Positions 1 through 56,113 of a stretch of 56,113 nucleotides of DNA are shown here, one piece after another; the stretch's first letter is position 1, and each line of letters opens with the position of its first letter. The notes under the pieces were generated by a model. The model saw only the letters and a list, made by a program, of their open reading frames with translations, did not search any database and was not told the origin of the DNA. Origin of the DNA: a virus (lineage: Duplodnaviria > Caudoviricetes); the IMG/VR virus record IMGVR_UViG_3300016722_000161, positions 1 through 56,113 of that record; one strand, given 5' to 3'. A program made the position numbers and the translations under genes.

Positions 1-120
1 ATGATAATGAAAACAAAAAACATGTGTTGTACAAAAAGCGATACGAAAATGTTTAATGTGTGTAAAAAATTAAATATGGCTTTATTTATGGCTAAAATGT
101 CAAATATGTTTTTTTGTTGA
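1..120 (+). CDS. Possible 39-aa Met/Cys-rich small peptide
   Basis: ATG at 1 to TGA at 118-120 gives MIMKTKNMCCTKSDTKMFNVCKKLNMALFMAKMSNMFFC; the upstream RBS lies outside the window. Confidence 0.2.
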   Translation: MIMKTKNMCCTKSDTKMFNVCKKLNMALFMAKMSNMFFC

Positions 121-147
121 TTTATCATGCAAATAGATAAAGGATAT

Positions 148-196
148 AAAACGAAAACTTATTAGGCTCATTTGCCTGATAAGTTTTCGTTTTTTT
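148..196 (+). terminator. Intrinsic terminator-like hairpin
   Basis: AAAACGAAAACTTATTAGGC-tcattt-GCCTGATAAGTTTTCGTTTT followed by further T residues. Confidence 0.7.
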
Positions 197-307
197 ATAC
201 ACAAATAATTCAACATATCGGATTGTAAAAATGGGTTTCATAAAAGATAATTATAAAATTTCATATTCCAATACAATTCTTTGATTAATAATAGCATATG
301 AGAAGAG

Positions 308-1113
308 ATGATAAACATGAAAATTGCACTAGCTCAGATAAAAATTGAAGAATCCATGGAAGATAATTTAAAAAAATCATTATATTTTATTGATATAGCA
401 GCAGAAATGGGCTCGAATTTAATTATGTTTCCAGAACTACAATTAAACTATTTCTTTCCGCAGTATTCAAATTTGGACGTTGAAAAATGTGTGGTAAGTG
501 AAGATAGTAGTTATATTAAAAAGATTTGTGATAAATGTAGAGAAAGACATATCATCGGAGTGCCTAATTTTTATTATGAAGAGAACGGGAAATATTATGA
601 TGCTAGTATGGTGATAGACGAATCGGGTAACATATTGGGTATTCAAAAAATGGTTCATATTGCACAATCGGATAAATTTTATGAGCAAGATTATTATGAA
701 CCTTCGAATGACGGGTTTAAAGTATTTGATACATCGTATGGAAAGATTGGAATTGTTAATGTTTTGATAGGCATTACCCTGAGAGTATTCGTACAAGCAC
801 ACTATTAGGTGCTGATTTGATTTTAATTCCAACTGCAAATACAAAGGATGAACCAATGGAAATGTTTGAATGGGAAGTGCGGGCTCAGGCTTTTCAAAAT
901 AGTGTAAATGTGGCAATGTGTAATCGCGTAGGCAAAGAAGATACTATGGACTTTGCAGGAGAATCGATAGTTATAGGTCCTGAAGGTCAAGTGATATGTA
1001 AAGCCTTAGATAATGAGAAACTTTTAATTACGGACGTAAATTTGGATAAAGCAAGAGAATTTAGAAATATAAAACCATATTGTTCATTAAGGAGAACAGT
1101 ATGGTATTTATAA
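308..1113 (+). pseudogene. Carbon-nitrogen hydrolase (nitrilase superfamily, N-carbamoylputrescine amidase-like), frameshifted
   Basis: ORF 308-808 has MKIALAQ, FPELQ (Glu) and QKMVH (Lys). The Cys motif CFDRHYPE is in another frame after a 1-nt deletion at about 758-759, and that frame continues into ORF 817-1113 (LIPTAN...NRVG...FAGES). Confidence 0.85.
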
Positions 1114-1122
1114 GTGAAACTC

Positions 1123-1160
1123 CTATTATTCTAAAAACGAGCTCATTTTTAGAATAATAG
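1123..1160. terminator. Inverted repeat / likely terminator after the hydrolase
   Basis: Perfect 15-bp arms CTATTATTCTAAAAA / TTTTTAGAATAATAG, 10 nt after the stop codon. Confidence 0.6.
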
Positions 1161-1335
1161 TTATCTATTTGTTTTGTTAAAAATATATCGTTACACACTA
1201 AAAATAACCCACTTTATAACCCATTATGTATGTTTCGGCTAAAACATCGAATGATCTGCAAAAAGATTCCATGCGCACAAAAGGCTTTGTTATCGCATTT
1301 TAGGCATGGAAAGTTTTATGTAAAATATTTCCTTC

Positions 1336-1362
1336 TGGGTTCAACTCCCACCGCCTCCACCA
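1336..1362 (+). other. ssrA: Isolated 3' fragment of tmRNA (or tRNA-Ala-like RNA); att-site duplication
   Basis: TGGG-TTCAACT-CCCA T-arm, then the acceptor strand CGCCTCC-ACCA with U70 of the Ala G3:U70 pair; no 5' half is present upstream. Confidence 0.7.
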
Positions 1363-1363
1363 T

Positions 1364-1417
1364 ATAAGAACGCTAATTTTGATACGGTAAGTATCGAGGT
1401 TAGCGTTCTTATTTTTT
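1364..1417 (+). terminator. Long hairpin plus T-tract directly after the tmRNA 3' end; also a candidate recombinase att region
   Basis: ATAAGAACGCTAA (1364-1376) / TTAGCGTTCTTAT (1400-1412), inner TTTTGATAC-ggtaa-GTATCGAGG with G:U pairs, then TTTTT. Confidence 0.6.
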
Positions 1418-1625
1418 GCCAGAAAACGGCTTGAAATAAGGCTTTTCGTCACTTTGCACTTTGCACAGTCCGCCTCAAGCACAGGAAAATACACACCGCC
1501 TCCGAGTTCTTTTGCCTTGTCCCATACCCTCGATTTACTATTTATCGGTGGGGTGTTCACTTTTTCGGAGGGGTGTGCATCTTCGCAAATTATAGGTGCA
1601 AATGGGTAAAAAAAGAGGTCGAGCC

Positions 1626-3209
1626 TTATAGCTCAACCTCAATCTCTGTGCCATTCTTGAACTGAAATACCATTCTGACATCGTGGAAAACAGTGGCCTT
1701 TTCGAGCAATCCGACCCACAGCCTTTCGTTCCATACTTCGAGGACGAGGGGCTGTTGCTTTATCGCTTCGATGAAAAGTCGGAGTTCACGGTCGCGGTCT
1801 TGTTTTCGCGCTCTTTCCGCAGAAAGCGTATCAAGGCGAAATGCGGTCTTTTCATAGCGTTTCACCAGACTGCCGTACTTTTTTGTGTATTCTTCTTGGG
1901 ATTGTGCGGAAGATGCATTTTCTTTCACGCAGGCTTTAACCATCTCTGCCACAATGTCGATTTCCTCGGTGAGCTTCTCAATTTCAGCATCCAGTGCAGT
2001 ACAGTCCGAGACCTTCCGGCGCATTTGAGTGCAGTCGGCGATGACCCCATCACGGTTCTGCATCAGCTGATTGTAAGCCAAGAGGAACTTTTGCTGTATT
2101 GTTTCCGTATCAAGGTGCGGTGTACCGCATTTCTTTTCGCCTTTAAATTTACTATTGCAGTGCCATATCACCTTGCGGTAAGCATCGGTGGAGTGCCACA
2201 CTTTTTGACCGAAAAATCCGCCGCAGTCACCGCATACCAGCTTCGAAGAAAAGATACTGTTCCCGCTGTAGGCTCTGCCGAGCGTCTTTCGTCTGTCGAT
2301 TTCCGCCTGCACCATGTCCCAATCGGTAGGGCTGATAATGGCATCGTGGCTGTGTTCCACATAGTACTGCGGGACTTCGCCCTCATTGACCTTCATCTTT
2401 TTCATAAGAAAATCCACGGTGAACCTTTTTTGTAAAAGGGCATCGCCCTTGTATTTTTCGTTGGTAAGGATACTGTTTACCGTAGTTTGGCTCCATTTTT
2501 GTTTGCCGGACGGCGTCGGCGTACCACGCTTATCAAGATAGCGACATATCCCTGCTGGGGTCTTACCTTCAAGAAATAGCTGATAGATGAGTTTTACGGT
2601 TCCAGCTTCATCATCATTTATAACCGGAGTTCCGTCCTCGCCCTTTTCGTAGCCGAGAAACTGTTTATATGGCATACTTACCTTGCCGTCTGCAAAGCGT
2701 TTTCGTTGACCCCATGTGACGTTCTCTGAAATGGAGCGGCTTTCCTCCTGTGCAAGGCTGCTCATGATGGTGATGAGTAGCTCGCCTTTGCTGTCGAATG
2801 TGAAAATATTTTCCTTCTCGAAAAATATCTCCGTGCCGTGTTCTTTCAGCTTGCGGACAGTAGTCAGACTGTCGACGGTGTTACGCGCGAAGCGGCTGAC
2901 GGATTTCGTGACAATAAGGTCGATTTTGCCACCCATGGCATCTTGAACCATCTGATTGAAACCATCGCGGTGTTTTGTATTTGTGGCTGAGATGCCTTCG
3001 TCCGTATACACTGTGACAAATTCCCAGTCATCACGAGCCTTAATGAATTTCGTGTAATAGTCAATTTGCGCTTCGTAACTTGTAAACTGCTCATCGCTAT
3101 CCGTTGACACGCGGGCATATCCCGCCACGCGGCGTTTAGCTATGGAAGCGGTCGGGAGCGCCGTGAACTTATTTTTGGTAGCGGGTATCATCGTTACTGC
3201 TCTTGACAT
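1626..3209 (-). CDS. Large serine recombinase
   Basis: YARVST catalytic motif, TKSVSRFARN, recombinase domain, Zn ribbon CGDCG...C and coiled coil. Confidence 0.95.
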   Translation of the reverse strand: MSRAVTMIPATKNKFTALPTASIAKRRVAGYARVSTDSDEQFTSYEAQIDYYTKFIKARDDWEFVTVYTDEGISATNTKHRDGFNQMVQDAMGGKIDLIVTKSVSRFARNTVDSLTTVRKLKEHGTEIFFEKENIFTFDSKGELLITIMSSLAQEESRSISENVTWGQRKRFADGKVSMPYKQFLGYEKGEDGTPVINDDEAGTVKLIYQLFLEGKTPAGICRYLDKRGTPTPSGKQKWSQTTVNSILTNEKYKGDALLQKRFTVDFLMKKMKVNEGEVPQYYVEHSHDAIISPTDWDMVQAEIDRRKTLGRAYSGNSIFSSKLVCGDCGGFFGQKVWHSTDAYRKVIWHCNSKFKGEKKCGTPHLDTETIQQKFLLAYNQLMQNRDGVIADCTQMRRKVSDCTALDAEIEKLTEEIDIVAEMVKACVKENASSAQSQEEYTKKYGSLVKRYEKTAFRLDTLSAERARKQDRDRELRLFIEAIKQQPLVLEVWNERLWVGLLEKATVFHDVRMVFQFKNGTEIEVEL

Positions 3210-4504
3210 GAGTTTTTCCTCCTTTGCCTTGTTCTTTCTGCGGCGGTGTGCTTCATTTCGGCAGTCCAGCTATCCCGCCGTGAACGGTCTGCCCATGTGC
3301 GTTCTTCGGTTCGCCCGTCATTGAAAACGAACCGTAAGTGGTTATCTTCCGGCACTTCAATGCGCTCTATCAAGGTGCCGAAAACAGTCGAGTCGTATTT
3401 TCCCGTGCCGAGAACATCGGCGCAAACCGATTGAAGCGTGGTTTCAGGTATCTTTTTTCCGTGGCAGTATGCCTTACCCTGCGATAAATAGGTGGAGCAA
3501 TTCCATCCGACTGAGCCGTTACTCGTAGTGCGCTTAAAGTTTTTACCGCAGTGCGGGCAATAAATGCGACCCGTGAATTCACTTTGCTGTGGTACCGGTC
3601 TGTTTTTTGCGGCATCGCACATTTTTTGTAATATCATCTGGGCCGCATTGAAGGTATCCACATCAATGATGGCAGGGTGCGTTTCCTCGGCATAGAACAT
3701 CGGTAACTCGCCTTTATTTCTACATTTCTTCTTTTCCAGATGATTGTTGCGGTAGTGCTTTTGGAGCATTGCATTTCCGATATATTTTTCGTTTCCGGCG
3801 GTTTCGCGGATGCGTTGGGCGCACCATTTTCCGCCGAGCGCGCCGGGAATGCCACGCTCGTTCAGGTCTCGGCTTATGGTACCGAAGGTATCCCCGGCGA
3901 TGACCCGCTTGAATATCTCGCACACAATCGGCGCGGTTTCCGTGTTGATTTCTATTTCCCCTTTTGTAATGCGGTATCCGAACAGGAACCGCCAATTAAT
4001 GAGCTCGCCGTTTTCAAAGCCTTTTCTAACCCGCCATTTCTGGTTTTCGCTTGCGGAAAGGCTCTCCGCCTGCGCGTATGATGCAAGAATGGTCAGCATC
4101 AATTCTCCCTCGGCGCTCAATGTGTGGATATTCTGCTCCTCAAAATAAATGTCCACCTCCAACGCTTTCAGTTTACGAACGGTTTCCAGTAAGGTCACCG
4201 TGTTTCGTGCAAAGCGGGAGATGGACTTTGTAAGTATCATATTCACTTTTCCGGCACGGCAGTCGGCGAGTAACTTTTGAAAATTCTCTCTGCTGTCTTT
4301 CGTACCAGAAAGGGCTTCATCGGCATAAACACCGACATATGACCATCCCTCGTGGTCTTGTATCAATTTGCTGTAATAGCTGACCTGTGAGGACAACGAA
4401 TGAAGCATGGCGTCTTTCCCCGTTGATACGCGGGCATAGGCAGCAACTTCTTTCTGCTGTGCCAGTCTGGGCTTATGCGATACTTTAATTACTGTTTTCG
4501 GCAT
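3194..4504 (-). CDS. Large serine recombinase (second of the pair)
   Basis: YARVST, TKSISRFARN, Zn ribbon CPHCG...C; RBS GAGGAGGTG upstream. Confidence 0.95.
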   Translation of the reverse strand: MPKTVIKVSHKPRLAQQKEVAAYARVSTGKDAMLHSLSSQVSYYSKLIQDHEGWSYVGVYADEALSGTKDSRENFQKLLADCRAGKVNMILTKSISRFARNTVTLLETVRKLKALEVDIYFEEQNIHTLSAEGELMLTILASYAQAESLSASENQKWRVRKGFENGELINWRFLFGYRITKGEIEINTETAPIVCEIFKRVIAGDTFGTISRDLNERGIPGALGGKWCAQRIRETAGNEKYIGNAMLQKHYRNNHLEKKKCRNKGELPMFYAEETHPAIIDVDTFNAAQMILQKMCDAAKNRPVPQQSEFTGRIYCPHCGKNFKRTTSNGSVGWNCSTYLSQGKAYCHGKKIPETTLQSVCADVLGTGKYDSTVFGTLIERIEVPEDNHLRFVFNDGRTEERTWADRSRRDSWTAEMKHTAAERTRQRRKNSCQEQ

Positions 4505-4725
4505 TTTGTCACCTCCTCGTAATGTGACATATTACCGTCGTTCTCCTTATATAGCAAGTCATTATCCCGGAATAAACTACACGAAGACAAGCCGTATTTC
4601 TCGGCCATTATTGTATCAATTTCAAGGTACGCGCTCTCGGTTAAAATCCCCTTTACAAGCATCAGCCGAGCCTGCGCCATTGCGGATTTGTAGCCGCAAA
4701 TACGGTCAAAATACTCCTTATTCAT
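4489..4725 (-). CDS. Small SHOCT-like recombinase-associated protein (78 aa)
   Basis: MNKEYFDRI...MLVKGILTESAYLEID; start overlaps the upstream stop (ATGAATAA); usual position before paired recombinases. Confidence 0.65.
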   Translation of the reverse strand: MNKEYFDRICGYKSAMAQARLMLVKGILTESAYLEIDTIMAEKYGLSSCSLFRDNDLLYKENDGNMSHYEEVTKCRKQ

Positions 4726-5122
4726 CGCCGCCACGCTCCTTGCCGAACCGTGCCGCAACGTAGCACTCGTGAGAGCAATATTTTCTGTTTTTATTGCCGT
4801 GGCTCTCGAAAGGCGCTCCACATTTTTCGCAAACAAAGTGATACGTCGTTTTTGCCCGGCTTTGGCGCTGATGGATGTTCCACCACGCAACACGGCACCT
4901 GTCGGAGCAGAACTGACGTGGCTTACATTTTTCTTTGATAATTATTGGCTTTCCGCATTGTTTGCAGGCGGCTGTATTATTGAGTGCATCAGAACTCAGA
5001 CCATTTCTTCTGCAGTACGATTTAACCGTATTCTCTGAAACAGAAAGAGTTCGAGCGATTTTCGAATACCCGTCGCCGTTTCTGCGCATATCAGTTATTT
5101 GGTGCTTCTGTTCGTTTGTCAT
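4718..5122 (-). CDS. HTH plus double Zn-ribbon DNA-binding protein
   Basis: N-terminal HTH (GYSKIARTLSVSENTVKSYCRR), CKQC..FCSDRC and CEKC..YCSHEC; GGAGG 7 nt before ATG 5122. Confidence 0.8.
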   Translation of the reverse strand: MTNEQKHQITDMRRNGDGYSKIARTLSVSENTVKSYCRRNGLSSDALNNTAACKQCGKPIIIKEKCKPRQFCSDRCRVAWWNIHQRQSRAKTTYHFVCEKCGAPFESHGNKNRKYCSHECYVAARFGKERGGDE

Positions 5123-5129
5123 TGACCGT

Positions 5130-5194
5130 CCTCCAGTCTGAGGAATTTGCTCCCTCAATGCTCACTGGAGGGAAAGCGGCGTCTTGAACGAAAA
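5130..5194 (-). promoter_or_regulatory. Repeated promoter/RBS-hairpin element, copy 1
   Basis: Minus strand TTTTCGTTCAA-N12-CCTCCAGTG...ACTGGAGG-N7-ATG. Confidence 0.7.
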
Positions 5195-5200
5195 ACAAGC

Positions 5201-5243
5201 AAAAAAAGACCCGCGAGAGTGAAAAAATCACAAACGCGGGTCT
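5201..5243 (-). terminator. Intrinsic terminator ending the late (lysis) operon
   Basis: Minus strand AGACCCGCG...CGCGGGTCT followed by a T tract. Confidence 0.75.
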
Positions 5244-5287
5244 GATGGCTGAGTTTAATATGGTCACATAAGAGTGCGGCGGTCAGT

Positions 5288-6031
5288 TTAGACCGTTTCG
5301 CTCCTCATTTCATCATAGCGTTTCAGCATCACACAGAACTGTTCTCTGGTGAGATTGCTGTGGAGCAAGAGGTTGCCGTTGTCGTCACCCTTCAGCAGAC
5401 CTTTCTCCGTTGCCCATGTGACCGCGTCTTTCGACCATGTCGCAGGGGTGTTGTCCATAACCTTTTCCTCCTTTTTGTTGAGTGCTTCTTTCACCGCCGC
5501 CCTGAATGCGTCCATGCTTTTGCCGTGTTTAGGAAACCAGTGCATCACATCGGCATGGTTGGAAGCGATGCCTTTTGCGTATCCCTCACTGTGGCAAATG
5601 ATGTTCTGCTCCGTCAGGCCGTAGAGCTTGCAGAGATACACGCAGAGGTCGACCGCTTCCTTATATACGGCAGAAAAATACGAGGAATAGGCCAGACCGT
5701 CCTCGCAGATTTCAAAGCCGATATGGGTGCTGTTTGCAGCACCTCCGGCGTGCCAGCCCCGCATATTCCAGGGCAGCGTCTGGTAGGTGGCGATGCTGCC
5801 GTCCGCCAGTTTTCCGATAAAACCGTGGACACAAACCTCCAGTCCTCCCGGCTTTGCCGTATTCCAGTTTGCACTTGAGACAGTCCCCAGCAAACCGTCG
5901 TCCGGGCCGACATACCGGCGCAGGTTTGGATTATTCGCCCCGGTGGAATGTACCATAATGCCTTTCGGAACAATGGTTTTGCCTGCCTTATAACAGTCGT
6001 TTTGCGTCAAAAGGCACTTGTGCAGATTCAT
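5288..6031 (-). CDS. Endolysin, N-acetylmuramoyl-L-alanine amidase (Amidase_2) with C-terminal SLH-like domain
   Basis: IMVHST, GWHAGG, IGFEICE, ICH..NHAD zinc-amidase motifs; WSKDAVTWATEKGLLKG...LTREQF. Confidence 0.9.
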   Translation of the reverse strand: MNLHKCLLTQNDCYKAGKTIVPKGIMVHSTGANNPNLRRYVGPDDGLLGTVSSANWNTAKPGGLEVCVHGFIGKLADGSIATYQTLPWNMRGWHAGGAANSTHIGFEICEDGLAYSSYFSAVYKEAVDLCVYLCKLYGLTEQNIICHSEGYAKGIASNHADVMHWFPKHGKSMDAFRAAVKEALNKKEEKVMDNTPATWSKDAVTWATEKGLLKGDDNGNLLLHSNLTREQFCVMLKRYDEMRSETV

Positions 6032-6436
6032 TTACTTATCCTCCTTGGATTTCAGCTGTTCCAAAATATCCTTGAGTTTCTGTGGAATTGGAAGCCCGAT
6101 TCGGCCGGCGTTCTCAATAATGCTGATCCCCTCATTGGAAATATAAAAGAAGATGACAGCGGTCCGAAGAACGCTGCCATCCCCTATAATCTGCCGGTCT
6201 AAGATGCTTCCGATGCCGACCAGCATAAAAATGAGTATCTTTTTGAATATGCCCCTGAACCCGACTTCGCTGGACAGTTTCTTTTCCACCGCCGCCGCCA
6301 TTATCCCGGTCAGGTAGTCGATCACGACAAAGGCGACCAAAGCGTAGAGAAAACCGTCCAAGCCGCCGAGGAACCAGCCAAGCCCGCCGCCGATTGCAGC
6401 GAACGCCAACTGGACTCCGCTCCAAATATCTTTCAT
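6032..6436 (-). CDS. Phage holin
   Basis: Transmembrane segments, IDYLTG, NEGISIIEN..GLPIP; adjacent to the endolysin. Confidence 0.9.
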   Translation of the reverse strand: MKDIWSGVQLAFAAIGGGLGWFLGGLDGFLYALVAFVVIDYLTGIMAAAVEKKLSSEVGFRGIFKKILIFMLVGIGSILDRQIIGDGSVLRTAVIFFYISNEGISIIENAGRIGLPIPQKLKDILEQLKSKEDK

Positions 6437-6861
6437 TTCACAACCTCACTTTCCGTAATTGTTGCATCACCAGTCGTCTGGCCCGAAGATTCAAGCACTT
6501 CGAGCCTGCTTTCAAGGGATTTGTTTTCATCTTCCAAAGCCGCTATCCTTGTCTCCTGTTCCGCAATTCTCGAATTTAAAGATTCGACCGCGGAAGGATG
6601 TATCTTCTCCAGCACTGCAGCCGATACCGGTTCCTCAACGGGTGCCGGAACAGTTTCCACTACAGGCGGCGCGGAAAAGGTGCCGCTTTCGCTGTCATAG
6701 CGCCAGCCGCTTTCGACCTCTACACTGTCCTTTACTTCGACGCAATTGGCCAGATACTCCGCTGAAAACCTGTCTTTTATAGATGTGCTGGGAAAATCCT
6801 TTGACTTTCCAGGCTGAATATCGTGGACGGTTTTTCCATCAACAAGGTATACATATTTCAT
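6433..6861 (-). CDS. Hypothetical tail-fibre-associated protein with C-terminal coiled coil
   Basis: VESGWRYD..TFSAPP resembles fibre chaperones; RBS GAGGAGGAG. Confidence 0.65.
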   Translation of the reverse strand: MKYVYLVDGKTVHDIQPGKSKDFPSTSIKDRFSAEYLANCVEVKDSVEVESGWRYDSESGTFSAPPVVETVPAPVEEPVSAAVLEKIHPSAVESLNSRIAEQETRIAALEDENKSLESRLEVLESSGQTTGDATITESEVVK

Positions 6862-6873
6862 TACATCTCCTCC

Positions 6874-7992
6874 TCACCAAAACACCGCGACGCAGCCTCC
6901 GGCACCGCCTCCGCCTGCGCCATAGGTGTAATACGGCGTGTTGGAGCCATAGGTCAGCGTTGTTACCTTCTGTTCACCGCCGGTCCCGGCATAACCTCCG
7001 GCCGTACCATAGCTTCCCGCGATTCCGGCCGCTCCCGCGGAACCCGCATTTCCGGCGTTGTACGAATAGCTGTTGCTGGAGCTGTAATAATACTCAGCGA
7101 GTCCTCCACCGCCACCGCCTCCGCCAACGGATGCCGCAATTGAGCCGGTTCCCGTGAGAGTCACGGCCGCATACCGTACCTGACCGGAATTGCCGCCGTT
7201 ACCCGCTGAATTTATGCCGCCGTAATAGCTGCTGCTATAGCCTCTCCATACGTAATTGCCTCCGCCGCCTCCGGCTCCGTAACCGGAACCACCGCAGCCA
7301 GCCAGATGAAAATAACGGTAGCCGGAATATTGATCGCTACCACTTCCCGTGGGAAGATAGAAAAGCCCTGTATCCCTGGCTCCGCCGCCCCCACCGAAAT
7401 GCAGACCGGATCTGGCATTACCGCAAAGAATAAGCGTGTTATTTGAGCTCGCGGCGCCCATCTCGGTTGGCACAATGCAATACCTACCGGGACTGATATA
7501 CCGTATACCAGAAGCATAACAAGTTGCTGAGGTCGCTCCGTAATACAAGGTGTACGTGCCGTTTCCGTACACACCGCCCGCTCCTGCCGAACCAACAGGC
7601 GAAGTCAGTTCCATGATGCCCATTGTGCTCGATCCGTTTGGAGCAATAACATACAGTCCGTTCCCGCCGTTGCCGCCCCAGTCCGCCACTCCGGGTATCC
7701 ATCCGCCAGCACCACCGCCTCCACAGTTGCCACCATAATTTAAGCCACCAATGAACTGGCCCTGAATTCCAGGCGTGCCGCCGTAGTAAGCACCTCCGCT
7801 GCCGCCCAAAGCGGTGACGAAGCTGCCGAAGGAAGATGTGCCGCCCGTTCCTCCGGTTCCGGGATAGGACGAGTTCCCGATACCGCCTCCGCCGCCTCCG
7901 CCGACGCAGACAATGTTGATGATGTCTCCCACGTTAAGTCCATAATCCAGCGGAGAAAATGTCCCGCTGGCGTTGAATAATATAAAACCCAT
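6874..7992 (-). CDS. Glycine-rich receptor-binding/adhesin protein
   Basis: Repeated GGGG/GGxG segments alternating with Tyr/Ser-rich loops; ends in aromatic VAVFW; sits at the end of the tail module. Confidence 0.75.
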   Translation of the reverse strand: MGFILFNASGTFSPLDYGLNVGDIINIVCVGGGGGGGIGNSSYPGTGGTGGTSSFGSFVTALGGSGGAYYGGTPGIQGQFIGGLNYGGNCGGGGAGGWIPGVADWGGNGGNGLYVIAPNGSSTMGIMELTSPVGSAGAGGVYGNGTYTLYYGATSATCYASGIRYISPGRYCIVPTEMGAASSNNTLILCGNARSGLHFGGGGGARDTGLFYLPTGSGSDQYSGYRYFHLAGCGGSGYGAGGGGGNYVWRGYSSSYYGGINSAGNGGNSGQVRYAAVTLTGTGSIAASVGGGGGGGGLAEYYYSSSNSYSYNAGNAGSAGAAGIAGSYGTAGGYAGTGGEQKVTTLTYGSNTPYYTYGAGGGGAGGCVAVFW

Positions 7993-8003
7993 ATCGAATC
8001 CTC

Positions 8004-8519
8004 CTAAAAGCTCCTTGCGTAGTTGGGGTCAAAGCCGCCGAACAGCATTAGTTCGAACGTGCTGATTTGGCTTACTTCGTTCCCGTATCGGACAGACGCA
8101 TCACCTCCGCTACCCTGCAAGATAAAATTTCCGAGTGCCTCGCTGTAAACGACAGTCAACCATGTCCCGGCTGGAATACCCGCCTTCATCGGCTTCGTAT
8201 TCTGCTGTTTAATTGAAATCGCTCCCGTGCTTTGTACATTGAGCGTCGGCGTTGCGCCGGAAGCCGTGTGAAGCCGGAAACGCAGGGTTGCTCCGTCGAC
8301 GAGTTGAAAACCCTCCTGCGCCAGTGTCAGCGCTGAGCCAGTCCCCGTTGTCACGCCGGAACCCGCAAGCAGCTCGTCCAGCGTCACTTTGTCAATCGGG
8401 CACCCTTCGTCTGTCGGCGCGTCGGCGCGGGTGATGGTTCCGTAAAACGCCGCACCGCTCTCCGGTGTAATGAGTACACGCCCCGGTTTCGTTGGCGTTC
8501 TGTTTCTGTGATTACGCAT
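8004..8519 (-). CDS. Tail fibre/baseplate adaptor protein
   Basis: ITRADAPTDEGCPIDK motif typical of siphophage fibre N-termini; start overlaps the upstream stop. Confidence 0.65.
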   Translation of the reverse strand: MRNHRNRTPTKPGRVLITPESGAAFYGTITRADAPTDEGCPIDKVTLDELLAGSGVTTGTGSALTLAQEGFQLVDGATLRFRLHTASGATPTLNVQSTGAISIKQQNTKPMKAGIPAGTWLTVVYSEALGNFILQGSGGDASVRYGNEVSQISTFELMLFGGFDPNYARSF

Positions 8520-8917
8520 TACTGCACCTCCCCGGTGTATAAGTCGCCTGCAAAATAGAAAACAGAAACCATCCACTCCATGAGCGCGTTTGTCACGGAG
8601 AGGATGGTTTCAATGTTGTTTGCGCCTGTGTAAGTCAGGCTGTTCATCGTATTGGGAGCGTCCGGCGTTCCCACCGGCAGCGTCAGCGTGTCCCGGATTG
8701 TCCGCAAATCCTCCAAATAGTACTCCATCTGCAAAGCAAGCGGAATATCGTACTTCGTCCAGTCGGTCTTGGGCGACACACGGCACTGGTAGCCCAGTGC
8801 GAAAAGCTGATCAGCAAGCCAGTCCATCGCCTCGGCAACCCGGTTAAGATCGGAAACATTATAAAATGTACCTGAGCTTCGGCCTGTAACCAGTTCGTCA
8901 ATGATGCTCACGTCCAT
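8519..8917 (-). CDS. Minor tail protein
   Basis: YNVSDLNRV...KTDW...ANNIETIL; position in the tail module. Confidence 0.7.
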   Translation of the reverse strand: MDVSIIDELVTGRSSGTFYNVSDLNRVAEAMDWLADQLFALGYQCRVSPKTDWTKYDIPLALQMEYYLEDLRTIRDTLTLPVGTPDAPNTMNSLTYTGANNIETILSVTNALMEWMVSVFYFAGDLYTGEVQ

Positions 8918-10470
8918 ACGCCTCCTTGCCCGTTGATCGTTCCGGATAGCCCGCCGTCATAAATCAGGCTACTGCCGGTGATGACACAGGAGCCGACATC
9001 GCCGTAGGCGCTTGCTACTGTGACCGTGTCGCCGATTTCCAAAGCAGGGTTTCCACGATAGGACGGCGTATAAGCCAGCCGTCTCTGGTAGGCCGTCAAC
9101 AACCAGTCGGCCAGTGCCTGCCCGTCATACGCGCAAGGGTTTGTCACGGAGACAGCCCGGACGCTCTCGTCGCCCTCCTTGTTGGATGCGGTATAAACAA
9201 CCGCCTGTGACCCTTCCACATAGCTGTCCTGCACGCTGACCGCCACGGTATTAACGCGCTCGGTCACCGCAATTCCGGCAAGGCTTGTCATGTTGGACGC
9301 GGAAAACGCGTCACGGACCGTTCCGAGTGTCAAGGCACGGAACACCAAAGCGCCGTCCCGGTCAATCCAGCAGGTGCAGCGCGCCGCCTGTGCCAGGAGC
9401 CGTAGTGCTTCCCGGTGAGACGCATCCTCCGGGATCTGCTTTCCGACGGTACGTCCCGCAAGCTCGCTCGGGATATCCGTTTCAATATCCGTTCCCGCGT
9501 CTGAAAGAACGGCAGCCACGGCCACGGCCAGCGTCCAGCCTCCGCTGGCTCCTATTCGGCAAGTCGAACCGTCCAGCCATAGGACTTTGTCGCTCGCAGT
9601 GATGGACGCGGTCAGCGTTTCGTCCTTTGCTTCGGCGGAGGAAAAGTAAAAGCGGCCCATGCCGACCCATTCGCCAGAGCCGCGCGAAGAACCGAGCTGT
9701 ATTTCTGCGTCGATGGGCTGTCCCTCCTGAAGGTAAGCGTAGATTCCGTCAGGGTTGATGAGATTGTATTTGTGGTCTGAGTTATCAAAGGTGAACTCCA
9801 GCTCTCGGCTCGGCAGACTTGCCGCTTTCGCGTCGACGCCGTAGGAAAGGGTAGCCTTCGTCAGGGAATCCTTGTTGAACCGCTGGATGATACCGAACAG
9901 GCACTCGCTGACGCGCACCCTGCGGTTCGGTTCCGAGGTCTGAAGAAAGGTAAACACAACCCTACGGTATGCGTAGGACGGCAGGTAAATGGCACACATG
10001 GACTCACTGTTTCCCACAGCAGCGGAAGAAACAAGGCTGCCCACAGCGTCATACACGGCAACCTGAAATTTCACCGGCCACTGCCCGTGCGTCGCGTCAA
10101 AATTCAGTGTAAAACCGATGGAGGAGATATCATCCGAAAAAGTAAAGGTCAGCGTGGGCGGTGTTGTAAAAAAACCATCCGCCCCCGAAATCTCAGAACT
10201 GTACCACCCGGTTTGCAGCCCCGTGAATACGTCCGGCAGGATGTTCATCGTTCCGTCCAGCGTCCAGAAGTCCGTCTCCAGAGCCGGGAACTTGCCGTAT
10301 AGTTCGGAACTGCTGTCGGTCAGCTGCGAAAGCTGCGAAATAAACGCCGCTCCACTTGTACTTGGAACGGCGAGGGACGCAGCCTGCAGGTCAATTAGAG
10401 AGAATACCACGCGCATGTTGACCCAGCGGACGGACGTGTAGGGGTCATAGCCGCTTTGTACTGTCTGCAT
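8908..10470 (-). CDS. Baseplate hub / Tal-like tail protein
   Basis: WIDRDGALVF and YRGNPALEIGDTVTV motifs; second gene after the tape measure. Confidence 0.75.
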   Translation of the reverse strand: MQTVQSGYDPYTSVRWVNMRVVFSLIDLQAASLAVPSTSGAAFISQLSQLTDSSSELYGKFPALETDFWTLDGTMNILPDVFTGLQTGWYSSEISGADGFFTTPPTLTFTFSDDISSIGFTLNFDATHGQWPVKFQVAVYDAVGSLVSSAAVGNSESMCAIYLPSYAYRRVVFTFLQTSEPNRRVRVSECLFGIIQRFNKDSLTKATLSYGVDAKAASLPSRELEFTFDNSDHKYNLINPDGIYAYLQEGQPIDAEIQLGSSRGSGEWVGMGRFYFSSAEAKDETLTASITASDKVLWLDGSTCRIGASGGWTLAVAVAAVLSDAGTDIETDIPSELAGRTVGKQIPEDASHREALRLLAQAARCTCWIDRDGALVFRALTLGTVRDAFSASNMTSLAGIAVTERVNTVAVSVQDSYVEGSQAVVYTASNKEGDESVRAVSVTNPCAYDGQALADWLLTAYQRRLAYTPSYRGNPALEIGDTVTVASAYGDVGSCVITGSSLIYDGGLSGTINGQGGVWT

Positions 10471-10853
10471 CATTCCACCTCCTGCGCCGTCATGGAGAGG
10501 GTCACGCCGTGCCAGACCGCTTCTCCGTTTTTATAGGCAAAAACCTTCATATTGGGATATTCCACCTCAAACCAGCCGGTCGCGGAGCCACCGGGCGATG
10601 GGTACTCGACGTAAAGAAAAGGGTTCCCCCGCAGGAGTGCCGCCAGAGTGACAATGCTGCCTGCGGGGAGCCAGTCCCAGCTTGCCGTAACGACCGCCCG
10701 GTAACCGAGCATATCCTTTACTACCTTGCCGGAAGCCATCTTTACCGTGTTGGAGACTTCCTTAGCGCCTACCTGGACATCTTTCACGCGGGGCAGGGTG
10801 AGCGACTGCGACAGATCCGCGCTGTAAATCGTAATTTTATCCAAGGGCGACAC
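10470..10853 (-). CDS. Distal tail (Dit-like) protein
   Basis: Directly follows the tape measure gene; size and position fit. Confidence 0.65.
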   Translation of the reverse strand: MSPLDKITIYSADLSQSLTLPRVKDVQVGAKEVSNTVKMASGKVVKDMLGYRAVVTASWDWLPAGSIVTLAALLRGNPFLYVEYPSPGGSATGWFEVEYPNMKVFAYKNGEAVWHGVTLSMTAQEVE

Positions 10854-13395
10854 CTCGCTGTTTCGATACGCTCAGGAGCGGGTCGAACACCGTCTGCGCG
10901 ATTGTTTTGCCGTCAAGGTTCACCTGCAAAACGATGGTCTGGCTGCCGCTTCCCAGCAGAGAGGACAGGCCGCCGATCAACCCGTTCACAATATTTCCGC
11001 TCAGATTGGCGTTTACGGTCGTATCCACATCGGTGGGGATGCTGTCCTGAATCTCTTTGGAGACCTTACCCATTCCAGAGGAAAAGCCTTCGCCGAGTCC
11101 CTCCGCCATATAGCCGCCGATCTGGGCGAAAACCTTCGACGGAGAGTTAATTCCGAGTGTACTCTTTACGCCGTCCACAATGCTGGAGAAAAAACTCCTG
11201 ACCTGCGAAGCGAACCAGGAGGCCATGTTTTGAATGCCCTGCCAAATGCCGGTCACAATGCTTTTGCCGATATCCACAATCTTGTACATCAGACTACCAA
11301 ACGTGTTGACGATAGCGGTAACGATCTGCGGGACGGCCTTGACAATTTCGGTGATGATGTAGGGCAGATTCTCTATGAGGGCGATGAAAAGCTGGATGCC
11401 CGCCTCGACAAGGAGCGGAATGCTGTTAATCAGGGCATCTATGATGCTCGTGATAATCTGCGGTATCGCCGCGATAATGGCGACAATGATGTCCGGCAAC
11501 GCACCGATGAGCGCCACGAACAGATTGATACCCGCCTGAATAACGAGGGGCAGGCTTTCGGTAAGCGCCGTAATCAGGCCGTCGATTATCTGCGGAATTG
11601 CCGCCACGATTGCCGTTACGATATCCGGTAGCGCTTCAATCAGGGCGGTCAGGAGCGTGATCCCGGTTTCGATGATTTGAGGAATGCTGGAAAGCAGTGC
11701 GTCAATCAGGCTGGTGATAATCTCTGGCAGGGCGGTGATTAGTACTGGGATTGCGGCGAGAATGCCCTGCGCAAGTCCCGTGACGAGCGCCAGCGCCGCC
11801 TGTATAATGAGGTCAATGTTGGAGACAAGCGTCTGGCAGATATACACGACTGCCTGAACCAGAGAGGGAATGAGTTCCGGCAGGGCTTCCGCAATTCCCG
11901 TCGCAAGAGCGGCAACCATCTGAATCGCCGCTTCAATGATCTGCGGTAGGTTCTCAATCAGGCCCTCAACCAGAGCGAGGATCAGCTGCAGGGCGCCCTC
12001 CGTGATCTGCGGCAGGGCCGCTATCATGCCTTCCAAAAGAGTAAATACGATCTGGCCCGCCGTTTCCACGAGCATCGGAAGGTTATCCACAATTGCCGCA
12101 CCAAGGGAACTGACAATTTCCATGACCAGAGAAAGCATGGCGGGGACATACTCCATGATTTTATCCAGCGCTTTCGGCAGCACGTCTCCAACCACTTGAG
12201 CGATTTTCCCGATATCGCCGTTCGCTTCCAGAACGCCGTTTGTAAACTCACCAAGGAGTGCTGTTCCCTCACCGGCAAGGTCAGTCAGCACAGGTAAAAG
12301 CACTGTGCCGAGGGCGTTCTTGGCGGCTGTCGCCCCGACCGAAAGGTACTGAAGCTGATCGTCCAAAGCGCCATAGGCGGCAAGAAGTTTGTCGCTCATG
12401 ACATAACCAGCCGCCTGCGCCTGCTCTCCCAGTTCGGACATACGGTCCGCTCCCGCCTCGATGAGCGGGTTGAGGTCCTGCGCTGACTTGCCCAGCAGGG
12501 TCATGGCGAGGGCGTCGCGCTCGGTTTCGTTTTTCATGCCGCCCAGCGCGTCGATTACATCCCAGTAAACAGCGTCCGAATCACGGAGGCTCCCATCGGC
12601 GTTCGTAATGGCGACGCCGAGTTTCTTGTACGCTTCCGTATAGGAAGAGGAGCCGTCCTGAGCGGATTTCATGGATTTGATCTGCTTCGCCATAGAGCCG
12701 GTAAGGGTATCCACGGACACATCCACCAGTTCGGCGGCGTACATATACTCCTGCAGCTTGTCCGTTGCGATTCCCGTCTGTGTCGAGGTGGTCAGCACCT
12801 CATCAGCAAATGCGGCACCGGATGTGGACATATCCACAAGGGCTTTTCCGGCAGTGACAGCCGCAGCCGCGACAGCGGCAAAAGCGGTTGCCATAGCCGC
12901 TCCGACTCCCGCGACGATACCGCCCAAGCCGGAGAAGCGGTTCCCGGCGTCATCGGCGGTATCCGCGCTTTTGCCCAGCTCATCGCCGAAGCCTTTTGTG
13001 TCCCGCTCCGCTTCATCCATTTCGCCGCCGAGGGTTTCAAGCGACTTCTCGTTTGATGAAAGCTCGCGTTGCAGGTTGTTTAGGTCGGCTTTGGCGTTAT
13101 TCAGCTGAACGGCCCACGCCTGCGTCCGTCTGTCATTCTCTCCGAAAGACTCGGCGGCGTTGGCAAGGGCTTGTTCCAGCGTACCTATTCTGTTTTTCTG
13201 CTCGTCAATCTGCTTGCCCAGGACTTCATTTCTGGCGGTCAGGGCGGCGACGCTTTTGTCCTGTTTGTCAAACTCCGACTCCACCAGCTTCATTTCCGAG
13301 CCGAGGACTTTAAAGGACTGGTTGATGTCCGCCAGAGCTTTTTTGAATTCCTTTTCGCCCTCGACCCCGATCTTCAGGCCGAAATTATCCGTCAT
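10837..13395 (-). CDS. Tape measure protein
   Basis: 852 aa, MTDNFGLKIGVEGEKEFKKAL N-terminus, LPxII amphipathic repeats, LGINSPSKVF. Confidence 0.92.
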   Translation of the reverse strand: MTDNFGLKIGVEGEKEFKKALADINQSFKVLGSEMKLVESEFDKQDKSVAALTARNEVLGKQIDEQKNRIGTLEQALANAAESFGENDRRTQAWAVQLNNAKADLNNLQRELSSNEKSLETLGGEMDEAERDTKGFGDELGKSADTADDAGNRFSGLGGIVAGVGAAMATAFAAVAAAAVTAGKALVDMSTSGAAFADEVLTTSTQTGIATDKLQEYMYAAELVDVSVDTLTGSMAKQIKSMKSAQDGSSSYTEAYKKLGVAITNADGSLRDSDAVYWDVIDALGGMKNETERDALAMTLLGKSAQDLNPLIEAGADRMSELGEQAQAAGYVMSDKLLAAYGALDDQLQYLSVGATAAKNALGTVLLPVLTDLAGEGTALLGEFTNGVLEANGDIGKIAQVVGDVLPKALDKIMEYVPAMLSLVMEIVSSLGAAIVDNLPMLVETAGQIVFTLLEGMIAALPQITEGALQLILALVEGLIENLPQIIEAAIQMVAALATGIAEALPELIPSLVQAVVYICQTLVSNIDLIIQAALALVTGLAQGILAAIPVLITALPEIITSLIDALLSSIPQIIETGITLLTALIEALPDIVTAIVAAIPQIIDGLITALTESLPLVIQAGINLFVALIGALPDIIVAIIAAIPQIITSIIDALINSIPLLVEAGIQLFIALIENLPYIITEIVKAVPQIVTAIVNTFGSLMYKIVDIGKSIVTGIWQGIQNMASWFASQVRSFFSSIVDGVKSTLGINSPSKVFAQIGGYMAEGLGEGFSSGMGKVSKEIQDSIPTDVDTTVNANLSGNIVNGLIGGLSSLLGSGSQTIVLQVNLDGKTIAQTVFDPLLSVSKQRGVALG

Positions 13396-13407
13396 AGAAC
13401 CACCTCC

Positions 13408-13617
13408 TTAAATTCCGTCCGGGATAATGTCGTCGATAAACAGTTCTCTCTTGGGCTTCGCCAGCCCGTTCCACTGCTTGTGACACTCCCAAATGTCAAG
13501 TAGCAGTCCGACGGGCATAAGCCAAGTTTCATCTTCCGATCGGTTCAGATGCACCGTCCCGTAATAGAGAAGCCGGGTAAACAACTCGTCGTCGTTTATC
13601 CGGCTTACGTGTTTTTT
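13408..13617 (-). CDS. Tail assembly chaperone GT extension reached by -1 frameshift
   Basis: The -1 frame is open from the slippery A AAA AAC (13611-13617) to TAA 13408: HVSRINDDELFTRLLYYGTVHLNRSEDETWLMPVGLLLDIWECHKQWNG... Confidence 0.8.
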   Translation of the reverse strand, partial: KKHVSRINDDELFTRLLYYGTVHLNRSEDETWLMPVGLLLDIWECHKQWNGLAKPKRELFIDDIIPDGI

Positions 13618-13982
13618 GAGGGGTTATCCTCGCTTTCAATGTTGCGCTTCGACCCCTTTAGCATGGCTTCAAGAATGGCGCCTTTATAGGCAGAAAGCTC
13701 CATCGGTGACGTGAGCAGCTCAACCGTTTCTTCTGTAAGCAGTTCTCTCTTTTTTTGCGGGTTTTTCAGGTTGTGGATCAAAATGCTCTGATTGGCAAGG
13801 AGCGTAATGAGCCATACCACCTCATCCAGAGCCATTTCAAAGTTCTCGGCTTTCATGAGCTTATCGCCCAGGTCGGCAAGGCCACCGTAACGTTTGGCGA
13901 TTTCTTTTGTCGCGCGGGTAGTCAGTAGCATCTGGTACTCAACGTCGCCGATGCTGATTACAGCGCTTCTGTCGTTATCCAT
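13605..13982 (-). CDS. Tail assembly chaperone (G-like)
   Basis: Lies between the major tail and tape measure genes; ends at a slippery heptamer. Confidence 0.8.
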   Translation of the reverse strand: MDNDRSAVISIGDVEYQMLLTTRATKEIAKRYGGLADLGDKLMKAENFEMALDEVVWLITLLANQSILIHNLKNPQKKRELLTEETVELLTSPMELSAYKGAILEAMLKGSKRNIESEDNPSKNT

Positions 13983-13995
13983 GTGTCAGTCCTCC

Positions 13996-14586
13996 TTATA
14001 CGCCATCCGTGAAGGATGGCTCATAGACCTGTGCGTACCAACCGGTAATCACAGATGCTGGGACGCCCGAATCGTTCTCATTTACTTCCGCTTTCCACGG
14101 ATGGTTGCCTTGGCCGTCCTCTTTGTTGCGTCGGATGACCGTACCCTCAATAGTTGGAGTAGAGAAGGTAATGCTGTCGCCTTTGGTGGCGAGATTCGTT
14201 GCGGGAACGCCGAAAATAATGCGGTAGAGCCAGAAATAGCGGTATTTGCCGTTTCCTTTCTTGGCCCGGAATCCGATTGCCACGGGTGATCCGCCGTCCT
14301 CGCTTGCCGAAACCAGCACGTTGTTATCGTCAACGATGGCTCCGGTTAGAGCCTGCGCGGCAGTAATGCCGATATCGTCCACGCCGAGGGAGAGCTTGCC
14401 CTGCTTGAATTCTTTCACTACTTCCGCAGCAGCATCATCCGCGTACAGCGTGGCTTCAGCAAGTTCCACAGATAGGTCAGCCTTGATTGCTTTGGCGAGC
14501 GCGACAGGTGTGGCATAGGTTTCGTTGCCGCTGGCATCCTCGGTAATTTTTGAGTAATAAAGTTTATCCAGTCCAATGGTAGCCAT
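13996..14586 (-). CDS. Major tail (tube) protein, phi13 family
   Basis: MATIGLDKLYY...LYADD...AIGFRAKK...YFWLY. Confidence 0.9.
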   Translation of the reverse strand: MATIGLDKLYYSKITEDASGNETYATPVALAKAIKADLSVELAEATLYADDAAAEVVKEFKQGKLSLGVDDIGITAAQALTGAIVDDNNVLVSASEDGGSPVAIGFRAKKGNGKYRYFWLYRIIFGVPATNLATKGDSITFSTPTIEGTVIRRNKEDGQGNHPWKAEVNENDSGVPASVITGWYAQVYEPSFTDGV

Positions 14587-14588
14587 TG

Positions 14589-14927
14589 TCATTCCTCCAG
14601 TTCGTAAATTTTCGCCACATCGATGGCGTAGTGGTGGTAGCCGGTATCGTCCTCATGTCCGATATACCGGCGGTCGGTTATGGTGAATTCCGCGTTCAGC
14701 AGAGCGCGGACAATTTGATTTTTTACAGATGTGTAGCTGCCCTTATCAAAAAGGGACAGCCGCGCTTCCTGTGTTTCGTTCCGGGGTCTGTCGTCGGAAT
14801 ATAGTTCAAAAGTATCCGCCAGCGGTGTAATCACAACATATCTGTCTGGGGCGGATTTTGAAAAAACGCCTGTCTCAACAGGGACAATTGGTGAAAGGAG
14901 GCCGTTTAGTTCTTGAAGCAGGCTCAT
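14589..14927 (-). CDS. Tail terminator/completion protein
   Basis: Position before the tube gene; YIGHEDDTGYHHYAIDV. Confidence 0.7.
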   Translation of the reverse strand: MSLLQELNGLLSPIVPVETGVFSKSAPDRYVVITPLADTFELYSDDRPRNETQEARLSLFDKGSYTSVKNQIVRALLNAEFTITDRRYIGHEDDTGYHHYAIDVAKIYELEE

Positions 14928-15355
14928 ATGTTTTCGACCTCCTTCTCAAATGCCGCGATCATTGCATCAACGCAGGCGTTTTTGCTTGCCGATTTTGCGG
15001 GTTTCAGAAAAGGCTTCGGTGGCTGTCCGCTTTTCCCGTATTCCAGGACCCCTGCAATCATGGCGTTGCTTTTGCCGTCAGAACGAGGTTCTGAAAAGCC
15101 TACTTTTACATTGAAATTCCCGTCCTTATCCTGTCTTGCGGAGGAAACACCCAGCGCCGAGAGCAACTCGCCCGTGGAACGGCTTTCTTCCTTTGTGCCG
15201 CTGCCGATAACGGATTGCAGGTTGGACTTCACTTTTGCTTCCACAACTTCGCCGCCTGCTTCCAGTACCTTTGGAATGATCTCGTCTGTTTTCTCTCCGA
15301 GCCGAGCGAGCTTCAAAAGGAAGTCTTCTGGCATTTTCATAGTCGCTTTAGCCAC
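14924..15355 (-). CDS. HK97 gp10-like neck protein
   Basis: STGELL...LEYG..QPPKPFLKPA motif. Confidence 0.85.
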   Translation of the reverse strand: MAKATMKMPEDFLLKLARLGEKTDEIIPKVLEAGGEVVEAKVKSNLQSVIGSGTKEESRSTGELLSALGVSSARQDKDGNFNVKVGFSEPRSDGKSNAMIAGVLEYGKSGQPPKPFLKPAKSASKNACVDAMIAAFEKEVENI

Positions 15356-15680
15356 TGGGCTTCACCTCCTTGGCAAGCACCTCAATGTACATCCCGCGAC
15401 CTTTCACATCCTCGACCGAGGTGATTTCAAACCGTCCGTCCCCGTAAACAATAACCATCGCGGTTGTAACCGTAACGCTGGGAATACAGCGAAAGCAGAA
15501 AAGGTCGGTGGCTTCAGAGAAAGCGGCTCTGTTAGCCCATTTCTCGTTGCCGTGCCGACCCTCCCGGTACGCTCTGACAGACGCGATAATTTCATCCGTT
15601 TCGATGGAAAAGCCCTCCGAATCCTTGACGGTCACTTTCTGTACGAGGTCGATAAATGCGTTCATCTTGCCGAAGCTCAT
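15348..15680 (-). CDS. Head-tail adaptor / head closure protein
   Basis: MSFGKMN...FRCIP...FEITSVEDVKGRGMYIEVLA; position. Confidence 0.8.
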   Translation of the reverse strand: MSFGKMNAFIDLVQKVTVKDSEGFSIETDEIIASVRAYREGRHGNEKWANRAAFSEATDLFCFRCIPSVTVTTAMVIVYGDGRFEITSVEDVKGRGMYIEVLAKEVKPSG

Positions 15681-15682
15681 GC

Positions 15683-15991
15683 TCACACCTTCCAATCCCG
15701 GTCGAGCCGCAGAAGCAGATTGACCGTGTCCCAAACCTGCTGTCCCGCCTGAACATTGTCGGCAAAAAAGCCGCCCGTGCTGCCGTCCCTGGATTCATAG
15801 AAATGGGACGACAGCATAATGACGGCTTGCTCTGTGGTAGGCGGCATCTGATGGCCGGTGTAGTAGTTTTCTGTGAGATGCTGATAGCTTTCGGCGTATT
15901 TAACGGCGGCGGTGATGTACATCTGTAGAAGTTCATCGTCCGTCGTGTGTTCCAGAATGAGGTTCGCCTTGACTTTTTCAAGCAGTGTCAT
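15683..15991 (-). CDS. Head-tail connector (HK97 gp6-like)
   Basis: LEKVKANLILEH..DDELL...AVIMLSSHFYESR. Confidence 0.88.
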   Translation of the reverse strand: MTLLEKVKANLILEHTTDDELLQMYITAAVKYAESYQHLTENYYTGHQMPPTTEQAVIMLSSHFYESRDGSTGGFFADNVQAGQQVWDTVNLLLRLDRDWKV

Positions 15992-16009
15992 ACCGCCACC
16001 GTCCTTTCA

Positions 16010-17197
16010 TTAAGCCTTGATTTTCAGAATTTGTACGGCTTCGGGCAATACCAGCTTACCGTCAACGCGCTCTTTAGCAACGAATCCAACCATACCTTGA
16101 CCGGCGAACAATTCCTTGAGTTCCGCGAAAGAACGGGAGCCGCGGTCGCCGATGTTGTAATAGCTGTAGTCTCCGAATGCCATAACCGGCACTCCGGCGG
16201 CGATGACGGGAACATATGCCGAGGTATAAACAGGATATCCGAGCAATCTGTCCGGCTCGCCCGCCTGATAGGAAGGCTGCCAGATATAGGCGCTGTTGTT
16301 GTCCTTCAGTTTACGCAGCACGGAAAGCGTCTGGTCGTTGGTGATAAACGCCGCGTTCTTGCGGTACGGACGTTTCAGTGTGTACACAAGGTTAATCGCT
16401 TCATCGGCTGTAATGGAACTGCCGGAAGTGGTCACACCGACTTGTCCGCCGCCGGTTGCGTCGAAGATGCCGAGGGGCTTGCCCGTACCGTCGCCGTTGA
16501 GGAATGCATCCTCTTCGGTATTGCCGAGAGCTTTGGTAAACTGCGTCAAAATATAGTTTTCGAGGTTGAAAGCGTTGTCGTAGAGCAGTTCCTCTGTGAC
16601 TTTCACAGCGACATGAAGCTTATGCGCGTCGAGGATAATCTGCGCGAAGGTCGCGTCTCCGAAGGTAAGGGTACCGCCTTCTTCAATCCATGCCGCGGCG
16701 GGCTTCGTGGCAGCAATGTTGATTTTGTGTTCTCCGCTCGTTTTGATGGTAGTGCCGAGCTTACGGAAGATATTCTCCTCGGTCAAACCGTCAATAAGGC
16801 GGCTGTCATACTCATCGGGGACAAGATAACCGCCGTTCGCGTCGATGCCTTCCTGCAGGACATTGCTGATTCTCTTGAAGTTGGAGCGCAGGGCGTCCAG
16901 CATTGCCTTTTTGTATTCAGCGGCAGCCGTACCCGTCTTGACCTCCATGCCGGGAACAGCGGGTTTGCCGGTAAGCGGGGTATTCAGCGGCTTGGACAGC
17001 TCGCGATCGAGTGCTTCCTGCTTTTCCAGACGGTCGATTTCCTTACCGAGTGAGACGACATCGGCTTCCATTTTGTCGTATGTGGCGGTATCCTCGGCGG
17101 AAACAATGCCGTCCGCACCGCGCTTGGTGTCGAGGAAAGCCTTAGCCGCTTCCCATGCCTTCGTGCGCTTTTCGCGCAGTTCAAGAATTTTACTCAT
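16010..17197 (-). CDS. Major capsid protein, HK97 fold
   Basis: GGYLVPDE, AAWIEEG, FLNGDGTGKPLGI, FGDYSYY, RVDGK. Confidence 0.95.
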   Translation of the reverse strand: MSKILELREKRTKAWEAAKAFLDTKRGADGIVSAEDTATYDKMEADVVSLGKEIDRLEKQEALDRELSKPLNTPLTGKPAVPGMEVKTGTAAAEYKKAMLDALRSNFKRISNVLQEGIDANGGYLVPDEYDSRLIDGLTEENIFRKLGTTIKTSGEHKINIAATKPAAAWIEEGGTLTFGDATFAQIILDAHKLHVAVKVTEELLYDNAFNLENYILTQFTKALGNTEEDAFLNGDGTGKPLGIFDATGGGQVGVTTSGSSITADEAINLVYTLKRPYRKNAAFITNDQTLSVLRKLKDNNSAYIWQPSYQAGEPDRLLGYPVYTSAYVPVIAAGVPVMAFGDYSYYNIGDRGSRSFAELKELFAGQGMVGFVAKERVDGKLVLPEAVQILKIKA

Positions 17198-17218
17198 TGT
17201 GTTTTTCCTCCAATAAAT

Positions 17219-17917
17219 TTAGTGTGAAATTAAAGAGAGCCGCTTCTCCAGCGACTCAACGGGTGTGCCTGTTTTCGCAGGCGGCTTCTTGGGGTACAGC
17301 TTGTTCAAGAGAGCGTTCGTGACTGCCCGTCGGCCGAAAGCGTAGGTGATATCCTCGGTCTGCACACGCTTCTTTTCATCCTCCAGAACTCCGTCCGCAA
17401 AGCCCAGTTCAATTGCTTTATTGGCGTTGAGCCATGTTTCCGCGTCCATAAGGTGGGCGAGCTTTGCGCGGGACTGCCCGGTCTTGATTTCGTAGGCATT
17501 GATAATGCTTTCCTTGACCTCGTCGAGCATGGAGATCGCTTTCTGCATTTCTTCGCTGTCGCCGATTGCCACGGTCAGCGGGTTATGCACCATCATGAGC
17601 GCCGTGGGAGCCATAAGCACCTTAGTTCCCGCCATGGCGATAACGCTTGCCGCCGAAGCCGCAATGCCGTCTATCTTGACGGTGACCGACCCTTTATAGT
17701 CCATGAGCATGGCGTAAATCTGACTCGCCGCGATACAATCGCCGCCGGGAGAGTTGATCCAAATAACAATGTCACCCTCTCCGGCAGTCAAATCAGCTTT
17801 GAATGCTTTCGGGGTGACATCGTCGTCGAACCAGCTTTCCTCGGCAATCGTGCCGTCGAGGTAGAGCGTTCGGGCACCGGATTCTTCATCCTTTGCCCAG
17901 TTCCAGAATTTCTTCAT
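17219..17917 (-). CDS. ClpP-type head maturation protease
   Basis: INSPGGD, GIAASAAS, MMVHNP, ETWLNA. Confidence 0.95.
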   Translation of the reverse strand: MKKFWNWAKDEESGARTLYLDGTIAEESWFDDDVTPKAFKADLTAGEGDIVIWINSPGGDCIAASQIYAMLMDYKGSVTVKIDGIAASAASVIAMAGTKVLMAPTALMMVHNPLTVAIGDSEEMQKAISMLDEVKESIINAYEIKTGQSRAKLAHLMDAETWLNANKAIELGFADGVLEDEKKRVQTEDITYAFGRRAVTNALLNKLYPKKPPAKTGTPVESLEKRLSLISH

Positions 17918-19173
17918 TGGGTTGTTTCCTCCGTTCCTGTTGTATTTGCGAACGCGCCCGCGTCCTGTAATTTGGTCATCGCGCCGTTGATGAGATAGAG
18001 ATCGCCGCCGAGCTCCGCTGAAATACGGTCGAGGTTTTCAAGCTCCCGGATGTCGTTGGCGCTCATCCAACCGTTCTGTCTTGCCGTGGCGTACCCGTTC
18101 ATACGGCTTTGGTAATCGCCGCGAAGCAGCCCGTCCACATTGAACTTGATGAACACAGTGGGCTTTTCGCTCTCCATCAGCAGGGCGCGGCACATGGACT
18201 GCTCCCAGCGCACCACCCACGGGTCGAGTGTATATTTCACAAATTCCAGCGACTGCTGCTCGATGTTGCTGAAGGATGATTTTTCGAGGTCGGCGAGCAT
18301 ATGGGGCGGTATCCTGAAGATACGGGCGATTTCGTTTATTTGGAACTTCCGTGTTTCAAGGAACTGCGCCTGTTCGGGTGAGATTCCGATGGCTTGGTAT
18401 TTCATACCTTCTTCCAGCACAGCCACACGGTGAGCGTTTGTCGAACCCTGGTAGGCGGCATTCCACGATTCTTTGACCTTCTGCGGGTCCTTGATAGTGC
18501 CAGGGTGCTCAAGCACACCGCCGGGAGCCGCGCCGTTGGCGAAGAACTTCGCTCCGTATTCCTCAGTGGCAATGGCAAGTCCCACGGCGTTTTTTGCCAT
18601 AGCAATGGGCGAATACCCAACCAGACCGTCAAAGCCCAGACCGGGAATGTGCAGCACATCGGACGGTGCGAGGTAAACCTGGCTGTCTTTACCGAGCGTT
18701 GGCGCATCCTCGGCGCTTCTCTGATACAAATAAAAAAGTCGGCCGTTTGAATCACGGTCGACCGTCATTTTATTTGGCATCAGCGGATAAAGGGCGATTA
18801 CCTCACCTCTGGCGTTTCGGATAATCTGTGCGTAAGCGTTGCCCCATAATAAAAGATGACTCATCAGCGTTTCCCGGAACGCAAATGAAGTCATCTCAGG
18901 GTTCGGCTCATCGTGGAGCAGCTTATATAACGGGTGTTGCAGGTTTTTCTCCTTGCCTCCCGTATCGTTGTAGCGGTACACATGAAGAGGTAGCCCGGCA
19001 ACCGTTTCGGACAGTATTCTCACGCAGGAATAGACCGCCGTCATCTGCATGGCGGTATGTTCGTTGACCGGCTTTCCCGCGCTTGTGCTTCCGAAAAGGA
19101 AACTGTAACGGCTGCCGCCCAGACTGTTATTAGGCTTGTCGCGCGCCTTGAATATTCCTTGAAATAATCCCAT
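17914..19173 (-). CDS. Portal protein, HK97 family
   Basis: AVYSCVRILSETVAGLPL, LLWGNAY, VLHI, IARIFRIPP. Confidence 0.95.
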   Translation of the reverse strand: MGLFQGIFKARDKPNNSLGGSRYSFLFGSTSAGKPVNEHTAMQMTAVYSCVRILSETVAGLPLHVYRYNDTGGKEKNLQHPLYKLLHDEPNPEMTSFAFRETLMSHLLLWGNAYAQIIRNARGEVIALYPLMPNKMTVDRDSNGRLFYLYQRSAEDAPTLGKDSQVYLAPSDVLHIPGLGFDGLVGYSPIAMAKNAVGLAIATEEYGAKFFANGAAPGGVLEHPGTIKDPQKVKESWNAAYQGSTNAHRVAVLEEGMKYQAIGISPEQAQFLETRKFQINEIARIFRIPPHMLADLEKSSFSNIEQQSLEFVKYTLDPWVVRWEQSMCRALLMESEKPTVFIKFNVDGLLRGDYQSRMNGYATARQNGWMSANDIRELENLDRISAELGGDLYLINGAMTKLQDAGAFANTTGTEETTQ

Positions 19174-19191
19174 AGACATCACACTCCTTTA

Positions 19192-20802
19192 CTAAAAAAT
19201 GAGCAATCCACGGTTATCGTAGACGCTTTCGCCATTGTCATTACCGCACCGAATCGCACGGTCGAGCGCCATGATGGTGGCGACAGCACCGTCAATCTTC
19301 TCTGTGGATTTTTCCTTGTCGGCTTTTATATTGCCTGCGGGGTCGGTTCGGATGTAGATGTTGTCCATCATCCAGCGGAGTACCGGGTGTCCGCCGTGAG
19401 CAATTTTCTGTTCCAAAGTCAACTTCATCAGTTCTTTGGTCGGAGGACTCATATCCTTGAATCCCTGGCCGAACGGGACGACCGTAAAACCGAGATTTTC
19501 AAGGTTCTGCGTCATCTGAACTGCGCCCCAGCGGTCGAAGGCAATCTCACGGATGTTGTACTTGGTGCCGAGCTCCTCGATGAAGCTTTCGATGAAGCCG
19601 TAATGAACGACGTTGCCCTCGGTGGTTTCAAGATATCCCTGCTTCTTCCAGATGTCGTAATTCACATGGTCTCTTCGCACACGCAAATCCACATTATCCT
19701 CCGGAATCCAGAAGAATGGCAACACGATGTATTTGTCCGCTTCATCCTCAGGCGGGAATACCAGCACGAACGCCGTAATATCGGTGGAGGAGGAAAGGTC
19801 AAGACCTCCGTAGCAGACCCGCCCTCGCAGGGCTTCCAGGTCTACCGCAAAAGCGCAGGCGTCCCAATTGTCCATCGGCATCCAACGCACCGCCTGTTTG
19901 ACCCACTGATTCAAGCGAAGCTGACGGAAGCTGTTCTCCTCGGCTGGATTCTGCCGTGCCGATTCGAAGGCGGCTTTGACCTTATCCATGCCGACCGTGA
20001 TGCCGAGCGACGGATTCGCTTTTTTCCACACCTTGGGGTCAGTCCAGTCGTCCTCCTGCGCCGCGCCGTAAATGACGGGATAGAAGGTGGGATCATGCTT
20101 CCTGCCGTTGAGGATGTCGAGAGCCTTTTGATGAACCTCCCAGCAGATGCTGTGCTGATTGTCTCCGGCGGTGGTGATAAGAAAATACAGCGGCTGCATT
20201 CTCGCGTCGCCGCTGCCTTTGGTCATTACGTCATAGAGTTTTCGGTTCGGCTGGGTATGCAGTTCGTCAAATACCACGCCGTGGGTGTTGAAGCCGTGCT
20301 TGTTGCCGACGTCCGCCGACAGCACCTGATAAATACTCCCGGTCGGCAGATAGATGAGCCGCTTCATGGAATCAAGGATTTTAACCCGTTTTGCCAACGC
20401 CGGACACATCCGAACCATATCCGCCGCCACATTGAAAACAATGGACGCCTGGTTGCGGTCGGCGGCGCAGCCGTAAACCTCGGCGCGCTCTTCGTTATCC
20501 CCGCAGGTGAGCAGCAGTGCGACCGCCGCCGCAAGCTCGGATTTGCCCATCTTTTTCGGAATCTCCACATAGGCGGTATTAAACTGCCGATAGCTGTTTG
20601 GCTTCAGCGTTCCAAACACATCACGGATAATCTGTTCCTGCCAGTCGATCAGTTCAAAGGGCTTTCCCGCCCATGTGCCTTTTGTATGGGAGAGGGATTC
20701 GACAAAAGCAACTGCGTAATCGGCGGCGGCCTTGTCATAAACCGAATCCGCAGCTTTGAACCGGGCGGGATTGTATTTTTTAAGTTTTCGTATACCCGCC
20801 AC
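19192..20802 (-). CDS. terL: Terminase large subunit
   Basis: Walker A PKKMGKSE, Walker B VVFDELH, nuclease motifs GGLDLSS and KIDGAVA. Confidence 0.95.
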   Translation of the reverse strand: MAGIRKLKKYNPARFKAADSVYDKAAADYAVAFVESLSHTKGTWAGKPFELIDWQEQIIRDVFGTLKPNSYRQFNTAYVEIPKKMGKSELAAAVALLLTCGDNEERAEVYGCAADRNQASIVFNVAADMVRMCPALAKRVKILDSMKRLIYLPTGSIYQVLSADVGNKHGFNTHGVVFDELHTQPNRKLYDVMTKGSGDARMQPLYFLITTAGDNQHSICWEVHQKALDILNGRKHDPTFYPVIYGAAQEDDWTDPKVWKKANPSLGITVGMDKVKAAFESARQNPAEENSFRQLRLNQWVKQAVRWMPMDNWDACAFAVDLEALRGRVCYGGLDLSSSTDITAFVLVFPPEDEADKYIVLPFFWIPEDNVDLRVRRDHVNYDIWKKQGYLETTEGNVVHYGFIESFIEELGTKYNIREIAFDRWGAVQMTQNLENLGFTVVPFGQGFKDMSPPTKELMKLTLEQKIAHGGHPVLRWMMDNIYIRTDPAGNIKADKEKSTEKIDGAVATIMALDRAIRCGNDNGESVYDNRGLLIF

Positions 20803-20819
20803 CTCCTTTCGCAGAGCAT

Positions 20820-20896
20820 AAAAACAGACCTGCCGTCGGCAAGCCCTCGAAATCCATCTGTACGAGAAACAGAGCCGTTTCCGGCGCTGTTCTCCA
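20820..20896 (-). terminator. Two hairpins (GAAA tetraloop stem; stem plus T tract) before terL
   Basis: Minus strand GAGAACAGCGCCG-GAAA-CGGCTCTGTTTCTC, then GGCTTGCC-GAC-GGCAGGTC-TGTTTTT. Confidence 0.45.
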
Positions 20897-20910
20897 GTTA
20901 TGCTTTTTTA

Positions 20911-21090
20911 TTATTCCTCATCGCCTGTTAGGATGAACCGCGTATATGCGGCTTTGTTTTCGATGAGGTAAACCGCCAGTTCGCAGTAATCTTCCCGTAA
21001 GGCGATTTCCCGTACCTTCGGCACATCGAACATATTTGTTTCACCCAATTTTCGAATGCCGAGTATTTGTTCCTTAACTTTACTGTCCAT
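20911..21090 (-). CDS. DUF5049-like small protein
   Basis: KEQILGIRKLGETNMFDV...YTRFILTG. Confidence 0.75.
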   Translation of the reverse strand: MDSKVKEQILGIRKLGETNMFDVPKVREIALREDYCELAVYLIENKAAYTRFILTGDEE

Positions 21091-21313
21091 CGCTGTCCTC
21101 AACTTTCCGGCAGAAATCTTCACCATATACCACATTCAAACCACTGCCGTTGTCCCAGTTAACCATGATGGAACCTATGTCGTCCACGCCGACGACCGTA
21201 CCTTTTGTACCTACAGGCGGTGCCTGAACATCGTCCATACGAATAATCTCCACACGGGTTCCGGGCGTAAAGCAATCTCTTAATTGTTTGAGTATTTCAG
21301 GATGTATGTTCAT
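21080..21313 (-). CDS. DUF4314-like protein
   Basis: PGTRVEIIRMDD..PPVGTKGTVVGVDDIGSIMVNWDNGSGLNVVYGED. Confidence 0.85.
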   Translation of the reverse strand: MNIHPEILKQLRDCFTPGTRVEIIRMDDVQAPPVGTKGTVVGVDDIGSIMVNWDNGSGLNVVYGEDFCRKVEDSDGQ

Positions 21314-21648
21314 TCAACTACCTCCTCACTTGGCAAATACGCAGCCCATTTTGGAAAAACTCTGCCTTCGGACATAACCAACACGCCCTCGGATTTTCCT
21401 TTTTGCCTTACCAAAACGCAATGCCAAACTCCGTTTCCGTCTATGCTACAAAGATTCGTGTATTTTTCTATAAACCATCTGTCAACACATAAGTCGGTTA
21501 TAAAGTTTTCGTAATCAATTTTATTGAGCCTAATTTCCTTTTCCACTATATACGGTTTCACCCATTCCGATAAATGAGGGCGGATTAAGTCCTCAATGCG
21601 AAATGGATACTCAACGAAGAAGGCGGTGGGAAGCTCATTCATCTTCAT
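21310..21648 (-). CDS. Hypothetical protein
   Basis: Translationally coupled ORF; DGNGVWHCVLV...GVLVMSEG. Confidence 0.7.
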   Translation of the reverse strand: MKMNELPTAFFVEYPFRIEDLIRPHLSEWVKPYIVEKEIRLNKIDYENFITDLCVDRWFIEKYTNLCSIDGNGVWHCVLVRQKGKSEGVLVMSEGRVFPKWAAYLPSEEVVE

Positions 21649-22297
21649 CCACCGCCTTGCAGTTATTCTGTTTGAACGCTGAGCTGCCTGTCAGCTTTGA
21701 CAGCAGAATTTTTCGCTCCGCCTTATATTCCGAGCCGATGAAACCGAGCCGGAGGAGAAAACAGCGGAAAGCGTACTTCTCGTTGTCCACAGGCTTGTCG
21801 GTCGCGCTGACCCGTTTCTGCGTTTTCGCCATCTCACAGAGCGCAGTGACAAGGTGGGTATAAGCCTTTACTGCGTCCGGGTCGCTTGCATCGTAGAACC
21901 ACGGGAAGCTGACCGTCTCCTCACCCTTTAGGATAGACAGGTCGGTGATGCCGAGAGCCTTTTTGATGAGCGAGCCTTTGCTTTCCACCAGCCTACTGAG
22001 ATTTTCCAGTGCCGTGTCGGTGAAGAAGGATCGGGGCATTTCAATGGTAAGCGCGGTCTTGTCGTACCCGTCAAATTCAAAGCCCCGCTCCGCCAGACCC
22101 TCGATGAGTTTTTCGATTTCTTCGCTGTCGGCACGGTTGTCAAAGGATAGGACGCCGTTTTTGTCGATGGTGAAATAGTCCACCTCGTAGGCGAAGGTCG
22201 GAGCGCCCTTATATTTGGCGTCGCACTCCATGATTTCTGAGATTGCTTGCACGAGCCGTTTGCGCTCGCTGCCTGTTACATTATAGTTGATTGTCAT
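21635..22297 (-). CDS. Conserved phage protein (often annotated virulence-related protein)
   Basis: YNVTGSERKRLV...NEKYAFRCFLLRLGFIGSEYKAERKILL..LTGSSAFK. Confidence 0.8.
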   Translation of the reverse strand: MTINYNVTGSERKRLVQAISEIMECDAKYKGAPTFAYEVDYFTIDKNGVLSFDNRADSEEIEKLIEGLAERGFEFDGYDKTALTIEMPRSFFTDTALENLSRLVESKGSLIKKALGITDLSILKGEETVSFPWFYDASDPDAVKAYTHLVTALCEMAKTQKRVSATDKPVDNEKYAFRCFLLRLGFIGSEYKAERKILLSKLTGSSAFKQNNCKAVDEDE

Positions 22298-22402
22298 TGT
22301 TTATACCGCCTTTCTCTTTTCGGTACATACATATATCACTCTGAATGCCTGATTTATCAAGCAATTCAGAGCTTATTTATGTGGAGAATAATGTCCCGAT
22401 AA

Positions 22403-24217
22403 TTAAGCGGTTTCTTGTGTAGATAACACAATGCCGGACAGAACAAAACAAACGCATGGGAGTGCCACCCCGTTGCCCCACATCTTATATTCGGCGGCGT
22501 CGGAGTGCGGGTTGTTCAGCCATTTGATAATCTGCCTACGGCTCTTGGGCTTTTCGCTTGTGCCGATAATACGGCGGTGAGTTTCCCAAACCTCAGCCCA
22601 GAACGCGATTTCATCCTCGGTTGGGTTATCCGCGCCGAGACCGGCGCACCAGCCGTCCGGGAAGCCTTGAAGCCGGGCGCATTCGGTTGGCGTCAGCCTG
22701 CGGACGATGTAGTCCGGCTGGTTAACAAGCTGAGGGTCTTTATAGTCACGCGCCATCAAGGTGGCGGCCTTTTCCTTGTGTATCTCTGAAAAGCCGCCGG
22801 TGGTCATGGCGTAGGCAACGGCGTGGCGGTCGACTGTATTTAATGTAAAAGACACATCTTCATCAATGCCACTGCCTTGGGGCCCGTTCTTTTCCTCACG
22901 TCCAATCATGGAACCCTGCAAGGCAACCACGGCAATACCGCCTTGATTGCAGCCGGGATTTCCGCCGTTTGCGTCGATGGTTCGAGAAGTGGCAGCTTTG
23001 TAAATGCCGCTGCGTGGATTATCTGACATCATGGAATTGCTCTTGTCGGAGCAGATGCCGTAGGCGGTTGGCACGAAAACCGTCTGGTCATTGTTGCAGC
23101 CGAGTGTAGCGGATTTGTCATCCTGTATCAGCGCACCTTTGCCGCCGCCCTCACATCCGGAGCGTATTTTAAGCGTTTTCGGCGTATCCAGTACAAGCGG
23201 AGTGTTCATGCCGCCCGTTCCCATACGGGAAGTGAGTGTCTGCACCATGCCGTCTTCTGAAACCTTGACACGACCGTCGGTCGGATGATTTTCGATTGCG
23301 ACACCAGGCACGACACCGGCCCGGAGCGTGGGAGAGCGTTCTTCCTCAAACCCCACACCACGGCTCTTCGCCGAATGCTCTGTGCAGAACCCGCTCGACT
23401 GCATGACGCAGGGCGGGTGATGGGCTTCGGCGCGGAGCGTAGCCGTCGTATCTTCGGTTATATCCATACGGTCGCCGCCTTGGTCGTTCAGGCAGGTTAT
23501 GCCGCTGCCTGTTGTTCCAGAGCCGTTCTCAGCATCTCCGGCAGTTCTTTGCCACGGGCTTCCGCACGGCGCAAAATTCCTTGACACGCCTTCCGGCTCA
23601 AATAGTATTTCTCCGGCACATTCGCCTGCAAAATCCACGACAAGGTAGATTCTGCGGCGGCGCTGGGGTACTCCGAAATATTGCGCGTCGATAGTTCTGT
23701 AAGCCAGCGACCATCCGTCTCCCATGTAGCAGTCGGCGTAAGACCACCGCCCGTTGTCAGGCGCAGGCACCTCGGCGTTTTTCCCGGTGACGCTGACAAC
23801 CGCTTCGAGGACTGCCTTGAAATCGGCCCCTTGGTTTGAACTGAATGCGCCGGGCACGTTTTCCCAGACAGCGTATCTTGGGTATCTGCCATTGGTCTTG
23901 CACCTCATTTCCTTCATAATTCGTATTGCTTCATAAAAAAGGACGGATTGGCTTCCGTCCAGACCGGCTCTTTTCCCGGCAACTGACATATCGGTACAGG
24001 GCGAACCGAAGGTTATAATATCCACCGGCGGTAAATCTGCACCGTTCAGCTTGGATATGTCACCGTAGTGTTTCATCTGTGGTATCCGCTTGGTCGTTAC
24101 CCGTATCGGGAACGGCTCAATCTCCGAAGCCCAGAGCGGTTTGATGCCGCAGAGCAGACCGCCGAGCGGAAAGCCGCCGGAGCCATCGAAGAGGGAGCCA
24201 AGTGTTAATTTACTCAT
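22403..24217 (-). CDS. DNA (cytosine-5) methyltransferase with a long variable region
   Basis: Motif I LFDGSGG, IV GSPC, VI ENV, VIII QRRRRIY, IX RRLTPTECARLQGFP, X GNGV. Confidence 0.95.
   Translation of the reverse strand: MSKLTLGSLFDGSGGFPLGGLLCGIKPLWASEIEPFPIRVTTKRIPQMKHYGDISKLNGADLPPVDIITFGSPCTDMSVAGKRAGLDGSQSVLFYEAIRIMKEMRCKTNGRYPRYAVWENVPGAFSSNQGADFKAVLEAVVSVTGKNAEVPAPDNGRWSYADCYMGDGWSLAYRTIDAQYFGVPQRRRRIYLVVDFAGECAGEILFEPEGVSRNFAPCGSPWQRTAGDAENGSGTTGSGITCLNDQGGDRMDITEDTTATLRAEAHHPPCVMQSSGFCTEHSAKSRGVGFEEERSPTLRAGVVPGVAIENHPTDGRVKVSEDGMVQTLTSRMGTGGMNTPLVLDTPKTLKIRSGCEGGGKGALIQDDKSATLGCNNDQTVFVPTAYGICSDKSNSMMSDNPRSGIYKAATSRTIDANGGNPGCNQGGIAVVALQGSMIGREEKNGPQGSGIDEDVSFTLNTVDRHAVAYAMTTGGFSEIHKEKAATLMARDYKDPQLVNQPDYIVRRLTPTECARLQGFPDGWCAGLGADNPTEDEIAFWAEVWETHRRIIGTSEKPKSRRQIIKWLNNPHSDAAEYKMWGNGVALPCVCFVLSGIVLSTQETA
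23497..23892 (-). CDS. Overprinted 131-aa ORF in the +1 frame of the C5-MTase (M.EcoHK31I beta-like)
   Basis: SD GAGGTG 8 nt before ATG 23892; C-terminus STLSWILQANVPEKYYLSRKACQGILRRAEARGKELPEML. Confidence 0.7.
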   Translation of the reverse strand: MADTQDTLSGKTCPAHSVQTKGPISRQSSKRLSASPGKTPRCLRLTTGGGLTPTATWETDGRWLTELSTRNISEYPSAAAESTLSWILQANVPEKYYLSRKACQGILRRAEARGKELPEMLRTALEQQAAA

Positions 24218-25442
24218 CGGAGAATACCTCCGCATATTTCATCGTGACACCGTCGCGGATAACGGAAACACTATTTACATTCCCAGCCTGTTCAATGTAC
24301 CGTTTTACAATGACGTCGCAGTATTTCTCGTCAAGCTCTATGGTGAAGCAAATTCTGTCGGACTGCTCACAGGCGATGAGCGTACTGCCGCTGCCGCCGA
24401 AGGGGTCAAGCACGATGCAGTTTGTGAGGCTGCTGTTCATAATGGGATATGCCAGGAGCGCAATCGGCTTCATGGTGGGATGGTCGGCGTTTTTCTTCGG
24501 CTTTTCAAATTCCCAGATGGTGGTCTGCTTGCGGTCGGCGTACCAGTTGTGCTTGCCTTTTTTCTTCCAGCCGAACAGCACAGGCTCGTGCTGCCACTGA
24601 TAGGGCGAGCGTCCAAGCACCAGCGACGGCTTTTTCCAGATGCAGCACCCGGAAAGCTGAAAGCCCGCGTCCGCGAACGCTTTGCGGAAGTTCAGACCTT
24701 CGGTGTCGGCATGGAACACATAAATGGAAGCGTCCTGCGCCATCGCCGCTTCGGTGTTCGTAAACGCCGCCAGCAGGAAGTCATAGAACGCTCCACTTTC
24801 CATATTGTCGTTTTTGATTTTACCCGCCGTTCCTTCATAGTTGACGTTGTAAGGCGGGTCTGTCACCACCAGATTTGCGAGCTTCACGTCCATCAGAGCG
24901 GTAAAAGTGTCGGCTTTGGTGGAATCGCCGCAGACAAGCCGATGCCGACCGAGCAGCCACACATCGCCCGGCTTGGTGACGGCAGGCTTTTGCAGTTCCG
25001 CATCCACATCAAACTCATCGTCTTTAATACCGTCTTTCAAGCTATCCTTGAAAATGTCGTCAATCTCTCCGGGGTCGAAGCCCGTGAGCGAAACGTCGAA
25101 GTCGGCGCCCTGCAGGTCGGCGATAAGCAGAGCCAGCTTGTCTTTATCCCAGTCACCGCTGATTTTGTTAAGTGCGACATTGAGCGCCTTTTCCTTTTCG
25201 GCGTCCATCTCGACCACCACGCACTCGACCTCGGTGATGCCCATATCAAGTAGCACCTTCAGACGCTGGTGACCGCCGACGATATGAGATGTAATCTTAT
25301 TCCATATAACGGGTTCAACATAACCGAACTCCTCAAGCGAGCGTTTCAGCTTTTCGTATTCGGGATCGCCGGGTTTGAGGTCTTTGCGTGGGTTATAGTC
25401 GGCGGGAAGGAGCCGTTCAGTCTGTATCTTTTCTATCAGCAT
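24210..25442 (-). CDS. ParB-like N-terminal domain plus N6/N4 DNA methyltransferase
   Basis: PADYNPRK..IVGGHQR ParB-like domain; DPPY, HPTMKP, DPFGGSGST. Confidence 0.93.
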   Translation of the reverse strand: MLIEKIQTERLLPADYNPRKDLKPGDPEYEKLKRSLEEFGYVEPVIWNKITSHIVGGHQRLKVLLDMGITEVECVVVEMDAEKEKALNVALNKISGDWDKDKLALLIADLQGADFDVSLTGFDPGEIDDIFKDSLKDGIKDDEFDVDAELQKPAVTKPGDVWLLGRHRLVCGDSTKADTFTALMDVKLANLVVTDPPYNVNYEGTAGKIKNDNMESGAFYDFLLAAFTNTEAAMAQDASIYVFHADTEGLNFRKAFADAGFQLSGCCIWKKPSLVLGRSPYQWQHEPVLFGWKKKGKHNWYADRKQTTIWEFEKPKKNADHPTMKPIALLAYPIMNSSLTNCIVLDPFGGSGSTLIACEQSDRICFTIELDEKYCDVIVKRYIEQAGNVNSVSVIRDGVTMKYAEVFSDE

Positions 25443-26595
25443 ATTTCTCCGCCGCCTTTCTGATTTCTTTGTACCTATCGTAATCCTCCCACGGGAAGAG
25501 ACAGGAATTGAAATGTCCGTATACCGACGTGTCCTCGTATATCGCAGTGCGCAGACGCAGCTTTTCAATGATTGCCGCCGGGCGTAGATTGAACACGGAC
25601 AGCACAATATCTCGTAGCTGCTCATCGGTCAGAGCACTCGTGCCGAAGGCGTTAATATTAACCGCCACGGGGTCAGCTTTGCCAATGGCATAAGAAAGAG
25701 CGACCTCGCATCTTTCAGCCAAGTCGCTCCATACGATATTTTTTGCGATGTACCGCGCCATGTAAGCGCCGCTGCGGTCGACCTTGGTGGGGTCTTTGCC
25801 GCTGAACGCTCCACCACCGTGAAGAGCAAGCCCTCCGTAGGTATCCACCATTATCTTTCTGCCCGTCAGCCCGGTGTCGGCGGCGAGTCCGCCCTCGACA
25901 AATCTGCCGGAGGGATTGATGAGGATTTCGGTGTTGTCATCAAACGGAAAGTCCTCGAAGCACTGCCACAGAACATTTTGCTTAATGTCGGAGTAAAGCT
26001 GCTCCTGCGTTTTATTCTTGTCGTGCTGAACGGAGACCACAATCGTTTTCACGCGCTTGGGCTTTCCATCCTCATATTCGACCGTGATCTGCGCTTTGCC
26101 GTCCGGCAAAATGCCTTTCACAATTTTATCCTTGCGGATGGTATCCACACGCTTCACAATTCGGTGTGCCAGCACCAGCGGGAGTGGAAGCATCTCGCGG
26201 GTCTCGTTGGTGGCGTAACCGTAAACAGTCCCTTGGTCGCCCGCGCCGATAGAGGCATAGCGTTCCTCGCTGCCGTTTCTGGCTTCGAGGGCAGTAGTCA
26301 CTCCGGTGTCGATATCCTTGCTTTGTTTATGGACGAACACGAAAACCGTGAACTTCCAAGGGTTATATCCAGCCTTGCGGAGGACTTCACGCACCTCCCA
26401 GCGGATGTCAACTTTGCCGTCGCAGGTGATCTCGCCCGCAACGATAATTTTGCCCTTGGTCGCCATGACCTCGCAGGCAACACGGGATGATTTGTCTTTG
26501 CGCAGACAGGCGTCAAGAATGCTGTCGGCAATGATGTCGCACAGCTTATCCGGGTGTCCGGCGCATACGCTTTCTGCTGTTTTGTAAGTAGTCAT
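25417..26595 (-). CDS. metK: S-adenosylmethionine synthetase
   Basis: ESVCAGHPDK, GAGDQG, DTGLTGRK, GGGAFSGKDPTKVDRSGAY. Confidence 0.96.
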   Translation of the reverse strand: MTTYKTAESVCAGHPDKLCDIIADSILDACLRKDKSSRVACEVMATKGKIIVAGEITCDGKVDIRWEVREVLRKAGYNPWKFTVFVFVHKQSKDIDTGVTTALEARNGSEERYASIGAGDQGTVYGYATNETREMLPLPLVLAHRIVKRVDTIRKDKIVKGILPDGKAQITVEYEDGKPKRVKTIVVSVQHDKNKTQEQLYSDIKQNVLWQCFEDFPFDDNTEILINPSGRFVEGGLAADTGLTGRKIMVDTYGGLALHGGGAFSGKDPTKVDRSGAYMARYIAKNIVWSDLAERCEVALSYAIGKADPVAVNINAFGTSALTDEQLRDIVLSVFNLRPAAIIEKLRLRTAIYEDTSVYGHFNSCLFPWEDYDRYKEIRKAAEKYADRKDTD

Positions 26596-26596
26596 A

Positions 26597-27148
26597 TTAT
26601 TTCCCTTTCCGAGCAGTCAAAAGCCGCTCCATCACATCGTCCTGCGGATTGGCTCCGCTGTATTCGCCGGTGCAGTTGTCTTTCACAATTTGGAAAATCT
26701 CATACCATAGGCGGTTGGTCTGCGTCATGAAATTCTGGCTCATCGCCACATACGGGCTTTGTATCGCATTGCCCGTGGTAGGGTGCTTCGCCAGAAAACC
26801 GTATTCGGAGATGCACTCCTCGCACTGAATCCACCGAGCCACACTCATGGCATAACGTTCCAAAAGCTGCGGGGAGACGAGAGCCGCACAGCCACGCTCA
26901 TTCAGCCAGTGCCATGTGTTTTTATAGATATCAGCTGCCACGAGTGTCTTGCCGTCCTTCTGCACGGCTTCGAGCATTTTATTTGGTTCAGGCATTTCGT
27001 TGCCTTGTAGATTTGCCGTGTCGGAAAACTCCATGACGGTCAATTTTCTGCCGCCGGGATTTCCTGCTGTAATCTTATCGGCGAGCGGCTTCTTTTTCGC
27101 GCCCGCACCAACACGAGCGCCGCCTCTGCAGGTGCCGTCTTTCGCCAT
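26597..27148 (-). CDS. terS: Terminase small subunit (P27-like)
   Basis: RGGARVGAGAKKK, GNPG, KHPTTGNAIQSPYV. Confidence 0.88.
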   Translation of the reverse strand: MAKDGTCRGGARVGAGAKKKPLADKITAGNPGGRKLTVMEFSDTANLQGNEMPEPNKMLEAVQKDGKTLVAADIYKNTWHWLNERGCAALVSPQLLERYAMSVARWIQCEECISEYGFLAKHPTTGNAIQSPYVAMSQNFMTQTNRLWYEIFQIVKDNCTGEYSGANPQDDVMERLLTARKGK

Positions 27149-27313
27149 ATTCATCACACTCCTTTTGTGCCGGGGCTATTCCACCGTTTGAAACCGCGTT
27201 TTTCAACACGAAGCCCCACGCCGCTGTCCGCTGAAAAAAGTTTTAGAGATTTTGATACCCCCACCGGATTACAGACCTCATGATTACATTTTCGTTTTTC
27301 GTGAATACATTTT

Positions 27314-27340
27314 GGTTTGTATCAAAATGTGATACAAACC
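27314..27340. repeat. Perfect 11-bp inverted repeat in the HNH-terS (cos) interval
   Basis: GGTTTGTATCA-aaatg-TGATACAAACC. Confidence 0.8.
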
Positions 27341-27703
27341 TCATCGGTCGTGCCAGCGGTCACCCATCTCGACTGTGATGCGGGCGTGGCACGGCTTGCA
27401 TAGAGCCATGAGGTTGCTGGCTTCGTTGCCGCCGCCGCGTGAGAGTGGCAGCATGTGGTGTACCTCCTCGGCGGGTGTCAACTTTCCTTGCTTCTGACAT
27501 TCCTCACAGAGAGGGTGCGCTTTGATGTAACGGTCACGGATACGCTTCCATGCACGACCATACCGTTTGTTGGATGCGGGATCACGTTCGTACTGGTTGT
27601 ACTGTTTGTCCATGACCTTCTGATGCTCGGCGCAGTATTGCTCACTCACGGCAAGCCGACCGCAGCCAGGGTAGGCGCAGGGACGTTTTGGTTTGTATGG
27701 CAT
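27341..27703 (-). CDS. HNH endonuclease (terminase-associated, HK97 gp74-like)
   Basis: HPLCEEC, EVHH, NLMALCKPCH; directly upstream of terS. Confidence 0.92.
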   Translation of the reverse strand: MPYKPKRPCAYPGCGRLAVSEQYCAEHQKVMDKQYNQYERDPASNKRYGRAWKRIRDRYIKAHPLCEECQKQGKLTPAEEVHHMLPLSRGGGNEASNLMALCKPCHARITVEMGDRWHDR

Positions 27704-27724
27704 GGGTCACCTCCTTGGGGCATA

Positions 27725-27830
27725 GAAAAAGCCCTGCGGGATTGCTCCCACAAGGCCCTTAACCATTCTTATCTGGCAATTATAATGATATCATAGGGCA
27801 AGAGTATCATTCTATGTCTTTAGGTATCAC
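27725..27830 (-). promoter_or_regulatory. Probable activator-dependent late promoter followed by a terminator-like hairpin
   Basis: Minus-strand TATAAT at 27784-27779 with a poor -35; TGATAC repeats 20 bp apart; hairpin GCCTTGTGGGA-gcaa-TCCCGCAGGGC then TTTTT. Confidence 0.5.
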
Positions 27831-28239
27831 GTTGCAGAAGTCGGTCGCAAACGTCCAAAGCGGCGTTATGCAGCTTGTACAGGTGGTGGATACTGTAGTT
27901 GAGGTCGACGGCAATCTGCTCCCATGTCATGAAGCAGAGATAACGTTTTTCAAGAAGCGTCTTATATTCCGTGTTGTCCACGCTCTTTATAAGAGCCACG
28001 ATATCGCGTTTCAAATCCACCAACGCGTTGATGTCCCAGTTTATTTCGGCTTGCAAGTCAACAATTTTACATACGGCGTCCGCCATCGCAGAAGTGGCGC
28101 GGTTAGGATTCCGGGGCATACCCGTCAAAGTTGACGTGGCTTTGGCAGCGAGTTCATTCAAAGAAGCGACCTGCTCCAGCTTGGATTCAACACGCTGGTC
28201 GAGCCTGTATGCCTGGGCGAGATATTCTCTTGCGTTCAT
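27820..28239 (-). CDS. Late transcriptional activator (DUF1492 / RinA-ArpU-like)
   Basis: MNAREYL...LLEKRYLCFMTWEQIAVDLNYS..LH..AL; lies just before the packaging genes. Confidence 0.85.
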   Translation of the reverse strand: MNAREYLAQAYRLDQRVESKLEQVASLNELAAKATSTLTGMPRNPNRATSAMADAVCKIVDLQAEINWDINALVDLKRDIVALIKSVDNTEYKTLLEKRYLCFMTWEQIAVDLNYSIHHLYKLHNAALDVCDRLLQRDT

Positions 28240-28297
28240 AATCTGTACCTCCGATATTTGTTTTCACTCGGATTGGCACGGATTGTCGAAGATTGTC

Positions 28298-29647
28298 TTA
28301 GATTTTTAAGTCTGCTTTGACTGCGTCTATAAGCGCGGACTGTGTTTTATCCTTTTTCCGCAGAGCCGCCATGATTTTCTCATCAATGGTGTCCTCGGCG
28401 ATGATGTGGTGAATGACCACCGTGTCAGCCGTCTGACCCTGTCTCCACAAACGGGCGTTGGTCTGCTGGTACAGTTCCAAGCTCCATGTCAGTCCGAACC
28501 ATATCAGCATGGAACCGCCCGACTGCAGGTTCAAACCATGCCCGGCGGATGCTGGATGAACGACCGCCACGGGGATGTCGCCGTTATTCCACCGCTTTAT
28601 AGAATCGGCGCTGTCCAGCTTTTCCACCTTGAAGCGTTTTTGTATACGCTCAAGGTCGTGCTTGAACCAGTAGGCTACCAGCACGGGCTTGCCGTTGGCG
28701 GCTTCTATTAAATCCTCCAGCGCGTCCAGCTTTCGGTCGTGTACCGCTATGACCTTACCATCTTCGCCGTAAACCGCACCGTTCGCCATCTGCGTCAGTT
28801 TATTGGACAGCCCCACGGCATTGATGGCGTCGATGTCCTGTCCGTCAAGGCTTAGAATCAAATCGTCCTTTAGTGTCTGGTAACATTCCATCTCTTTTTC
28901 ACAGAGCCGAACGGGAACTTCGTTTATAACGCATTCCGGCATCTTGAGGTAGTCGGTGGATTTCATGCTTATGGTGATATCCGACACAAGGCGGTATATC
29001 GCTTCCCCCGCACCCGGCTTCGGCTTGTAGCTGAACACAATCTGCTGATTGCGCTTGTCAGGAATGAAATAGTCGCTGCGGAAATGAGTAATGAACCGTC
29101 CGAGACGTTTGCCCATATCCAGCAGCCGGAACTCCGCCCATAAATCCATAAGACCGTTGGAGGACGGCGTTCCCGTCAGCCCGACCACGCGCTTCACCTT
29201 CGGCCGCACCGACGAAAGGCTTCTGAAGCGTTTTGCCTGATAGGACTTGAAGGACGATAGCTCATCGACCACCAGCATATCGTAGTCGAAGGGCAGGCCG
29301 CTTTTGGTGACCAGCCATTCCACATTTTCACGGTTGATGATGTAAATGTCCGTTTTTTTCAGGAGAGCCGCTTTGCGCTGAACCTCACTGCCGATCACTG
29401 TGGAATATGTCAGCCCGTGCAGATGCTCCCATTTCTCAAACTCCGCAGGCCATGTATCTCTGGCAACTCTCAAGGGAGCCACGACCAGAACCTTGTGGAT
29501 TTCAAAGCTGTCAAACAGCAGGTCGTTTATGGCGGTCAGTGTGATGACGCTCTTACCAAGTCCACAGTCAAGGAATATGGCGGCTATATCGTGATTTTCA
29601 ATATACTCGGTGGTGTATTTCTGATAATCATGTGCCTCGTATCTCAT
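28298..29647 (-). CDS. SNF2-family helicase
   Basis: LDCGLGKS, VVDELS, LTGTP, GHGLNLQ, QTNARLWRQGQ. Confidence 0.92.
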   Translation of the reverse strand: MRYEAHDYQKYTTEYIENHDIAAIFLDCGLGKSVITLTAINDLLFDSFEIHKVLVVAPLRVARDTWPAEFEKWEHLHGLTYSTVIGSEVQRKAALLKKTDIYIINRENVEWLVTKSGLPFDYDMLVVDELSSFKSYQAKRFRSLSSVRPKVKRVVGLTGTPSSNGLMDLWAEFRLLDMGKRLGRFITHFRSDYFIPDKRNQQIVFSYKPKPGAGEAIYRLVSDITISMKSTDYLKMPECVINEVPVRLCEKEMECYQTLKDDLILSLDGQDIDAINAVGLSNKLTQMANGAVYGEDGKVIAVHDRKLDALEDLIEAANGKPVLVAYWFKHDLERIQKRFKVEKLDSADSIKRWNNGDIPVAVVHPASAGHGLNLQSGGSMLIWFGLTWSLELYQQTNARLWRQGQTADTVVIHHIIAEDTIDEKIMAALRKKDKTQSALIDAVKADLKI

Positions 29648-29909
29648 CGAGTATCCCTCCAATCTGTTCTATACCGTCAATGCAGAATACCGAAAAGCCA
29701 AGTGTCTCTAACTGCTTTTTTCGCTTTTCCTGCAAGGGACGCAGCTTCTTGCCCGGTGCCTTCAGTTCCACAAACGCCAGCTTCCCATCAGTGAGAAGTA
29801 CAAGGCGGTCGGGAAAGCCGTCATAATTAGCCGATGATATTTTCAGCGCGATGCCGCCCATGCTTTTTACCGCTTTTGCGAGTTTTGCTTCTACTGTTTT
29901 TTCTCTCAT
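29628..29909 (-). CDS. VRR-NUC nuclease
   Basis: GFPDRLVL...FVELKAPG..LRPLQ. Confidence 0.92.
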   Translation of the reverse strand: MREKTVEAKLAKAVKSMGGIALKISSANYDGFPDRLVLLTDGKLAFVELKAPGKKLRPLQEKRKKQLETLGFSVFCIDGIEQIGGILDEIRGT

Positions 29910-29941
29910 ATTCCGCGCCTCCATAATGCGAATTTCATATT

Positions 29942-30041
29942 GGGTGAGGGTCTATGAGGGTCATTTCATAAAACTCTCTTTAGACTAATTTTTTTACTCC
30001 TAAAGGGACTTTTAGTATTTGACCCTCATCGACCCTCACCC
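29942..30041. repeat. 22-bp inverted repeat around an AT-rich spacer; candidate replication origin
   Basis: GGGTGAGGGTCTATGAGGGTCA (29942-29963) / TGACCCTCATCGACCCTCACCC (30020-30041), one mismatch. Confidence 0.7.
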
Positions 30042-32315
30042 TCAGTTCAAGAAGTCCTCAAAATCACCGTCGTCAACCTTCAGTTGAAGCCCGGTAATGA
30101 AACTCCTGCCCTTGGGCTTGATTTTCTTAAAGCCCGCATTCTCAATGGCTGCGTAGAAATCCGTGGTGCTGCGTACAAACTCATTCGTTTCGGCACAGTA
30201 ATTCCGATATGCGACATAGAGGTCGCTGGACTTTTCCCGAAAGTTGCCGCCAAGCTCACATTTATCCTCAAGGAAGTGACCGAGCCAGTCGTTTTCCCGT
30301 TTATACGCCTCGATTGCGTCGCTAACGCACTTCGGGAGCGGGATTTTGAAGTCGATGTCGATAACCTTTTTCGCGCCTTCGATTACCCATGCGAGAATGC
30401 TTTCGCCTGCGTTGGCATAAAGGTACTCGGCGTAATTCTTGATATCGCCTTCGCCCTCAATCTTGGCGTTGAACGGAATGACAATCAGCCTGCGCCAGAT
30501 TCCGGCGTCTGAAGCGCCCACCTTCGGAAGGTGGTTTGTGTAAAGAACCAGAGTATGACAGGGTGTAAAGCTGAATGGATCTTTGTACTTTTTTTCGGCG
30601 AATACATCGTCCGTAGAACATAACTGCTTTACGACCGAGTTGTTCAGGCGTGTACCTTCCTGCAACTCCGCTGCAATCAACAGACGTTTGCCATTGACCT
30701 CCGCCATCTCAGGCTTGATATTTCTGCGACACCCTACGGTGAGGGCATCGGCGGAGATGTTTCCGCTGTATAGGCCCATTACGCGAGATATGATATTCCA
30801 GAAGGTAGATTTGCCGTTGCGCCCGTCGCCATAGGCAATTATAAGGGCTTCCAAAAACACCTTGCCGATAGCCGCAAGACCGCATACCATTTGTACATAG
30901 TCAATAAGCGTTTGGTCACCGTCGAAAATGAGGTTAATAGTGTCCTGCCACAGCTTCTCGCCTTTATAACCGGGTGAAACGGAGGTGATTTTCGTGATAT
31001 AGTCCTCGGGCGAGTGTTCTCTGGCACCTGCCATACCTTTGCGAAGATCATAGGTGGCGGCAGGCGTACACAGAAGGAAACAGTCAGTATCAAGGTCTCG
31101 CGGCGAGATTTCCAGCATCGGATGTGCTTCCCGTAGCGCCGCTGTGATATTTTTCGATTCTCGGCGCTTTATGGCAAAGGACTGATATGCTTTTGCGGCA
31201 AGGAAGGCGGCGTAGGCTTCGGCCTGCTCATCATTGAACAGCGACTCGGCCTTACTCTTGGAAGTGGTGTCCAATATTTCCTGTGCGCCGACCTCCGATA
31301 GCATTCTTGCGGCGGTCAGCAAGTCGCTGGTCGCTTCGTCCAATTGGCGTCTGGTGAGTTCCTGCGCGACAGCCTGTGCGCCGGGTTCGGTTTCCTGCCA
31401 GTAGTTTTCACTGTAGCGGATGTAGTGGGTAGCCGGAGAATACCGCAGTTCGCTGCCGAAATACTTTGACAGAACCGTGGCCTGTCCAACATCGGAGAAA
31501 TCTCCAGGCTTATACGAAACATCGGAGTTGTACACCTCCGGCGGCACATACCCGTCCTGCCGCTGTATGCGCTGATAAAAACTCCGTGCGCTGCGCCAGA
31601 TGATGGCAAGTTCCTGTGCGTCCAGCAACGGAGAGCATTTTGCGGCTTCATCGCAGAAGCATTGATGTGCCTCCTCGGTATTCCCGTACCGCTTAAGGAC
31701 GCGCCCGGCAAATCGTGACATAGTTGCATTCCGGCTTCCCTTGGCAATGACGCGGGGCTGACCGTTGTTCTCCATATCCGCATCGAAGTCATCTGCCTGC
31801 AAAAAGGCGGTCAGGTTCATTGTGTCGGAATGCAATTCGACCTCCGGTGCGACAGTACCAAAAAAGAATCGAGCGGCGTCAAGCGCCTGTGTGTCAAAGA
31901 ACGGAAAGATGCCGCAAACCAACTTTTTCATATCCGCATAAAGCCTTGCATCGGAAACGCGGTCGATGGGAAAGAGTACATGAAACTTGGGTCTTGCGGC
32001 TTTGCCGTTCTTTTCTTTCATGTTGTTGCGGCTGTAATGAACGACGAATTTAACGCCGGGAAAGGCGTCGGCAATGTCGGCGGGAGCGACCCAGTCAGAA
32101 GGGTCTTCCGAATGGTCGTTATCGCAGTCGACGGGAAGGCAGTCCGCACCGATGAAATTTGCTCCGCTGCGGTAGCTGTTCCGGTACTCAGCGCACACAT
32201 AGTCGCATCTGACCGCTTCTTTCAGCGCGTCTTCGTCCGTGACATTTATCTTATTCGGATACAGGCAGTTCCCGCGATTGCCGATACAGTCGGCACGATA
32301 TAGCGTGAACATCAT
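30042..32315 (-). CDS. Primase-helicase (P4/D5 family, PriCT domain)
   Basis: VDCD primase motif, GSRNATM PriCT, SF3 Walker A GDGRNGKS, IWRRLIVIPF. Confidence 0.92.
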   Translation of the reverse strand: MMFTLYRADCIGNRGNCLYPNKINVTDEDALKEAVRCDYVCAEYRNSYRSGANFIGADCLPVDCDNDHSEDPSDWVAPADIADAFPGVKFVVHYSRNNMKEKNGKAARPKFHVLFPIDRVSDARLYADMKKLVCGIFPFFDTQALDAARFFFGTVAPEVELHSDTMNLTAFLQADDFDADMENNGQPRVIAKGSRNATMSRFAGRVLKRYGNTEEAHQCFCDEAAKCSPLLDAQELAIIWRSARSFYQRIQRQDGYVPPEVYNSDVSYKPGDFSDVGQATVLSKYFGSELRYSPATHYIRYSENYWQETEPGAQAVAQELTRRQLDEATSDLLTAARMLSEVGAQEILDTTSKSKAESLFNDEQAEAYAAFLAAKAYQSFAIKRRESKNITAALREAHPMLEISPRDLDTDCFLLCTPAATYDLRKGMAGAREHSPEDYITKITSVSPGYKGEKLWQDTINLIFDGDQTLIDYVQMVCGLAAIGKVFLEALIIAYGDGRNGKSTFWNIISRVMGLYSGNISADALTVGCRRNIKPEMAEVNGKRLLIAAELQEGTRLNNSVVKQLCSTDDVFAEKKYKDPFSFTPCHTLVLYTNHLPKVGASDAGIWRRLIVIPFNAKIEGEGDIKNYAEYLYANAGESILAWVIEGAKKVIDIDFKIPLPKCVSDAIEAYKRENDWLGHFLEDKCELGGNFREKSSDLYVAYRNYCAETNEFVRSTTDFYAAIENAGFKKIKPKGRSFITGLQLKVDDGDFEDFLN

Positions 32316-32737
32316 TTTTGAACCTCCTCACAACTTTCGGTAAAATAGCGCAAGCGGTAATTTTTCCATCGGGCGCGTTTGATTTCCGCTTCCATACCAG
32401 CAGTGATGCGTTCGCCGAATACCCATACCTCGGAGCATTTGCTCATAAGAGCGTTGCCGAAGAACAGACCCAGCTTTCGCTCTGCGGGATCGGCGTCATT
32501 CATAAACTGCGGAAACAGGAGATGCGGTGCGACGGGGATATAACCTTTGTCTACCGCAAATCTGCTGTATCCCTGCGCGGACTTTACGTTGTTTTCCGTA
32601 TCTCCGGCATAAGGCGAGCAGATATACGCGATTGGTCTGAACGCCCGAAGTGCACGGTCTTCCTTTTCAATAACGGACATCGCTTCATAGGCGGTCGGGT
32701 CGTAATATCCCTCGGCGTTGTATTTGTCTATACTCAT
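32312..32737 (-). CDS. Conserved phage protein (nucleoside deoxyribosyltransferase-like fold)
   Basis: YICSPYAGD...APHLLFPQF...CSEVWVFG..TAGMEAEI. Confidence 0.75.
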   Translation of the reverse strand: MSIDKYNAEGYYDPTAYEAMSVIEKEDRALRAFRPIAYICSPYAGDTENNVKSAQGYSRFAVDKGYIPVAPHLLFPQFMNDADPAERKLGLFFGNALMSKCSEVWVFGERITAGMEAEIKRARWKNYRLRYFTESCEEVQK

Positions 32738-33507
32738 TCCGCATCCCTCTCAATCACGGGCAGAATGCCGCGCTTGCTTTTGAGCAGGTCGTAAAGGAAC
32801 AGTCTGCCTTTTTGAGTCCAGTAAGTGTGCATAACGCTTCGGTCGGCGTCGATGGCGTGGGTGCGGGACTGCGTATAGCCCTGATTGGCATAATCCTGAT
32901 ACAAAAGCCATGTTTCACGCAGTTTGTACTGGATACCGAGTTCATGAAGCAGCTTGTTAAACGCGCGGCCGCTCATGCCGTAGTCCTTGGCAATCTGCGT
33001 AACGGGTACAGTGTTCTTGTTTTGAAGAATGAGATCATAATAGCTGGCTTTCGGCTGCATCTCAGCAATTTGCTGTTCCTGAATCGCTGCCGTGAGCTGT
33101 AACAATTTTGTATGCTCGCGCTCCGCTTTGAGTTCCTGCAATGCGGCGATGAGGACATCCGGGTCAGCGAGCAGTTCGTCTGTGGCATAAACGCCGTACT
33201 TACGTATGGAAGGAATGACATCATGCGTAATCCAGCGTTTGAACGCCCGCGCCTGCGGCTTGCGGCTGCCGAGAATGAGCGTGTACAAGCCGGGTTCGTT
33301 TATGATATTTCCGTTGTCGTTCCCTCTGCTCAAGCCCTCAATTGAAATGAGGGCTTTCTCGTCCTCGTCCAAACGCTCCAAAGCCATTGTGGGATTGCCG
33401 AGTTCAAGCACCTTGCATACATCCGCCGCAACGAACCACGGCTCACCGTTTTTGTTTACTGTGCGCACATCGCAATTCTCGTAGCGATAAATTTGAATAG
33501 TGTTCAT
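32734..33507 (-). CDS. Antirepressor (Bro-N plus ANT/KilAC domains)
   Basis: GEPWFVAADVC, FKRWITHDVIPSIRKYG, TYWTQKGRLFLY. Confidence 0.92.
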   Translation of the reverse strand: MNTIQIYRYENCDVRTVNKNGEPWFVAADVCKVLELGNPTMALERLDEDEKALISIEGLSRGNDNGNIINEPGLYTLILGSRKPQARAFKRWITHDVIPSIRKYGVYATDELLADPDVLIAALQELKAEREHTKLLQLTAAIQEQQIAEMQPKASYYDLILQNKNTVPVTQIAKDYGMSGRAFNKLLHELGIQYKLRETWLLYQDYANQGYTQSRTHAIDADRSVMHTYWTQKGRLFLYDLLKSKRGILPVIERDAE

Positions 33508-33512
33508 AAAAA

Positions 33513-33584
33513 CCTCCAGTAAATTTGTTAGGGGTAAGACCCCTTCAAAACTCACTGGAGGGAAATGCGGGTTTTGAACGAAAA
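33513..33584 (-). promoter_or_regulatory. Repeated promoter/RBS-hairpin element, copy 2
   Basis: Minus strand TTTTCGTTCAA-N12-CCTCCAGTG...ACTGGAGG-N5-ATG. Confidence 0.7.
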
Positions 33585-33587
33585 GAA

Positions 33588-35570
33588 TCAATCTTTTTTA
33601 TAAAAATCCGTCTCATAACCGTCGGCGTGGAGTTTAAGCCCTTGAGCCCAAGGCGGAGTGCGGCTCATCTGTTTGCAGACCGCTTCAAGCGACATACGCC
33701 TGTCGGCTTCAATGACCAGCTCGTCGTGGATATGCATAGTGATAAAGCAATAGCGGAGCGTCTGTATTGCGTAGCAGAGAATATCGCGGGCTGTCGCCTG
33801 AACGATGTTTTCCACGATTTTGGGACCGTAACTTTCGATGCGCTCCCATTTTTTCGTACCGCCGACGCCTTCATAGGTGATGCAGTCACCGCCGAACCTG
33901 TTTTCTCCGATGCGCGGTTTCACATAGGCGAGCCGTCTGCCGGACGGAAGGATAATAAAAAGCATCCCGCTCTGATACGCAAAGCAGATGCCGTGTGTAT
34001 CGGTCGCGGTTTTTTCCTTCACAGCTTTCATCGCGGCGCGGTCGACGTCCCACCAGAAGCTCACGATGTTCGGATTTGACGAGCGCCAGGCCGACACGAG
34101 CGGAGGCAGCTCGTCTTCAGTCAGTCCCATGTCCAGAGCACCCATTGCTTTGAGCGCACCTACAGAGCCTCCGTAACCGAGTGCGAGTTCAGCGATTTTA
34201 CCTTTTTGCCGCAGATGCCCGTTCACACCGTGTTTCTCCACGGGGACGCGAAACATCTGAGATGCGGACGCACAGTAAATATCGCCGCCGCTTTCAAAAA
34301 CTTTCTGCCGCCACTTTTCATCTGCGAACCACGCAATGACACGGGCTTCGATTGCGGAAAAGTCCGCAACGATAAATTTTCGTCCGGGTTTCGGCACAAA
34401 GGCCGTGCGTATCAGTTCGGACAGCACCTCCGGCACGGAGTCGTAGAGCATTTCCAGCGCATCAAAATCGCCGCTGCGCACAAGACCACGCGCCTGGTCC
34501 AAGTCCGGCATATGATTCTGGGGCAGATTTTGCATTTGAATCAGTCTGCCAGCCCAGCGCCCGGTTCTGTTCGCACCATAAAACTGGAACATACCTCGAG
34601 CTCGTCCGTCGGCGCAAACCGCGTTTTCCATCGTCTGATATTTTTTCACCGAGGATTTTGCCAACTGCTGACGGAGCGTCAACACATCACGCAATTCCGG
34701 CGGCGCTGTTTTCAAGAGTTCCACTACCGCCTTTTTGCCGAGGGTATCCGTTTCCAGCCCCTGGTCGCAGAGCCACTGTTTCATTTGCATAACCGAATTG
34801 GGATTGTCCAGTTCGGTGAGGGTCTGAATCATATGTGTCAGCTCGGAGCGCGAGCGTGTATCCATTGCGACGGCTTCTCTGACGAGCGTCATATCCAGCG
34901 CCACGCCCCGGTCGTTTATTTCTTGGTCGAGGTGGTATTCGTCCCATATGGATTCCGGTACGGTAAACTTCGACAGCTTTTGTTGTATCGACATCTCCGT
35001 CTCGACGTCACGTTTGTTATATGATTTGAAAGTATCCCATTTTTCCTTGATGTGGATTGGCAGATTTCGTGTGCGCTGCCCGTTTGCGGCAGTGGGCTTG
35101 CAGGGTGCGCAGAAATACCGAATGAGGTCTTTGCCTTCGGTCAGCTTCTGCTTTTCAAGACCAAGCACTGCGCCAACGCCTTCCAGCGAGAGAGGCAGTC
35201 CCATATATGCCGACCACACCATCGTGCATCGCCACGCTTCCGGGGTGAGGTAATTGCCGACAGTATCCTGAGGAATGCTGTAACCTGTGTTATCGAGACA
35301 TCCGATATCCCGTAGATACCGGGAAAGGCAGACCCTCTCAAACTGTGCGTTGAACGCCCATTTGACCACGTCGTTATCCATAAGAGCTGTGAGAATGCAC
35401 TCTGGGATGCTTTCACCGTTTGCAATATCGACCACCTGTACTTCACCGCCGTCAACGGAATATCCGAACAGCAGAATTTCAAAATCCGGCGCTTCCGTAT
35501 AGCGGTAAACACCACATTTGGAGAGATCAATACTGCTGTAAGTCTCAATGTCTATACTGAGTGATTTCAT
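33588..35570 (-). CDS. polA: Phage DNA polymerase, family A, with 3'-5' exonuclease
   Basis: DIETYS exonuclease; RTGRW; ADFSAIEAR; RQKGKIAELALGYG; HIHDE. Confidence 0.93.
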   Translation of the reverse strand: MKSLSIDIETYSSIDLSKCGVYRYTEAPDFEILLFGYSVDGGEVQVVDIANGESIPECILTALMDNDVVKWAFNAQFERVCLSRYLRDIGCLDNTGYSIPQDTVGNYLTPEAWRCTMVWSAYMGLPLSLEGVGAVLGLEKQKLTEGKDLIRYFCAPCKPTAANGQRTRNLPIHIKEKWDTFKSYNKRDVETEMSIQQKLSKFTVPESIWDEYHLDQEINDRGVALDMTLVREAVAMDTRSRSELTHMIQTLTELDNPNSVMQMKQWLCDQGLETDTLGKKAVVELLKTAPPELRDVLTLRQQLAKSSVKKYQTMENAVCADGRARGMFQFYGANRTGRWAGRLIQMQNLPQNHMPDLDQARGLVRSGDFDALEMLYDSVPEVLSELIRTAFVPKPGRKFIVADFSAIEARVIAWFADEKWRQKVFESGGDIYCASASQMFRVPVEKHGVNGHLRQKGKIAELALGYGGSVGALKAMGALDMGLTEDELPPLVSAWRSSNPNIVSFWWDVDRAAMKAVKEKTATDTHGICFAYQSGMLFIILPSGRRLAYVKPRIGENRFGGDCITYEGVGGTKKWERIESYGPKIVENIVQATARDILCYAIQTLRYCFITMHIHDELVIEADRRMSLEAVCKQMSRTPPWAQGLKLHADGYETDFYKKD

Positions 35571-35640
35571 AAATCAACCGTCCTTTCATAAACCCATATA
35601 GGGTGGCAGATTGCTCCGCCACCCTTTTGGCATCTGGTGT

Positions 35641-36213
35641 TTAGGCGAGAAAATCCTCGTTTTCGTCGGTTGTGAAATCGGATTCAGCACTGGCTCTGCC
35701 GCCGAGTGGTTCGCCGTCGCGAATTTTCTGAAGATTGTTCAGTCCACAAGCGATGCCCTTGTTACCGTTGCTGTTAAAGGCGTAGAAGGAGATGCTCGCT
35801 CTGCCGTACACGCCGCTGTATACCTCGGAGCGGGTGAGAATCACGTTGCGGTCGGCGTCGACGACGCCGGGAGCGGTAACGGAGTTCGCGTTGATGAAAT
35901 AGGCGTTTGTGTAGGCGGGGTCATCCGGGCGTTCGGTATCACCATCGCGGAGCGGGGTCTTGATGGTGGCAAGAGGTGGCACGGACTTGCCGCTGCCTTT
36001 CAGTTTGGCTTCGCCCTCGTGGTATGCTGCTTCGATAGCCACTTTTATTTTCTGCACGGTGCGGGTATCGGTCTTGGGAATGATGAGACTGACCGAGAAC
36101 TTCGGTGTACCGCCATTGATGGACTTGGCCTCCCAGACGTTGGCGTAACTCCAACGGGTGTCGGTACCGGTGATAACCTTCATGGGATTACTTGCTTTTT
36201 CATTATTAGACAT
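35641..36213 (-). CDS. DUF2815 single-stranded DNA-binding protein
   Basis: RWSYANVWE, PLRDGD, VYSGVYGRAS, GIACGLNNLQ, acidic tail. Confidence 0.88.
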   Translation of the reverse strand: MSNNEKASNPMKVITGTDTRWSYANVWEAKSINGGTPKFSVSLIIPKTDTRTVQKIKVAIEAAYHEGEAKLKGSGKSVPPLATIKTPLRDGDTERPDDPAYTNAYFINANSVTAPGVVDADRNVILTRSEVYSGVYGRASISFYAFNSNGNKGIACGLNNLQKIRDGEPLGGRASAESDFTTDENEDFLA

Positions 36214-36214
36214 A

Positions 36215-37348
36215 TTATTTGTCCTCCTCATAATCATTAAAATCTTGTTTTGCCGTGTTGATTACCGGGCGTTTATCGCTCTCCGGCACGAGCGTCGGTT
36301 TGCCTTGTGGCTTTTCGATGTAACCGCTGAGGACTTCCTCAAAGCGTTTTTTACCGAGCAGCGAGGTCATGGCGGTAATGCCCAGAACCTTGCGCTCATA
36401 GGGATCGAAGCCAAACGCTGTAACGGTTTCAGCCACGACCGCTTCATTTGTATATTTGCGATTGGAACGACCTTCGACCAGCTTCCAGCCGTGCCATTCC
36501 TTGCCGCCGACCGCTGTCTGCAGTGCGTAGTCTTTGATGTCGTTTGCCCAGGAGACCAGTTCATCGACGCGGCCGAGGATTTCTTCAACGTCCTCATCGG
36601 TGAGCAGCGGCGGCAGTTGGAAGTCAAATTTAGCAAGTTCCAGATTGTATTCCGCACGCTTGCGGCAGTCGTGTTTCGCCTTGCAGAATTGGCACCAATC
36701 GCCGCATTTGTAATCGCCGCCACCGGCATAGGCGAGTTCGGCGGCGGGCTTCAACGTATCTTCCGCCCATTGGTACAAATCGTCCTTTGACAGCGTGAAG
36801 GTGCTGACATTGGCACGGCGCGGTTGATAGATGGTCATACTGACCGTGTCGATGTCGTAGATGCCGTCGAAGATTTCCAGTGCGCCGAGCGCGTATAACA
36901 TCATTTGAGGATTGTTTTCCGCCTCTACCAGAACGCCGAGTCCGTTTTTGTAGTCAATTATTCGGAGCGTCCCGTCAGTGATGATGATACAATCGGCTGT
37001 TCCGAAGCCGCTCTCAACCCAAGAAGAAAAGTTGACACGTTGCTCAATCAGCACAACCGGGTCAGCACAGGTCTGTTTTCCCGCTTCCACCAGTTCCAGC
37101 ACATAGGAGGCATAGCCGTTGGCACAGTCCTCCATTTCCTCGCTGTAATATAAAAGCATCTCCGTAGGGTCTTTCGCTTCTACACCGAGCGCCGATTTAA
37201 GCTTGAACTCACACAAGCTGTGCGCATCGGTGCCTTCTGCTGCATAGTCGCTGCCCTTGTCCTCATAACTCTCGCAGAGCCGCGCGGACGGCGGACAGTT
37301 CAGCCATCGGTGGGAAGATGAAGCGGATAGAAGTGCGTGGCTGCTCAT
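36215..37348 (-). CDS. DUF2800 Cas4-like exonuclease
   Basis: HALLSASSSHRWLNCP, FGTADC..IIDYK, CQFCKAKHDC. Confidence 0.88.
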   Translation of the reverse strand: MSSHALLSASSSHRWLNCPPSARLCESYEDKGSDYAAEGTDAHSLCEFKLKSALGVEAKDPTEMLLYYSEEMEDCANGYASYVLELVEAGKQTCADPVVLIEQRVNFSSWVESGFGTADCIIITDGTLRIIDYKNGLGVLVEAENNPQMMLYALGALEIFDGIYDIDTVSMTIYQPRRANVSTFTLSKDDLYQWAEDTLKPAAELAYAGGGDYKCGDWCQFCKAKHDCRKRAEYNLELAKFDFQLPPLLTDEDVEEILGRVDELVSWANDIKDYALQTAVGGKEWHGWKLVEGRSNRKYTNEAVVAETVTAFGFDPYERKVLGITAMTSLLGKKRFEEVLSGYIEKPQGKPTLVPESDKRPVINTAKQDFNDYEEDK

Positions 37349-37653
37349 GCCAGCACCTCCGCCTCTGCAAGCAGAGCCTTGTAGTTAGCCGGGTCGATTT
37401 CCGAAAGCTTGCTTGCGCCGTACTTCTGGAGCAGAGAGCGAATCTGAGCGGTGTGTCCGTTGCGGGACTTGTCCGCCATGACAGCTCTGACCGCTTCCAA
37501 GGTAAACACCGGTTCTGCGGTGGGATTGGAAATATTCGCAGGCTCGTCATTGCCGCTGAACATTTCGGTGAAAGAATCGGCGATGCCGATAATTGTCTCC
37601 GCGCATTTACGCAGTTCCGCAATTTCTGCGGTCAGTTCGCTCATTTTGCTCAT
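37345..37653 (-). CDS. Conserved small phage replication-module protein
   Basis: TLEAVRAVMADKSR.G...LLQKYGASKLSEIDP.NY.ALL. Confidence 0.8.
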   Translation of the reverse strand: MSKMSELTAEIAELRKCAETIIGIADSFTEMFSGNDEPANISNPTAEPVFTLEAVRAVMADKSRNGHTAQIRSLLQKYGASKLSEIDPANYKALLAEAEVLA

Positions 37654-37810
37654 CTGTTTTTCCTCCTTCCATTGATTGGCTCTGCCCGGCAAGTATTGAG
37701 AGTTTTTTTGCCAGACGCTTTGACACCACGCTGATAGCGGTAAGGACTCCGATTAACTCCTCATCCGGCACATTGCCGTGGGTGTCGTGTGTTTGAACGG
37801 TCTGATTCAT
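37607..37810 (-). CDS. Hypothetical 67-aa protein
   Basis: RBS AGGAGG 8 nt upstream; DEELIGVLTAISVVSKRLAKKL. Confidence 0.7.
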   Translation of the reverse strand: MNQTVQTHDTHGNVPDEELIGVLTAISVVSKRLAKKLSILAGQSQSMEGGKTDEQNERTDRRNCGTA

Positions 37811-37818
37811 TTCGTCTA

Positions 37819-37890
37819 CCTCCTGTCCGAGGGTGTATTGTTTTCCTCCCTCACTACCCACTGGAGGAAAGCGGTGGGTTTGAACGAAAA
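37819..37890 (-). promoter_or_regulatory. Repeated promoter/RBS-hairpin element, copy 3
   Basis: Minus strand TTTTCGTTCAA-N12-CCTCCAGTG...ACAGGAGG-N8-ATG. Confidence 0.7.
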
Positions 37891-37899
37891 AAATCAGAA

Positions 37900-37942
37900 A
37901 AAACATTTGCCCTTCAGTCGCCGTGTGACGACCGAAGGGCAA
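37900..37942 (-). terminator. Terminator after the sigma-like gene
   Basis: Minus strand TTGCCCTTCGGTCG...CGACTGAAGGGCAA followed by ATGTTTTTT. Confidence 0.65.
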
Positions 37943-37951
37943 GATGGATGA

Positions 37952-38464
37952 TTATTGGAAGTCATTTAAGCATTTACGAAGCTTGTCCATGAGCTTGTTT
38001 TTCCGATAATTGAGCGTGGATTGCCGCACACCGAACTCAGCCGCAATTTCACGTTCGGTTTTTCCTTGGCGAATAAGCTCACAGATGCGGCGGCTGTCGG
38101 GGTCAAGTTCCTCCAGCGCCTTGAACAGTTCCTGAAGCATGAGCTTGTCCGCAATGATGTCCAGAATATTTGGCGCCGAGTCCTCAATGGTATCCAGCAA
38201 GGTCAACTTTGAACCTTCCTCACCTTCGTATTCGGCATCAAGCGACAATGAGTCACCCGCAGTGCGGTAACGACAGAGACCGCAGTCACCTTCGCACCGT
38301 CTCCAGTCCGTGCAACCGCACTGCCCATGCTTGCTGGCGTGGTAATGCGTCCTCCAAATTGGGCGGTAGTACTCCTGGTAAACATCCTCGTTGACCGGGA
38401 TGAGTTCACCGTTGAGTGGAATAAAATACTGCTTTTTTTGCTGTTGATTTTCTTGCTTTCTCAT
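37952..38464 (-). CDS. ECF-like sigma factor / sigma70 region-4 regulator with a Cys cluster
   Basis: C-terminal region-4 HTH (KTEREIAAEFGVRQSTLNYRKNK), SLSLD, N-terminal CGC..CEGDCGLC. Confidence 0.85.
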   Translation of the reverse strand: MRKQENQQQKKQYFIPLNGELIPVNEDVYQEYYRPIWRTHYHASKHGQCGCTDWRRCEGDCGLCRYRTAGDSLSLDAEYEGEEGSKLTLLDTIEDSAPNILDIIADKLMLQELFKALEELDPDSRRICELIRQGKTEREIAAEFGVRQSTLNYRKNKLMDKLRKCLNDFQ

Positions 38465-38467
38465 AGA

Positions 38468-38648
38468 TTGTCCTTTCCGCCTGTGCGGGGTCAAAGGACA
38501 ACACAAAAGGTTCTGCGGCGAGAAGTATGCAGACCCTGCAGCCTGAAAATGGGCGCAAAAGGTCAAGGGTACTCCTCATCGCTCACAGCCACTTGTGGTG
38601 ACAGTGTTGAACGATTTGTGTATCCTTTGCCCTTATTGCAAATCAGGC
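38468..38648 (-). ncRNA. Structured 5' leader of the sigma-like gene
   Basis: Long stem GCCTGA..AATAAGGGCAAAGG / CCTTTTGCGCCCATT..TCAGGC, a second hairpin, and TTGTCCTTT/AAAGGACAA covering the RBS. Confidence 0.55.
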
Positions 38649-38737
38649 ATTGAATGAATTTTAGGTGTGGTGGGCGCGCTTGCTCAGTACAGAAGTAACT
38701 TTCTTTGTGGATTTATAACTCGAATAGTGCAAGTGGA

Positions 38738-38766
38738 TTGATATTTACACCGTATTGTGATATAAT
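38738..38766 (+). promoter_or_regulatory. SigA-type promoter for the rightward regulator/defence operon
   Basis: TTGATA-17 nt-TATAAT with an extended -10 TG. Confidence 0.75.
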
Positions 38767-38825
38767 ACCTTTTAAATACCTGCGTTGTGGCTGTCGCAGT
38801 GCATCGCCCTTACCACCTGTTTTTA

Positions 38826-38892
38826 TGATACAGGGTCAAAATGGTACAAAAAATCCACCTGCGATGGTACAGGTGGTACAAAAGCTGGTACA
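38826..38892. repeat. TGGTACA direct repeats; candidate operators
   Basis: TGGTACA at 38842, 38865, 38874 and 38886, TGATACA at 38826; CCACCTG/CAGGTGG inverted pair. Confidence 0.65.
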
Positions 38893-38912
38893 TTGAAAGC
38901 GAGGCGATTTTT

Positions 38913-39740
38913 ATGAAACTATCTGAATATTTCAAGACTATTTATCCAGTTATGGATAATCAGAAAAATCAAGGCCTCTTTGTCACACGGTGCTTTCAAT
39001 CTGCCGGAAGCAATCACTTTACTCTTTCGTCATGGAAGCAAACGAGCAGCGATTTGGAAACACAACGAATGCTTTATAAAGGAAACCGTAAACTCACAGC
39101 AGATATGAGAGCAAGCTTTCCACTCCCAATTGACAGCTCGGGTTTATCAGTATTTTTTTCAAAAAACATAAGCGGAAACAATTTGCGCAAGGCAATGACC
39201 GCATTTGCTATTCCGCCTACGGCGGAAGAAAGTAATAAAACCTTTGCAAAAGCACTATCATCGCAATTTGTATTATTCGTTACAAGCGAAGCTGACGATG
39301 TGGACGACATTGTTGCTATGGAGTATCAGCGTTACTTATCAGAGCCGGATGATGAGCCAGTGCCACAATTCACGCCGCTTTATCCAAACGACAGCGCGTA
39401 TGTGTCATTTCAGCCGCAAAGGACATATTCCACCACGGCGCATGGCAAGTTCCAGCACACTTGGGTGATTCAAAACGATGGCAAGCAGACATGGCGTGGT
39501 CGAAAGCTCGTTTTTTCAAACCGCACGGAAGTTCGTCCGCGAGCAGATACGAACATCCTTGATATTCCCGACACTCCTCCGGGCGAAAGCATAAAAATAA
39601 CCACAGGCTTTAATGCCCGTGGTTTTGAGGGAAGCTGGGATTGCATATGGGAAATGCACGACAGCGACGGAAACAACTGCTTTTCTAATAACAAGAAGAT
39701 GTTTTGCATCACCGTAAATGCAAAATTCGAAAGCAAATAA
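38913..39740 (+). CDS. Repressor-position protein with C-terminal NBR1-type Ig-like (FW) domain
   Basis: FQHTWVIQNDGKQTW...IPDTPPGESIKIT..F.A...EG.W...WEM.D.DG..CF pattern; divergent from the lytic regulator. Confidence 0.7.
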   Translation: MKLSEYFKTIYPVMDNQKNQGLFVTRCFQSAGSNHFTLSSWKQTSSDLETQRMLYKGNRKLTADMRASFPLPIDSSGLSVFFSKNISGNNLRKAMTAFAIPPTAEESNKTFAKALSSQFVLFVTSEADDVDDIVAMEYQRYLSEPDDEPVPQFTPLYPNDSAYVSFQPQRTYSTTAHGKFQHTWVIQNDGKQTWRGRKLVFSNRTEVRPRADTNILDIPDTPPGESIKITTGFNARGFEGSWDCIWEMHDSDGNNCFSNNKKMFCITVNAKFESK

Positions 39741-39767
39741 CATTACAAGATATATGGAGGTTCATAC

Positions 39768-39989
39768 ATGAGCGACAAAAGCATTGAAAAATGGTCTACA
39801 TTAAAAGAGGTGCAGGCGTATCTTGGCGTTGGCCGGGAAACCATTTTACAGTGGATTGCCAAAAGAAATATGCCTGCATATAAAGTTGGTAGACTGTGGA
39901 AATTCAAGCTTTCCGAGTTGGACGACTGGATTCGTTCTGGCGGAGCTGATGACAGAACTACCGAAAAGGACGATGACACCGCAGAGTAA
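39768..39989 (+). CDS. Excisionase-like HTH (MerR/HTH_17) protein
   Basis: KWSTLKEVQAYLGVGRETILQWI...PAYKVGRLWKFKLSELDDW. Confidence 0.88.
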   Translation: MSDKSIEKWSTLKEVQAYLGVGRETILQWIAKRNMPAYKVGRLWKFKLSELDDWIRSGGADDRTTEKDDDTAE

Positions 39990-40078
39990 AGTCCGTTTTT
40001 AGGTACACACGATAACGTAGAATTATAGTGGGCAAATGGCGACAAACTTACCTTTCTGCCCAGAAACGAGGAAAATAT

Positions 40079-41638
40079 ATGGCTAAAGCAGCAAATTTAA
40101 AAGAGGTATCTCTTGAATCTATAATGTGGAACTGCCGCAATGCCCTTCGTGGTACGGTTGGCGGCACCGAAAAGAACCGCGACGCCGTCATGGGTTTGGT
40201 ATTTCTGAAATTCGCTGGTGATAAATTTGAAAAGCGCCGTGCGGAGCTTATGGAGGAATATGGCGATGTTCCAGCGTTCCTTGAAAAGGACTCCTTCTAT
40301 CGCAGCGCCAATGTGTTCTATATCAATGAAACCGCAAGGTGGTCTTACCTTGTAAAACACGCCAGCGCGGACGATATTGCTGTCATAATCGATAAGGCAA
40401 TGGCTGATGTCGAGGACAGAAACCCTCCACTCAAGGGCGCGTTGCCGCAGAACTTCTATTCTACGCTCGGAACACGTAAGGAGCAAATTAAAGGGCTGAT
40501 TGATGAAATCAACAAAATCGATGAGAGCCGCTTTCATGAAAAAGACCTCATAGGTCGCGTGTATGAATACTTCCTACAGGTGTTCGCCATCGATTCTGGC
40601 ACAGGCACTGAGAAGGGCGAGTTTTATACTCCAGCAAGCATCGTCAACCTGATTGCGGAACTGATCGAGCCGTACACTGGCGTTGTGTACGACCCATGCT
40701 GCGGCTCCGGCGGGATGTTTGTGCAGTCAATTAAGTTTGTGGAACGGCATAATGGCAACAGAATGAAAATCTCTGTTGTTGGTCAAGAGTCGAACCCAGA
40801 CACTTGGCGGCTCGCAAAAATGAACCTTGCGATTCGAGGTATATCCCATAACCTTGGTGATCGAGCTACCTCTACATTCACAGATGACCGTCACAAGGAT
40901 ACAAAGGTGGATTTCATCATGGCGAATCCGCCCTTCAACCTTAAAAAATGGCGTGGCGAGGATGAGCTGACCGATGATTACCGTTTCAAAGGTTATGAAA
41001 TTCCGCCTGTGGCGAACGGAAACTATGCGTGGATTTTACATATGCTCTCCAAGCTCGATGTTACGAACGGTATCGCGGGATTTTTGCTTGCCAATGGTGC
41101 GTTGAATACGGGCGGTGAAGAATACAAAATTCGCAAACAACTCATTGAAAACCGTAAAGTCGAAGCCATCTTCGTATTGCCACGAGATATGTTCTATTCC
41201 ACTCCTATTTCGGTAACGCTGTGGATTGTTAACAACAACAAAACCGCACGGACACTAAACGGACGTAGCCTGCGTGACCGCCGCGATGAAGTCTTGTTTG
41301 TTGACCTGAGACGATGGAATACCGCCATTTATGAAAAGAAGTATGTTATGTTCAGCGATGACGAAATCGCTGCTATTAAAAAGATATATACCGACTGGCA
41401 GAGCGCAGACACTACCTCCTATACTGATGTGCCGGAACTATGCAAATCCGCGACGATTGATGAAATTCGTGCACAGAACTATTCGCTTGCACCCAGTAAG
41501 TATATTGAGTTTATCGACCATGATTTAGACATTGATACAAAAGAACACATGGGCTGGATTATGAGTGAAATACAAACAGCTCTTGCAGAAGAACGAGAAA
41601 CAGTAAAGCTTTTAGAACTTGCCGCGAAGGAGGTTTAA
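40079..41638 (+). CDS. hsdM: Type I RM modification subunit
   Basis: GEFYTP, YDPCCGSGGMF, ANPPFN. Confidence 0.95.
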   Translation: MAKAANLKEVSLESIMWNCRNALRGTVGGTEKNRDAVMGLVFLKFAGDKFEKRRAELMEEYGDVPAFLEKDSFYRSANVFYINETARWSYLVKHASADDIAVIIDKAMADVEDRNPPLKGALPQNFYSTLGTRKEQIKGLIDEINKIDESRFHEKDLIGRVYEYFLQVFAIDSGTGTEKGEFYTPASIVNLIAELIEPYTGVVYDPCCGSGGMFVQSIKFVERHNGNRMKISVVGQESNPDTWRLAKMNLAIRGISHNLGDRATSTFTDDRHKDTKVDFIMANPPFNLKKWRGEDELTDDYRFKGYEIPPVANGNYAWILHMLSKLDVTNGIAGFLLANGALNTGGEEYKIRKQLIENRKVEAIFVLPRDMFYSTPISVTLWIVNNNKTARTLNGRSLRDRRDEVLFVDLRRWNTAIYEKKYVMFSDDEIAAIKKIYTDWQSADTTSYTDVPELCKSATIDEIRAQNYSLAPSKYIEFIDHDLDIDTKEHMGWIMSEIQTALAEERETVKLLELAAKEV

Positions 41639-41642
41639 TGCC

Positions 41643-42200
41643 GTGTTAATCAAACGAAGAGTAGACCAGTTAATTAGTTTTGTCGATGAACGCAATAGCG
41701 GCGGTTCAATCACAGAATTCTGTGGAATTAACATCCAAAAAGAATTTATGCCAACTGTTGCAAATACAGAAGGAATCGACTCGCGAAAATACAAAATTGT
41801 TTGCGCCAATAGATTCGTTTTTAGTGGTATGCAGACAGGGCGCGATGAATGCATCCGAATCGGATTATATAAAGGTCACAAACCGATTATCGTTTCTCCT
41901 GCCTATACAACATTTGAAATTGCTGCTTCTAATGAGGTTCTGCCAGATTACTTCTTCATGCTGTTCCTAAGAAAAGAAATGGATAGGTATGGTTGGTTCA
42001 TTAGTGATAGCAGCATCCGCGCAAATCTCGATTTAGATAGGTTTGGGGAAATTACATTTGACCTTCCCTCAATAGAAATACAACAGAAGTATGTAAATAT
42101 ATATGCAGCCTTAATGCGTGTTGCAAAGTTAAAGGCACAGGTGAAAGACATTTGTCCCATTCTGATAAAAAGTTCGCTCGAAGAAGCAACGGGCGTGTGA
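41643..42200 (+). CDS. hsdS: Type I RM specificity subunit, half size (single TRD)
   Basis: GTG start after AAGGAGGT; VSPAY..F, LPSIEIQQKYV; about 185 aa. Confidence 0.8.
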   Translation: MLIKRRVDQLISFVDERNSGGSITEFCGINIQKEFMPTVANTEGIDSRKYKIVCANRFVFSGMQTGRDECIRIGLYKGHKPIIVSPAYTTFEIAASNEVLPDYFFMLFLRKEMDRYGWFISDSSIRANLDLDRFGEITFDLPSIEIQQKYVNIYAALMRVAKLKAQVKDICPILIKSSLEEATGV

Positions 42201-42214
42201 GAGGAGGCACGGCA

Positions 42215-43180
42215 ATGAGCTATTATACAGAACGACATGGTCTCCGAACACCGATTGAGCGCACAGAAACCATATCTTTTGAAATGTATTCATTGTTATA
42301 TGACTGCTGTGCAAGGTTTTTTGACAACGTGGCTTGGCAATACCCTGACGAATGCCCTGATGGAAATGGCTGTTGCGGGCTGGATTTAGGTAAACTTAGC
42401 ACAGCTATGTCATTTGAAATTCCTACGCTTTTCCGAAATCAAAACGGTATTATCGATAAGCCTCATAAGGGCAGTTGGAACTATGATGATGATAATTTTG
42501 ATCAGTATGGATTGCTGGATTTTATCGAGTTTATGTATTCCAACTGCAAAGATATATCCAGCCGATGGTGGCATTCATTCCATAGACATTACGACATTAG
42601 TTTCGACAACACTCGCGCATCAGCCAACGAATTTAAGTCCGCTATCAACGGAATTTTCGAGAAGACGGGTCTGCTATATACATTAACTGACCAGGGTATG
42701 GTTGAGCGCATAGTTGAAAACGGAGTTTTGTCAAAAGGAATCGAAGCGACGGTATTACAAGTCAAGGAAAAAGGACTGAAAGAACTATTAGATGATGCAA
42801 TATTGGCTTATAAAACACCTCACCCGGCCGCGAGGAAAGATGCAGTTGAGAAAATATGGGATGCTCTGGAGCGTCTGAAAAGTTACTATGCTACATCAAA
42901 GAAGGATAAAACTGTTTCAATAAGCACTATTGTTGCAGCGATATCGGGTGGCGATGACTATTTTCGGACGTTGTTTGATAACGAATTTCGAGTGCTTTCC
43001 GATATTGGTAACAGTTGCTTTATAAGGCATTCCGAAGTATACCAAAATCAAATCGAGGATAATCGATACTATGATTACTTTTTCAATCGATGCTTGTCGT
43101 TGATTGCACTGACGATTCAATACTTGCGAACAACCGGAACTGATGATGCTGGAGGTGAAACAGATGGATTACCTTTTTGA
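42215..43180 (+). CDS. AbiJ-like abortive infection protein (NTD4-like plus HEPN-like C-terminus)
   Basis: YYTERHG N-terminus; DAVEKIWDALERLKSYY and IGN..FIRH.E C-terminal motifs. Confidence 0.7.
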   Translation: MSYYTERHGLRTPIERTETISFEMYSLLYDCCARFFDNVAWQYPDECPDGNGCCGLDLGKLSTAMSFEIPTLFRNQNGIIDKPHKGSWNYDDDNFDQYGLLDFIEFMYSNCKDISSRWWHSFHRHYDISFDNTRASANEFKSAINGIFEKTGLLYTLTDQGMVERIVENGVLSKGIEATVLQVKEKGLKELLDDAILAYKTPHPAARKDAVEKIWDALERLKSYYATSKKDKTVSISTIVAAISGGDDYFRTLFDNEFRVLSDIGNSCFIRHSEVYQNQIEDNRYYDYFFNRCLSLIALTIQYLRTTGTDDAGGETDGLPF

Positions 43181-46100
43181 AAAAGGAAAATTTACGGAGG
43201 AAGAACTCGAAAATGCGATAATCGTGCTTTTCGAAGCGCAGGGCTATACCTATGTCCACGGCGATAGCATCCACCGCCAGTTTGAGGACATTCTGCTGGA
43301 GAACGATTTGCGCTCCTTCATTGCGGCGCGATATGCTGCAGAAACCCTAACAGAAAACGAAACGCAGAAAATCATCAGCCGTTTGAGTCTTATTCCCTCC
43401 ACGCCGCTTTACGACGGAAACCGTGAGGCGTTTTGGCTTATTAACGAAGGATTTGACCTTACCCGCGACGAGCCGGGCAAACTTGCCCTGCACGTCAACT
43501 ATATCGATTTTGATACGCCGGAGAACAACGAATTCAAAGTGATAAACCAGTATTCGGTTCAAGGTGAGCGTTTGCGCCGCCCGGATGTTATTCTGTTTAT
43601 CAACGGCATTCCAATAGCGATTTTTGAGTTCAAAACAGCCATCGCGGAAGACAAAACCACACATGATGCTTGGGAGCAAATAACCATTCGCTATTGCCGC
43701 GATATACCGAAACTGATGAAGTACTGCTTCATTTCTGTTGTCAGCGATGGTGCGAACACCAAAATGGGCAGCATCTTCACACCATATGAATACTATTATG
43801 CTTGGAATAAGGCAAACGATGAAGACAAGGTATCAAACGGAATCAGTTCCTTACTGACGATGATAGAGGGTGCTTTTGCGAAAGACCGTGTCATGAGAGT
43901 CTTACGCGATTTTGTGTACTATCCTGATGACAGCAAAAAAAGCGAAGCCATTGTGACGCGCTATCCGCAGTTTTTCGCCGCCAATAAAATGCTTGATAAT
44001 ATAAAAGTTCATATGCGCCCGGCGGGTGACGGAAAAGGCGGTACATATTTTGGTGCCACAGGCTGCGGAAAAACATATACGATGCTTTTCCTGTCGAGGC
44101 TGCTTGTACTCCGCGATCGCGAATCTTTTAATAACCCCACCATTATTGTAATCGCGGATCGCGAGGATTTGGATACACAGACTTCCGAGTTGTTTGTTGC
44201 CGCAAAGCGGTATCTTCACGAAAGTGACGTGCGGAGCATCGAAACCCGCAAAGATCTGAGTGAAACGCTGAATGGTAAGCCCAGCGGCGGCGTTTATATT
44301 ACGACTATTCAAAAATTCTGCGAAAATACAGGGTTGCTATCTGACCGCAGCAATATCATCTGCATTTCGGATGAAGCACACCGAACACAGACCAGTGTCG
44401 GCGCTAAATTAAAAAAGACCGAAAAAGGTGTGTTCACTGTTTTTGGCTTTGCAAAGTATCTGCGCGACAGTTTTCCGAATGCTACATACTGCGGCTTTAC
44501 AGGAACACCGATAGATGAAACCATCGCAGTGTTCGGCGACGTGGTGGACAGCTATACAATGAAGGAATCCAGCGATGACGGAATCACTGTTCGTATCGCT
44601 TATGAGCCGCGCTTGGCGCGTGTTATCCTGTCCGACGAGCAGGCAAAGGAAATCAAGAAATACTATGATAAATGCACCGATGACGGTGCAAACCCGGAGC
44701 AGGTCGAGGAAAGCAAACGTGCCATGAGTGAAATGCGCCGTATCCTTGGTCACCCGGATAGATTGAAACGACTGGCGGCTGATATGGTCGTCCACTATGA
44801 TGCGTTGTGCGCACAAAAACCAGAGGTTGTTCAAAAGGCAATGATTGTGTGCGCTGACAGGAAACTTGCGTTTAGCCTGCTCAACGAGATTATTGCAATT
44901 CGCCCCGATTGGGGTGTACCTCGCAAAGCCGAAAATGAAGCCGAGTTTACCGACGAGCAGTTGGATAAGCTGATTCCACTTCCCAAAATCAACCTTGTAG
45001 CCACGCAGGGTGATAACGATGAGAAAGCGTTGCACGACCTCTGCGGCACGAAGGAATATCGCCAGAAGCTGGATAAGCAATTCAAGAACAACAATTCTAA
45101 TTTCAAAATTGCGATTGTTGTAGATATGTGGATTACGGGCTTCGATGTTCCGTCGCTGGCTGTCATGTATATCGATAAGCCACTTCAGAAGCACACTCTG
45201 ATACAGACGATTTCCCGTGTCAATCGTGTGTTCGAGGGCAAGGACAAAGGCTTGGTCGTCGATTATATTGGCATCAAGGAAGATATGCTCGAAGCCGTGA
45301 AAAAATACGGCAGTCCGCAGGAAAGCCCGATTGACGAACTGAATATCTCTCTTGCGGTTTTCCGCAATCATTTGGCGCTCATCGACGAACTTTTAAACGG
45401 CTTCAATGCCACCAAGTTCTATTGTGGCAAGCCACTGGAACGGCTGCTCTGTCTTGATATGGCTGCCGAATACGTTCAAACAAGCAAAGAAATGGAAACA
45501 CGCTTCATGGGACTTTCGCGCAAGCTGAAAGCAGCCTATGAAATCTGCTTTCCATCCGGTGAGTTGACCGATGCGGAAACATCCAAGTCTCAGTTCTATC
45601 TTGCCGTACGTTCTATCATCTATAAGCAAACAAAGGGCGATGCGCCTGACGCAGAAGTGATGAATCGCGTCGTTGAAGAAATGGTGAAAAAGGCTATTAC
45701 CTGTACCGGCATAGAAAATATTGTAAATGCTGATAAGCCGGAAGATTTGTTTGGCGATGAATTCATGAAGCAGTTGGATGCGATTAATTTGCCGATTTCC
45801 AAGTTTAACGCGTTACTGAAATTGCTTCGCAAAGCCATCTCCGGCTATGGAAAGACAAACAAGGTAAAAGCAATCGAATTTGATGCCCGACTGAAAAAAG
45901 TCATTGATACTTATAACAACCGCGATAAGCTCGTTTTCACGAGCGAGGTGGTGGCGGACTTTGTTGATGGGCTGTCAGACGAGCTGATTAAAATATTCAC
46001 TGACCTACAAGCAGACAAAACCTCTTTTGAAAAGCTCGGCATATCATACGAGGAAAAGGCGTTTTATGACATTCTCATCAAGGTGCGCGATGACCACGGC

Positions 46101-46328
46101 TTTCCATATCCTGATGAAAAATGCCTTGTCCTTGCCAAGAAAATCAAGGGGCTTGTGGACGATAAAGCGCAGTTCGCTGACTGGTCTACCCGTGATGACA
46201 TCAAAAACCAACTTAATATGGATTTGACGATACTACTCTATAAGAACGGGTATCCGCCTGAGTGGGATGAGGAAGTATTCGATAAGGTTATGGAGCAGGC
46301 AGAAAACTTCAAAAAATATAACGATTGA
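43164..46328 (+). CDS. hsdR: Type I RM restriction subunit
   Basis: RPDVILFINGIPIAIFEFK nuclease, ATGCGKT, DEAH, FTGTP, QTISRVNR. Confidence 0.95.
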   Translation: MDYLFEKGKFTEEELENAIIVLFEAQGYTYVHGDSIHRQFEDILLENDLRSFIAARYAAETLTENETQKIISRLSLIPSTPLYDGNREAFWLINEGFDLTRDEPGKLALHVNYIDFDTPENNEFKVINQYSVQGERLRRPDVILFINGIPIAIFEFKTAIAEDKTTHDAWEQITIRYCRDIPKLMKYCFISVVSDGANTKMGSIFTPYEYYYAWNKANDEDKVSNGISSLLTMIEGAFAKDRVMRVLRDFVYYPDDSKKSEAIVTRYPQFFAANKMLDNIKVHMRPAGDGKGGTYFGATGCGKTYTMLFLSRLLVLRDRESFNNPTIIVIADREDLDTQTSELFVAAKRYLHESDVRSIETRKDLSETLNGKPSGGVYITTIQKFCENTGLLSDRSNIICISDEAHRTQTSVGAKLKKTEKGVFTVFGFAKYLRDSFPNATYCGFTGTPIDETIAVFGDVVDSYTMKESSDDGITVRIAYEPRLARVILSDEQAKEIKKYYDKCTDDGANPEQVEESKRAMSEMRRILGHPDRLKRLAADMVVHYDALCAQKPEVVQKAMIVCADRKLAFSLLNEIIAIRPDWGVPRKAENEAEFTDEQLDKLIPLPKINLVATQGDNDEKALHDLCGTKEYRQKLDKQFKNNNSNFKIAIVVDMWITGFDVPSLAVMYIDKPLQKHTLIQTISRVNRVFEGKDKGLVVDYIGIKEDMLEAVKKYGSPQESPIDELNISLAVFRNHLALIDELLNGFNATKFYCGKPLERLLCLDMAAEYVQTSKEMETRFMGLSRKLKAAYEICFPSGELTDAETSKSQFYLAVRSIIYKQTKGDAPDAEVMNRVVEEMVKKAITCTGIENIVNADKPEDLFGDEFMKQLDAINLPISKFNALLKLLRKAISGYGKTNKVKAIEFDARLKKVIDTYNNRDKLVFTSEVVADFVDGLSDELIKIFTDLQADKTSFEKLGISYEEKAFYDILIKVRDDHGFPYPDEKCLVLAKKIKGLVDDKAQFADWSTRDDIKNQLNMDLTILLYKNGYPPEWDEEVFDKVMEQAENFKKYND

Positions 46329-46375
46329 CAATCAATAATAACGAGGAGAAAGCCATGTGCTGTTAGGAGGAAAAC

Positions 46376-47308
46376 ATGACGCCATTGACAAAAACGATAA
46401 AAGGCAATACGTTCGATGAGGTTTTCACCGAGGTCGCTCACACAGAGAGTCTTGGTTTGAGAAACCCAGAACAACTGCGCCTTTTTCACCTTGATGTGCT
46501 TAATAACAAATTTTCCTCCAGCGAATTGCAGAAATTGTTGATGCGAAATATCGGACGCTATGTCTTCTCCCGCGCAAAACTGGAGAAATTCCGCATTGAT
46601 GATAATATTGACATAATTTCCTCTCAAGCACTACGAATCTTGCAAAAAAGTGGCGGCGCAGATTTAAAAGGCACCGGCAGTGAACTTGGTGAGATGTTGG
46701 TGTATGCCTTTTTGGAAGAAAAGCTCCAGGCACCGAAACTCATGAGCCGTGTCGAACTGGCAAACGACGCTATGCAGTATGGCAGCGGATGCGACAGCAT
46801 CCACTTACTTGAAGTGGATGGGACGGATGCTGTTCCATGTTACCAACTGGTATTCGGCGCATCTGACATTGTAGGAGATATGAAAGATGCAATTGACTGC
46901 GTCTTTGAAAGTATTCTAAGAATTGGGCAGAGCGAAGCCAATGAAATACAAATGGTCGAGAACACGGTGCTTTCAAGATTATTCGAAGCAGATGAAATTG
47001 AGCGAATCACTAAAATCTTGATTCCAAGCCCCGGTAAGAAAAGTACCTGTGATACCGCTTTCGGCGTGTTCCTTGGATACACCCTCGGTCTTGACCCATC
47101 CAGCTACTCCGCCGTTGAATTCCGAAAAGTGTTAACGCAAAAAATGGAGCGCGACATACAGGAACACGCTGCTTACATAGCTAAAAAAATACGGGACAAC
47201 CATCTGGATACTCATTCCTTTTATTTTTACATTTTGCCCTTCAATGACGCAGAAACTGAGAAAAAGGAAATTATGGGGAATGTGCTGAAGGGAGATGTCG
47301 GCTTATGA
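46376..47308 (+). CDS. hamA: Hachiman HamA (DUF1837)
   Basis: GSELGEMLVYAFLE..L.APKL.S, DSIHL, FYFYILPFND; coupled to an SF2 helicase. Confidence 0.85.
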   Translation: MTPLTKTIKGNTFDEVFTEVAHTESLGLRNPEQLRLFHLDVLNNKFSSSELQKLLMRNIGRYVFSRAKLEKFRIDDNIDIISSQALRILQKSGGADLKGTGSELGEMLVYAFLEEKLQAPKLMSRVELANDAMQYGSGCDSIHLLEVDGTDAVPCYQLVFGASDIVGDMKDAIDCVFESILRIGQSEANEIQMVENTVLSRLFEADEIERITKILIPSPGKKSTCDTAFGVFLGYTLGLDPSSYSAVEFRKVLTQKMERDIQEHAAYIAKKIRDNHLDTHSFYFYILPFNDAETEKKEIMGNVLKGDVGL

Positions 47309-49938
47309 GCAAAACTCAGAAGATGAGTTTAGGGGATGCCATCTTCAGCAACATCGATAATAATGACTTTTTGAATGAATTATACGACAATATTCTGTAC
47401 AATTATGCCCTTAAGAAACTTAACCTTGTTGGCAAACGCCAAATGCGCGACATTGATGTGACTGCGGCACTGCGTTTTGCCGACTTACTTTCAAAATCTA
47501 CCAATCAAGAAAACAGCGACAAACATAAAATGTGGGCGCAGGAAATTGTAAGTTTGCTGGACAGCATTTATGAGGATAATGCTGAAATCAGGCTCTATGC
47601 AGGTTCCGTATTTTCCAACACTGGAAATCACCGTGGAGTGGAATTGGTGCAGTCGAACTATGTTGCAACAGCGGCAATGGAAAAAATATTTTCTGCCTTT
47701 AGCACTGATTATTTAACAATTCCAGCCGCGCCGGACAAGCGGTTTCTTCGGGCGCAGAAAAACATATACGACCATTTGACTGATGACTACTTTAGCTATT
47801 CGGGTCCTACATCAATGGGCAAGTCGTTCATCATGCAGATGTTCATCAAAGACCAGATAATACACGGCGCAGAGAAAAATTATGCTCTTGTTGTGCCGAC
47901 CAAAGCGCTAATCAACGAAATCAGGAGCCAGGCTATAAACGAGTTAATGGGCTTGCTGGCGCTGTACAATTATCGTGTGGTTACCGCTGCTGGTGACCTT
48001 GCTTTAGAGGGCGAACACAATTTTATATTGGTTCTTACGCCGGAGCGGTTGCTTTATCTTATGATTAGTAAGCCGGAATTGCGCATTGATTACTTGTTCA
48101 TTGACGAAGCCCATAAGCTGTCGGGAAAAAACAGCCGCTCTCCGTTTTATTATAAGGTCGTCGATATGCTCGCCAGCCGCGAGAGCAAACCCCATGTGAT
48201 TTTTGCATCGCCCAATATTCCAAACCCAGAAGTATACCTGAAACTCCTTCCCGATGCGGATATTTCTGCTGATTGTAAGGTGGCTTCTTCCTATTCGCCG
48301 GTGTCGCAGGTTAAATTTTTAATGGATTTAAACGACCATTACTTCAGCATATACAACGAACACACACAGGAACTGGAAACAGTGAGTACCATAAAAAAAG
48401 AGGACGCCAAGCTGCTGGACTTTCTCATATTGTTTGATAGACAGGACAACCCGTCAAAGATGGAGGAAAAACAACGAACCATTATTTACTGCAGCGGTAA
48501 AGCGGATGCCGTTTCTCTTGCGCGAGAGTTTGCTGACCAACGGCAGAACTACCATGACGATGAACTGAGTGCTCTTGCAAAGGATATCCGAAATGAGGTG
48601 CATGGTGACTACTATTTGGCGGACATTCTCGAGAAAGGCGTGGCGTATCATATAGGATATCTGCCTTCTGCTATTCGCATGAGGATTGAGGATTTATTCC
48701 GTAAGGGCAAAATCAACACAATGTTTTGCACCAGTACCCTCGTTGAGGGTGTTAATCTTCCTGCGGACAACCTATTTATTACAAATTTTCGTAATGGACG
48801 CGCAAAAATGACGGCTGTGGATTTCCGCAATCTTATCGGTCGTGTAGGGCGAATTAAGTATAACCTTTATGGGAATGTATTCCTTGTCTGCGCTGGGGAA
48901 CGCATCAAGCAGGAGGAGTATATCAAGTTGCTTAAGCAAGAGGTGCCGGAGCAGAAACTCTCACTTGAGTCGGATTTAAAGCCGAAAGCGAAAAATCACG
49001 TAATACAGCAGCTTATTGCCGGGAATGTTGATTTTGGCAAACTAAAGAATCAAACAGAAGAAGAATCTATCATGATGCGGAAGTTCGGTTTAATTCTGTT
49101 GCGCGATATAGTCAATGACAGGAACAGTCTGGTCAGACGAGAATTTGCGTCTTTTATGGCTGATGGTGACGAGGAAAAAATCAAAGCAGCGTTTGCAGAT
49201 ACGATAGCTGTGCCAGATGATGATATTAATGTTTCTGTCGACCAAGCAAAACATCTCACTGCCGCCATTTATAGCGGCCTTGCATACCCACAAAAAAGTG
49301 GAGACGGGTTTGATTATGATGACGTCGTTGCTTTTCTTGAAAAACTGTGCAGAATTTTCAAGTGGGATAAATATGAGATGTCGACATTAGGGAAAACAAA
49401 CGAGTTAGGTCAACATCCTCTTCTTCGATGGTATGCCGTTATCCTGATTCAGTGGATGGAAGGTACCGGCCTAAGCAATATCATGAAAAAAGCCATTGAA
49501 TATAGGCAGGAACATCCAGATAACTTCTGGATTAACAATCACGAAAAAACCTATTACAATGACACACGCGAACACCGTAATATCGTTATTGCCGATACCT
49601 TGGAGGTAATTGAGAACATCATCCTATTCAGCATCTCAAATTACTTTTTGCGTTTTTCTAACGAATATAAGCGGATTCATGAAGTGCATGAATTCGACAA
49701 TAACTGGTACGAAAATGTCGAATACGGAACTACGAATCCGATTACGATTCAGCTCCAGCGCAATGGATTCTCCCGTGAAGCGGCTACATACATCCGGACG
49801 CATAGATCTGACTATGTTGTTGAGGATGAAAATCAGCAGATTAAACTACGGCGTTCTTTGCTGGAGTGCAGCAATAATAGCGTAAAAAAAGAGGCAGAGG
49901 ACATCCAGTACAATGTTCCGGGCATATTTATTGACTAA
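47305..49938 (+). CDS. hamB: Hachiman HamB Ski2-like helicase
   Basis: GPTSMGKS, TPER, DEAH, TSTLVEGVNLP, NLIGRVGR. Confidence 0.88.
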   Translation: MSKTQKMSLGDAIFSNIDNNDFLNELYDNILYNYALKKLNLVGKRQMRDIDVTAALRFADLLSKSTNQENSDKHKMWAQEIVSLLDSIYEDNAEIRLYAGSVFSNTGNHRGVELVQSNYVATAAMEKIFSAFSTDYLTIPAAPDKRFLRAQKNIYDHLTDDYFSYSGPTSMGKSFIMQMFIKDQIIHGAEKNYALVVPTKALINEIRSQAINELMGLLALYNYRVVTAAGDLALEGEHNFILVLTPERLLYLMISKPELRIDYLFIDEAHKLSGKNSRSPFYYKVVDMLASRESKPHVIFASPNIPNPEVYLKLLPDADISADCKVASSYSPVSQVKFLMDLNDHYFSIYNEHTQELETVSTIKKEDAKLLDFLILFDRQDNPSKMEEKQRTIIYCSGKADAVSLAREFADQRQNYHDDELSALAKDIRNEVHGDYYLADILEKGVAYHIGYLPSAIRMRIEDLFRKGKINTMFCTSTLVEGVNLPADNLFITNFRNGRAKMTAVDFRNLIGRVGRIKYNLYGNVFLVCAGERIKQEEYIKLLKQEVPEQKLSLESDLKPKAKNHVIQQLIAGNVDFGKLKNQTEEESIMMRKFGLILLRDIVNDRNSLVRREFASFMADGDEEKIKAAFADTIAVPDDDINVSVDQAKHLTAAIYSGLAYPQKSGDGFDYDDVVAFLEKLCRIFKWDKYEMSTLGKTNELGQHPLLRWYAVILIQWMEGTGLSNIMKKAIEYRQEHPDNFWINNHEKTYYNDTREHRNIVIADTLEVIENIILFSISNYFLRFSNEYKRIHEVHEFDNNWYENVEYGTTNPITIQLQRNGFSREAATYIRTHRSDYVVEDENQQIKLRRSLLECSNNSVKKEAEDIQYNVPGIFID

Positions 49939-49966
49939 ACAATCGCTTTAAGGGGGGGATCTTCAA

Positions 49967-50110
49967 ATGGCATCACGAGGGAAAAGTATCAATCTGTTTT
50001 TAATGGATGGTGAGCCGAGCGGACGCATGAAATGCACACTGGCAAACTGGACGGGCGTTGCATATAAGATTCCGCGTACCGCTTTAGACTTGTGCCTATA
50101 CTGCAGATGA
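49967..50110 (+). pseudogene. N-terminal fragment of a GIY-YIG/DUF4357-family protein
   Basis: MASRGKSINLFLMDGEPSGRMKCTLANWTGVAYKIPRT, then a stop after 47 aa; G-rich RBS upstream. Confidence 0.7.
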
Positions 50111-50226
50111 GCATAGTGAAAAAGTACGATACTATTTGAACGATTCGTTGCTGTGAGAGAATATCGCAGTCGAGTGCATGACCACATTTGTGGATGTGAT
50201 GGATTTTAATGGAAGGGGGTCAGTTT

Positions 50227-51450
50227 ATGTCAGATCGGACACATGTGCCAGATAAACTTCAGGGGTATTTGATCCAAGTACGTCATATGCTGTACGAACT
50301 TATATCCCTTGATTTGGAGCACATTGTTAGCATAGAGGCCTATGACGATATCGCCATAGAAACGGAAGATTCCATTATTGCGGAGCAAATAAAGAGTGTT
50401 ACGTCAGATAATAACCCTATGGCTAACCGCGCCACAGTATTTTGGAAAACCCTGTATAATTGGTGTACGTATATTAGCTCAAACGCATTACCCACAAAAG
50501 CGATTGTCTTACGCTTCATTACCATCTCTGACAGGGATATAACTATTGGCTCTATTCCAAAATCATTTGATGATGCGATTACGGATGATCAGGCAAAAGA
50601 GGCATTAGAAAAAGCCAGGAAGGAATTATACGTTGCAGAAGATGGCAGTCCAAAAGAAATTGCAAAATCGTATAAAGAGTATGTGGATTATTTGTTTTCT
50701 GACGTTAATGAAGGAACGGTTATTGCGGTTATAAAAGCCTTGTCGATAGAAGTCCATGTGGCGGACTACGATGATAAACTGAAAAAGCGATTCAACAGTC
50801 AGCTTATTCCAGTGGAATATGCCGATGAACTTTTTGAGTATATGCTGGGTTGGGTAACTGACGAGGTGCAATCGCAGACTAAAGCCAATAAACCTGCTTA
50901 TATTTCGGTTGAAAAATATCGAGATGCATTACAGGCACAAATTCGCGGCAAGGACTTAAATCGAATTTTTGCAGCTGTTTCTACTATGCCGAGCAACGAA
51001 CGGATGGCGGCTGAAATAGATCGTCAAGATACATATATAAAGCAGTTAAGCTTTATCGAGGTGGAATCCACCGACATTTTTACAGCTGCAAGTGATTTTT
51101 TACGTGCGAGTACAGAAAAAACAGCTTGGGCAAAAAAGGGGATCGTTATTCCGCAGAGCTTTGATGACTATTACGATGGATTAATGCGGACATGGCGAAC
51201 CCAGCAGCGACTCATTGCATTAACATCAACATCCACTGATGTAGAAAATGGACAAAAACTGTATTATATCTGTGGTGATGCTGGTCGAAGTCTGAAACTG
51301 CAAGGCAATGAACTACCTCCTTTTTTCGGAAGCGGTTGTTTGCATTCGCTTGCCAACGAACCATCAGACAAGCCGCAAATCGGATGGCACCCACAATATA
51401 TCCAGCTATTAGAACAGGAGGCTCATGACGATGAACAGTCTGACACATGA
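50227..51450 (+). CDS. lmuA: Lamassu effector LmuA (PD-(D/E)XK nuclease plus ABC-3C C-terminal domain)
   Basis: GYLIQ...SIEAYDD...EQIK...FWKTLYNW; C-terminal GCLHSLA..IGWHP. Confidence 0.8.
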   Translation: MSDRTHVPDKLQGYLIQVRHMLYELISLDLEHIVSIEAYDDIAIETEDSIIAEQIKSVTSDNNPMANRATVFWKTLYNWCTYISSNALPTKAIVLRFITISDRDITIGSIPKSFDDAITDDQAKEALEKARKELYVAEDGSPKEIAKSYKEYVDYLFSDVNEGTVIAVIKALSIEVHVADYDDKLKKRFNSQLIPVEYADELFEYMLGWVTDEVQSQTKANKPAYISVEKYRDALQAQIRGKDLNRIFAAVSTMPSNERMAAEIDRQDTYIKQLSFIEVESTDIFTAASDFLRASTEKTAWAKKGIVIPQSFDDYYDGLMRTWRTQQRLIALTSTSTDVENGQKLYYICGDAGRSLKLQGNELPPFFGSGCLHSLANEPSDKPQIGWHPQYIQLLEQEAHDDEQSDT

Positions 51451-51922
51451 AATTGACAATGTTCAAAATCCAGCAATTGGTGCTGCGATTCTATGGCGCT
51501 TTGTTTGTGGTTATTATACGACCGAGAAAAACCCGGTGCCTTTCCCGCTCCTCTTCATCGTGCTTCCAATGATATTTCGAGAAGATCTCTGTGATATTAT
51601 CAAAGGAACTCAAAAAGGTAAGGGACTATCAAAAGTTTCAGAAAAATTGTTTAAAGACAAGAAAAATGACAATCTTTATTCAATAAACAATACTGCGATT
51701 GCATTGCGACAAAAATCTCTTGAATCGATATGCATTGCGGAGAACGCAAAACTATTTACATTAGATGTGGAAACAGCATTAGTCTTTCCGTTGATTGAAG
51801 CAAAGAAAACCACCGTTTCATCATCCACCAAAACGCTATTGGATGCCGCAGATAAGCTGGGGTTATGGTGTTCTTCATTAAGCTTACTTGAAATTTGCGA
51901 CTGGTTGAAAGTGAGGTTCTGA
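51425..51922 (+). CDS. lmuC: Lamassu middle component LmuC
   Basis: QNPAIGA..LW.F..GY, LLFIVLP, KLGLW; lies between the effector and the ATPase. Confidence 0.8.
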   Translation: MTMNSLTHEIDNVQNPAIGAAILWRFVCGYYTTEKNPVPFPLLFIVLPMIFREDLCDIIKGTQKGKGLSKVSEKLFKDKKNDNLYSINNTAIALRQKSLESICIAENAKLFTLDVETALVFPLIEAKKTTVSSSTKTLLDAADKLGLWCSSLSLLEICDWLKVRF

Positions 51923-51923
51923 T

Positions 51924-53894
51924 ATGAAGTTTTCAATAGATGCGGTGCTTCTTTGGCCCAAAAAAGCAGGATTTACATATCGCAAGCTTCAATTCCAAGA
52001 CAATAAAATAAATGTTATAACGGGTTCATCTCGTACAGGAAAATCTTCTATCATCCCAATTATCGATTATTGTTTAGGAACTGAAAAGTGTGCTATACCT
52101 GTCGATACTATCCGCAACGCTTGTGAATGGTTTGGCGTTTTATTCAACTTGGAAAATGAGCAGCTGCTTCTTTGCCGCCGTGAACCGGGAAATCAGAGTT
52201 CAACAAATGAAATGTATATATCACGGGCTGTGAAGGTGGAAATACCAGATGCTGTAGAGTCTAACACAAATAAAGATGCTGTAAAAAATGTGCTTAACGA
52301 GTTGTTTTCAATGTCTTTTCTCGACCTTGACCCAACAAATAACAACTATTCTTCGCGACCTTCTTACCGGGATTTTATGGCTTTTCTTTTCCAGCCACAA
52401 AATATTGTTGCAAACGCAGATGTGATGTTTTATAAAGCTGATACTACCGAGCATAGATTAAAACTGATCAATGTTTTCCCTTATGCCTTAGGGGCAGTCA
52501 CGCCCCGTATATTAGCTGCCCGGCAAGAAATCGAAAAATTAAAGAAGCAGCGGGAGCGTGTCCAGCGAGATATTGACACGATAAAAAATGTATCAGAAAG
52601 TTGGAAACAAGAAGTACGGGGCTGGTTATCTCGTGCAAGAGAATTTGGATTAACTACATTCACCGAATCAGATAACACAACTTTTGAGGAGCAGATAGAG
52701 CAGTTGGGATTAATTGCCGAAAAGACCGAGGTCGACTCAACAATTATCGCCACCAACATTAGAGACCTTTCCGATGAAATAGTGGCTTTGCGTAAGGAAG
52801 AACAGGAGATTTCATCGCAACTGTTTGCTTTGCAAAAACGGCATTCGGAGATGGTGCAGCTTAAAGATTCGATGAGTCAGTATGATGATTCTCTACAAAT
52901 ACAAGTGGAAAGGTTAGAAATATCTGATTGGCTGCGTTCAATGTCGATGGCGCAAGATGTTTGTCCATTTTGCAAAACGGTTCATCCTGGTGCGACGGAA
53001 ACACTGGATATACTATGCAATGCTATCAAAAGCATAGAACAACAGGCCGGTGATATGAAAGTCGTGCCTGCTGCATTTGAAAGAGAACTGCAATCGGTAG
53101 AAACAGAAATGCAGTACTTTGCAGAGAGGCTTGCTGCTATTAGAAATAGGCTGAATGAAGAAAGCGGTCGACATACGGACAATTCTGAAAAGAAATATAC
53201 ACTGACCTCCATCTCAAGATTTCTTGGCAAAATGGAGGCAACTATACATACTTATAGTCGTATAGGAAAAGACAACGACTTGGCGCAGCACCTTGACTCA
53301 CTCAATGATAGAATCAGCGAACTGGCGCGGTTAATAAACGAAAGAGAAATCCAGAAGAAACAGGATGCTGCGTTAAGCTATATAAATTTGGAAGCCGGAA
53401 AAATTGTCGCATCTCTCGATGCTGAACACCCGGATTCCCCAATTGAATTCATTATAAAAGACCTAACAATACGGGTAAAAACACAAAGTGGGAGAAATGA
53501 TTATCTTTGGGAAATTGGTAGCGCATCAAACTGGCTGGCTTATCACATTGCTGTAATATTAGCATTTCAACAGTATTTTCAAAGTAAAGGTAAAGTTCAT
53601 GTCCCTAATTTTGTAATTTTTGATCAACCCAGCCAAGTGTACTTTCCACGAGTGGTAACTAAAATAACTGCTGATGAAAATGCAGAAGAAACGATGTTGG
53701 ATGATGAGGACAAGCTGGCTGTCAAAAAGATTTTCTCTGCCATGGATACTTTCTTAAAGACTTCGAAAGCCGATGTTCAAATTATTGTCACCGAACACGC
53801 CGATGAGGATGTTTGGGGTGGGATTCCCTCAGTTCATGTGGTGGAAAAATGGCGCGGAAATGACAAAAAATTAGTTCCTGTTGAGTGGCTATAA
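51924..53894 (+). CDS. lmuB: Lamassu SMC-like ATPase LmuB (DUF3732)
   Basis: Walker A GSSRTGKS, coiled coils with CPFC zinc hook, IGSASNW, FDQPSQVYF. Confidence 0.88.
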   Translation: MKFSIDAVLLWPKKAGFTYRKLQFQDNKINVITGSSRTGKSSIIPIIDYCLGTEKCAIPVDTIRNACEWFGVLFNLENEQLLLCRREPGNQSSTNEMYISRAVKVEIPDAVESNTNKDAVKNVLNELFSMSFLDLDPTNNNYSSRPSYRDFMAFLFQPQNIVANADVMFYKADTTEHRLKLINVFPYALGAVTPRILAARQEIEKLKKQRERVQRDIDTIKNVSESWKQEVRGWLSRAREFGLTTFTESDNTTFEEQIEQLGLIAEKTEVDSTIIATNIRDLSDEIVALRKEEQEISSQLFALQKRHSEMVQLKDSMSQYDDSLQIQVERLEISDWLRSMSMAQDVCPFCKTVHPGATETLDILCNAIKSIEQQAGDMKVVPAAFERELQSVETEMQYFAERLAAIRNRLNEESGRHTDNSEKKYTLTSISRFLGKMEATIHTYSRIGKDNDLAQHLDSLNDRISELARLINEREIQKKQDAALSYINLEAGKIVASLDAEHPDSPIEFIIKDLTIRVKTQSGRNDYLWEIGSASNWLAYHIAVILAFQQYFQSKGKVHVPNFVIFDQPSQVYFPRVVTKITADENAEETMLDDEDKLAVKKIFSAMDTFLKTSKADVQIIVTEHADEDVWGGIPSVHVVEKWRGNDKKLVPVEWL

Positions 53895-54136
53895 TGCCTC
53901 ACCCGCCACACGGCGTTGATTGCGGAATGACGCATAAAGATCCTGATTTGATTGATAGTATTGGCTTCAAACCCTCGCAAACGATTTATACCCTCGACGA
54001 GAAGCAACTGCAAATAGTAAAAGAAATTGTTGCGAACAACCGATTTAAAGATGAGAATATTGAATCTTGCAATGATGGGCTTGTTCGCGCAATATTACCG
54101 CATCAAGCGAGATGCATATTAGCTATGAGAATTTGA
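53894..54136 (+). CDS. Hypothetical 80-aa protein
   Basis: ATG overlaps the lmuB stop (TAATG); no recognised motif. Confidence 0.35.
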   Translation: MPHPPHGVDCGMTHKDPDLIDSIGFKPSQTIYTLDEKQLQIVKEIVANNRFKDENIESCNDGLVRAILPHQARCILAMRI

Positions 54137-54151
54137 TAGGAGGTAATGGTT

Positions 54152-54394
54152 ATGCCAGCAGTAGTAGTGAAAAAAGAAGAAAAGGTCGCAGCAGTATTTG
54201 CATCAATGAGCAATTTAGATGATATGCAGGAATTCAAGATCAAATTCAAAGAAATGTTTCCGCGGGAATGGCAACACATTAATTCGGTATACCAAAAAGA
54301 AGAACGCGCTGATATAAAGCACAAGGGTCATCCAATGCCCGAACCAGAGAAATACCTCGAAAATATGTATAAAGTAGCACGGAGTAAGCACTAA
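54152..54394 (+). CDS. Hypothetical 80-aa protein
   Basis: AGGAGG RBS; FKEMFPREW...KGHPMPEPEKYL. Confidence 0.7.
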   Translation: MPAVVVKKEEKVAAVFASMSNLDDMQEFKIKFKEMFPREWQHINSVYQKEERADIKHKGHPMPEPEKYLENMYKVARSKH

Positions 54395-54401
54395 CTCTCA
54401 A

Positions 54402-54410
54402 TGGTATAAT
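54402..54410 (+). promoter_or_regulatory. Extended -10 promoter for the last gene
   Basis: TGgTATAAT about 110 nt upstream of ATG 54521. Confidence 0.45.
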
Positions 54411-54520
54411 GATTGATACCCTCGCTTACAATTTGTCAGCAAAAGTATATCGAATATTATGGTTTTGGTTTCAAGTGTTCTTTCGTATTTGAGTAGCCAA
54501 CTTGGGGAAAAGGAGGAGAA

Positions 54521-56113
54521 ATGGATATTCGTGAAATTGAAAAGGTTATTGACAATTTACATAAGAAGCACCCTGCTTTTTCCGGAACGAAAGAACAGGT
54601 AACGTATGAATTGTTGTCTGCTTTTGAAGACCTATGCTCTCTCACGGTAATAAGCAGCATGTTGAATCCATTGGCTCTAAGAAAGATAACAGATCATATG
54701 GATGCTCTAAACCAGGCATTGTATTGGGTTGAAAAAAGTGACTTACCCACTTCAACCGTGCAAATCGCTACCGATATTTCAGAAGAGAGATACAATCAGT
54801 GCGTTTCTCTACTTATTGATTATGCGTATCCATACTCAGTGATATGTAGCGGCTATATTTCATTTTCAAGGAATCGGTTAGTAGCCAAAGTTGATGCCAA
54901 CACAGTTACTTTTGATTTTCCGGCGGATCATAATAATTCTGTGTGGAGTGATATTCTCAGAGAAGCTAGCCAGTCGACACTTGGCAGTTTTATGGATTGT
55001 ATTAATCCGGTAAAGATTGCAAAGGCTAATGCAGTATTACAAAAAAGAATTCGCATTGAGGACGGATGCCTGTGTTACGAATTAACAAACGAAATAATAG
55101 ATCCATTTTTTGAAATTGCAAACGAACAATGGAATTCTACAAAAACCTTGCCCGACTCATGGAAGTTTGACCTGTTTACATTAGATGACTATCGGCAAGC
55201 ATGGACATGTATCGCAGTACTTTGCTACATACATTTTTTCAGCTGTATTACAATAAAAGACCCGTTAATCAGATTGCGAAATAGCACAATAATTCTGCCG
55301 ATAAGCAAGATAGTAGACTATATTGTATCGATAAGCGGATTGAAAAAAGAATCGGTCGAGAGTATTGTGAAATACATTACTTTTGAACCGTCCAAGCGTA
55401 ATGTAGATATCATGTATCAGCCGATAACCGTGCTTAGTAATGAATTAGCGATCATCGCCCCTATGTTGTTTCTTGGCTCCCGCCCGGAACGGAATCTACT
55501 TGCAGTTGTAAGTTCAAAAAGCGATTCGGAGCACTCAAAAGAGGTAAACGATTTAGAAGATTTGATGGTACAGGAAATAGAGGCTGCTATCCCAGGTGCA
55601 ACTACTCTAAAACTCGCAAAGCATAAAAACCTTGGTGGGCGCTTGCCTGATGTGGATTTTGGACTGTTGGATGCGGCCTCAAACGCTGCCTTGCTATGTG
55701 AACTTAAGTGGTTTGCTGCCGCGGATTCCTCAAAGGAGGTATATGCCCGAGAAGATGAGATTACTCACGGCTGTAAACAATCTGAATCAATTATGACGTA
55801 TGCCATGAGTGATCGGAAACGGTTTATTAAGCAAGTGTTTGACGTTGACGATGGTGACAGTTTTGATTTGTTTTGTTGTGTAGTTGCAAGGCATAATATT
55901 AGAACTCAGCATAAATACATCCCTGTAATTGACTTGAAAAAGCTAAAGGAATTATTTTCGAGCAAACCAATTAGCAGTGTGTTCCATGCTATCCGTAACC
56001 ACGAATACGAGGAATCCCTGCCTGAGGACGCATCAATAACACACCAGGTCATAAAGTATGGGGATTTTACGTTTAAAATACCTGCGATTTGTTTCGAATC
56101 AATGCCACTATAA
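54521..56113 (+). CDS. 530-aa protein with C-terminal PD-(D/E)XK nuclease-like domain
   Basis: RBS AAGGAGG; LPDVDFGLLD...LLCELKW...G.KQ. Confidence 0.75.
   Translation: MDIREIEKVIDNLHKKHPAFSGTKEQVTYELLSAFEDLCSLTVISSMLNPLALRKITDHMDALNQALYWVEKSDLPTSTVQIATDISEERYNQCVSLLIDYAYPYSVICSGYISFSRNRLVAKVDANTVTFDFPADHNNSVWSDILREASQSTLGSFMDCINPVKIAKANAVLQKRIRIEDGCLCYELTNEIIDPFFEIANEQWNSTKTLPDSWKFDLFTLDDYRQAWTCIAVLCYIHFFSCITIKDPLIRLRNSTIILPISKIVDYIVSISGLKKESVESIVKYITFEPSKRNVDIMYQPITVLSNELAIIAPMLFLGSRPERNLLAVVSSKSDSEHSKEVNDLEDLMVQEIEAAIPGATTLKLAKHKNLGGRLPDVDFGLLDAASNAALLCELKWFAAADSSKEVYAREDEITHGCKQSESIMTYAMSDRKRFIKQVFDVDDGDSFDLFCCVVARHNIRTQHKYIPVIDLKKLKELFSSKPISSVFHAIRNHEYEESLPEDASITHQVIKYGDFTFKIPAICFESMPL

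Follow-up and report, generated by a model that had tools for sequence, protein, structure and literature searches.

The window, which is the whole stretch of DNA that was analysed, is a complete provirus record of 56,113 bases. On its minus strand it carries a gene for a C5 DNA cytosine methyltransferase, and a second open reading frame lies wholly inside this gene on the same strand. The larger frame is referred to as the host gene or main frame, the smaller one as the nested ORF and its product as ALT. The relevant features are, in positions of the window unless amino acids are given:

22403..24235, minus strand: host gene, C5 DNA cytosine methyltransferase of 610 aa (PF00145, E 4.3e-37; TIGR00675, E 2e-35)
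Amino acids of the host gene product: motif I 16-21; motif IV 78-81; motif VI (ENV) 125-127; motif VIII (QRRRR) 191-195; motif IX 512-518; motif X 587-593
23905..23907, minus strand: TGA of the +1 frame, which shuts this frame five codons upstream of the nested ATG
23901..23906, minus strand: Shine-Dalgarno-like GAGGTG, composed of main-frame codons M-R-C, with an 8-nt spacer to the nested ATG
23890..23892, minus strand: nested start ATG, formed from the main-frame AAT-G of Asn-Gly
23497..23892, minus strand: nested ORF (product ALT) with ATG start, 131 aa and stop, taken from the ORF listing and located inside 22403..24235
23506..23697, minus strand: conserved core of the nested protein, aa 66-129, overlapping motif VIII and the following variable linker, as delimited by entropy, phase flip and pLDDT
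23651..23665, minus strand: main-frame motif VIII (QRRRR), which in the +1 frame is read as part of the nested core
22682..22702, minus strand: main-frame strand of motif IX (RRLTPTE), onto which the nested EKYYLS segment is predicted to dock

The host gene is a C5 enzyme as defined by PF00145, with motifs I, IV, VI, VIII, IX and X all in one chain and a variable region of about 290 residues between motifs VIII and IX. It is directly preceded, on the same strand, by genes for a ParB-N/N6-N4 methylase and an S-adenosylmethionine synthetase. The offset between the two starts (24235-23892 = 343, which is 1 mod 3) places the nested ORF in the +1 frame of the same strand, and the TGA at 23907-23905 bounds it, so that the nested ATG is the first start codon of the frame. 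The coordinates, the frame and the GAGGTG with its 8-nt spacing had been given in a preliminary description of the locus and were reproduced exactly. The overlap with catalytic motifs VI-VIII proposed there was likewise borne out, as the nested ORF covers main codons 115-245 and these include motif VI (aa 125-127) and motif VIII (aa 191-195). The nested protein is basic, with a pI of 9.55, and no homopolymer of six or more bases occurs within the nested ORF of the window.

Whether such a frame could be open by chance was assessed by shuffling synonymous codons within the gene, which preserves the protein and the codon usage. For the window gene alone, the nested region remained open in 2703 of 20000 shuffles (13.5%), and some +1 run of at least 135 codons was present in 3472 of 20000. 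Thus, the ORF of the window alone proves nothing and the case rests on comparison. Two scans of IMG/VR gave 160 loci, which together with the window and five annotated phage records yielded 145 extracted genes, 126 of them distinct. One gene (L150) was left out of the counts because start-trimming had removed its motif VIII, resulting in n=125. A motif regular expression missed the nested domain in 27 of the 166 loci; upon inspection the domain was present in each of these 27 that has a motif VIII, which was not found in five of them (L107, L115, L116, L123 and L126).

In 125 of the 125 distinct related genes the +1 window around motif VIII is open for at least 133 codons, and in all of them an upstream +1 stop is located 79-87 codons before motif VIII. 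The downstream +1 stop lies 55-87 codons past motif VIII in 120 genes, and in the other five the main frame ends first. Over the rest of these genes, the rate of +1 stops is 0.050 per codon (3060 in 60672). Among representatives sharing less than 85% nucleotide identity, 57 of 57 were open compared with 6.4 expected from per-gene synonymous shuffles (median per-gene shuffle probability of an open frame 0.058), although the relatives share ancestry and sequence counts of this kind overstate the number of independent events. Conservation of the ORF across homologues, which had been suggested as a check, was thereby found, the frame being free of interrupting stops throughout the 125 genes.

The start signals are conserved as well. 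At the homologous start column 118 of the 125 genes harbor an ATG, four a GTG and three another codon (ATG or GTG in 122 of 125), and a Shine-Dalgarno-like core is located at most 20 nt upstream of this position in 124 of them. The main-frame residue pair at the start varies between NG, DG, HG, SG and GG, and the wobble base always preserves xTG. Distant lineages also possess a Shine-Dalgarno sequence and an ATG, with AGGAG in the Roseobacter phage and AGGAGG and AGGGGG in two genes from the control set described below (L249 and L253, respectively).

Searches with the nested protein by tblastn revealed matches in 139 phage records and 533 plasmid records, the latter mostly P1-like Escherichia plasmids, and the phage lineages with a conserved ORF comprise Bacillota, Pseudomonadota and Actinomycetota. 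In 12 of the 12 annotated records that were examined, the match is +1 relative to the frame of motif VIII. These records include P1 dmt, Mycobacterium phage Omega gp127, Vibrio phage 24, Caulobacter phage DMCA, Roseobacter phage CRP-822, Streptococcus phage Javan261 and several gut phages. In P1 dmt the +1 ORF comprises 165 codons (locus L167, 2225-2719) and matches the family profile with E 1.8e-24. As the preliminary description had expected, gene callers miss the nested ORF, for which 11 of the 12 records list no separate CDS, and no description of it was found in the literature searched.

At the protein level, a search of 1.84 billion representatives gave 3564 matches at E<=1e-3. Those of similar length are unnamed or termed 'hypothetical protein', and 118 of the 120 listed lack a Pfam domain. 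Fused proteins of the library were considered as free-standing in-frame homologues and rejected, as the DNA shows that their N-termini overlap the motif VI frame; a non-overlapping homologue of the nested protein was not found among the protein-library matches checked at the DNA level. Ordinary C5 methyltransferase genes from two Lachnospiraceae genomes, together with 40 relatives, were used as controls. The long +1 window is absent from 29 ordinary C5 methyltransferase genes, which show only 6-55 open codons over motif VIII. The only two control genes with long windows, L249 (225 codons) and L253 (155 codons), match the family profile with E 4.5e-11 and 3.4e-10, respectively. As the other controls are short and both long ones are family members, the ORF marks a clade and is not general to the fold.

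The frame on which selection acts was analyzed by the entropy at each codon position in the 57 representatives. Upstream of the nested ORF, nucleotide entropy at main codon positions 1, 2 and 3 is 0.60, 0.42 and 1.53, which corresponds to the usual pattern, whereas in main codons 196-243 it is 1.03, 0.56 and 0.52. Position 1 is the most variable in this stretch, which indicates that the wobble there is that of the +1 frame. Over main codons 201-240 residue entropy is 0.55-1.0 bit in the +1 frame compared with 0.8-2.3 in the main frame, and synonymous-codon entropy drops from 1.3-1.9 to 0-0.44. Over nested residues 1-80, the 5' half of the ORF, conservation is governed by the main frame and its motifs VI to VIII; here the +1 frame does little beyond staying open and its signal is weak, and the N-terminal half of the nested protein is poorly conserved. 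Hence the 3' half is constrained in the +1 frame and the 5' half in the main frame, each frame being constrained over a different part of the overlap. The suppression of synonymous change across homologues that had been put forward as a further check is accordingly present in the 3' half (0-0.44) and weak in the 5' half.

An open frame could also arise without any second gene, as a by-product of main-frame protein conservation, codon usage or a nucleic-acid signal. The 13.5% of window shuffles that stay open agree with such an origin, as does the 5' half of the ORF, which is largely dictated by motif VI. However, in the 3' half the main protein is less conserved than the +1 product and variation peaks at the +1 wobble. 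The 57 open representatives compared with 6.4 expected, the exchange of ATG for GTG at the start and the conservation across phages of Bacillota, Pseudomonadota and Actinomycetota also argue against a by-product, which we regard as scarcely credible. The features by which an overprinted gene is recognized are present: the frame is open beyond expectation in diverged genes, its start and ribosome-binding site are conserved, and the second frame is under purifying selection in its 3' half. Judged from these comparisons, the nested ORF very probably represents a real coding sequence under selection.

The nested protein was also analyzed for similarity to known families. It shows no PF00145 match at E<=1 and no canonical methyltransferase motif. 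No consistent Pfam or NCBIfam family was obtained for the protein and 48 relatives, as no NCBIfam family was common to more than one of these 49 members. A profile of the nested family retrieved only antibody light chains from the PDB sequences, with E values of at least 0.072, and no methyltransferase. Alignment of the family to the 29 ordinary C5 methyltransferases by hhalign resulted in a probability of 0.15%, and on this basis the notion that the nested domain is the detached equivalent of the canonical segment after motif VIII was dropped. A short resemblance of the EKYY type remains in some controls (L240, L242 and L259).

In the protein atlas the nearest named cluster is the 'EaeI methyltransferase beta subunit family' with a score of 0.76, which is below the lead threshold of the tool, and a search with the conserved nested residues 60-131 gave no usable named hit. 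The preliminary description had suggested a sequence resemblance to the beta chain of M.EcoHK31I; this received no support in the family and atlas searches (Pfam, NCBIfam and the protein atlas). A homologue of the M.EcoHK31I or M.EaeI beta chain would account for the name of the nearest cluster and for the nested alternative-frame architecture, which is identical in the excerpts of the published account (PMC2836561). However, that cluster scores below the threshold, the conserved part alone lacks a named hit and the NCBIfam families are each limited to at most one of the 49 members. Moreover, the beta chain carries motif IX according to the same excerpts, whereas here this motif belongs to the main frame and the nested protein does not match PF00145. 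Homology of this kind is very improbable.

The monomer model of the nested protein is weak, with a mean pLDDT of 60. In it, a basic and disordered leader is followed by a hairpin of low confidence (residues 41-62) and by three helices (83-89, 100-113 and 119-130), and pLDDT increases to 87-91 over residues 101-130. A fold search of the PDB with this model found no usable match (best Z 4.0), and an AlphaFold model of a fused protein composed of ALT, the TRD and motifs IX-X was unusable at a mean pLDDT of 35. A complex of the nested protein with the 610-aa enzyme was predicted using our own alignments (A2 and A1). It reached a score of 0.76 compared with 0.43 for the best control, the score being a model confidence and not a measurement. 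Of 80 solved complexes, 58 attained the pass mark for scores of this type, as did 2 of 110 mismatched pairs, counts that apply only roughly to runs with own alignments. At least 49% of the contacts agreed between the complex runs, and the pLDDT of the partner was at least 61.

In the predicted complex, nested residues 37-47 contact main residues 163-173, and nested residues 69-84 contact main residues 180-190 and 208-221. The EKYYLS segment (nested 86-98) is placed against the motif IX strand (main 508-522), where main residues 512-518 are paired with nested residues 87-97 at an expected error of 0.7-1.0 A. The offsets of these contacts differ from those of the shared codons (114-115), which argues that the predicted interface does not simply reflect the overlap within the alignments. 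The modelled complex supports binding of the nested protein to the methyltransferase, short of demonstrating it.

The arrangement of the two frames was surveyed in 25 loci from bacterial genome contigs. Nine of them show the arrangement of the window, with a fused main frame and a nested ORF of 128-134 codons, and two more are window-like with motif I after motif X. Three loci contain the nested ORF and a separate IX-X ORF, and five are partial or otherwise broken. In six loci (L173-L178), each from a different Lachnospiraceae genome, the main frame is 247-281 aa long and ends after motif VIII. The +1 ORF of these loci has its start site as in the window and continues through ALT, the TRD and motifs IX-X for 423-431 codons. 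A single base separates split from fused forms, in a poly-G tract where the nested domain ends (G8 in L173, L174, L177 and L179; G7 in L181-L189); this tract is absent from the window. Split forms that are active can produce their TRD-IX-X half only by +1 translation from the internal start. It could also be that these copies are switched off or mis-assembled and do not work as enzymes of two subunits, in which case this argument for the internal start falls.

ORFs that join motifs I-VI in frame to the nested domain occur as well. These are P0369 (245 aa, 77 member sequences), P0057 and P0015, and in Faecalibacterium phage FP_Toutatis gp14 motifs I-VI are joined to the nested domain at a G9 tract. 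Such natural ORFs are what would be expected if the N-terminal half (motifs I-VI) were extended at its C-terminus by the nested domain, through ribosomal frameshifting or a switch in tract length. However, the ORF of the window lacks homopolymers of six or more bases and no conserved slippery site was seen. A frameshift product would also require neither that the first ~45 codons of the +1 frame are open nor that a Shine-Dalgarno sequence and an ATG or GTG follow the stop, and both are kept. Synthesis as an extension of the N-terminal half is therefore considered quite improbable.

A translated and selected +1 product might instead have a job of its own, as a gene regulator, a DNA-binding protein or a counter-defence factor, and not be a subunit of the methyltransferase. 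Basic proteins with a disordered leader are common among regulators, and the nested protein is basic (pI 9.55), has such a leader and resembles no methyltransferase motif or family. Accessory roles are also frequent for overprinted viral genes in the excerpts of a published account (PMC8227390). In contrast, several genomes have the frame joined to the TRD-IX-X half and others have it joined to motifs I-VI, and among the genes examined the ORF occurs only inside this methyltransferase clade. The predicted complex, which passes its controls and places contacts on motifs VIII and IX, also points to the enzyme. An independent function is thus unlikely.

On balance, the nested ORF probably is a second gene that produces a partner module of the same methyltransferase from its own Shine-Dalgarno sequence and ATG, and its product is likely to act as a bound module of the enzyme. 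From the conservation of the frame, its start signals and the selection acting on it, we infer that ribosomes would start independently at the nested signals within the methyltransferase mRNA and synthesize a 131-aa protein. The first ~65 residues of this protein would be a basic disordered leader, whose sequence is imposed when the conserved region from motif VI to VII is read in the +1 frame, and the last ~65 residues would form a small conserved helical domain. The protein may dock at the junction of motifs IX and X with the catalytic domain, the latter taking part with the region that precedes motif VIII and the strand that follows this motif, and it may stabilize or complete the enzyme. 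As the same frame runs into the TRD-IX-X half in relatives, the module would be either a free protein, as in the window, or the N-terminus of a second subunit.

A more far-reaching version, which we consider doubtful, would extend this to the whole clade of gut Bacillota prophages, coliphage P1 Dmt and cluster-J-like mycobacteriophages. These enzymes would then be obligate multi-piece enzymes whose essential, motif-less module is overprinted on motifs VI-VIII, and in some lineages the poly-G tract would act as a switch that makes the module either a free protein or the N-terminal part of the TRD-IX-X subunit. Such switching would amount to phase variation of the subunit architecture, beyond a simple on and off.

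To our knowledge, long same-strand overlapping genes have rarely been established in bacteria and phages, and they are discarded by annotation pipelines. The nested ORF has strong comparative support and is very widespread, but unannotated. P1 is a much-used model phage, and the presence of the ORF in P1 makes it directly testable. Should these methyltransferases require the product for activity, their heterologous expression and engineering would hinge on an unannotated ORF, and 'silent' mutations, codon optimisation and frameshifted 'pseudogenes' in these genes would have to be interpreted with it in mind. This is relevant to methylome matching in strain engineering and to studies of phage anti-restriction.

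The closest known parallel is M.EcoHK31I. In the excerpts of its published accounts, the beta chain is encoded within alpha in a different frame and carries motif IX, which alpha lacks (PMC2836561, PMC3404938). Methylation was lost when the start codons of beta were removed silently, and it returned upon supply in trans (PMC2836561). The analogy to this enzyme drawn in the preliminary description holds for the architecture as given in these excerpts. Like in M.EcoHK31I and its isoschizomer M.EaeI, the second ORF lies on the same strand, in another frame (+1) and wholly inside the methyltransferase gene, and the small chain would, according to the predicted complex, assemble with the large one. 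Unlike in M.EcoHK31I, the main frame keeps motif IX (aa 512-518) and the nested chain matches no methyltransferase motif or family. Thus the trait that defines the EcoHK31I type is absent and, as had been pointed out at the outset, the nested product must supply something else. The present family is also far wider, with its 139 phage and 533 plasmid records. If the proposed partner module is real, it would be a second, independent case of the solution found in M.EcoHK31I, a subunit hidden in another frame, and this would suggest that hidden-frame subunits are a recurrent way of building C5 methyltransferases.

M.AquI offers a second comparison. The excerpts of PMC3404938 describe it as a split C5 methyltransferase with motifs I-VIII in alpha and the distal variable region and motifs IX-X in beta. 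The relatives L173-L178 resemble it in that alpha ends after motif VIII and the overlapping ORF carries the TRD and motifs IX-X. However, their second chain begins ~130 codons upstream, inside alpha, with the nested domain, a feature that these excerpts do not mention for M.AquI. The enzyme of the window differs further, as it is unsplit in one 610-aa frame and its overlapping frame closes after 131 codons. The same +1 ORF over motif VIII is also present in phage P1 Dmt and in further C5 methyltransferases of phages and prophages whose annotation shows a single gene; it is unannotated in these records, and its start positions and lengths differ between lineages.

The poly-G tract found in Lachnospiraceae genome contigs may bear on the linkage between the nested domain, i.e. 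the conserved C-terminal part of the +1-frame ORF (ALT), and the rest of the C5 methyltransferase.

L173-L189, Lachnospiraceae genome contigs: poly-G tract about 110 nt 3' of the EKYYLS codons, where the nested domain ends

Within this set, a G8 tract yields a split enzyme, consisting of an alpha chain with motifs I-VIII and a chain combining ALT, the TRD (the variable region part between motifs VIII and IX) and motifs IX and X. A G7 tract yields a fused enzyme and a free 132-codon ORF. The tract looks like a phase-variable element that alters subunit linkage, rather than a site of mere gene breakage; the difference between G7 and G8 may, however, reflect an assembly error. A G tract also occurs in Faecalibacterium phage FP_Toutatis.

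L172 (FP_Toutatis), 1144-2560: methyltransferase region, annotated gp14 plus a part in the -1 frame

In gp14, a G9 tract bridges motifs III-VI and the nested domain, all of which are in frame. Motif VIII, the TRD and motifs IX and X are read in the -1 frame, where motifs I-II then occur once more; no ATG is visible for this part. This layout may represent a frameshift-dependent or a permuted arrangement. Some relatives (proteins P0026, P0038, P0095, P0130 and P0148) contain a second copy of motifs I-II after motif X and end 38-59 residues past that motif I, which suggests that they are permuted or tandem-fused methyltransferases.

The C5 gene of the window is accompanied by further genes and ORFs.

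Window 24210-26595, (-): ParB-N/N6-N4 methylase ORF (471 aa as listed) and S-adenosylmethionine synthetase gene
Window 24090-25253, (+): 387-codon ORF from the ORF listing, antisense to the ParB-methylase gene

The methylase, synthetase and C5 genes make up a methylation module. As listed, the methylase ORF shares about 200 nt with the 3' end of the synthetase gene; the true methylase start is probably a later Met.

Long +1 ORFs over motif VIII were also present in C5 methyltransferases of ordinary size from two control-set genomes (L249 in G018, 225 codons; L253 in G038, 155 codons), which have open frames of 362-367 codons and full PF00145 coverage. Their ATGs are preceded by AGGAGG or AGGGGG. 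As both ORFs are relatives of the nested family, the phenomenon extends past large phage enzymes. It also occurs in annotated phage genes.

L168 (Mycobacterium phage Omega), 1110-2414: methyltransferase, two annotated genes (gp127 and gp128)
L167 (phage P1, OP279344.1), 2225-2719: unannotated 165-codon +1 ORF inside dmt

Omega gp127 and gp128 share one frame with a stop between them, and a +1 ORF lies inside gp127. The P1 dmt +1 ORF, whose candidate starts include an ATG after GGAG that would give 116 aa, corresponds to the nested ORF of the window.
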